The notes beneath the pieces are model-generated. The model worked only from the letters and a program-made list of their open reading frames with translations, did no database searches and was not told the origin of the DNA. From an uncultured Oscillospiraceae bacterium (GTDB taxonomy: Bacteria; Bacillota; Clostridia; Oscillospirales; Oscillospiraceae): a stretch of 40,587 nucleotides of DNA. The DNA is taken from contig CANRQC010000001.1 in NCBI GenBank assembly GCA_947632695.1, positions 1 through 40,587 of the forward strand, written 5' to 3'. This document shows, piece by piece, positions 1 through 40,587 of the stretch (positions are counted from its first letter, which is position 1; each line of letters begins with the position of its first letter). The translations under genes were made by a program, and so were the position numbers.

Positions 1-59
1 AATCAAAAGACCTACATACACGACAAATAATAATCTCTAAACAAAATTGATTAGTAGTT

Positions 60-74
60 GTCGAGTGGGAGTGA
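60..74 (+). other. att-like core: isolated copy of the guaA 3' end (GTC GAG TGG GAG TGA = VEWE*)
   Basis: Contains GAGTGGGA, the core used by guaA-integrating islands. An in-frame TGA at 48-50 shows it is not the guaA gene itself. Confidence 0.6.
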
Positions 75-90
75 CCCCCCAAGGCTTAGA

Positions 91-140
91 AGTGCCCGAA
101 AACCCACATGAATACTGGGTTTTCGGGCACTCTGCTTTTT
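91..140 (+). terminator. 16-bp perfect hairpin with T-tract (terminator or element-end palindrome)
   Basis: agtgcccgaaaaccca (91-106) / tgggttttcgggcact (116-131), then ctgcttttt. Confidence 0.65.
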
Positions 141-222
141 AGAAAATCTTTTTTGCAATAGGTTGGAAGAAAAAGCGCTTTCGGGCAGGCGGAATTTCCG
201 GGTGGTTGTTATGCGCAATCCA

Positions 223-516
223 TTAACAGTCTACCCACTCGATGTCTTTTTCGACTTCCCAGAATGTCTTTCCGCCGAAGATGGGCGCTTTTTGAAATGC
301 CTCTTGACCTTTGCTTATGGAGTTCCCGTTATATTCCCAGACATAATAATCATCGTCATCCTCTACCGCGGGCTCTACCTGAAAAACTTCCATGTGAACA
401 GAATTTTCATCCGGCATATAACCTTGAAACCAATACTTCACACCGTGGAAGATAAAAACAGTATCCTGGCAAGTGTATATTCTATCAATAAACTCGCTCG
501 CATTGCCGTTAATCAT
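223..516 (-). CDS. small acidic protein, putative immunity protein
   Basis: 97 aa, RBS AAAGGAG, start overlaps the upstream stop (ATGATTAA). Acidic/aromatic, ending IFGGKTFWEVEKDIEWVDC, which resembles small proteins found downstream of polymorphic toxins. Confidence 0.7.
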   Translation of the reverse strand: MINGNASEFIDRIYTCQDTVFIFHGVKYWFQGYMPDENSVHMEVFQVEPAVEDDDDYYVWEYNGNSISKGQEAFQKAPIFGGKTFWEVEKDIEWVDC

Positions 517-815
517 AGTTTGTTACTCCTTTAAAATACTTTCTGTATCTTTTCTTCATTTCGTCAATAAGATAATCGGCGCGTGTTCTACTGTAAGCAC
601 CGGTCTTATTTTTGCTGAAACGTTCGTCATATAAGTGATAGTGCAAAACCGGAGTCTGCCCATCTCCAGTAAGAGTTTTTTCAGGATGATATGCTATTTC
701 CATAATCAATGTATGGTTTTCGTCATAGATACGCATTTCATGGAATGTGCCATCTGGCTTTAGTTTGATGTAGGCATTACTTGAATGTGAAGATTCCGGT
801 AAACTGCGCTCTCCC
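509..815 (-). pseudogene. 5'-truncated putative polymorphic-toxin nuclease domain
   Basis: Motif run RIYD..EIAYH..PVLHYH, basic C-terminus, coupled to the acidic ORF. The listed ATG at 850 lies inside an antisense relic of another gene. Confidence 0.5.
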
Positions 816-920
816 GTGATCCGGCAGGTGGAAGATCGGATCCGCCCCATCCTGTGGGACGGCGAGCAGTGGTCTGCAGATTACCGGAGACTTCGTGCTG
901 TGGCCAGCTCGGCCAGCTAA
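816..920 (+). pseudogene. C-terminal relic of a class I SAM-dependent methyltransferase (Tam-like)
   Basis: Translates VIRQVEDRIRPILWDGEQWSADYRRLRAVASSAS*. W-x-ADY-x-RLR is the typical C-terminal motif; a terminator follows at 950-988. Confidence 0.6.
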
Positions 921-949
921 CAAAATCTGCCCATCAGAACCAATAAATC

Positions 950-988
950 AACGCCCGGACAGCTGTGTGAATCGGCTGCCGGGCGTTT
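950..988 (+). terminator. intrinsic terminator-like hairpin
   Basis: aacgcccgg(a)cagctg ... cggctgccgggcgttt. Confidence 0.5.
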
Positions 989-1111
989 CCTTGCTATTTC
1001 AGGTTGGGGGAGACATCAGACCAGCATCCAGACCTGCGGCTGCAGATCTGTCATTCACGGCTTTTCCGTTGGACGGCAGAGTGCTCGCGGCGGATTGCCG
1101 GAAACTGTGAA

Positions 1112-2218
1112 TCAGGAGATGTGGTCGATCCAGAAGTGCAGGGCCTCATCCAGCCAGCCTTCCGCTTCCGTTCCGATGGCCTGGCCCAGGCCGTGCATTC
1201 CGCCGCTGAAATACCGGATCATGTGTTCCACGCCCTGCTCGTTCAGGGCTTCCTCCAGGATTTCCACGTTGGGGAGCAGACTGTCCTCCCGAAAGATCCA
1301 GCTGTATGTTGGCGGATAATCCGGGCCGATGTGACGGTAGAAGTCCAACTGGTCCAAAGTGGCCTCGTCCGCATCTTCCGGAATGATGATCATGCCCGTT
1401 TCGTCGGCTCGGTCTGAGACTTTCGTCACAGGATAGGTGAGAATCGCGGCAGCAGGACGCGGTTTTCCATAGTGCTCGTATCCGATTTCCTTGGTGCACC
1501 AGCATCCTGCCAGATGTCCGCCGGCAGAGGAGCCGATCACGGCGTAATTTTCCATGGACACATGGAGCACATCTTTCATGTCCTCAATGATGTCCAGGGC
1601 CAGGTTCACATCCTCCAGAGGCGCCGGATGGGACACGTTTGTAGAGTACTGCAGGACAAAGGCGTTGTATCCAAGTTCTTTGGCCCGGGCGGCATAGGCA
1701 TATCCCTCATTGCCCTGAGGCTGGCAGGCGGCATATCCGCCGCCGGGCAGGACAAGAAGGAAAGGCTTGTCTTCTCCCACCAGCACCGGCAGCAGGGAGA
1801 CCCGGGACCCGTTTTCATTCTCCCGGATTTCATAGATGATATAGTCTTCCGTCTCGGATACATTGGGGCAGGTCCAGATCGGGAATGAGGTGCTGACCCC
1901 TCCCAAGGATACCTGCACTTCCTTTTCTCCAAAGGGAAAGAAAGGCGGCTTCTGGAAGGTGCACTCTTCCGGTGAAACCTGCCGTGTGGTCCCGTCCGAG
2001 AGCGTGGCGGTGATCACGAGTCCTGCGGGATTGATCTCCTGCCCGGACAGATACCAATATTGCCCGCCGCTGGCGTCCACCGACAGCGCAATTTCCGCAG
2101 GCGCATCCGCCTGGGAGGGAGACGGCTCCCCGCCGCTCCCGCTGGAGCAGCCGAAGAGCATCACCGCGAGAAGCAGAAGAAGTGTGAGACAGACAGTGGT
2201 GCGTTTCATTTTTACCAT
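1112..2218 (-). CDS. lipoprotein: Ig-like domain + alpha/beta-hydrolase (acetyl/feruloyl esterase-like)
   Basis: Lipobox LFGC; Ig-like segment (YLSGQEINPAGLVITATLSDGTTRQV); PGGGY oxyanion loop, GSSAGG nucleophile, GMHG His; RBS GGAGG. Confidence 0.85.
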   Translation of the reverse strand: MVKMKRTTVCLTLLLLLAVMLFGCSSGSGGEPSPSQADAPAEIALSVDASGGQYWYLSGQEINPAGLVITATLSDGTTRQVSPEECTFQKPPFFPFGEKEVQVSLGGVSTSFPIWTCPNVSETEDYIIYEIRENENGSRVSLLPVLVGEDKPFLLVLPGGGYAACQPQGNEGYAYAARAKELGYNAFVLQYSTNVSHPAPLEDVNLALDIIEDMKDVLHVSMENYAVIGSSAGGHLAGCWCTKEIGYEHYGKPRPAAAILTYPVTKVSDRADETGMIIIPEDADEATLDQLDFYRHIGPDYPPTYSWIFREDSLLPNVEILEEALNEQGVEHMIRYFSGGMHGLGQAIGTEAEGWLDEALHFWIDHIS

Positions 2219-3002
2219 TTGGGAACCTCCTGATCATGGTGTAAGGATTCAGCGGGGGCCTGCCTAGAGCAAACGCAAAGTCTCAGGGGCAAATGCTCGC
2301 TGGCGCGGTTGCCCGCGATTGTTTGTGCAACCTCGCCCAATCGCATAGGCACAGGAGCGGTTTTCAGGAAGCACTGCCGTTCAACTGCAGTTTCGCATCT
2401 CAGAGGCTTTGCGTTTGCCCTGCGGTCTCCCTGCAAAGCGGTGATCCCTACATCTCACAGCAAAATCAATCAACAAAAGAGGTCAACCCGGAGATGCGGT
2501 GGCCGGGATTCGAAGGGACGCATAGATCCCGGCCGCCTCGCGGAATCTCTGAAACACTGCGTACCAAAAAGAACATCTGCGTTCATCCGCAACCATACCG
2601 CCGGACCGGATATTGTGCAAGGGAAGCAGCGCAGCCTGATGCATGCACAGCATAATCTTTGACGATGTCCGGGCATCTCCTGCCTGGCGGATGTAGTCTA
2701 AGATGGGCCTGCACATGAAAGAATGCGTCCGCTTTGCTTCAGGCTTTAGACTTCAGATATCGCGCTACAGGGCTGCCTGTCCCCTGCCGGGAAGAACCGG
2801 AATCTGCTGTCGAAAGCCCCGGTTCGATGGAATCCCCGAATGGACAATTATCATACAAATTTAGGGAATGGTTTAGGGGATAGATCTGAAATGCAGCGAA
2901 TTGCGGTCCAAAATATTTTCAGCAAATTAGTGCCTTAAGGAAGTTTTGGTTTACCCTTATGGCGTAAGCCAGTAAATCGGTTGATAAGCCCCATGGGGAG
3001 TC

Positions 3003-4297
3003 TCAGAGCGGGAGAAGCCCATCGGTAGCCACCTGGGCATTGGTGCTCGCATATGACTTGGGTGAGACCGTGAGCAGGCGTACTGTCAGGTCCCCCAGCT
3101 CCTCTGGTGACATCCTGTAGATGCAGCTGAACAGGGCGTTGTAGCGGTTCAGGTACTTTGTGGCAACACCGCGATAACGGCGTATAGCCTCCTTGATCAT
3201 TGAGTGGAAGTTATTGACGCAGTTCAGGTTATACAGGGCGCGCTCATCATCGGCGACCTTGTTCACATCGCGCATGGAGCACCCTGCATCTGCGCAAAGA
3301 GACCTATAGCTCTGCAGGCCGTCACAGAGCACAAGCGTGTCCGAAGAAAGCTGCTCAGCAAGAGCCTTCTTGAGTTCCTCAGTCGAAGGCTTCGCTCTGT
3401 TCACTGTAGTGGCATAGGCCTTGCCATTCCGCTCAACTGATGCGCAGATGCAAACATACTCCTCCGAGATTCCAGGCTTCTGCGCCGTGCCGCCATGGTT
3501 ACGGGGTTTACGCCAAAACGCCGCCGGCAGCTTCTTCCCTTTGTAGCTTTCAAGGACAAAGGTTTCATCCAATTCTTTACCCTGCTTGTAACATCCTGGC
3601 CACTGACCTTGTTGTCAGTCTCTCCCTCAGTGTCCTCATCGTTCTTCCTGAGCATGATAATGCTTCCGCCCTCTGTTTCCTCTACGTCGCAATCAGAAGG
3701 TTCCTCGGAAGCACAGGAGGAGGCTTGCTCACCAGAGTTATCACCTTTTTCCTCAGGCGGCTCTTGGGGTGCGACAGCAACCGGTGCGGCCTGCTCCGGC
3801 TCAGGGGCATTCTCCGCAGGCTCAGGCGCAGCAGAAGGCCCTGCGGGGCACTCGTCGGTTCCAGAATTGGCCGCTTTCTGGTCCATCTCAAGCGCACACA
3901 GTATCTTGTGACGCATATGGAATACGAGGTCTCGGCTTACCCCCAGGTCCTCGGCAGTGTACTTTATCGCTTCGCATCTCATGGTGTCAGAGATGACGCG
4001 CTTCCATGTGCCGGCAGTCTGATGAGACCAGTAACGCACTGTACCAGTAGTACTGACAAACGAGCGTCCGCACGTACGGCAGAGGTACGCCTGCTTTCCG
4101 CACTTGTGGCCGTTTCGGACGATTTTGGCACTGTTGCAATAGGGGCACGCTGCCACTGGCTGCTCCCGTTCACTCATCATCTTCTCCATCGCACCGATTA
4201 TTGCATCGAGCTCTTTGGGATTCAGCTGCAGGATCATCGAGAGTGCCTTGGATACCTGCTGGGTATACTCAGGGGTCTCTGTAAGAGTCGCCTTCAT
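3003..4297 (-). CDS. IS1595 transposase split by a -1 frameshift near 3575-3578 (programmed or pseudogene)
   Basis: Frame 1: CPYC..CRTC zinc ribbon, HTH, MRHKIL. Frame 2: ELDETF, LCDG, VNNFHS, YRGVATKYLNRY. ATG 4297 has RBS AGGAGGT. Confidence 0.85.
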
Positions 4298-4319
4298 CAC
4301 TGCCCACCTCCTGGTGAGC

Positions 4320-4348
4320 ATTATACACCCTATCTGCTAGGTAGGCAA
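4320..4348 (-). promoter_or_regulatory. sigma70/sigA promoter of the transposase
   Basis: TTGCCT-17 bp-TATAAT just inside the TIR. Confidence 0.6.
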
Positions 4349-4416
4349 GAGGCTTATCAACCGATTTACTGGCTTACGCCTCCAGCATAAGCGTACCTCC
4401 CTACAAGCATGGAATC

Positions 4417-4483
4417 AGTATAGCACGCCTGACTTTATTTGTCAATATTTAACGTGCATCTTTTCCAAAAAGATGCACGTTAA
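4417..4483 (-). promoter_or_regulatory. consensus sigA promoter with upstream 16-bp palindrome (operator-like)
   Basis: TTGACA (4440-4445)-17 bp-TGcTATACT (4417-4422); perfect inverted repeat ttaacgtgcatctttt-cca-aaaagatgcacgttaa at 4449-4483. Confidence 0.7.
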
Positions 4484-4861
4484 GATTACCGGCCGCATTT
4501 TATCACCCTATCACATAAAAGAACGCCCGCCCGGAATGCGCACACCATGATACCGCTTACAAACCAAACGAAATCATTCTTTTGCGAAAAACTCGTCACT
4601 TTTTGCATCAGAAAATCAAGGCCTCCGGGGCGCTTTTTTGGTGCCGTGATACTAAATTGATACTACTGCGTCAAGAAGCTCTTAAAATGATTGTACTTTA
4701 TCCGCAAGATCGTCCCATCATCTTGAAAAAGTTAAAATTATGTGCTATATATTAATTAGTCTATTATTCCCGAGGAAATGAGGCGCCCGCGGGGAATTTG
4801 ATCTGAGCCGCTACTACGAAACGCGCGACGAAATTGTCGGAAGGTGGTGAAAGAAAAGGAT

Positions 4862-5677
4862 ATGGCCTCTATCGATGAAGGTGAAAAGCGGAAGAATGCC
4901 CTTAAAATGGGGGAAATTATTTCCGTAGTCTGCGTGCTTCTTGTGTTCGTTTCCATAATGGCGGTTTTTGTGGCGGAGCAATACCACATCCATTCAGTTT
5001 ATTCCGAGGCTGAAAAGCTGATCTCCGAAGAACGGTTTCTTGAGGCTGAAGAAACTCTGAAAAGAATAGCGGATTCGGATTACAAAGACACCGCGGCTTT
5101 ACTGCTTCTGTGCGACGCGCACAGAGATTACGCCGCTGGGAATCTTGTGGGCGCATACTACGCCATGAAAGACGCCCATTTTGAGCATCAGTCCTCTGAA
5201 GCCCTAATCAGCATCCAATCCTTCAAGCAGATATTAAGAAGGGAGTACGTCCAATACAGCGAGGAGCTTTCCGCCAGACGCGCGCGAGAATACGAGGAGC
5301 GGATTAGAAATGGCGTTCCTTATGTTGGAATGTCCGAATCCAGGATCGGCGATACCTCCCTTGGAAAGCCTTCGGATAAGGTAAGGCATAACGATCAAGT
5401 AAAAAACGGAGAACAGCTTCTTGCCAATCTATACGATTTCTACGATGGGAAAAATCGGATTTTCACCGCCAGATGTATTAACGGCGTTGTTACGGAAATA
5501 TGGGACTATCGGGACGACCCCGTGAAACCATATGCGCCCGGTAACGGTCACACCCTCTCAACAGGCCCAAGCGTCGATGGCTTTTTAAATCCCGAAGACT
5601 TCTATGATTGGTACAGGGACGATTTCGTTGATTATTCCGACGCGGAAGAATACTACTATGCCCATGGCGGAACGTAA
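4862..5677 (+). CDS. membrane-anchored hypothetical protein
   Basis: One N-terminal TM helix, TPR-like helix ending DYKDT, acidic/aromatic C-terminus, terminator directly after. Start uncertain (GTG 4844 possible). Confidence 0.75.
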   Translation: MASIDEGEKRKNALKMGEIISVVCVLLVFVSIMAVFVAEQYHIHSVYSEAEKLISEERFLEAEETLKRIADSDYKDTAALLLLCDAHRDYAAGNLVGAYYAMKDAHFEHQSSEALISIQSFKQILRREYVQYSEELSARRAREYEERIRNGVPYVGMSESRIGDTSLGKPSDKVRHNDQVKNGEQLLANLYDFYDGKNRIFTARCINGVVTEIWDYRDDPVKPYAPGNGHTLSTGPSVDGFLNPEDFYDWYRDDFVDYSDAEEYYYAHGGT

Positions 5678-5721
5678 GAAAAGAGCTAACAGGCTTTTGT
5701 GATTGCCTGTTAGCTCTTTTT
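5677..5721. terminator. bidirectional intrinsic terminator
   Basis: aaaagagctaacaggc ... gcctgttagctcttttt between convergent genes. Confidence 0.8.
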
Positions 5722-5819
5722 ATATTCGTGGTCTGGGCTTGTCCCGATATTGCCAATTGGCGTCGCTAAACGCCCGCAGTGGAACGGCGCCCCTGGGATA
5801 TTCCGGCGGCCCTTCCGTT

Positions 5820-6929
5820 TTACTCCTCGAACGGGAACCGGTAGGGCAGGCCGCACTCGTCCCGCAGCTGCGCCAGCTCCTTTTGGATGGCCTCCCCCAC
5901 GGGGACGCCCAGATCCTTCCGCTCCTGCCAGGCCAGGTATTCCTTTTCTCCGGCGGTATAGATCCGCTCCGCACCGGGCGCCTTTTGGGAGGACCGCAGG
6001 TCCCGGCAGATGCCCCCGGCGGTGTGCCGGAAGGCGTCCAGGCCCATGAAAAACGCCGGATTGATGACAAAGAAGAAGTGGCCCAGGCGGTACATGGCAG
6101 GGTTCCCCGCCTCATCCTTGCCGCTCAGGGCCTTCATGTAGGGTCCCCCGGTCAGGGCGGCGGAGAGGATCTCCACAATGGCGGCGAAGCCGTAGCCCTT
6201 GTAGCCGCCGGTCTCCTCCCCCATGCCGCCCAGGGGCAGAAGGGCGCACTCCCCCGCCCGCATTTTGCGCAGAATCTCTCCCGAGTCCGTCATGGTGCCG
6301 CCCTCCCGGGTCACCACCAGGCCGGCGGGGGTGGGCTGGCCCTCCCGTTCGTAGTATTCGATTTTCCCGTTCTGGATGGTGGAGGTGGCGCAGTCAAAAT
6401 TAAACGGGAATGCCTCGTCCGTGGGCATGGTGAAGGTCAGGGGATTGGTGCCCATCATGGGCTCCACCCCGAAGGTGGGGGCCACGGAGGGCCGGGCGTT
6501 GGTGCCCGAGATCCCGATCATCCCCGCCTTCTCCGCCATGCCGGTCCAGTAGCCCGCAATGCCATAGTGGGTGGAGTTGAAAATGGCGCCCCCCGCCATG
6601 CCGTACACCCGGGCCTTCTCAATGAGCAGCTCCATCATTTTGTGGCTGGCCACCATACCCATGCCGTTGTTGGCGTCCATGACCACCGTGGTGGGGGTCT
6701 CCTTCAAAATGTCGATTTTGGTCACTGGCAGCAATGTGCCGTTCTTGATCCGATCCAGGTAGATGGGCTTGAACCGGTTGCAGCCGTGGCTTTCAATGCC
6801 CCGGCGGTCGGACTCCAGCAGCACGTCCGCGCAAATGGCGGCGTCCGCCGCGGGCACGCCGTAGGCTTGGAACACATCTACCATAAAGTCGTTCATCAGC
6901 TTCCAGGGGACATAGGGCCGGTTATCCAT
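5820..6929 (-). CDS. Ldh_2 family (malate/L-lactate/ureidoglycolate-type) oxidoreductase
   Basis: GIESHG, STHYGIAG, MGTNPL, GYKGYG, YTAGEKE motifs; RBS GGAGGAG. Confidence 0.9.
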   Translation of the reverse strand: MDNRPYVPWKLMNDFMVDVFQAYGVPAADAAICADVLLESDRRGIESHGCNRFKPIYLDRIKNGTLLPVTKIDILKETPTTVVMDANNGMGMVASHKMMELLIEKARVYGMAGGAIFNSTHYGIAGYWTGMAEKAGMIGISGTNARPSVAPTFGVEPMMGTNPLTFTMPTDEAFPFNFDCATSTIQNGKIEYYEREGQPTPAGLVVTREGGTMTDSGEILRKMRAGECALLPLGGMGEETGGYKGYGFAAIVEILSAALTGGPYMKALSGKDEAGNPAMYRLGHFFFVINPAFFMGLDAFRHTAGGICRDLRSSQKAPGAERIYTAGEKEYLAWQERKDLGVPVGEAIQKELAQLRDECGLPYRFPFEE

Positions 6930-7213
6930 AGCGATCTCCTCCAGTATGTTCTATCCATAAGATACCACATCCTTCGCTCTGGGGCAACCCCCTTTCCCCG
7001 AAAAAAACCGTCCATGGGCGCAAAATACCGGGGCGTGGGAAGCGTCCCGGCAACTTTTGGGGCATTCTTCGGCAAGACCGCTCCCAGTCAGGAGCGCCAA
7101 GAGCCGGGAACGCCGTAATTTTAGGCCGAAAAAATGCAAGATTGCGCCGGATTTCTTTTTTTTACTTGAAGCGTTTTGGGAGAAATGTTAAAATTAAAAA
7201 GGGGGGTTGCGCG

Positions 7214-7930
7214 ATGAAGGTGGTTATCATTGAGGACGATCCGCAGGCGGCGGCGCAGCTGAAAAAACACCTGACCCGCCTGGGCGAGGAGACACAGACG
7301 GCGTTTGAGACCGCCCATTACCGGGACGCCGAGGTCTATCTGAAAAATCATGCCCGGGAACATCCCGAGATCATTTTCCTGGACATCGAGCTGCCCACCA
7401 TCGACGGGATGGAGGCCGCCCGGCAGCTGCGGAAGCAGGACAGCGCCGTGGTGCTGGTCTTCGTCACAAAAATGGTCCAGTTCGCCCAGGAGGGGTACGC
7501 GGTCAACGCCCTGGATTTTCTGGTCAAGCCCGTTTCCTACGCCGAGTTTAAAATGAAGGTCCAGCGGGCGGTCAATGTGGCCCGAGCCAATCAGGTCCGG
7601 ATGCTCCAGGTCCCCTTCGACGGGGGCTTTTACCGCATTTCCTGTGACAAGATCGTGTTTGTGGAGGTCACCGGCCACCGGCTCCAATTCCAGCTGGTGG
7701 ATGGGGTGATGGAGGCCCGGGGAAGCCTGTCCAGCGTGGAGGAAAAGCTGGAGGGCTGGGGCTTCCTGCGCTGCAACAGCTGCTATATCGTCAATGCCCG
7801 CTATATTGAATCGGTAAAGGGCTATGATCTCTTTATCGGCGGCCATCAGCTCCGGATCAGCCATCCCCGCCGGAAGGAATTTATGCGCCGCCTGATGGAA
7901 ATTTACGCGGACGGCGCGGAAACAAAGTAG
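7214..7930 (+). CDS. LytTR-family response regulator
   Basis: REC domain (IIEDD, FLDIEL, FVT, LVKP) + LytTR domain (FLRCNSCYIVN). Confidence 0.92.
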   Translation: MKVVIIEDDPQAAAQLKKHLTRLGEETQTAFETAHYRDAEVYLKNHAREHPEIIFLDIELPTIDGMEAARQLRKQDSAVVLVFVTKMVQFAQEGYAVNALDFLVKPVSYAEFKMKVQRAVNVARANQVRMLQVPFDGGFYRISCDKIVFVEVTGHRLQFQLVDGVMEARGSLSSVEEKLEGWGFLRCNSCYIVNARYIESVKGYDLFIGGHQLRISHPRRKEFMRRLMEIYADGAETK

Positions 7931-7939
7931 AGGACCGAT

Positions 7940-9268
7940 ATGGACTATTCAAATCCGCTGACCTGGTTTTTGTTTATTCTCCCACCCTATCTTTTTCAGC
8001 TGGCGTTGGCCGAGGGGATGTTCTGTTGCCGTCTGAAGGTCCGGCGCTTCCTGCTCCCGCGGCTCCTGGGCAGCGCCCTGGTCTGTGCCGCGGCGCTGTG
8101 GCTGGCCGCCCGGGCCCTCACCTGGCATTCTGGGCCGGACGGGGTGGTGATCACGACAGTATACCTGGCGCTGTTTTTCCTGACGGTGGGCGTTCTGAAG
8201 CTCTGCTTCCAGGCAAGCTTCGCCACCCTCCTGTTTTACGGCATCGCCGCCTACGCGACCCAGAATCTGGCCTACCGGATCTACAGCATCTTCGAGCTGA
8301 CCGGCGCTGTCTGGCGTCTGGGGGACCGGATCGGCGCGCCGCTGGCCTATCTGCTCTGCTGGAACGGGATCTTTGCCGTGGTGGCCTCGGCGGTCTACCT
8401 GATCTTCACCCGCCCCATGCTCCAGCAGGACGCGGCGGCCCTGCGCAATCTCAAGGTGTACGCCCTGTCCGGCATTACCATGACGGTAACGGTGGTGCTG
8501 TGTTCCTGGACCAATGTTTATGCCGGCCAGAGCGACGCGCTGACGATGATCATCTGCCTGTTCTCCTGCGTCTGCTGCATTTTCATTTTGTGCCTTCAAT
8601 CCGGTATGCTCCAGACCGAGGGCCTGCGGCAGGACCTGGCGGTGCTGCGGCAGCTCTGGGAGCAGGACCGGAAGCAGTATGAGCTTTCTAAGGAAAATAT
8701 CAGCCTGATCAACATCAAATGCCACGATCTGCGGTTCCGGCTCCAGGCCCTTCGCAATTCGGAGGGGGAGGTCTCCCGGGAGGAGCTGGAGGAGATCGAG
8801 AACGCCATTTCCATTTATGACAGCCGGGTGTCCACCGGCTGCGAACCACTGGACACCATCCTCACGGAAAAGAGCCTGTTCTGCGCCAAAAACGGCATCC
8901 GCTTCACCTGCATGGCCGAGGGGAGCAGACTCCTGTTCATCACACCGGCGGACCTCTATTCCCTTCTGGGCAACATCATTTCCAACGCTGTGGAGGCGGT
9001 GCGGAAGGTGGAGGACCCGGAGTACCGGGTGATCACCCTGGTGGTCAAGCCTGTTGAGGAGATGCTGCTGATCTCCGAGGAGAACTATTTTTCCGGCAGC
9101 TTGGAATTTCAGGACGGTCTGCCCGTCACCAGCAAGGCCGACAAGCTGGAGCATGGCTACGGCATGAAGAGCATTCGGATGCTGACCAAAAAGTACGGCG
9201 GGGACCTGCGGATGAACGTAAAGGACAATCTGTTCTCCCTGGCGCTGCTGTTTCCCCTGGAAAAGTGA
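7940..9268 (+). CDS. membrane sensor histidine kinase, GHKL (AgrC-like)
   Basis: About 7 TM helices; KCHDLR H-box, GNIISNAVEA N-box, HGYGMKSI G-box; RBS AGAGGA. Confidence 0.92.
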   Translation: MDYSNPLTWFLFILPPYLFQLALAEGMFCCRLKVRRFLLPRLLGSALVCAAALWLAARALTWHSGPDGVVITTVYLALFFLTVGVLKLCFQASFATLLFYGIAAYATQNLAYRIYSIFELTGAVWRLGDRIGAPLAYLLCWNGIFAVVASAVYLIFTRPMLQQDAAALRNLKVYALSGITMTVTVVLCSWTNVYAGQSDALTMIICLFSCVCCIFILCLQSGMLQTEGLRQDLAVLRQLWEQDRKQYELSKENISLINIKCHDLRFRLQALRNSEGEVSREELEEIENAISIYDSRVSTGCEPLDTILTEKSLFCAKNGIRFTCMAEGSRLLFITPADLYSLLGNIISNAVEAVRKVEDPEYRVITLVVKPVEEMLLISEENYFSGSLEFQDGLPVTSKADKLEHGYGMKSIRMLTKKYGGDLRMNVKDNLFSLALLFPLEK

Positions 9269-9351
9269 GTCCACGGGGCCCTTTTCCCCTGCTGCCGTTG
9301 CCGCAGGCGCTTTCTTTTCCTCCGGTGGAAAGCCGATCAACGCATAAAACA

Positions 9352-9393
9352 CAGCCATACCCGAATAGATTTCCGGGTATGGCTGCTTTTTTT
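9352..9393. terminator. intrinsic terminator
   Basis: cagccatacccg ... cgggtatggctg-c-ttttttt between convergent genes. Confidence 0.75.
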
Positions 9394-9435
9394 GCCCCGC
9401 CACCGCCGGGCGGATGCCCGGCAGGAGCGTGTTTT

Positions 9436-9840
9436 TTACCGGGCCTGGATCCGCCGAACCCGGCTGCCGCCCTGATTGGCGCCGCCGTTCTCCCCGGAAC
9501 CGGCGCCGCCGGTGCCGTTCTGACCGCCGTTTTCTCCGTCGCCGCTGGAGCTTCCGGTGCCTTCCGAGCCGCCCGTGGAGCCGCTGGGGCTGGTCTGCCC
9601 GCCGCTGGGACGGGTGCCCTGGGTGCCCTGGGTGCCGGAGGGGGTGCTGGCAGAGCCGCTGCCGCCGGTAGCGCCGCTGGGCGTGGAGGTGCCGCTGGGA
9701 ACCGAGCCCGAAGGCGCTACGGTGGGCGCGCTGCTGGGATTGCTGGAACTGGGATTCTTGCCCGCGGTCTTGCCGTCTGTGCAGCCGGTCAGGCTCAAGG
9801 TAAGGACAAGGGCCAGGGCAATGGCAGTAAAGGTTTTCAT
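9436..9840 (-). CDS. Gly/Ser/Thr-rich disordered lipoprotein
   Basis: RBS GAGGAGG; signal peptide MKTFTAIALALVLTLSLTG-C; low-complexity body; 134 aa. Confidence 0.8.
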   Translation of the reverse strand: MKTFTAIALALVLTLSLTGCTDGKTAGKNPSSSNPSSAPTVAPSGSVPSGTSTPSGATGGSGSASTPSGTQGTQGTRPSGGQTSPSGSTGGSEGTGSSSGDGENGGQNGTGGAGSGENGGANQGGSRVRRIQAR

Positions 9841-10000
9841 AGATGATCCTCCTCTCAAAATTGCCGCAAGGGTAGTATTTCCGAAAGCGCCCAAACTAGA
9901 CAGGAAAAAACCGGGAAAGATGGAAATGGAATTGCCTCTTGCTTTTTCCGAGCGTATCATGTATAATGAGCAAAATAACCGAAAAGGGGATTTTTTTGTC

Positions 10001-10390
10001 ATGAAAAAGCTCACCGTCAAGAAAAACGTGGAATGTATGGCGTGCCTTGCCTGCGTCCAGGCCTGCTCCAACGCCTTTTACAAGACCTTCCACCAGGATC
10101 TGTCCTGCATCCAGGTGGTGGCCAAGCCCGGCGGCGGGGCCAAGCCGGTGACTTGCATCCAGTGCGGCAAGTGCGCCCGGACCTGCGAGCATGAGGCCAT
10201 TACCCAGAACCCCAAGACCGGGGTGTACATGATCAACAAGAAAAAGTGCGTCTCCTGCGGCAAGTGCAAGGAGGCCTGCCCCATGCACGTCCTGGTCCTG
10301 CCCACGGAGGGCCCCGCTTCCAAGTGCATCGCCTGCGGCATCTGCGCCAAGGCCTGCCCCATGGAGCTGCTGGAGGTCGTGGAAAAATAA
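10001..10390 (+). CDS. 4Fe-4S polyferredoxin (four CxxCxxCxxxC motifs)
   Basis: CMACLACVQAC, CIQCGKCARTC, CVSCGKCKEAC, CIACGICAKAC; promoter TTGCTT-17-TATAAT at 9939-9967. Confidence 0.9.
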   Translation: MKKLTVKKNVECMACLACVQACSNAFYKTFHQDLSCIQVVAKPGGGAKPVTCIQCGKCARTCEHEAITQNPKTGVYMINKKKCVSCGKCKEACPMHVLVLPTEGPASKCIACGICAKACPMELLEVVEK

Positions 10391-10433
10391 AATCCGCCGC
10401 TTTCACGGCGGGCGCCTATAACGGAGGGAAACC

Positions 10434-11711
10434 ATGGTTCGATCCGGCTGGGAATGGATCATTTATATGCTGATCTACGCCTTCTTCGGCTGGGCCGGAG
10501 AGGTGGTTTGGTACGCGCTGAAGGACCGCAAATTCGTCCACCGGGGCTTCCTCAATCTGCCGCTGGACCTGCCCTACGGCATTTCCTGGGCGATTTTGGT
10601 CCAGGTGCTGCCCACGGTGGGCAGAAATTATGTGATGGAATTGGTGCTGGCCTTCGTGGTGCTGACAGTGGCGCGGAGCCTGTCCGGCTTCCTGCTCCGG
10701 GTGGTCAGCAACATGGCCCACTGGGAGGCGGAGCGGGCCCTGCCCCAGTCCTGGATGGGCCTGGCGGGCCGGCTGCTGATCGCCGGGGCTATGCTGGTGG
10801 GCTACCATGTGTTCCATCCCATGCTGGCCTTCCTGGTGCTGATGCTGCCGGAGCTGGTGGTGAAGGTCCTGGCCCTGGCCCTCGGCGGACTGGTGGTGGC
10901 GGACTTCTTCGTGATGGTCTACGCCCTGCGCCACGGGGTGCCTTCCCAGGCGGTGGAGAGCCGGAACCGCACCGCCAGCCTGGGTACCAGGATCACAGAT
11001 CAGATCTGGCGCCGGATTCAGAAGACCTACCCCGGCGTGGCCGCCGACCCGGAGCTGGCGAAGCGCTACACCTTCGCCCAGGGGATGTGCCTGGATAAGC
11101 TGGTCTGGGTCTTTTTCATCAGCGCCCTGCTGGGGGACCTGATCGAGACCCTCTACTGCGGCCTGGGAGGCAGCTGGATGAGCCGGAGCAGCGTGCTTTA
11201 CGGCCCCTTCAGCTTCGTCTGGGGCCTGGGGGCCGTGGTCCTGACGGTGGCGCTGCGGCACCTGGCGGCCAAATCCGACCGGTGGGTGTTTTTGGGCGGA
11301 TTCGTCATCGGCGGAGCCTATGAGTATCTTTGCAGCGTGTTTACGGAATTGGTCTACGGCGTGGTGTTCTGGGATTACAGCGATATGCCCCTGAACATCG
11401 GCGGCCGGACCAATGTGCTCTACTGCTTTTTCTGGGGTATTTTGGCGGTGGTGTGGATCAAGGTCCTCTACCCGCCCATGGAGCGAAGCATTGAAAAGCT
11501 GCCGGTGGTGGCCGGGAAGGTGCTGACCTGGGTGATCGTGGTGTTCCTGGTCTGCGACGCCGCCCTCACCGGAGTGGCCATGCTCCGCTACGATAATCGC
11601 CAGGACCGGCCGGAGCCGGCCAACGTGGCGGAGGAGTTTTTAGACGAAAACTTTGACGACGACTACATGGAGGCCCGCTGGCCCAACATGAAGGTCACCC
11701 AAACCGAATAA
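10434..11711 (+). CDS. membrane protein, putative ABC-transporter permease family (CmpB/DUF1113-like, two repeats)
   Basis: YAFFGWAGE..RGFL..P..YG and LGDLIE..YGPF..FWDYSDMPLNIGGR motifs; RBS GGAGG. Confidence 0.8.
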   Translation: MVRSGWEWIIYMLIYAFFGWAGEVVWYALKDRKFVHRGFLNLPLDLPYGISWAILVQVLPTVGRNYVMELVLAFVVLTVARSLSGFLLRVVSNMAHWEAERALPQSWMGLAGRLLIAGAMLVGYHVFHPMLAFLVLMLPELVVKVLALALGGLVVADFFVMVYALRHGVPSQAVESRNRTASLGTRITDQIWRRIQKTYPGVAADPELAKRYTFAQGMCLDKLVWVFFISALLGDLIETLYCGLGGSWMSRSSVLYGPFSFVWGLGAVVLTVALRHLAAKSDRWVFLGGFVIGGAYEYLCSVFTELVYGVVFWDYSDMPLNIGGRTNVLYCFFWGILAVVWIKVLYPPMERSIEKLPVVAGKVLTWVIVVFLVCDAALTGVAMLRYDNRQDRPEPANVAEEFLDENFDDDYMEARWPNMKVTQTE

Positions 11712-11715
11712 TTTA

Positions 11716-11740
11716 CGGGCTCCCCGCCGGGGAGCCCGTT
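11716..11740. terminator. hairpin terminator between convergent genes
   Basis: acgggctcccc-gcc-ggggagcccgt. Confidence 0.65.
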
Positions 11741-11819
11741 GTTCATGCGATTTCTGGAAAAGAAGCCAGGACCTGGGAAAGTTTCCCCACCCCGTAGGGG
11801 CCGTTGAGCCAGAGGATCA

Positions 11820-13256
11820 TCAGTACGCCACGCCCCAGTAGAGCATCTTCTCCGCCTTTTTCCCGCAGATGGCGCAGGTATCGCCCAAATGCTCCTGGGC
11901 AAAGGGGATGCAGCGGGAGGACATGCCCGCCTCGTCCTTCATTTTGGTTTCGCACTCCTCGCTGCCGCACCACATGGTCTTGATGAAGCCGCCGTTGCGC
12001 TTTTGCAGGTCCCGGGCCTCCTCCAGGGTGGAGGCGGCGAAAATGTGGCTCTCCAGATTGGCCTTAGCCTTGGCGTACAGGCCGTCATGGACCGCCTGGA
12101 GGGTCTCGGAGAGGGCCGTCTCCAGCTCCTCCAGAGGGACCACCCGCTTTTCCCGGTTGTCCCGGCGGACCAGGACGCACTGATTCTGCTCCAAATCCTT
12201 GGGGCCCACCTCTAAGCGGACGGGGACGCCCTTCATCTCATACTCGGCAAATTTCCAGCCGGGGCTCTGATCGGAGTCGTCCATCTTCACCCGGAACCCA
12301 GCCTTTTTCAGCCGGTCCCGAAGCTGGGCGGCGGCGTCCAGAACGCCGGGCTTGTGCTGGGCGATGGGCAGGATCACGCACTGGATGGGCGCCACCTTGG
12401 GGGGCAGGACCAGGCCGCTGTTGTCCCCGTGGGTCATGATGATGCCGCCGATGAGCCGGGTGGACAGGCCCCAGGAGGTCTCAAAGGGCACCTGGAGCTG
12501 ATTATTCTTGTCCGTGAAGCGGATGTCGTAGGCCCGGGCAAAGCCGTCGCCGAAATAGTGGGAGGTGCCGGCCTGGAGGGCCTTGCCGTCGTGCATCATG
12601 CACTCGATGGTGTAGGTCCGCTCCGCGCCGGAGAACTTCTCCTTGTCGGTCTTCACGCCCTTGATGACGGGCATGGCCAGGTAGTTTTCGCAGAAATCGG
12701 CGTAGCATTCCAGCTGCCCCTCGGTCTCCGCGATGGCCTCCTGGGCGGTGGCGTGGAGAGTGTGGCCCTCCTGCCACAGAAATTCCCGGTGGCGCAGGAA
12801 GGGGCGGCTGGTCTTCTCCCAGCGCAGCACGCTGCACCACTGGTTGTACTTGACGGGCAGATCCCGCCAGGAATGGACAATGTCCTTAAAATGGTCGCAG
12901 AACAGCGTCTCCGAGGTGGGGCGGATGCACAGCTTCTCCTCCAGCTCCTCGCTGCCACCCATGGTCACCCAGGCGCACTCCGGGGCGAAGCCCTCCACAT
13001 GGTCCTTCTCCTTTTGCAGCAGGCTCTCCGGGATCAGCAGGGGCATATACACGTTCTCATGGCCGGATTCCTTGAACATCCCGTCCAGGATGTGCTGGAT
13101 ATTCTCCCACAGAGCGTAGCCGTAGGGCCGGTAGACGAACACGCCCTTGACCCCGGAGTAGGCGATTAGGTCCGCCTTTTTGCATACGTCGGTGTACCAC
13201 TGGGCGAAATCCAGCTCCATGTCCGTGATTTGGGAAACCATTTTTTCTTTTGCCAT
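11820..13256 (-). CDS. proS: proline--tRNA ligase (archaeal/eukaryote-like type)
   Basis: RPTSET, FLRHREFLWQEGHT, QAGTSHY, SWGLSTR, C-terminal zinc domain ending GVAY; RBS GGGAGG. Confidence 0.96.
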   Translation of the reverse strand: MAKEKMVSQITDMELDFAQWYTDVCKKADLIAYSGVKGVFVYRPYGYALWENIQHILDGMFKESGHENVYMPLLIPESLLQKEKDHVEGFAPECAWVTMGGSEELEEKLCIRPTSETLFCDHFKDIVHSWRDLPVKYNQWCSVLRWEKTSRPFLRHREFLWQEGHTLHATAQEAIAETEGQLECYADFCENYLAMPVIKGVKTDKEKFSGAERTYTIECMMHDGKALQAGTSHYFGDGFARAYDIRFTDKNNQLQVPFETSWGLSTRLIGGIIMTHGDNSGLVLPPKVAPIQCVILPIAQHKPGVLDAAAQLRDRLKKAGFRVKMDDSDQSPGWKFAEYEMKGVPVRLEVGPKDLEQNQCVLVRRDNREKRVVPLEELETALSETLQAVHDGLYAKAKANLESHIFAASTLEEARDLQKRNGGFIKTMWCGSEECETKMKDEAGMSSRCIPFAQEHLGDTCAICGKKAEKMLYWGVAY

Positions 13257-13360
13257 AGTCTCAAACCTCCCATTTTCTGTAATGTTTATTGTATCACACC
13301 TGTCAAGGCTTCGCATAGGATGGGGGGAAGTTTTTTTGATATTTTCCATGGGAGGCCCGT

Positions 13361-13528
13361 ATGAGCCAGGTGACGCTGCATTTGGAGCCGGAGCTGATCC
13401 GGTTTTACGCCCATATCGCCGCCGCATCCGGCAAGACCTTGGAGCAGGTCCTCCATGACGCCCTGTTCAAGCTGGCGGGAGAGCTGTCATTGGAGGCTCT
13501 CCGGGCGGCGGGCACGGAAGAACCATGA
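13361..13528 (+). CDS. 55-aa small protein, ribbon-helix-helix-like (missing from ORF track)
   Basis: RBS GGGAGG; MSQVTLHLEPELIRFYAHIAAASGKTLEQVLHDALFKLAGELSLEALRAAGTEEP*; host-like codon usage. Confidence 0.7.
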   Translation: MSQVTLHLEPELIRFYAHIAAASGKTLEQVLHDALFKLAGELSLEALRAAGTEEP

Positions 13529-13536
13529 ATTTGCCG

Positions 13537-13565
13537 TTGTAATTTCCTTCCGGATTTGCTATACT
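13537..13565 (+). promoter_or_regulatory. sigA promoter of sdaA
   Basis: TTGTAA-17-TATACT with extended TG. Confidence 0.55.
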
Positions 13566-13593
13566 AAATAAAATCATAAGGGGGGAAAGCTTT

Positions 13594-14814
13594 ATGAAAT
13601 CGATCCGGGAGCTGTATAAAATCGGGAAAGGGCCGTCCTCGTCCCACACCATGGGGCCGGAGCGGGCGGCGGAGCTATTTTTGTCGGAGAATCCCCAGGC
13701 GGACGCCTTCCGGATCATTCTCTACGGGTCCCTGAGCAAAACAGGAGTTGGCCACGGCACGGACCGGGTCCTGCGGCAGGTGTTCGCGCCAAGGGAGACC
13801 CAGATCGAATTTGCCGGGGAGGCGCCGGCGGGCAGCCACCCCAACACCATGGACTTTTTCGCCTACTACGAAGGGCGGGAGCTTGGCCAGCTGCGGGTGG
13901 AGTCCATCGGCGGCGGGGACATCCGCATCCCAGGTCGGCCGGAGGTCCAGGGGCCGGAGGTGTACCCGGAAAATTCCTTTGCGGAGATCGCGGATTTCTG
14001 CAAATGGCGCTACATCAGCACCCTTAGCGAGTATGTAGAGATCAACGAGGGGCCGGAAATTTGGGACTTCCTGATGGAGGTCTGGCAGGCCATGAAGGCC
14101 TCCATCGACGAGGGCCTGCGGGCCACCGGGACCCTGCCCGGCGGGCTGGGGGTCCAGCGGAAGGCCCGTTATCTATATGAGCAGGAGCTGGCCACCGAGG
14201 TGCCCCAGGTCCGGGAGTGCCGGATCATCTGCGCCTACGCCTACGCCGTCTCCGAGCAGAACGCGGACAACGGCACCATCGTCACCGCCCCCACCTGTGG
14301 GGCCAGCGGCGTGCTGCCGGCGGTGCTGAAATACTTTCAGGACACACAAAACGCCTCGGATGAGCGGATCCTCCGGGGCCTGGCCACGGCGGGAATCATC
14401 GGCAGCCTGACCAAGCGGAACGCCTCCATCTCCGGGGCGGAATGCGGCTGTCAGGCGGAGATCGGCACCGCCTGCTCTATGGCGGCGGCGGCACTGGCGG
14501 AGCTGTACGGCCTGAACCTGGATCAGGTGGAGTACGCCGCGGAGATGGCCATGGAACACCACCTGGGCCTGACCTGCGACCCCATCAGCGGCCTAGTGCA
14601 GATCCCCTGCATCGAGCGCAACGCCGTGGCGGCCATGCGGGCCATGAACGCCTGCAATCTGAGCTATTTCCTCTGCGGCACCCGAAATATCAGCTACGAC
14701 ATGGTCTGCAAGGCCATGTACGAAACGGGCCTGAACCTGGCCAAGCAGTACAAGGAAACCAGCGAGGGCGGCTTGGCAAGGTTCTTGGGGAGAAGAAGGG
14801 GAAGCCTGCAATAA
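13594..14814 (+). CDS. sdaA: L-serine dehydratase, Fe-S dependent, single chain
   Basis: GKGPSSSHTMGP, VTAPTCGASG, SISGAECGCQAE, LGLTCDP, QIPCIERN. Confidence 0.93.
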   Translation: MKSIRELYKIGKGPSSSHTMGPERAAELFLSENPQADAFRIILYGSLSKTGVGHGTDRVLRQVFAPRETQIEFAGEAPAGSHPNTMDFFAYYEGRELGQLRVESIGGGDIRIPGRPEVQGPEVYPENSFAEIADFCKWRYISTLSEYVEINEGPEIWDFLMEVWQAMKASIDEGLRATGTLPGGLGVQRKARYLYEQELATEVPQVRECRIICAYAYAVSEQNADNGTIVTAPTCGASGVLPAVLKYFQDTQNASDERILRGLATAGIIGSLTKRNASISGAECGCQAEIGTACSMAAAALAELYGLNLDQVEYAAEMAMEHHLGLTCDPISGLVQIPCIERNAVAAMRAMNACNLSYFLCGTRNISYDMVCKAMYETGLNLAKQYKETSEGGLARFLGRRRGSLQ

Positions 14815-15030
14815 TATTTCTGAAAAAAGACCGCCTGCGTTGCACCGGGAACCGGTTCGCGGGCGGACGATTTTTAAGTTAGCATTTTAGTTCGCATTTT
14901 TCTGTTTTTGCCACGCAAAAACAGGGGCACAGCCAGTACCTTCACCGGTCGCTGGGCTGGCGTAAAAAAGGGAAAAGGCGACATTGCACCTTGACAACTT
15001 CATAGAGATAGCGGAAATTTTGATGAAATA

Positions 15031-15052
15031 GCCCTCCCCATAAGGGGAGGGT
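15031..15052 (-). terminator. hairpin downstream of DUF4352-like gene
   Basis: ccctcccc-ataa-ggggaggg. Confidence 0.55.
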
Positions 15053-15063
15053 CTTGGGAATCA

Positions 15064-15708
15064 TTATTTACTATATTCAAAAACAAATTCTTTGTTTGAC
15101 CAAAAATCAGCTTTAAATCTGATTTCTATCGTTTTCCAATCTTGATCGGCCTCGTACCCAATTACGCCATTCATTTTCTTGCCAGCGGCAACAGAACCGT
15201 CAAGCTGTGGCTTATCGTCGCTCATCAGCCCGGACAAGCTGATACTGGTTGAATAATCATCAATATATGCCTCAAAAGACATTAGAGAGCTTACGGCTAT
15301 ATCTTTATCGGAATTGTTTTCAATTTCAAATTCGCATATTACGAAAACTTTTCCGTCGGATGGCGTAACAAAGTCTTTCCCAGTGCTTTCCCTGACATCT
15401 ACAAGCGTTACGATAATATCGTTAAGCTCAACCTTTTCTCCAACGCTAAACACAGTTTTTTCTTCCGGTGCTTTCGTTTCTGTTTTGTTTCCACTTGTAG
15501 AATTGCTCACATCTCCTACCTTGTGCGGCTCGTCACTGTTGCTATTTCCAAAAGCAGCCACTAAAGCAATTATACCAAGAATAACCAAGACTACGCCGAG
15601 GACAACGTGCTTTTTCTGCTTTGCTCCACAGTGTGGGCATACTTTTGCAGATTTTGCGATTTCTTGTCCACAAGATTTACATTTAACCATTTTTCCATTG
15701 TTTCCCAT
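15064..15708 (-). CDS. zinc-ribbon + TM + DUF4352-like protein (prophage moron type)
   Basis: CKSCGQEIAKSAKVCPHCG, one TM helix, beta-rich exported domain (FEIENNSDK..LDGSVAAGKKMNGVIGYE); RBS AAGGAGG; low GC. Confidence 0.8.
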   Translation of the reverse strand: MGNNGKMVKCKSCGQEIAKSAKVCPHCGAKQKKHVVLGVVLVILGIIALVAAFGNSNSDEPHKVGDVSNSTSGNKTETKAPEEKTVFSVGEKVELNDIIVTLVDVRESTGKDFVTPSDGKVFVICEFEIENNSDKDIAVSSLMSFEAYIDDYSTSISLSGLMSDDKPQLDGSVAAGKKMNGVIGYEADQDWKTIEIRFKADFWSNKEFVFEYSK

Positions 15709-15850
15709 AGTGTTTCCTCCTTCCGTATACAACTAAAATTTACCATATATTCCTTATTTTGTCAAGAATTTTGTTGAAGTATTAAAATTTTTGAAAAGCA
15801 TTTTGACATTGCAATAATATCGATTCTTTTTCGCCACTAATACAAAAGCT

Positions 15851-15890
15851 AAGATTCCCGCTATCTCTATGAGGTGGCGGGAATCTTTTT
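15851..15890 (+). terminator. terminator-like hairpin
   Basis: aagattcccgctatctc-tat-gaggtggcgggaatctt-ttt. Confidence 0.55.
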
Positions 15891-15906
15891 ATTTGGTGGT
15901 GAGACT

Positions 15907-15960
15907 ATGGCAGCAGACGGTTCCGTTGTTATCCAGACAAGGACGGACGCAAAAAGGTAA
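15907..15960 (+). pseudogene. N-terminal stub of a phage tape-measure protein
   Basis: RBS GGTGGTGA then MAADGSVVIQTRTDAKR*, resembling the MAADGSxxIxT start of clostridial siphophage tape-measure proteins. Confidence 0.5.
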
Positions 15961-15994
15961 AAAAGCCGCCCTCTCGGGCAGCTTCCTTATAACG

Positions 15995-16008
15995 GAAGGA
16001 GGGATTTG
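15995..16008 (-). repeat. 14-bp direct repeat of the tRNA-Ser T-arm/acceptor (att-like)
   Basis: gaaggagggatttg at 15995-16008 is identical to 16583-16596; a terminator-like hairpin follows on the - strand at 15959-15988. Confidence 0.6.
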
Positions 16009-16055
16009 TCTCATCGAAACAATTGATCTATGTATTGGAAACGCAAGTGAGTCCC

Positions 16056-16403
16056 CTATATGTCGCTCTTTTTAGCTGTATTCAAAGAGGAAATCAAAAT
16101 CCGTTTAATTTCGATACACTGCTCTAATAAGTTTTTATCAGAATAATATCCACTTTCTAAAAGCAACTCGATCCAGTACTCTGTTTCAGAGCATTCCTTT
16201 AATGCAATTTGGAGCTTCGCAATAAAATCCGCTCTCCCGTGGGCGTAAAACGCCTCTCGGATATTTGCGCCGATGCTTGTTCCAGAACGCAGGAATTGAC
16301 TGACAAGCGCACCTTCGCATTTTGCAGCCCGCAATGTTTTGCACGCTTGGATTACATTTAAAGCAAATATTTTGGATTTTTCAATCAGAGGACTGTTAGA
16401 CAT
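16056..16403 (-). CDS. four helix bundle protein (23S rRNA IVS-protein / Avd-like family)
   Basis: KSKIFALNVI, QFLRSGTSIGANIREA, DFIAKLQIALKECSETEYWIELL. Confidence 0.92.
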   Translation of the reverse strand: MSNSPLIEKSKIFALNVIQACKTLRAAKCEGALVSQFLRSGTSIGANIREAFYAHGRADFIAKLQIALKECSETEYWIELLLESGYYSDKNLLEQCIEIKRILISSLNTAKKSDI

Positions 16404-16446
16404 CGTTTTTCACACTCTTTTTCAATCGTCCGCGAAGCGGACACCG

Positions 16447-16539
16447 CACTTCTTCACTCTTCACTATTACCTATTACTTTCCGCCAAAAATCGGCCCATC
16501 GTATGAAGTGAAGAGTGAAAAGTGAATAGTGAAAAAGTA
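16447..16539. repeat. two complementary blocks of 7-mer tandem repeats (TTCACTN / AGTGAAN)
   Basis: cacttcttcactcttcactattacctattact (16447-16478) vs agtgaagagtgaaaagtgaatagtgaaaaagta (16507-16539). Confidence 0.8.
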
Positions 16540-16575
16540 AAAATCGGCAAGCTCCGAACGTCGCTTGCCGATTTT
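16540..16575 (-). terminator. terminator directly after tRNA-Ser
   Basis: aaaatcggcaag-12 nt-cttgccgatttt. Confidence 0.7.
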
Positions 16576-16667
16576 TGGCGGAGAAGGAGGGATTTGAACC
16601 CTCGATACCCTTTTGGGGTATACACGATTTCCAATCGTGCGCGCTCGGCCAGCTACGCGACTTCTCC
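16576..16667 (-). tRNA. tRNA-Ser(GGA)
   Basis: Acceptor GGAGAAG/CTTCTCC-G-CCA; anticodon arm CACGA-TTGGAAA-TCGTG; long variable arm; T arm GAGGG-TTCAAAT-CCCTC. Confidence 0.97.
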
Positions 16668-16767
16668 CTGTCCAGCCCGAATATCATACCCTATTCGGGC
16701 CGGTTTGTCAAGTCCCAATTTTTTGTCCCGCTAAAATCCGCTGCATTTTCTCATCCTTCCAATCTCA

Positions 16768-16796
16768 TTGACAAGGAGACGGAAAAATGGTATAGT
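16768..16796 (+). promoter_or_regulatory. sigA promoter of the cob/cbi operon
   Basis: TTGACA-17-TATAGT with extended TG. Confidence 0.75.
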
Positions 16797-16809
16797 AATG
16801 GTACAATTA

Positions 16810-16990
16810 AAGACCTGAGTGCCCCTTGGCCCGGCTTGGGCCCTGGGGAGAATAGGGAATCCGGTGCGAATCCGGAACGGTACCGCCGCTGTATGCGCGG
16901 AGGTTGGCAGCAGGACGAAAGTCGGTCATTGGCGAAAGCTGAGAAGGCGCTGTCAAGCCTGGGAGGCGCGAGTCAGAAGACCTGCTTGGG
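16810..16990 (+). ncRNA. cobalamin riboswitch
   Basis: AATAGGGAA-TCCGGTGCGAATCCGGA-ACGGTACCGCCGCTGT ... GAGAAGGC ... GAGTCAGAAGACCTGC B12 box, upstream of cbi genes; ends approximate. Confidence 0.92.
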
Positions 16991-17035
16991 TGATGGCCCT
17001 CTTGGATAGGGCCGGTTTGTGTGCGGAAATGCGGC

Positions 17036-17068
17036 CGCGGCAGCTTTGACTGCCGCGTTTTTTATTTT
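17036..17068 (+). terminator. riboswitch attenuator terminator
   Basis: cgcggcag-ctttga-ctgccgcg-ttttttatttt. Confidence 0.8.
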
Positions 17069-17080
17069 GGGGGTGAGAGC

Positions 17081-18139
17081 TTGGTTCTGAGCGGCTACGG
17101 ACACGGCGGGGACATCTACCGGAACCGGGTCCGGCTGGATTTTTCCGCCAACGTCAACCCCCTGGGTACCCCGCCGGAGGTCCAAAACGCGGTGCGGGAA
17201 GCAGCGGACCGTCTGGCCCCCTACCCCGATCCCTACTGCGGCGCCCTCCGGGCCAAGCTGGCCGCCCGGCTGGGGGTGGAGGAGGACGCCATCCTCTGCG
17301 GAAACGGAGCGGCGGAGCTGATCTACTCCTTTGCCCTGGCCTTGGCGCCCCGGCGGGCCCTGGCGCCGACGCCCACCTTTTCCGAGTATGCCGCCGCTTT
17401 GGACGCGGCGGGGTGCCGGGTCCTTCCCTTTCCCCTGGTCCGGGAGCGGGGCTTTCGGCTGGGAGAAGAGATTCTTCCGCAAATTACCCAGGATGTGGAC
17501 GCCCTGATTCTGTGCAATCCCAACAACCCCACGGGCCAGTGCGTTGCCCCCGACCTGCTGGTCCGAATTTTGGAGCGGTGCCGGGAGACCGGGTGCTTCC
17601 TGCTGCTGGACGAATGCTTCTTAAATCTTGCGGACCGGGAGGCCGCCTTCTCTCTCCTGCCCCTCTTAGGCCCCGGCGACCCGGTGGTGATCCTGCGGGC
17701 CTTCACCAAGCTCTACGGCATGGCGGGGCTGCGGCTGGGCTACTGCGTCTGCCGGAACCCGGAGCTTTTAGAAAAAATGTCCCGGTTCCAGCAGCCCTGG
17801 AACGTCTCCACCCCCGCCCAGGCGGCGGGGCTGGCGGCCCTGGACTGCGGGGACTTTGTCCGGGAGACCCTTGCCCTCCTTTCCGAGGAACGGCGGTTCC
17901 TGGAGGCGGGGCTCCAGGAGCTGGGCATTCCTTTTCTTCCAAGTAAGGTCAATTTTCTGCTTTTCCAGGGGGAAGCCGATTGGGGAGCGCGGCTCCTCGC
18001 CCAGGGAATTTTGATCCGGTGCTGCGTTAGCTTCCCTGGGCTGACGGCACGGGACTACCGCATTGCCGTCCGCACCCGCCCGGAAAACCGGGCCCTGCTA
18101 TCCGCCCTAGCTTCTCTGAAAATACGCAAGGAGGATTAA
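17081..18139 (+). CDS. cobD: L-threonine-O-3-phosphate decarboxylase
   Basis: HGGDIY, DFSANVNPLG, CNPNNPTG, PLP motif RAFTKLYGMAGLRLGY; likely TTG start after GGGGTG. Confidence 0.85.
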   Translation: MVLSGYGHGGDIYRNRVRLDFSANVNPLGTPPEVQNAVREAADRLAPYPDPYCGALRAKLAARLGVEEDAILCGNGAAELIYSFALALAPRRALAPTPTFSEYAAALDAAGCRVLPFPLVRERGFRLGEEILPQITQDVDALILCNPNNPTGQCVAPDLLVRILERCRETGCFLLLDECFLNLADREAAFSLLPLLGPGDPVVILRAFTKLYGMAGLRLGYCVCRNPELLEKMSRFQQPWNVSTPAQAAGLAALDCGDFVRETLALLSEERRFLEAGLQELGIPFLPSKVNFLLFQGEADWGARLLAQGILIRCCVSFPGLTARDYRIAVRTRPENRALLSALASLKIRKED

Positions 18140-18143
18140 TCCA

Positions 18144-19775
18144 ATGCCGGAAAACAGCTACTCCTTTTTCCAAAATACCGCCTGCAAATACTTTCCCTGC
18201 CACAAAACCGAGCATCCGGAGGAGTTTAACTGCCTGTTCTGCTACTGCCCCCTCTACGCCCTGGGGGACCGGTGCGGCGGCAATTTCCGCTACACGGACA
18301 AAGGGATCAAGGACTGCTCCGGCTGCCTGGTGCCCCACAGTCCCGGCGGATATCAGCGGGTGTTAAGCCGGTTTTCCGACATCTCCGCCCTGGCCAGCCG
18401 CCCGGCGGAGCCCGCCGCCGGGATCCCCGGCATGCCTAGGGTTCTGCTGGCGGGGACCCGCAGCGGCTGCGGCAAAACCACCGTCACCTGCGCCATTTTG
18501 CAGGCGCTGGTCCATCGGGGGCTGAAGGTGGGCGCCTTCAAATGCGGCCCGGACTACATCGACCCCATGTTCCACAGCCGGATCATCGGGGCCAAAAGCG
18601 CCAATCTGGACAGCTTTTTCCTGGACGAGCATACGCTGCGTGGTCTTCTGGTGAAAAACAGCCGGGATCGGGATGTGAGCGTCCTCGAGGGGGTCATGGG
18701 CTTCTACGACGGCCGGGGCCTGGATTCCACCCAGGGCAGCACCTATGAGATCGCCCGGATCACTTCGACGCCCACAGTGCTGGTCGTCGACACCCGGGGG
18801 GCCTCCCTTTCGGTGCTGGCGGCCATTCAGGGCTTCGCCGGTTTCCGGCCGGACAGTGGCATTCGAGGCGTGATTCTGAATCAATGCGGGGAGCGGGCCT
18901 ACTCGTCCCTCCGGGAGGCGATCCTGCGCCAATTTGGCGGCAGGGTCCGGCCTTTGGGGTATCTACCCCGTCTGCCGGAGGCGGCGCTGGAGAGCCGCCA
19001 CCTGGGGTTGGTCACCGCTCAGGAGGTGGACGGACTCCGGGAAAAGCTGGCGCTGCTGGCCGATCAGGCGGAGAAGACAATCGATCTGGAGGGCCTGCTG
19101 GAGCTGGCCCGGACGGCCACGGAGCTTTCCGACGCCCCGGTTTCCTTTCCCCGTCTGCCCCAGGCGCGGATCGCCGTTGCCCAGGACGCCGCCTTCTGCT
19201 TTTACTATGCTGACAACCTGGCCGCCCTCCGGGAGCTGGGAGCCGAGCTGGCGCCCTTCAGCCCCCTGACGGACCCGGCCCTGCCAGAAAACATCCAGGG
19301 TCTGTACCTTGGAGGCGGTTATCCGGAGCTGTACGCCGAGGCGCTGTCGAAAAATGTCTCTCTCCGCTCCTCTATCCGGAAGGCCCTGGAACGGGGCCTG
19401 CCCTGCGTCGCCGAGTGCGGGGGCCTTCTCTACCTGGCGGAAGCCCTGGACGGCCATCCCATGGTGGGCTTCCTGCCGGGAAACGGGGAAAGCAAGGGAA
19501 AGCTGACCCGCTTCGGCTATGTTACATTGACCCCCAAGGCGGACAGCCTCCTGTTCCGGGCGGGGGAACCGGTCCCCGCCCACGAGTTTCACTACTACGA
19601 TCTGCCCGATCCCGGCAGCGCCCTGACCGCTCGGAAGGCGGACGGGCGGCAGTGGGACTGCGGCTTCGCCACCCCTCGGCTCTACGCCGGATTCCCCCAT
19701 CTTCATTTCTACGCCCGCCCCGCCCTGGCGGAGCGGTTCTACCGGGCCTGTTTGGAGGAAAAACACCATGTTTGA
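18144..19775 (+). CDS. cbiA: cobyrinate a,c-diamide synthase with N-terminal cysteine-rich small domain
   Basis: N-terminal CKYFPCH..NCLFCYCPLY..KDCSGC; SGCGKTT, KCGPDYIDP, AECGG, HEFHY. Confidence 0.92.
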   Translation: MPENSYSFFQNTACKYFPCHKTEHPEEFNCLFCYCPLYALGDRCGGNFRYTDKGIKDCSGCLVPHSPGGYQRVLSRFSDISALASRPAEPAAGIPGMPRVLLAGTRSGCGKTTVTCAILQALVHRGLKVGAFKCGPDYIDPMFHSRIIGAKSANLDSFFLDEHTLRGLLVKNSRDRDVSVLEGVMGFYDGRGLDSTQGSTYEIARITSTPTVLVVDTRGASLSVLAAIQGFAGFRPDSGIRGVILNQCGERAYSSLREAILRQFGGRVRPLGYLPRLPEAALESRHLGLVTAQEVDGLREKLALLADQAEKTIDLEGLLELARTATELSDAPVSFPRLPQARIAVAQDAAFCFYYADNLAALRELGAELAPFSPLTDPALPENIQGLYLGGGYPELYAEALSKNVSLRSSIRKALERGLPCVAECGGLLYLAEALDGHPMVGFLPGNGESKGKLTRFGYVTLTPKADSLLFRAGEPVPAHEFHYYDLPDPGSALTARKADGRQWDCGFATPRLYAGFPHLHFYARPALAERFYRACLEEKHHV

Positions 19776-20391
19776 AATTCGAAAGCCTATGGAAATTGAA
19801 AACCGGAGCATGGAGATCATCACGGCGCTCCTTGGCGACCGGCCCATTGCCCCGGAAAACGAGGCGGTGGTCAAGCGGGTCATCCACACCACCGCTGATT
19901 TTGACTACGCCGACAATCTCCGCTTCTCCCCCGGCGCGGTGGAAAAGGGGCTTTCCGCTCTGAGAGCCGGCTGCGATATCGTGACGGACACCACCATGGC
20001 CCTTGCCGGCATCAACAAGACCGCTCTTTCCAAGCTGGGAGGCCAGGTCCACTGCTTCATCGCCGACCCCGACGTGGCCCTACAAGCCAAGGCCCGGGGC
20101 GTCACCCGCTCCTACGCGGCCATGGAGAAGGCGGCCCAGCTGGAAAAGCCCTGCGTCTTCGCCATCGGCAACGCCCCCACCGCCCTGCTGTCCCTCCACG
20201 ACCTGATGGCCCAGGGGAAGCTGGCGCCGGAGCTGATCATCGGGGTCCCAGTGGGCTTTGTCAACGTGGTGGAGAGCAAGGAATTACTCTTGACCGACGA
20301 CGTTCCCTACATCGTGGCCCTGGGCCGGAAGGGCGGCAGCAACGTGGCCGCCGCCATCTGCAACGCCCTGCTCTACCAAATCACAAGATGA
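19768..20391 (+). CDS. cbiC: cobalt-precorrin-8 methylmutase
   Basis: RVIHTTAD, IGNAPTAL, GRKGGSNVAAA. Confidence 0.95.
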   Translation: MFEIRKPMEIENRSMEIITALLGDRPIAPENEAVVKRVIHTTADFDYADNLRFSPGAVEKGLSALRAGCDIVTDTTMALAGINKTALSKLGGQVHCFIADPDVALQAKARGVTRSYAAMEKAAQLEKPCVFAIGNAPTALLSLHDLMAQGKLAPELIIGVPVGFVNVVESKELLLTDDVPYIVALGRKGGSNVAAAICNALLYQITR

Positions 20392-21518
20392 TGGAGGAGT
20401 TCATCGTCAAGGAGGGCAAGCGCCTCCGGCTGGGCTATACCACCGGCTCCTGCGCCGCTGCCGCCGCCAAGGCCGCGGCCTGGATGCTGCTCACCGGCCA
20501 GCCCCGAGAGAAAATCGGACTGATCACCCCCAAGGGCATCCGGCTGGAGCTAGTGGTGACGGACATCTCCATGGAACCGAGCCAGGTCTCCTGCGCCGTG
20601 GTCAAGGACGGCGGGGACGACCCGGACATCACCACCGGCGCCCACATCACCGCCACGGTGGTCCGCGCTCCCCGGCCCGGGGTGGAAATATTGGGCGGCC
20701 CGGGGGTGGGCCGGGTCACCAAGCCGGGACTGGACCAGCCCGTTGGCGCGGCGGCCATCAACTCCGTCCCCCGGCGGATGATCCGGGAGAATGTGGAAGA
20801 AATTTGCCGCCTGCTGGACGAGCCCGGCGGGCTGACTGTCACCATTTCCGTGCCGGGCGGCGGGGAGCTGGCGAAAAAGACCTTCAATCCCCGGCTGGGC
20901 ATCGAGGGCGGCATCTCCATTTTGGGCACCACCGGCATGGTGGAGCCCATGAGCGACCAGGCGCTGCTCGACACCATTCGGGTGGAGCTGCGCCAGCGCC
21001 GGGCCACCGGGGCGGAATACGCCCTGCTGACCCCCGGAAATTACGGCGCGGACTTTCTGCGAGAGGGTCTGGGCGTGGATCCAGTGAAAGCGGTGCAGGT
21101 GTCCAATTTTATCGGGGACAGTCTGGACCTGTGCCGGGAGCTGGGCTTCCGGGGCGCGGTGCTGGTGGGCCATGTGGGCAAACTGGTGAAGCTCTCCGGG
21201 GGAATGCTGAACACCCACTCCAAGTACGGCGACTGCCGGATGCCCCTGCTCACCGCCCAGGCCGCCGCCTGCGGCGTCTCCCCCGCGGCGGCCCAGGCCA
21301 TGCTCTCCGCCGTCACCTGCGACGAGGCCATTCGCATTGCCCAGGAGGCGGGGGTGATGGAGCCCATGCTGAAACGGGTGACCGCTCTGGCCTGGGAGCA
21401 TCTGGCCCAGCGGGCCGGAGAACTGCCCGTGGGGCTGATTGTCTTTTCCAAAATCTACGGCGTGCTGGGCCAGTCGGAAAACGCCCAGGTGCTGCTTCAA
21501 CACTTTCAGGAGGGATAA
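20388..21518 (+). CDS. cbiD: cobalt-precorrin-5B C1-methyltransferase
   Basis: GYTTGSCAAAA, KDGGDDPDIT, NPRLGIEGGISILGTTG. Confidence 0.95.
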   Translation: MMEEFIVKEGKRLRLGYTTGSCAAAAAKAAAWMLLTGQPREKIGLITPKGIRLELVVTDISMEPSQVSCAVVKDGGDDPDITTGAHITATVVRAPRPGVEILGGPGVGRVTKPGLDQPVGAAAINSVPRRMIRENVEEICRLLDEPGGLTVTISVPGGGELAKKTFNPRLGIEGGISILGTTGMVEPMSDQALLDTIRVELRQRRATGAEYALLTPGNYGADFLREGLGVDPVKAVQVSNFIGDSLDLCRELGFRGAVLVGHVGKLVKLSGGMLNTHSKYGDCRMPLLTAQAAACGVSPAAAQAMLSAVTCDEAIRIAQEAGVMEPMLKRVTALAWEHLAQRAGELPVGLIVFSKIYGVLGQSENAQVLLQHFQEG

Positions 21519-21520
21519 CC

Positions 21521-22279
21521 ATGGTACATTTTGTGGGCGCCGGGTGCGGCGCCAAGGATCTGATCACCGTTCGGGGCGCGAAGCTCCTTTCCCAGGCGGA
21601 TGTGATCATCTACGCCGGCTCTCTGGTCAACCCGGAGCTGCTGGACTACGCCAAGCCGGGAGCGGAAATCCACAACAGCGCCTATATGACCTTGGAGCAG
21701 GTTATAAAGGTAATTTTGAAGGCGGAGGCCCTGGGAAAAACCGTGGTCCGCCTCCACTCCGGGGATTCCAGCATCTATGGAGCGGTGCGGGAGCAGTTCG
21801 ACGAGCTGGAGAAACGGGGCGTCGCCTACGACGTCTGCCCCGGCGTCAGCGCTTTCTGCGGGGCCGCCGCCGCCCTGAAAGCGGAATATACCCTGCCCGG
21901 GGTGAGCCAGAGCGTCATTATCACCCGCACCGCCGGCAGGACCGCCATGCCGGAAGGCGAGGACATCCCCTCCCTGGCCCGCCATGGGGCCACCATGGTG
22001 CTGTTCCTCAGCACCGGGCTGACGGAAAAGCTGCAACTAGAGCTGCTGACCGGGGGCTACGCCCCGGACACCCCGGTGGCGGTGGTCTACAAGGCCACCT
22101 GGCCCGACGAGAAGATTTTCCGCTGCACCGTGGGGACCCTCCATGAGACTGTAGAGAAAAGCGGGATCCGCAGCACGGCCCTGATCATCGTGGGCGGCTG
22201 CATGGGGCCGGAATACCTCCGCTCCCGGCTCTACGCCCCGGAGTTTTCCACCGGCTTCCGGGCAGGTACAAAACAATGA
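21521..22279 (+). CDS. cbiF: cobalt-precorrin-4 C11-methyltransferase
   Basis: MVHFVGAG, YAGSLVN, RLHSGD, KATWPDE, SRLYAPEFSTGFR; RBS AGGAGG. Confidence 0.95.
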   Translation: MVHFVGAGCGAKDLITVRGAKLLSQADVIIYAGSLVNPELLDYAKPGAEIHNSAYMTLEQVIKVILKAEALGKTVVRLHSGDSSIYGAVREQFDELEKRGVAYDVCPGVSAFCGAAAALKAEYTLPGVSQSVIITRTAGRTAMPEGEDIPSLARHGATMVLFLSTGLTEKLQLELLTGGYAPDTPVAVVYKATWPDEKIFRCTVGTLHETVEKSGIRSTALIIVGGCMGPEYLRSRLYAPEFSTGFRAGTKQ

Positions 22280-23295
22280 TCGTCCTGCTGGCTTTCAGCC
22301 GCCAGGGCTGCCGCACCGCAAGGAAAATCCGAACTGAATTTGCCGAGGAGGTCCGGCTCTACGCCCCGGAGAAGTTGGGACAGCCGGATTTCGCCCCCAC
22401 CGCCTCTCCCCTTTCGGAATTTATCGGGCCGCTGTTCCGGCAGGCCAGCGCCCTGATCTTTGTGGGCAGCGTGGGGATCGCCGTTCGGGCCATCGCCCCC
22501 CACGTCCGAGACAAGCGGACCGATCCGGCGGTGCTGGCGGTGGACGAGCTGGGGCGTTTCGTCATTCCCCTGCTCTCCGGCCACATCGGCGGGGCCAACG
22601 CCCTGGCGAACCTGCTGGCGGCGGCCCTGGGAGCCACCAGCGTGGTCACCACCGCCACGGATATCAACGGCCGGTTCTCCGTAGACGCCTGGGCCGCAAG
22701 CCACGGCTATGCCCTTTCCGACATGGGCCTGGCCAAGGAGGTGTCCGCCGCCATTTTGGAGCAGGAAATCCCCATTTCCTCGGCCCGTCCCCTGCCGGAG
22801 CCGCTGCCCCCGGGATTGGAGGCCGGAGACACGGGAGAATTGGGCATTCGCCTCTCCTGTCGGGAGGAAAAACCGTACAAAAATACTCTACTGCTGATCC
22901 CCAAAGTCCTCACCCTGGGCGTCGGCTGCCGCCGGGGCACCTCAAAGGAGGCCATCGCCCAGGCGGTGGAGGCGGTTTTTCAGGAGGCGGGGCTGCGGCG
23001 GGAGGCGGCGGCGGAGGCCGTCACCATCGACCTAAAAAAAGACGAGGAGGGGCTGATTGCCTATTGCCGGGAGGCGGAACTTCCCCTCTCCTTTGCCTCG
23101 GCGGAGGAACTGGGGCAGGTGCCGGGGGACTTCACCCCCTCGGAATTTGTCCGCCGGGTCACCGGGGTGGACAACGTCTGTGAGCGGGCCGCCCTGCTGA
23201 AAGGCGGAACTCTGATCGTGAAAAAAACGGCCCGGGCCGGGGTCACGGTTGCGGTGGTCGAACGAAATTGGGAGGTATCATCATGGGAAAAGTAA
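22276..23295 (+). CDS. cbiG: cobalt-precorrin-5A hydrolase
   Basis: GIAVRAIAP, KRTDPAV, LLSGHIGGAN, TTATD, GVGCRRG, VCERAA. Confidence 0.94.
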   Translation: MIVLLAFSRQGCRTARKIRTEFAEEVRLYAPEKLGQPDFAPTASPLSEFIGPLFRQASALIFVGSVGIAVRAIAPHVRDKRTDPAVLAVDELGRFVIPLLSGHIGGANALANLLAAALGATSVVTTATDINGRFSVDAWAASHGYALSDMGLAKEVSAAILEQEIPISSARPLPEPLPPGLEAGDTGELGIRLSCREEKPYKNTLLLIPKVLTLGVGCRRGTSKEAIAQAVEAVFQEAGLRREAAAEAVTIDLKKDEEGLIAYCREAELPLSFASAEELGQVPGDFTPSEFVRRVTGVDNVCERAALLKGGTLIVKKTARAGVTVAVVERNWEVSSWEK

Positions 23296-24014
23296 CCGTC
23301 GTGGGCATTGGCCCCGGAAACGGGGAAAATATGACGTTCCTGGCAGACCAGGCCCTGAAAAATTGTCAGGTTTTGGCGGGATATACAGTTTATGTAAACC
23401 TCGTAAAGGACCGCTATCCGGGAAAAGAGATCATCACCACCCCCATGACCGGGGAGGCGAAGCGGTGCCGCATGGCCCTGGACGCCGCCAAGGCGGGAAA
23501 GAAGGTGGCCATGGTCTGCTCCGGGGACAGCGGGGTTTACGGCATGGCGGGGCTGCTGTACGAGCTTCGTGGGGACGAAAAGGAGCCGGAAATCGAGGTG
23601 GTCCCCGGCCTGACCGCCGCCCTCAGCGGCGGGGCGCTGCTGGGAGCGCCCCTGACTCACGACTTCTGCGTTCTCAGCCTCAGCAACCGGCTGACGCCCT
23701 GGGAGCTGATCGAAAAGCGGCTGGACGCCGCCGCGGCCGGGGATTACACCCTGGTTCTCTACAATCCCGCCAGCGGGGCCCGGCCCGACACGCTCCGGCT
23801 GGCCTGTGCCCGGCTTTTGCGGGTCCTTCCGGGGGACCGGCCCTGCGGCATTGCCCGGAACATTGGCCGGGAGGGGGAAAGCTGGGAACTTTTAACGCTG
23901 GAACAGCTCCGAGACTATCCGGCGGATATGTTCTGCACCGCCTTTGTCGGCAATTCTACCACCCAGATTATCGGCGGCAAGCTGGTGACCCCCAGAGGAT
24001 ATCCCAATGTGTAA
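23283..24014 (+). CDS. cbiH: cobalt-precorrin-3B C17-methyltransferase
   Basis: VVGIGPG, SGDSGVYGMAG, GAPLTHDF, LYNP, TPRGY; RBS GGAGGT. Confidence 0.94.
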   Translation: MGKVTVVGIGPGNGENMTFLADQALKNCQVLAGYTVYVNLVKDRYPGKEIITTPMTGEAKRCRMALDAAKAGKKVAMVCSGDSGVYGMAGLLYELRGDEKEPEIEVVPGLTAALSGGALLGAPLTHDFCVLSLSNRLTPWELIEKRLDAAAAGDYTLVLYNPASGARPDTLRLACARLLRVLPGDRPCGIARNIGREGESWELLTLEQLRDYPADMFCTAFVGNSTTQIIGGKLVTPRGYPNV

Positions 24015-25953
24015 GCTCTGCGTCTTTGCCGGCACCAGCGAGGGCCGGCTGCTGGTATCCTGGCTGGCGGGGCAGAAGGTCTCCGTCACCGTCTGCGTGG
24101 CGACGGAATATGGGGAAAGTTTGCTTCCTCAGGGGGAAAATCTGACCGTCTCCGCCAAGCGGCTGAACCGGGAGGAGATGGCCAGACTTCTTGCGAAGGA
24201 AGCCTTTGATCTGGTCATCGACGCCACCCACCCCTATGCCCAGGAGGTGACGGAGAATCTCCAGGCCGCCTGCCAGGAGACCGGGGTCCAGTACCTCCGG
24301 CTTTTGCGTCCGGAGGGGGCCGGCAGAACGGGACGGTATTTCCCCGACATTCCCGCCGCCGCACGCTATTTGAGCGGCACCGAGGGGACCATCTATCTCA
24401 CCACCGGCAGTAAGGAGCTGGCAAAATTCGCGGTTCTTCCGGACTTTGCCCAGCGGGTCTACGCCCGGGTGCTGCCCATGGAGGCCAGTCTGGAGGCCTG
24501 CCGGGAGGCGGGGCTTCCCCCCGCACACATCCACGCCATGCAGGGACCCTTTTCCCGGGAAATGAACCGGGCCGCCCTGACCATGACCGGGGCCAAATTC
24601 CTAGTGACTAAGGAGGCCGGGCCCGCCGGCGGCTTTGGGGAAAAGGCCCAGGCCGCCCAGGACGTGGGGGCGGAACTGGTGGTCATTGGCCGCCCGCCCC
24701 AGGGCGAAGGGCTGTCCTTGGAGGAAACGGTCTCCTACTTGGAGGACCGGTTTTCCCTCCGCCGCCGACCCCAGGTCACGGTCCTGGGCGTCGGCCCGGG
24801 CGGCCCGAAGGGGCTGACCCTGGAAGCCCAGGAGGCCATTCGGGAGGCGGACTGCCTGATCGGGGCCAAGCGGATGCTGGCCCTGGCCGCCCCCGGGCAG
24901 GCGGCGTACCCCGCCATTGCGCCGGAGGCCATCGTAGCCCTGATCCGGAGCCACCCGGAATACACCCGATTCGCCGTCCTGATGTCGGGGGACCCAGGCT
25001 TTTACAGCGGCGCCAAAAAGCTGCTGCCCCTGCTTTCCGGCTGCCCTGTGACGGTCCTGCCGGGGATCAGCAGCCTCAGTGCCCTCTGCGCCAGACTGGG
25101 GGTCTCCTACGAGGAGGTCTTCCCTGTCAGCCTCCACGGGCGGGACACCGATATTCTCCCCTGGGTGGCCCGGCACCAAAAGGTCTTCGCCCTGGTAGGC
25201 GGGGAGGGCGGCATTGCCCAGCTCTGCGCGCGGCTGACCCAGGGCGGCTTCGGCGAGGCCCAGGTCACCGTGGGGCAGAATCTGGGCTACCCGGAGGAGG
25301 CCATCGTCACAGCCCCGGCCCGGGCGCTCCAGGAGCGGCCCTTCCCCTCCCTCAGCGTGGCCCTCATTCAGCATGACAAGTCCTGGCGGACAGCCATTGG
25401 CCTGCCCGACGATGCGTTTCTCCGTAGCGAGGGCATCCCCATGACCAAAAGCGAGGTGCGGGCGGTGTGCCTGTCCAAGCTGGCGCTGCCGGAGGACGCA
25501 ATTTGTTGGGATGTGGGGGCCGGCACCGGCTCAGTGTCCGTAGAAATGGCTCTCTCCGCTCCCCGGGGGCAAGTGTACGCCATTGAGAAAAAAAAGGATG
25601 CCCTGGCCCTGCTGGAAAGAAACCGGGAGCGATTTATATTGGATAATCTGATCCCCGTGGCCGGGGCCGCCCCGGAGGCGTGCCGGACCCTGCCGCCGCC
25701 CAGCCATGTGTTCCTGGGCGGGGCCGGGCGGGAGCTGCCCGCGATCCTGGAACTGATCCGGGAGAAAAATCCCAAGGCCCGGATCGTCGCCACCGCCATC
25801 ACGTTGGAATCCGTGGGCCTGCTAAATGCCGCCATGGCGGACTTTGCCAGCGCCGAGGCGGTCTGCGTCACGGTGGCCCGGGACAAAAAAGCGGGGCCGT
25901 ACCATCTGATGATGGGGCAAAACCCGGTGTACATCTTCACCTTTCAAAACTGA
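24007..25953 (+). CDS. cbiJET: fused CbiJ-CbiE-CbiT (precorrin-6A reductase / C5,C15-methyltransferase-decarboxylase)
   Basis: FAGTSEG and IDATHPYA (CbiJ); SGDPGFYSG and SLHGR (CbiE); MTKSEVRA and WDVGAGTGSVS (CbiT). Confidence 0.92.
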   Translation: MCKLCVFAGTSEGRLLVSWLAGQKVSVTVCVATEYGESLLPQGENLTVSAKRLNREEMARLLAKEAFDLVIDATHPYAQEVTENLQAACQETGVQYLRLLRPEGAGRTGRYFPDIPAAARYLSGTEGTIYLTTGSKELAKFAVLPDFAQRVYARVLPMEASLEACREAGLPPAHIHAMQGPFSREMNRAALTMTGAKFLVTKEAGPAGGFGEKAQAAQDVGAELVVIGRPPQGEGLSLEETVSYLEDRFSLRRRPQVTVLGVGPGGPKGLTLEAQEAIREADCLIGAKRMLALAAPGQAAYPAIAPEAIVALIRSHPEYTRFAVLMSGDPGFYSGAKKLLPLLSGCPVTVLPGISSLSALCARLGVSYEEVFPVSLHGRDTDILPWVARHQKVFALVGGEGGIAQLCARLTQGGFGEAQVTVGQNLGYPEEAIVTAPARALQERPFPSLSVALIQHDKSWRTAIGLPDDAFLRSEGIPMTKSEVRAVCLSKLALPEDAICWDVGAGTGSVSVEMALSAPRGQVYAIEKKKDALALLERNRERFILDNLIPVAGAAPEACRTLPPPSHVFLGGAGRELPAILELIREKNPKARIVATAITLESVGLLNAAMADFASAEAVCVTVARDKKAGPYHLMMGQNPVYIFTFQN

Positions 25954-25962
25954 GGTAGATCT

Positions 25963-27426
25963 ATGGCATACTCCATTATGATCCAGGGCACCATGTCCAA
26001 CGCCGGCAAGAGCCTGATTGCCGCCGGCCTGTGCCGCCTGTTCCGCCAGGACGGCTACCGGGTGGCCCCCTTCAAGAGCCAGAACATGGCCCTCAACTCC
26101 TTTATCACCGCCGACGGCGGAGAGATGGGCCGGGCCCAGGTGGTCCAGGCGGAGGCGGCGGGCATCGCCCCCGACGTGCGGATGAATCCCATTCTCCTGA
26201 AGCCCACCACCGACGTGGGCAGTCAGGTCATCGTCGCTGGGCAGGTTCAGGGCAATATGCGGGCCATGGAATACTACCGCCGGAAGCGGGATTACATCCC
26301 CGCCATTCTGGATGCCTACCGTTCCCTGGCGGCGGAGTATGAGATCATCGTCATCGAGGGAGCCGGGAGCCCGGCGGAGATCAATCTCAAGGACGACGAC
26401 ATTGTGAACATGGGCATGGCCCGCATGGCGGACGCGCCGGTGTTCCTGGTGGGCGACATCGACCGGGGCGGGGTCTTTGCCCAGCTCTACGGCACCGTGG
26501 CCCTGCTGGAACCGGAGGAGCGGGCCCGGATCAAGGGCACCATCATCAATAAATTCCGGGGGGACCGGGCCATTTTGGAGCCGGGGTTAAAGCAGCTGGA
26601 GGCCCTCTGCGGCGTGCCGGTAGCGGGAGTCGTGCCCTTTGCCCAGGTGGACATCGACGACGAGGACAGTCTCAGCAGCCGCTTTTCCCCCAGGGAGGAG
26701 CAGAAGCTGATCGATATCGCGGTGATCCGCCTGCCTCGCATCTCCAATTTCACCGACTTTTCACCTCTGGAGCGGTACGCCAACGTATCGGTACGGTATG
26801 TGGAGCGGGTGAACCAGCTGCGGCAGCCGGATCTGATCCTCCTCCCCGGCACCAAAAGCACCGTTTCCGATCTGCTTTGGCTGCGGCAGAGCGGCCTGGA
26901 GGCCGCCATATTGAAGGCGGCGGCCAGCGGCACGCCGATATTTGGGATCTGCGGCGGGTATCAGATGCTGGGCAGGACTATTTCCGACCCGGAAGGGGTG
27001 GAGGCCGGCAGCCCCCAGACGGTGCGGGGTATGGGCCTGCTGAATCTGGACACGGTTTTTCATGGGGAGAAGGTGCAGTCCCAGGTCAGCGGCAGGTTTG
27101 GCATCCTTTCCGGGCTGCTGTCTCCCCTGACCGGGCTCCGGTATCAGGGCTACGAGATCCACATGGGCCGGTCCGGGGCGGCGCTGCCCCCCATTGTCTG
27201 CCAGGGGGAGGTCTACGGCAGCTACATTCATGGGCTGTTCGACGAGCCGGGGATCGCGGACGCCCTGCTCCAATCTCTCTGCCGGAAAAAGGGCGTGGAT
27301 TTTTCCCAGCTCCAAGCCTTCGACGCCACCGCCTACAAGCAGCGCCAGTATGACAAGCTGGCCCAGGTCCTCCGGGAGAGCTTGGACATGAACCTGATCT
27401 ACAAGGCCCTGCGGAAGGAGCTATAG
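25963..27426 (+). CDS. cbiP: cobyric acid synthase
   Basis: [43 protein letters not shown]. Confidence 0.95.
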
Positions 27427-27521
27427 CCATTGCCGCCCCAGTCAGGGCGGCAATGGTGTTTTTGCGGAAGCAGCTTTAGCTTTTGCCGCCCCCAGCTGGG
27501 GGCGGCAATGGCTGTTTTTTT
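27427..27521 (+). terminator. tandem pair of near-identical terminators
   Basis: ccattgccgccc-cagtca-gggcggcaatgg-tgttttt and ttgccgcccccag/ctgggggcggcaa-tggctgttttttt. Confidence 0.8.
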
Positions 27522-27709
27522 AGATAGGAATATTATTTTTCCTTCCTATTGGCGACGCAGTTTATTACAAACGCGATTGAATTAGACATCAATCCCGCAT
27601 TCAACAAAATTTGATTTTTTTCATCCTGAAAAATACAAAGCGCCAGACAAATAATACCTGCCAGCGCAAACGCAATGCCCCCAAACAATAAAATTCTTAT
27701 TTTGCTCAT

Positions 27710-28183
27710 TTATAAATCCTTCCCTTTCCGGCATTTTGACCGTATAACAAGGATCATTCCCAGCAGCATAAGCGGAAAAGAGATGCCAAACGCGAAACCA
27801 GAAAGCGTCTCTTGAATTTCGGTTCCGCCAATGAACTGTGAAAAGATCAGAAAAACGATTCCGGAAAGGGATACTACAATGCCAATAAGCATGAATTTCT
27901 TATTTTTAAGGTCTCGCGCTTCCTTCATCATTTGCAAAATCCGCTGATGATCGTATGGATAGATGCTCTTTTCATCTTCTTCTCCGTCAAGCAATTCCGC
28001 TACCGTAATATTTAATTCCTGACACAGCGGTTCAATAATGGAGTAATCGGGCATACACTTTCCTGTTTCCCATTTTGAAATCGTTTTATTGGAAACGCCC
28101 AGCCGTTCGGCAAGTTGCTCCTGCGTTAAATTTTGTTCTTTCCGCTTTTTGAATATAAATTTACCGATTGCGATCTGATCCAT
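27710..28183 (-). CDS. XRE-family HTH regulator with two C-terminal TM helices
   Basis: RKEQNLTQEQLAERLGVSNKTISKWETG; RBS GGAGG; low GC. Confidence 0.9.
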   Translation of the reverse strand: MDQIAIGKFIFKKRKEQNLTQEQLAERLGVSNKTISKWETGKCMPDYSIIEPLCQELNITVAELLDGEEDEKSIYPYDHQRILQMMKEARDLKNKKFMLIGIVVSLSGIVFLIFSQFIGGTEIQETLSGFAFGISFPLMLLGMILVIRSKCRKGKDL

Positions 28184-28354
28184 ATCTTCATTCCTCCAGC
28201 GTGTCTTTTGGATAGATTATACCTTTTTGCCCTGAAAACAACACCCCTTGTAAGGCGAATATGGGTGGAATGGGCATTTTATCTTGCCACCCCGGGAAGC
28301 TGTCCGTAAAATCAAGGCTTTTTTTGAGAGAAACGATTTCTATTCGCGAAAATT

Positions 28355-28379
28355 CAGGCCCCGCCGGCGGCGGGGCCTG
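28355..28379 (-). terminator. terminator of the uronate operon
   Basis: caggccccgcc-ggc-ggcggggcctg. Confidence 0.65.
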
Positions 28380-28399
28380 TTTGGTGTTTTGAAAGCGGC

Positions 28400-29245
28400 T
28401 TACACGCCGGAGTAGGCGGCAAAGCCCGCGTCGATGGGCAGCACCACGCCGGTAACGGCGCTGGAAGCCTTGTCGTCGCACAGGAAGAACACGCCGCCCA
28501 GAAGTTCCTCGCTCTCCACAAAGCGGTTCATGGGCGTCCCGGCCAGGATCTTGGCGGTCCGGGCGGTGGGGGTGCCGTCGGGGTTGAACAGCAGGGCCCG
28601 GTTCTGGTTGGACACCAGGAAGCCGGGGGCAATGGCGTTGCAGCGGATGCCGGTACCGGCAAAGTGGGTGGCCAGCCACTGTGTGAAGTTGGACACCGCC
28701 GCCTTGGCACCGGAGTAGGCGGGGATCTTGGTCAGGGGGATATAGGCGTTCATGGAGGAGATGTTCAGGATCACGCCGTGCTTCCGCTCCACCATGTCCT
28801 TAGCAAAAACCTGGGTGGGCAGCAGGGTGCCCTGGAAGTTCAGCTTGAACACGAAGTCCACGCCGCCGGCGTCCAGATCAAAGAAGGTCTTGTCGCCCTC
28901 CTTGGCCTCGTGCTGGTACTCGTTGGTGGTCTGGGCCCGGGCATTGTTGCCGCCGGCGCCGTTGAGCAGGATGTCGCAGGGGCCCAGGTCCTTCAGCACC
29001 TGCTGATGGACGGCCTCCAGGCTCTCCGGCTCCAGGACGTTGGCCTTGTAGCCCACGCAGGTGTAGCCCTCGGCCTTGCACTCGTCGGCGACCGCCTGGA
29101 CGGCGGCCTCGTTCAGGTCCAAAGCGGCGACCTTCGCGCCGGCCTGGGCAAAGGCCTTGGCCATGGTGCCGCAGAGCACGCCGCCGGCGCCGGTGATGAC
29201 CACGACTTTACCGGTGAAATCCACATTCAGGGGAAGATCGATCAT
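28400..29245 (-). CDS. uxuB: SDR-family D-mannonate oxidoreductase (fructuronate reductase)
   Basis: TGAGGVLC, NGAGGN, TKIPAYSGAK, QNRALL, AYSGV; adjacent to uxuA. Confidence 0.85.
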   Translation of the reverse strand: MIDLPLNVDFTGKVVVITGAGGVLCGTMAKAFAQAGAKVAALDLNEAAVQAVADECKAEGYTCVGYKANVLEPESLEAVHQQVLKDLGPCDILLNGAGGNNARAQTTNEYQHEAKEGDKTFFDLDAGGVDFVFKLNFQGTLLPTQVFAKDMVERKHGVILNISSMNAYIPLTKIPAYSGAKAAVSNFTQWLATHFAGTGIRCNAIAPGFLVSNQNRALLFNPDGTPTARTAKILAGTPMNRFVESEELLGGVFFLCDDKASSAVTGVVLPIDAGFAAYSGV

Positions 29246-29270
29246 TGCTAATTACCTCCAAAGGATAAAG

Positions 29271-30323
29271 TTAAACGGTTTCAATGGTGCCGCCGTTGGC
29301 CTCGATCAGGCCGTTCAGGTAGGCGCTGCCCAGGGCCCGGTCGTACAAACCGTAGCCCGGCTTGCCGGTCTCGCCCCAGATCATCCGGCCATGGTCCGGA
29401 CGGAAGTAGCCCTCAAAGCCGGTCTCCACCAGGGCCTTGACGATGGCGTTCATGTCCAGGGAGCCCGCCTGGGACAGGTGCCCGCTCTCCTCGAAGGAGG
29501 TGTCCGGCAGAATTTTCACGTTCCGCATATGCATAAAGCCAATACGGTGCATGGCGGAATACTTGCGGACCAGACGGGGAATGTCGTTGGCCGGGGAGCA
29601 GCCCAAAGAGCCGGTGCACAGGCACAGGGTGTTGGAGGGGCTGTCCACAATGGACAGATACCGGTCCAGATTCTCCTCCTTGGTGATGACCCGAGGCAGC
29701 CCGAAGATGGGGTACGGGGGATCGTCCGGATGGAGGGCCATGACCACGCCGCACTCCTCCGCCACGGGGATGACCCGCTTCAGGAAGTACTCGATGTTGG
29801 CCCAGAGGCCCTCCTCCCCCAGCTCGCTGTAGGCCCGGATCAGATCCCGGACCTGGTCCTGGGTGTAGCTGGAGTCCCAGCCGGGCAGATGGATATCGTC
29901 CTTCAGGGGGTCCAGGCCCTTCATCTGGTCCCAGTACATGACCAGGCTGGTGGAGCCGTCGGGGGCCTTCTTGTCCAGCTGAGTCCGGGTCCAGTCAAAG
30001 ACGGGCATGAAATTGTAGGTCACGCACTTGATGCCGTACTTGGCGCAGCGGCGGATGGATTCGCAGTAGTTGGCGATATGGCGGTCCCGCTCCGGGCGGC
30101 CCAGCTTGATCTCCTCGGTGACGGGGATGGACTCCACCACGTCGAAGACCAGGCCGTGTTCGGCGCACAGGTCCACCAGATGCTTGATGGATTCCTCGGG
30201 CCAGACCTCGCCGGGCTTTACGTCATAGACGGCGGACACGATGGAGCGCATACCGGGGATCTGACGGATCTCGTCTAAGGTCACGGGATCGCTCTCGCCG
30301 TACCAGCGAAACGAACTTTTCAT
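29271..30323 (-). CDS. uxuA: mannonate dehydratase
   Basis: [40 protein letters not shown]. Confidence 0.96.
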
Positions 30324-30344
30324 AGTTTGTCTCCTTTCGGATGA

Positions 30345-31958
30345 TTATTGCGCAACGGTCTCGTCGGTGATGGTGTCCATGGCCTCCTGCAGGGACATTC
30401 CCTCGGCAATGGCCTTGCTGCGGGCGGCGTTGACCGCCTGGATCTGCTTCATCTTCTCACCGGTGAGGCTGTAGCCCTTCATGGCCCACAGCGTGGCCGC
30501 CCAGGCCAGCATGGGGATCACGCAGAACATAACGATGACCGCGATCTTAATACCCAGAGAGTAGGGCGTCGAATCGTTGGGCAGCGCGCTGACGCCGGTG
30601 CAGATCAGGAAGATCACCGCCACCAGGGTCTGGGCCAGGGAGGACACCAGCTTGTCCACCAGGCTGAACAGTGTGCCCATGATGCCGGGGATGTACTTGC
30701 CGGAGCGGTAGGTCTCATAGTCGGAGCAGTCCGCCACCATGGGGATGGGCATATCCGCTGTGGCGTAGTAAGCGCCGTAGCCAATGCCGAAGCAGATGAT
30801 GAACAGAACCGTGTAGAAGTTGACGGCTCCACCGCCTTTGTACGGGAAAGCCAGCGTGGTGTTGGGATCGCCGTGGTTATTCAGGAGCAGCAGCGCCAGC
30901 ACACCCACATAGCAGATCAGCGCCACAGAGACATAGCGAACCAGGCTGGCCTTCTGGCCCTTCTTCTGAGAGGTCCGCATACTCAGCAGGAAGAACGGCA
31001 CCGCGCAGACATAGCCCAGGACCATCATGGGCAGGTACAGGGAATTGTAGTTGCCCATCACAATGCCATACAGAGCCAGCAGCACCGTGGTGTTGGTGGC
31101 GATGGCGAGGGCCAGCTTGCAGCCGCCGCCGGCGACCATCAGCCGCTGCATGGGCTTGTTGTGAACGATGATCTCCACATATTCGGACATCTTCACCTTT
31201 TCCTGCTTGCCGCCGCCCAGGCCGTAATACTTGGAGTTGTCCTTCTCGGCAATACCGATAATGGCCAGGATGGTCAGCGCTACGGATACGGCGATACCAA
31301 TGGGGGTTATGATCTGATAGACCGTGGGGTTGGCGTAGCCGGAGATCTCCACGATCTTGTTGCCCGCCTCATCCAGCATCGGATTGCCGGCGGCATCCAG
31401 CTTATACACATCGTACATCGCCTTGATGGTGGGGATCAGGAACTGCATGACGCCCATACCCAGCAGGCTGCCCACGGTGTTGAAGATGGTAAACATGGGC
31501 CGCTGGTTGGGGTCGTTGGTCAGAACGGTCTGGCCGGCACGGGTAACGGAGGTCTGGAAGGTGTAGCCAATGACCCAGATGAAATAGATCACCGTGAAGG
31601 CCACATAGCGCAGCCACATCAAGCTCTCGGGAATCAGCGGGGTGACAATATACAGAAGAATCACGCTGACTGCCATGACGGCGCTGCCCAAAACCATAAA
31701 GGGCCGGAATTTACCAAACTTCGTATCCGTCCGGTCCATCATCGCGCCGATGATGGGGTCGGTTACGGCGTCGCACACCCGCATGATGGTAACCATCAGG
31801 GACGCGAAAATGCCTAAGTGAAGAATGTTATCGCCAAATTGTGCCACATAGGAAAGGATCAGGACGAAATAGACGTTGGTGGCGCCGTTATTCAGGGGGA
31901 AGAGTACCAACTGATATGGTTTGGCACGGTTTAAGCCCTGCTCCGCGTTATTACTCAT
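30345..31958 (-). CDS. MFS glycoside-pentoside-hexuronide (GPH) transporter
   Basis: About 12 TM helices; DAVTDPIIGAMMDRTDTKFGKFRPF; MVADCSDYE. Confidence 0.9.
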   Translation of the reverse strand: MSNNAEQGLNRAKPYQLVLFPLNNGATNVYFVLILSYVAQFGDNILHLGIFASLMVTIMRVCDAVTDPIIGAMMDRTDTKFGKFRPFMVLGSAVMAVSVILLYIVTPLIPESLMWLRYVAFTVIYFIWVIGYTFQTSVTRAGQTVLTNDPNQRPMFTIFNTVGSLLGMGVMQFLIPTIKAMYDVYKLDAAGNPMLDEAGNKIVEISGYANPTVYQIITPIGIAVSVALTILAIIGIAEKDNSKYYGLGGGKQEKVKMSEYVEIIVHNKPMQRLMVAGGGCKLALAIATNTTVLLALYGIVMGNYNSLYLPMMVLGYVCAVPFFLLSMRTSQKKGQKASLVRYVSVALICYVGVLALLLLNNHGDPNTTLAFPYKGGGAVNFYTVLFIICFGIGYGAYYATADMPIPMVADCSDYETYRSGKYIPGIMGTLFSLVDKLVSSLAQTLVAVIFLICTGVSALPNDSTPYSLGIKIAVIVMFCVIPMLAWAATLWAMKGYSLTGEKMKQIQAVNAARSKAIAEGMSLQEAMDTITDETVAQ

Positions 31959-32032
31959 ATAATCGCTCCTAACTTGATATATTTGTCATTTCCCGGCCTC
32001 CCGGCATTCGCCGAGGGGACCCATTTCCAAAC

Positions 32033-33955
32033 TCATACCCAGTTTTTGCCCACGCCCTCGCCCTTCTTCAGGACGTAATCGGGATTGGGGGCGTCCACAT
32101 GGCGGATGACCGCCTCGTCGTGGCAAGAGCCCGCGATGGCCTCCAGCTTGACCTCCCCCTTCAAGGGCACCTGGAAGGTGAAGACCTTGTCCCCCGCCAG
32201 CTCCGCCACCTGCTTGCCGTTGGCCAGGAGCTTGACCCGGCCGCAGTTGGAGTAGACCTTGACCATGGTGGTGTCCTCGCAGCGGTCCACATACCGCTTG
32301 GAGCAAATGTGGACAAAGGGCTGCTTGGTCCAGTAGGCCTTGTACAGGTAGAAGCTGTCCTTCCGGATCTTCCGGTCGAAGGTCACCAGGCCCTTGTGGT
32401 TCATGCCGGGCTCGCCGCCCTGATCCCGGGCGTCGGCGGCAAAGTCGAACATATTCCACACATGGGTGGCCCACATGAAGGGCCGCTTCTCAAAGCACTT
32501 GAGCAGGTACTCGTGGTACACGCACTGGTATTCCTCCGTCTGGTCCTCCCGCTTGGGGTGGCTGGAGTGGAGATTGGTCATGGCCTCGCAGCCGTATTCC
32601 GAGTAGCCCAGGCACCGGTTGGGGTACACCGCATGGAAGAAATCGATCCAAAGGTCGTTGAGGAACAGGCCCGGCACATACCAGCCCAGGTACAGGTTCC
32701 AGCTCACCAGGTCGGACAGGTGGGCCACCTTGTTGAAGGGGCCGCACATGGCGTAGCAGGCCAGAGTGGTGGGCCGGGTGGGATCCATCTGGTGGATCAG
32801 GTCGTTCAGGACCCGGTGATTGTCCAGCATGTCGGCCTTGTCCTTGGTGGAGATGGTGATCTCGTTGGAGATGCCCCAGGTGACGATGCTGGGATGGTTG
32901 TAGTTCTGGACGATGAGCTCCTTCATCTGGGAAATGGTGTTCTCCCGGCCGTTTGGCATATGCTCGGAGATGTAGGGGATCTCCGCCCAGACCACCATGC
33001 CTTCCTTATCGCACAGGTCGTAGAAATACTGATCGTGCTGATAGTGGGCCAGGCGGATGGTGTTCACGCCCATTTCCTTGATGATGGCCATGTCGGTTTC
33101 ATGGTGTTCCTTGGTCAAGGCGTTGCCGATGCCCTTCCAGTCCTGGTGGCGGGAAACGCCCCGGAGGGGATAGCTCCGGCCGTTGAGAAAGAAGCCCTCC
33201 TTGGGGTCCACCCGGAAGGTGCGGACGCCGAAGGAAGTGGAGATCTCGTCCTTATCTTCCCCCCCGGCGGAGAGGACGGCCTTGCAGGTGTAGAGGTAGG
33301 GGTCCTCCACCCCGTCCCACAGGTGGACCTTGGGAATGGTCAGGGTCACGTCTGTTCCCTCCCCCTCGGCGACGGTCTTTCCCTCGCCGTCCAGAAGGGC
33401 CACAGAAACCTTGCCTTTTTCGCAGTTGGTCCAGGTCTGCACCCGGACAGAGCCGTCGCTGCCCACGACAGTGGGGGTCACCGCGATGCCGGGCCCGGCA
33501 AAATAATCCATGTCAAAATGACATTTGTTTACAACAATAAGATACACGTCCCGGTAGATGCCGCCATAGAAGGTGAAGTCCGCCTTCTGAGGGTACACCC
33601 GGTCGTTGACGGAGTTGTCCGCCTCCACATACAGCTCGTTCTCTTCCTTCAGCAGCGCCGTGATGTCTGCCCGGAAGGTGGAGTAGCCGCCGTCGTGAGT
33701 CATGACGGTGGTTCCGTTGAGGACCACCTTGGCCGAGGCGTTGACGCCCCGGAACTCCAGATAGACGACTTCCCGCTCCGAATCAAATTCGGGCTTGGGG
33801 AAGGTCTTGCTGTAGCAGCAGGTGCCTCTCCAGTAGTCGTTGCCGCCGTCCTGGCCGTCGATATTGTTCCAGGTGTGGGGAATGTCCACATCCTGAACGG
33901 TCCCGTCGTGGTAGGTAAATTTCCAGCCTTGGTTGAGTAGGGTTTGCTTGCGCAT
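32033..33955 (-). CDS. GH2 glycoside hydrolase, probable beta-glucuronidase
   Basis: FYGGIYR, GVSRHQD, RLAHY, WGISNE (acid/base), SEYG (nucleophile), NHKG = NxKG glucuronate motif; RBS AAAGGAG. Confidence 0.88.
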   Translation of the reverse strand: MRKQTLLNQGWKFTYHDGTVQDVDIPHTWNNIDGQDGGNDYWRGTCCYSKTFPKPEFDSEREVVYLEFRGVNASAKVVLNGTTVMTHDGGYSTFRADITALLKEENELYVEADNSVNDRVYPQKADFTFYGGIYRDVYLIVVNKCHFDMDYFAGPGIAVTPTVVGSDGSVRVQTWTNCEKGKVSVALLDGEGKTVAEGEGTDVTLTIPKVHLWDGVEDPYLYTCKAVLSAGGEDKDEISTSFGVRTFRVDPKEGFFLNGRSYPLRGVSRHQDWKGIGNALTKEHHETDMAIIKEMGVNTIRLAHYQHDQYFYDLCDKEGMVVWAEIPYISEHMPNGRENTISQMKELIVQNYNHPSIVTWGISNEITISTKDKADMLDNHRVLNDLIHQMDPTRPTTLACYAMCGPFNKVAHLSDLVSWNLYLGWYVPGLFLNDLWIDFFHAVYPNRCLGYSEYGCEAMTNLHSSHPKREDQTEEYQCVYHEYLLKCFEKRPFMWATHVWNMFDFAADARDQGGEPGMNHKGLVTFDRKIRKDSFYLYKAYWTKQPFVHICSKRYVDRCEDTTMVKVYSNCGRVKLLANGKQVAELAGDKVFTFQVPLKGEVKLEAIAGSCHDEAVIRHVDAPNPDYVLKKGEGVGKNWV

Positions 33956-34013
33956 GGGCGTCTCTCCTTTCACAAAGTGCAAAGATACCTGCCCCGCCGG
34001 ACAGGTGCGAACC

Positions 34014-34037
34014 CTGGCGCCCCCGAAGGGGCGCCAG
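34014..34037 (-). other. intergenic hairpin between GH3 and GH2
   Basis: ctggcgcccc-cgaa-ggggcgccag; no T-tract, so possibly an mRNA-stabilising stem. Confidence 0.5.
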
Positions 34038-34058
34038 AGTCGGGATCAATAGGGGAGA

Positions 34059-37000
34059 TTATTTCTTCTTGGGCTTCAGGAAGGAATCCACGATCAGCGC
34101 CACGCAGGCCACCACGAAGAGGACCACGCTGACGATGACCACATAGAAGACATTCCAGCCTTCGGTGTTGCCCTGGTTGTAGGAGAACAGGCCGGCGATC
34201 ATCAGCACCCGGGCAGCCAGGGTATTGCCCAGCGCGTAGACGAACAGCAGCACGGCGCCCACGGAGGAGGCCAGGCTCACATAGTCGTTTTTCACCAGGT
34301 ACGCGACGGCGCAGAGCGCGACGCCAACCACGCCCGCGACGATCAGCAGCGGCAGATCCGTCAAGGCATTGGCGGTACTCATGGTGCTGGAGATAATCAT
34401 GGCGATCACACCGGCCAGGCCGGCCACGCCAGCCACCAGCGCGATCACGGAGCCCTTCTTCACGGTCTGCTTGTCGTTCCGGACGGCAAAGACATACATC
34501 GCGCCGCACAGGACCATCAGGATAGCGGAGACGGCAATGATGGCATAGTAGGTAGCCCGCCACCAGGTCATCACGGAGACGATCTTGGTGGTGCTGTTGT
34601 ACCGGTTCATCAGATGGCTCTCAGACAGGGCGAAGAGGATCTTGTGGACGGAATCCTTCACCGCCAGCTGCAAGGTCGCGTCGCCGTTCAGAAGGGTCTC
34701 GCTGACCTTGTTGCCGTCCACCTGGCCCTGGAACAGGAAGGAGTTCTCCAGGGTGGTGCTGGTGTAGAAGCCGGACTGGCCACGGGTATCGTAGCAGGTG
34801 ACGCCGGAGGACAGCACCGCGCCGTACAGGTCGGTGTCATCGTAAATGTCCGTAACGGCATAGCCGATGAAGCCCCATTCCTTCTGGAGGATCTCGGTCA
34901 TCAGGCCCTTACTGGTGGTGCATTCGATGCCGCCGATCTTGGAGAAGGAGGTCATCAGGCCACGCATACCGGCATTGTAGTCGGCGGTGTCGTACTTGGT
35001 GGCTTCAAAAGCGTACTGGTAGGCGCGAAGCTCCACCTCACGGGCACGCTGCTCGGTCATGTAGGGGGACACGCCGCCACGCTCGGATTCCTGATCGTTA
35101 AAGGCGAAGTGCTTGGGCGCGGCAACCAGGCCGTAGTCCAGAGCGCCGATGGCAAACTCCATCGCGGCAACGCCGGACAGGATGGGATCCTCGGAGTAGT
35201 ACTCGCCGTTCCGGCCGTTGTAAGCGTGCCGGTGGGTGTTCAGGCCGGGGCCCCACAGGATGGGAATGCCCACGAACAGGGACTCTTCACCGGTGAACTC
35301 GCCCAGGCGCCGCATCAGATCGGGATTGAAGGTGGAAGCGGCCATGGGAGCGTTGGCAAACACTTCGGGATGCCAGTTGCCGTTGGGATCGGTAGCGGGA
35401 ATGTTCCAGGGGGCGCCGGTATCCTTGGAGGCGTTCAAGTTCACCGCCACGCCGTTGCCGGCGTTCTCGGTAACGTAGGTCTCCACGATGCCGATGGACT
35501 CCAGAGCCGGGAAGGTGGGGCCGCCGAAGGTGGCCAGATACTGGGCTTCCTTCAGGGTCAGCTGATCCAGCAGCTGGTCCCACTTGGGATCGTCGTAGTC
35601 GGTGCCGTACATCTCATAGAAGTTGATGCCGCTGTCCTTGCCCCAGGTGATGCCGGAGACGTCGTCATCAGTCTTGATGGTGTACAGGTGGCCGTTCAGA
35701 TCGTCGATCAGATCCTGGTTGGTCAGGGTCATGGAATCATAGGTCTTGGGGAAGGTGCCGGCCCAGTCGGTACGGGACAGGTAGGTGACCTCGCCGGGCT
35801 GGTAGTAGTTCCAGTCGGAGTAAGGCAGCTGGTTGGAGATCTTGGCGCCGGTCTTGGAGATACCAAAAGCGGTGCGGGAAATGAAGCTCTCGTCGATGGT
35901 CTTCTTATAAGCCATGGCGGCGACGCCCTCGCCGGAGAGCTTGTCGGCAGCCACGCCCTGGGCGGCCAGAATGTTGTTCAGAGCCAGGTGGGCGCCGTTG
36001 CCGGCGGCGAAGTAGTAGTCGCCGGGATCCATGACGTAGGTGCCGTAGGTGCCGTCGCCGTTGTCATACTCCTCGTCATAGCTGGCGATGTACTGCAGAT
36101 CCACCACCACGGTGACCACTTCGGACTCGCCGGGCTGGAGGACAGAGGACTTCTCAAAGTTGAGGAGCTGGATGGCGGACTTCTCCAGGCCGCCCTCGGT
36201 ATAAGGAGCCTGGCCATAGATCTGCACGGAGGTCTTGCCGGCCACATTGCCGGTGTTGGTGACCTTCACGTTGAAGGTGGCGGTGGCGGTGGGCACGCCC
36301 TTCTCGTCCACGGTGGCGGAGAATACCGGCTCGCCCTCAAACTCCTGGGTGAAGGTGGTGTAGCTCAGGCCATAGCCAAAGCCGTAGGCCACTTCGTTGT
36401 CGTAGTTCCACTCGGTGGTGGAGGCGTAAGCGCCCACGGGAGAAGTGGCGTTGCCCTTGCCCATCACCGCGTCGTAGTACCGGGTCTCATAGTACCGGTA
36501 GCCGACGTACATACCTTCGGCCTCGATCACATAGGCGCCGGGGGTGAAGCTCAGCACGCCGCCGGAACGGGTGATGACGTCGGAGGTGTTGGTGTAGTAG
36601 TACTTGCCCATGTTCTGCATGGCGGGGGCGGACATGTTGTAAGTAGCGAAAATGTCGAACAGACCGCCGGAGGGGCTGACCTTGCCGGAGAGGATGTCGG
36701 CCACGCCCAGCATGCCGTAGGCGCCGGGAGCGCCGATCCACATGATGGCGTCGATGTCGGGATCGTTCTTCAGATCGCCGATCTCTACGGCAGAGGAGCT
36801 GCTGATCAGGACGATGACCTTGTCGGAGCACTGCTTAGCGGTCTCAATGATGTCCCGCTCGTTCTTGGTCAGAGCCAGAGGCTCCTCGAAGCCCAGGCCT
36901 TCCACCACGCCGCCGGGCAGGTAGTCGGTCTGCTCCGCGCTGGGCCGGGCCAGAACCACGATAGCCGCGTCGCCATACTGAGCGAAGCTGGAGGCATAGT

Positions 37001-37700
37001 CGCCGTTGACGCCGGCGATATCCGCCAGGGAGGGCTCGCCGGGATCATAGACCTCCGCCGCGCCTTCGTTCTCGGCATGGGGATACTTCTCGCCCAGGGC
37101 GTCGTAAATGGACACCATGGTGGGGTTCACGGTGTAGCCCGCGCCCTCAAAGTCGAACTCGTCGCCGGACCAGCCGTCCACCGTGTTCTGGATGGAAACG
37201 GTGCCGGTGGCACGGTCCTGGGTGACCGCCCGGGAGATGGTGTGGGCGAAATCGGTCTTATTCTGGCTCAGGGCCTGCTCCAGAGTGATCACAGGGCCCC
37301 AAACCTTCACGCCAAAGCTGGAACCCAGCAGGTTGACGTGGGAACGGATGCCGAACAGGGTGACGGCGGAGCCGGAGGCCAGCGGCAGAGCGCCGTTGTT
37401 CTTCAGCAGCACAGCGCCCTCCTGGACCTCTTCCCGGTTCAGGTTGATGGCCTTCTGGATGAGGGCATGGGAATTGCCGGTGCCGTCGGAGTTCAGCACC
37501 TCGTCAGAGGGCTTAAACTTGTCGTACAGGGGATCGTCGGGATTGTCCACCGACTCGAACTTGGAGCTCTGGGTTCCAATGTAGGTGTCGATGGTGCCCG
37601 CGTTGGCTTCCAGGATCATGCCCACGACCATGGCAAACGCCAGGACGAAGGCGAAGAGGCTGGTTAAGCCCTTCCACAGGCCCTTGTTTTTGGTTTTCAT
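34059..37700 (-). CDS. membrane-anchored GH3 beta-glycosidase with permuted domain order and extra C-terminal TM domain
   Basis: N-terminal TM; AVLLKNNG and YVGYRYYE..FGYGLSYT come first; GRNGEYYSEDP, KHFAFNDQE, MTSF, VTD come later; about 5 C-terminal TM helices. Confidence 0.9.
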   Translation of the reverse strand: MKTKNKGLWKGLTSLFAFVLAFAMVVGMILEANAGTIDTYIGTQSSKFESVDNPDDPLYDKFKPSDEVLNSDGTGNSHALIQKAINLNREEVQEGAVLLKNNGALPLASGSAVTLFGIRSHVNLLGSSFGVKVWGPVITLEQALSQNKTDFAHTISRAVTQDRATGTVSIQNTVDGWSGDEFDFEGAGYTVNPTMVSIYDALGEKYPHAENEGAAEVYDPGEPSLADIAGVNGDYASSFAQYGDAAIVVLARPSAEQTDYLPGGVVEGLGFEEPLALTKNERDIIETAKQCSDKVIVLISSSSAVEIGDLKNDPDIDAIMWIGAPGAYGMLGVADILSGKVSPSGGLFDIFATYNMSAPAMQNMGKYYYTNTSDVITRSGGVLSFTPGAYVIEAEGMYVGYRYYETRYYDAVMGKGNATSPVGAYASTTEWNYDNEVAYGFGYGLSYTTFTQEFEGEPVFSATVDEKGVPTATATFNVKVTNTGNVAGKTSVQIYGQAPYTEGGLEKSAIQLLNFEKSSVLQPGESEVVTVVVDLQYIASYDEEYDNGDGTYGTYVMDPGDYYFAAGNGAHLALNNILAAQGVAADKLSGEGVAAMAYKKTIDESFISRTAFGISKTGAKISNQLPYSDWNYYQPGEVTYLSRTDWAGTFPKTYDSMTLTNQDLIDDLNGHLYTIKTDDDVSGITWGKDSGINFYEMYGTDYDDPKWDQLLDQLTLKEAQYLATFGGPTFPALESIGIVETYVTENAGNGVAVNLNASKDTGAPWNIPATDPNGNWHPEVFANAPMAASTFNPDLMRRLGEFTGEESLFVGIPILWGPGLNTHRHAYNGRNGEYYSEDPILSGVAAMEFAIGALDYGLVAAPKHFAFNDQESERGGVSPYMTEQRAREVELRAYQYAFEATKYDTADYNAGMRGLMTSFSKIGGIECTTSKGLMTEILQKEWGFIGYAVTDIYDDTDLYGAVLSSGVTCYDTRGQSGFYTSTTLENSFLFQGQVDGNKVSETLLNGDATLQLAVKDSVHKILFALSESHLMNRYNSTTKIVSVMTWWRATYYAIIAVSAILMVLCGAMYVFAVRNDKQTVKKGSVIALVAGVAGLAGVIAMIISSTMSTANALTDLPLLIVAGVVGVALCAVAYLVKNDYVSLASSVGAVLLFVYALGNTLAARVLMIAGLFSYNQGNTEGWNVFYVVIVSVVLFVVACVALIVDSFLKPKKK

Positions 37701-37965
37701 GCGCGTTCCTCCTTAAATTCTTCTCTCGCAAAACCCGCAAGGCCGTGACCGGCCCGGCGGACTGTACGATTTGACTAAATTATATCATTTTTATTAAGAA
37801 ATATCAAAAGACAAATAACATTGTTTTGTTCAAATTTGAAAAATTTATGTGCAAAGGCCGTTTATTGAACACAAAATTTGTAATTCTTGTACAAATAGAA
37901 AAAAAGCCTTGTTTTTCCCGGGAAAAACTTTTATAATATACAAAAACACAGGAGGGAACCGGGAT

Positions 37966-38571
37966 ATGAAGCAGTATGAAGTCCACAATCAGCGGATGCG
38001 GCAGAATATCTGCGAGGCCATGTACCGCATTCTGCTGGAGGTCCCGTTTCCCAAAATCACGGTGCAGAGCATCCTCCAGGAGGCCCACATTCAGCGGGCC
38101 ACCTTTTACCGCTACTTCCGGGACAAGTTCGAGGTGGCGGAGGCCATCAACCAGCTTCTCGCGGACGCCATGGCCCAGGCCTACATGAGGGTGGTGTACG
38201 ATGGGGCAAGCCCTTATTCGGAGCTTCCGGCGCTGCTGGAGCCTCAGAACCGCCAGCTGCTGGGCGTCATGATGCGCCTGCGGATGGACAATTTGGATCT
38301 TCCCCAAACCCTCCGGGCCACCTTTCAAAGCTGCTACCGCCGCCGGTTTCCCGACTGCGGGGTGTATGAAGCGGACCTGGCCGGCGCCAGCTTTCTGGCT
38401 CTTACCTACTGGTTCGTGGAAAAAAATCCCACGCGGGAGGAGATTGCCGCCATTCTGAGTTCCAACGACAAAGCCCGCTGGCTGGCCCGGCTGTACGGCG
38501 TCCCGGCGGACCAGCTCCTGGCCTTCCTGGCCGAATACGGCGAAAAAGAGGAGGAGCGGGAAGACGCCTGA
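37966..38571 (+). CDS. TetR/AcrR-family regulator
   Basis: PFPKITVQSILQEAHIQRATFYRYFRDKFE; RBS AGGAGG; divergent from the GH3 operon. Confidence 0.88.
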   Translation: MKQYEVHNQRMRQNICEAMYRILLEVPFPKITVQSILQEAHIQRATFYRYFRDKFEVAEAINQLLADAMAQAYMRVVYDGASPYSELPALLEPQNRQLLGVMMRLRMDNLDLPQTLRATFQSCYRRRFPDCGVYEADLAGASFLALTYWFVEKNPTREEIAAILSSNDKARWLARLYGVPADQLLAFLAEYGEKEEEREDA

Positions 38572-38608
38572 AAGCACCGCCCCGCCGCTCTTAAATATCT
38601 GTCATAAA

Positions 38609-38696
38609 AAAGCCCTTCCGCCCCGCTGCCATCAGCGGAGCGGGAGGGCTTCACCGGATCAAAAATCTGAGCCTCCGCCGACGGCGGAGGCTCAAA
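38609..38696. terminator. two hairpins between convergent tetR and rhaD
   Basis: aagcccttccgccccgctg..cagcggagcgggagggctt; tgagcctccgcc-gac-ggcggaggctca. Confidence 0.65.
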
Positions 38697-38699
38697 ACT

Positions 38700-39524
38700 T
38701 TACTTTTCAAACAGGAATTTTTCCGGCAGCTTCACGCCGAAGTCCTTTGCCAAATGCCGGAAATCGTCGGGGGTGATGGTCTGGCGCTTGTAGTCCTGCA
38801 TGGAGCGGACCTTCACCAGGATCTCCGCCGATTTTTCCACGGTGTGCATCAGGCCGAAGGTCAGGTCGAAGTCCTCCCCGGAGCAGAACATCCCATGGTG
38901 GGCCCAGATGGCCACGTCGTACTTCTTCATCAGCTCGGAGGTGGCCACGGCGATATCCCGTCCGCCGGGGACCATCCAGGGCACCACGCCGATGCCGTCG
39001 GGGAACACCACGGGGCACTCCGTGGCCATTTCCCACAGCTCCCGGGTGAAGGCCTCGTCGGTCAGGGGCAGGACGAAGGTCAGGGCGATGGTGTTGGCCG
39101 GGTGGGCGTGGTAGATGACCCGGTGTTTGCCGCCGGTGGCGGTAAACTTCACCTCATGGTTCATCAGATGGGTGGGCAGCTCGCTGGTGGGCCGCCCGCC
39201 ATTCACCAGGCCCCAGCAGATCCGGTAATTCTCCCCCGCCTGGTCCAGCTCGATGATGCAGAAGGAGTCATCGGGCTTGACGGTGACGTTGCGCATGAAC
39301 TTTCCGGAGCCGGTGACCAGGAAGTACTCCCCGCCCAGCTTGGGCACGCTGGTGCCGATGGGCTTCCACTGCCCGGGATGAAGCTCCTCCCGGACAGACT
39401 CGACCTCCTCGGGCCGAATGCGGTAGCTCAGATTGCCGCCATTGCGCTCATGCCAGCCCTGCTTCCAGCCGTCGTCGGCCATGCGCATAAAGCCCTTTAC
39501 AAATTCCGCGTCCAATACGTTCAT
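38700..39524 (-). CDS. rhaD: rhamnulose-1-phosphate aldolase
   Basis: GWHERNGGNLS, VTGSGKF, PTSELPTH, HAHP, ECPVVFPDG, WAHHG, EKSAE. Confidence 0.93.
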   Translation of the reverse strand: MNVLDAEFVKGFMRMADDGWKQGWHERNGGNLSYRIRPEEVESVREELHPGQWKPIGTSVPKLGGEYFLVTGSGKFMRNVTVKPDDSFCIIELDQAGENYRICWGLVNGGRPTSELPTHLMNHEVKFTATGGKHRVIYHAHPANTIALTFVLPLTDEAFTRELWEMATECPVVFPDGIGVVPWMVPGGRDIAVATSELMKKYDVAIWAHHGMFCSGEDFDLTFGLMHTVEKSAEILVKVRSMQDYKRQTITPDDFRHLAKDFGVKLPEKFLFEK

Positions 39525-39545
39525 TTTGGTATCCTCCTATCAAAA

Positions 39546-40587
39546 TTATCGGGTGATGACGTCCACAGGGACGTTGAAAATCTTGGCAACCTTTAAAATG
39601 GTGTCGATATGGCGGCCCACGGCGGCGGCCATGTGGTGGGTGGGGCCGGCCTCGCTCCACTTATCGCAAAATTCCCGGGCGCCGCAGGTAAAGCGGGTCC
39701 GCATATTGGTGTCCCCGAAGGTGAAGATGGGGCCCTCCTCGTTGACGCCCTCGGCAACCACGAATTTGAAATGCCCGTCCCGGTCCTGGGTGATGCCGAG
39801 ATAGGTCACGGGCCCTGCCGGGGGATAGAACTGGGTCAGGTAGCCGCCGCCGGTCTTCCCGTGGAACACGGGGACGATCTTCATGGTGGGCTTTTTGGCC
39901 TGGGAGATGTCCGCGTCCCCGGAGCCGGAGTGGCCGATGATGCAGATATCCTGGTCAAAGTCGATGGAGTACATCTCGGAGAGCTGGCCCGTGCCGGAAA
40001 TGGTCTTGAGGATGCTCATGGCCATGGCCACCTTGATGTCCCCCTCCACGGCGCAGGCGGTGCCCTGCTTGATGAGCATGGAGAAAGCGGGAATCAGCAT
40101 GGAGTCCAGCTTGCCCGCCACGCCCTGGGCAAAGCCGTCGTAGTGGGAAGCCACGAAGCCCAGCTTCTCGTCCTGGACCCACTGCTCGAAGGCCACCACA
40201 TATTTTGCCATGTCCCAGACCTTTTCCACGGTGCCGCCGCCCTCGATGTCGAAGGTGTCCAGAATGTCCTGGGCCTTGGCCTGGATGGCGGCCTCGTCGG
40301 TGATGTGGTCGGCAATGGCCCACATCTTCTCCCAGTCGAACTGCTTGGTGTAGAGCCACATCCGGTGGTACAGATTGGTCTCGTCAATATACAGGTCCAT
40401 CATGCCGGGATAGGGCCGGCCGATCTGGGCCAGGTTGGTGTCCCGGAAGCGGCGGCGCACCTGGGCGGCTTTACACCAGTCCTCGATCTGGGCCTGGGCG
40501 TGGTCGTCGCCGCCCTCCACCACGCCGGTGATCACCGCGTGGCGCTTGCCGGCCCGCTCCAGATCCGCCACCATCTCGCCCACGGCC
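39546..40587 (-). CDS. L-fucose/L-arabinose isomerase family protein (5' part outside window)
   Basis: AVEGD, SEMY..D, IGHSG, GPTHH motifs; frame open to the window edge. Confidence 0.82.
   Translation of the reverse strand, partial: AVGEMVADLERAGKRHAVITGVVEGGDDHAQAQIEDWCKAAQVRRRFRDTNLAQIGRPYPGMMDLYIDETNLYHRMWLYTKQFDWEKMWAIADHITDEAAIQAKAQDILDTFDIEGGGTVEKVWDMAKYVVAFEQWVQDEKLGFVASHYDGFAQGVAGKLDSMLIPAFSMLIKQGTACAVEGDIKVAMAMSILKTISGTGQLSEMYSIDFDQDICIIGHSGSGDADISQAKKPTMKIVPVFHGKTGGGYLTQFYPPAGPVTYLGITQDRDGHFKFVVAEGVNEEGPIFTFGDTNMRTRFTCGAREFCDKWSEAGPTHHMAAAVGRHIDTILKVAKIFNVPVDVITR

Follow-up and report, generated by a model that had tools for sequence, protein, structure and literature searches.

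The window, a stretch of 40,587 nucleotides, is contig C1 of a 1.98-Mb genome of 61% GC (G000). In a scan of GTDB the relatives of this host genome were gut Clostridia, and the public runs containing the stretch were mostly rabbit-gut or gut metagenomes. Directly behind an intact tRNA-Ser(GGA) gene lies a cassette of 563 bp with a GC content of 41%, compared with 61% for the genome (Table 1). Its only gene encodes a four-helix-bundle (FHB) protein and is preceded by a leader of ~160 bp that reaches from the CCA to the open reading frame (ORF). The leader is composed of a hairpin, a block of TTCACTN heptamers, an inverted copy of the CCA and hairpin arm, and a block of AGTRAN heptamers, in this order; the inverted copy corresponds to the last 7 nt of the tRNA and the first 9 nt of the arm. 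A sequence-only reading of the locus had described the two complementary heptamer blocks, the small hairpin, the FHB gene and a second copy of a 14-nt segment of the tRNA with a terminator-like hairpin beyond it, and each of these was recovered, with complementarity between the blocks at 16448-16475 and 16511-16538. That reading had not noted the inverted copy, the dispersal of the leader over the genome or the full extent of the cassette. The exact 14-nt match, between 15995-16008 and 16583-16596, has a chance expectation of 1.7e-4 in 2 kb.

Table 1. Features at the tRNA-Ser(GGA) locus of the window
Feature	Positions	Strand	Remarks
Sigma-70-type promoter of the tRNA gene	16683..16711	-	11/12 consensus matches
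tRNA-Ser(GGA), target of the cassette	16576..16667	-	intact, CCA encoded
Whole cassette: leader, FHB gene and 43-bp tail	16013..16575	-	from comparison with G123
Leader hairpin (arm A, loop, arm A')	16539..16576	-	terminator-like, flush with CCA
TTCACTN heptamer block (R)	16506..16538	-	
Internal inverted copy of tRNA 3' end and arm A	16480..16495	-	16 bp, perfect
AGT(A/G)AN heptamer block (R')	16448..16479	-	complementary to R
Small 6-bp hairpin	16428..16442	-	also in gene-less leader copies of G000
FHB gene	16056..16403	-	115 aa, TIGR02436 / PF05635
3' end of older ~157-bp tRNA-linked repeat	15995..16012	-	holds the 14-bp tRNA duplicate; outside the cassette
Terminator-like hairpin	15958..15989	-	also in G123, which lacks the cassette
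First codons of phage tape-measure gene	15907..15960	+	truncated
Zinc-ribbon/DUF4352 gene	15064..15708	-	separate prophage remnant

The FHB protein was assigned to TIGR02436 (98.8 bits against a cut-off of 24, E 1.9e-28) and PF05635 (81.4 bits against 33.8, E 6.6e-23). Its predicted structure consists of four helices (pLDDT 93), and the closest structures were 2RLD (TM 0.86, 47% identity, E 3e-7) and 2GSC, entries of five chains each. The gene is under strong purifying selection, with a median dN/dS of 0.028 over 206 pairs that are not independent of one another, and the ORF variants within populations, 6 of 6 among those listed, were synonymous. According to the accessible part of one study, PF05635 proteins are found in 23S rRNA intervening sequences (IVSs) and have no assigned function, a role as mobility factor being a hypothesis (PMC4990558).

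No promoter-like sites were found inside the cassette, and of the sites found only the tRNA promoter could reach the FHB gene, by read-through. The ribosome-binding site of the gene is weak. Many FHB homologues, unlike the copy in the window, have a promoter of their own as judged by eye. An Rfam search of positions 14500-17200 assigned the leader to no family, and Gut-1 (RF01706) gave no match up to an E value of 1; weak matches to sX4, SpF41 and plastid models were below the gathering score and overlapped the tRNA. Exact-pattern scans for the locus in metagenome and viral contigs returned no match. On the other side of the tRNA, an ordinary cobalamin riboswitch (RF00174, 91.5 bits, 16802-17003) stands before cobD-led cobalamin genes.

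We compared the locus with that of sister species, picked from 401 genomes of the genus and 88-95% identical at sdaA. The interval between tRNA-Ser(GGA) and sdaA holds neither leader nor FHB gene in G123, G224 and G097 (loci L195, L196 and L199), and a search for PF05635 gave a match in 0 of 5 sister genomes. Two others, G135 and G092, are likewise cassette-free and carry other trailers behind this tRNA; in G374 the tRNA gene was not located. The empty orthologous alleles that the sequence-only reading had called for were thus found. In 18 more distant members of the genus and two other genomes the leader was absent, by eye, from the up to 420 bases shown, and 6 of these 20 showed, again by eye, a repeat like the older one described below. 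As a separate observation, an ORF starts ~255 nt behind tRNA-Ser(GGA) in L028 (G002:C1), and its N-terminus may resemble Cas9 RuvC-I.

The interval of G123, G224 and G097 carries instead a repeat of ~157 bp, made up of a terminator, an inverted tRNA end, a palindromic core and a direct tRNA end; 21 nt are identical to the end of the tRNA, and in G097 the repeat is present as a fourfold tandem. Rfam gave no match to it in G123 or G097. Positions 15995-16012 of the window are the last 18 bases of this repeat before the point of divergence, and past the repeat G123 continues into the terminator and tape-measure start of the window. These 18 bases are the repeat tail retained in the sister species, and the cassette proper is therefore 16013-16575. 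By this alignment it occupies the place of the first 139 bp of the repeat. In the window the cassette does not end in CCA on its right but runs into the old repeat; this copy therefore has the look of a replacement, or of an insertion followed by a deletion. Similar units of ~157 bp were seen in G000 behind tRNA-Arg(ACG), tRNA-Arg(CCG), tRNA-Ala(GGC), tRNA-Ser(GCT) and tmRNA, and repeats of this type also in L024, L025, L030, L033, L035 and L037. A different, near-identical trailer of ~240 bp directly follows the CCA of tRNA-Cys, tRNA-Pro(CGG) and tRNA-Leu(GAG) on contigs C5, C36 and C38 of G000.

To the left of the cassette is a separate prophage remnant (~14815-15994), in which the DUF4352 gene diverges from the truncated tape-measure start, an arrangement also found in phage MT835513. 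The tape-measure identity is based on two weak tblastn matches (E 0.8 and 8), both on tape-measure N-termini, and the 20-aa tape-measure start had no match in PHROGs. One gene slot of the remnant, between 25-nt inverted repeats (14997-15021 and 15851-15875), is swappable, with DUF4352 in the window and an unrelated membrane-type ORF in G123. The cassette could be what is left at one end of a larger, deleted prophage, as its position beside the remnant might indicate. G135 moreover has an integrase-bearing element at tRNA-Ser(GGA), assigned to its family by eye: in L202 (G135:C5) a gene with tyrosine-integrase-like C-terminal motifs points towards the tRNA end, and ordinary integration thus makes use of this tRNA too. 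The two parts segregate independently, however. G123 has the remnant, with another gene in the DUF4352 slot, and no cassette, and contigs of runs X6 and X9, which come from two studies, contain the cassette but no remnant and depart from the window exactly at 15995. In addition, no PHROG match was found for the FHB protein, and of 22 viral FHB loci just one exceeds 51% identity to it. We consider a prophage origin extremely improbable.

The same break bears on the proposal of the sequence-only reading that the tRNA 3' segment and its 14-bp copy are the att sites of a minimal integrative element, which would leave as a circle by recombination between the two. Chance hardly accounts for the 14-bp match, the X6/X9 cassette allele departs from the window precisely where the copy begins, and at three homologous loci there is a strong copy of the tRNA end downstream. 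The break, however, is the edge of the phage remnant, which is independent of the cassette. In G123, G224 and G097 the copy is present with its terminator although the FHB gene is absent, and it ends the older tRNA-linked repeat; because the duplicate predates the cassette, the 14-mer copies are not att sites. Nor would recombination between them restore the ancestral allele, since 139 bp of repeat separate the copies there. The expected tRNA 3' duplication was also uncommon at homologous loci (described below): a cognate copy 3' of the gene stood out in 6 of 46, being within the top 5% against foreign tRNAs, and was strong in three, which leaves 40 of 46 with no outstanding duplicate; an exact cognate match of at least 12 nt occurred in 4 of 48. 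The att-site reading is largely refuted by the sister-species duplicate and the scarcity of cognate duplicates, and we regard it as very improbable. One contig, from run X4, joins 14923 to 16576 and was not accepted as proof of an empty FHB allele. At this joint 98 letters lie between the two sides, which is also the distance in G224 between the complete duplicate and 14923. The 21 letters that match could therefore belong to the duplicate, and a sister species may be the source of the contig. The sequence-only reading had further seen in the layout a possible circularly permuted insert. A circle joint was absent among the joints listed for assembled contigs; a circle could possibly be closed at the CCA instead of the 14-mer.

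The leader proved to be a dispersed repeat in G000. Its hairpin begins with the base that follows the CCA at 13 of 40 tRNA and tmRNA genes (ARAGORN calls), and the full leader is present at 10 of these 13. Three further copies lie behind displaced 3' fragments of tmRNA, tRNA-Met and tRNA-Leu, and in a copy behind a tRNA-Leu 3' fragment (G000:C168:1100-1200) a deletion between the two arm A' copies has removed the TTCACT block. Searches of the whole genome gave just one FHB gene. In several cases gene-less leaders occupy identical tRNAs in G000 and in sister species, and many are kept in sister species that lack the FHB gene; most copies are therefore inherited rather than fresh. The loop sequences differ between orthologous copies.

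In order to place the cassette among its relatives, we examined 110 genome loci (the best 30 of the genus search and the best 80 of 587 from the GTDB scan) and a further 81 loci (80 of 367 metagenome loci and the closest viral locus). Close kin are included in every tally, so no count is independent of kinship. Among genome loci whose FHB homologue is at least 61% identical, 61 had at least 330 nt upstream, and a same-strand tRNA end was present within 450 nt in 49 of these, in keeping with the earlier expectation that homologues would be tied to tRNAs. The leader was retained in 11 of the remaining 12, and 8 of the 12 showed, by eye, a CCA flush with the hairpin. The corresponding figure for the metagenome loci was 48 of 61, in a redundant set with 25 tRNA-Cys rows. 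Taking genome and metagenome loci together, 23 tRNA isotypes carry the leader with a close FHB homologue. The order of parts was that of the window, and the repeat order anticipated by the sequence-only reading was kept, with both heptamer blocks 5' of the ORF in nearly all homologues read; a TTCACT block 3' of the ORF was found in 7 of 113.

A tree was built from 45 genes, after two loci without a called tRNA and one truncated locus had been removed from the 48 distinct ones. It required 24 changes of tRNA label, where the minimum would be 12 and shuffled labels gave 32.3 on average; the labels are clustered yet switch often. A recent move was observed for a ~1-kb unit of leader, FHB gene and, by eye, a GNAT-like gene, which lies behind tRNA-Leu(GAG) in L082 and behind tRNA-Gln(CTG) in L083. 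The gene is 100% identical, the leader 99.5% and the next 444 bp 99.3%, and the flanks are unrelated. The two metagenome-assembled genomes (MAGs) are labelled as different families, and a cross-family reading hinges on correct binning of both. The units hold an FHB gene, other cargo genes or nothing: the leader directly heads unrelated ORFs in L156, L160, L164 and L165, and second genes vary between L082, L087, L048 and L098 (GNAT-like, deaminase-like and others, by eye), in the manner of cassette cargo. In L107, where tandem units lie behind tRNA-Met, just the final codons of an FHB gene remain in the first unit, which closes with 7 nt copied from the tRNA end and is followed by a second leader. 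As read by hand, a close FHB gene was present in 6 of 8 genomes with at least three gene-less leaders and in 8 of 93 others.

The right ends of the units were analyzed next to the first terminator-like hairpin 3' of the gene. A CCA at most 9 bases before it was found in 17 of 37 loci, compared with 14 of 185 control hairpins, and was absent in the other 20; eight loci without a hairpin and three that were too short are outside this count, and the window was negative. There are also tails with a terminal CCA that run directly into further leaders. Viewed as a miniature inverted-repeat element (MITE), the inverted pair of CCA and arm encloses only ~90 bp of leader, and a CCA at the right end is limited to the same 17 of 37 loci.

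The internal inverted copy follows the leader in which it lies. In 38 of 45 leaders it was closer to the arm of that leader than to foreign arms, and it terminated in TGG in 37 of 45. The base after TGG agreed with the discriminator of the tRNA in 16 of 37, against a permuted mean of 9.5 (p 0.003, with kin not independent). In the window the copy reaches 7 nt into the acceptor end of its own tRNA, whereas it does so in none of the 10 other tRNA-flush leaders of G000 that have a copy. This extension suggests that the copy was templated by, or paired with, the target. Template switching, or quasi-palindrome correction at an imperfect palindrome, can yield such co-variation without function. Pairing between R and R' had a z score below -2 in 43 of 45 leaders.

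Strong and conserved folding of this kind would also be expected of an element of RNA control or processing. Here the internal complement would pair with the CCA and arm of the tRNA, the heptamer duplex would be a substrate of an RNase III-type enzyme, and the FHB protein would bind this RNA and so regulate read-through or tRNA 3' maturation, with movement incidental. The strict same-strand placement behind the CCA fits such a role, and an alternative helix over the tRNA end is feasible at -15.5 kcal/mol (CCA and arm alone) versus -20.8 kcal/mol for the hairpin. RNase III excises the Coxiella IVS, which encodes a protein of the same family, according to the portion of PMC4990558 at hand. However, the internal copy lies 3' of the terminator-like hairpin and so could not be a classical antiterminator, and the patchy presence, the empty sites and the 99-100% identical units at different tRNAs are a better fit to a mobile element. 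We judge RNA control to be improbable as the main explanation.

A more serious alternative keeps the movement but takes it away from the protein. The leader could be a selfish or neutral terminator repeat, spread by host microhomology and gene conversion, and the FHB gene a passenger useful to the host, swapped between leaders by ordinary homologous recombination and without a role in movement. Leaders without a gene are frequent, and sister species that have no FHB gene still keep them; leaders head unrelated ORFs as well, and the loops of orthologous copies differ as expected from conversion. The junction in the window falls in the tRNA-like tail of the old repeat, and there is no linked recombinase. 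Nevertheless, the first arrival at each of 23 isotypes requires a joint within ~3-4 nt at the CCA, for which homologous recombination is inadequate. Close FHB homologues are almost never leaderless, as the 11 of 12 non-tRNA loci that keep the leader illustrate, the right end is enriched for CCA, and the FHB gene is enriched in genomes with several leader copies. We consider the passenger explanation rather unlikely.

A mobilizing enzyme was sought in G000, which is 96% complete. Neither a reverse transcriptase (PF00078) nor a Y1 transposase (PF01797) was found in it. Six matches to PF00589, five of them over the cut-off, were on other contigs and unlinked to the cassette, in agreement with the earlier description of an integrase-less unit. 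Reverse transcription primed by the tRNA on the internal TGG was also considered and was rejected, as a sense template would reverse the order of parts and no reverse transcriptase was found.

The flush position at the tRNA, the absence from sister species and the occurrence at 23 kinds of tRNA point to what is likely a selfish mobile cassette, which carries no known mobility enzyme. The minimal mobile unit of the sequence-only reading thus survives as a small, integrase-less, recently arrived element tied to a tRNA 3' end, and loses the 14-bp copy as its att duplication. We lean, with some reserve, towards the view that 16013-16575 is a recent copy of such a cassette, which moves by strand exchange at the CCA, aligned by the internal complement, with an enzyme acting in trans and the FHB protein as a heptamer-binding cofactor. 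The travelling form of the unit would be a single strand or a circle, with its two ends joined at the CCA. The internal complement would pair across this junction, holding donor and target in register for a few bases, and the strands would be exchanged by a host or trans-acting enzyme. A presumed FHB pentamer may bind the heptamer duplex as cofactor, by analogy with Avd on the RNA of its retroelement. Leaders without a gene would be non-autonomous copies, which also spread and are homogenized by recombination. Landing behind the CCA with a terminator-like hairpin of its own would leave the tRNA intact, and this would make the site a safe and strongly transcribed one. Against the mobile-cassette explanation, no mobilizing enzyme, circle or other intermediate was identified in the data searched. 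A wider claim, which we offer only tentatively, is that of a new class of mobile cassettes that use the CCA of any tRNA or tmRNA and have no integrase, transposase or reverse transcriptase of their own; the TGG and arm would be the guide and a PF05635 pentamer the mobility factor, and integron-like cargo arrays would pass between families of gut Clostridia.

The locus provides a compact test system, with a 563-bp unit, mapped ends, empty orthologous sites and a short universal target, CCA. The heptamer duplex is a candidate for the binding site, and a candidate for the guide is present as well. Should insertion turn out to depend on the protein or the guide, genes would have a new way into a safe and highly transcribed site in gut bacteria, and a role would be suggested from which the Avd protein of diversity-generating retroelements (DGRs) could derive. 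The results also carry a warning: a duplicated tRNA 3' end in these genomes is often the tail of a repeat and not an att site.

Elements with a tyrosine integrase that target tRNAs use the 3' end of the gene, and the tRNA stays intact. The FHB cassette, in contrast, has no integrase, as a rule no cognate att duplication, and no tie to one tRNA. IS200/IS605 elements, REP/REPIN-RAYT systems and integron cassettes feature hairpin-rich ends, very short targets, non-autonomous copies and stacked cargo cassettes. The likeness to the FHB cassette is one of description, and the cassette differs from them in that no Y1 transposase was found in G000, no integrase is linked to it and its target is the tRNA CCA.

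IVSs of 23S rRNA that bear an ORF for S23p / PF05635 are described for Coxiella and Leptospira in the accessible part of PMC4990558. In the Coxiella IVS the heptamers precede the S23p ORF, the element is excised by RNase III, and a hypothesis of the ORF as a mobility component is cited there. Insertions in the rRNA genes of CPR bacteria carry IVP ORFs, as an excerpt of PMC11270868 has it. The cassette shares with IVSs, as far as these partial sources describe them, the protein family, heptamers 5' of the start codon (Coxiella), and a sporadic, horizontally spread occurrence within the transcript of a stable RNA. In contrast, it lies behind the CCA end of a tRNA and not in an rRNA helix or gene, its ORF is not enclosed by terminal inverted repeats, both blocks being upstream, and it has many target genes per genome as well as cargo genes. 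Strong purifying selection acts on its ORF; that of Coxiella, in contrast, is said to be decaying in the same part of PMC4990558.

The tRNA-linked repeats (TLRs) of E. coli lie directly behind tRNA genes at several loci and have no known function, according to the available text of PMC8144298. The leader resembles them in its place directly behind 13 of 40 tRNA and tmRNA genes of G000, and the older ~157-bp repeat fits the E. coli description as given there. Identity to the last 18-19 nt of the tRNA was found for the ~157-bp repeat only; in the cassettes even a match of at least 12 nt is confined to 4 of 48 loci, and the FHB cassette, unlike TLRs, carries genes. In more distant FHB homologues, which are 50-57% identical, the Gut-1 RNA (RF01706; PMC2864571) serves as leader behind tRNAs, and 4 of 6 such loci scanned (L061, L063, L066 and L069) gave Gut-1 matches. 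The leader in the window has no RF01706 match and is built of two continuous heptamer blocks. PF05635 resembles Avd (PMC10053308, in part), which forms a barrel with the RNA of its element lying over it, as set out in the available portion of bioRxiv 10.1101/2023.10.23.563531. The FHB protein has the same fold as Avd, with a weak match to 4DWL (TM 0.75, 14% identity, E 0.16), but it is much closer to 2RLD, and G000 lacks the reverse transcriptase of a DGR. The cassette therefore falls outside the definitions of att-site islands, IVSs, TLRs, Gut-1 and DGRs. The literature searched, taken without its supplements, held no description of FHB cassettes at tRNA ends, and the cassette is apparently an undescribed, tRNA-end variant of the selfish elements that combine PF05635 with heptamer repeats.
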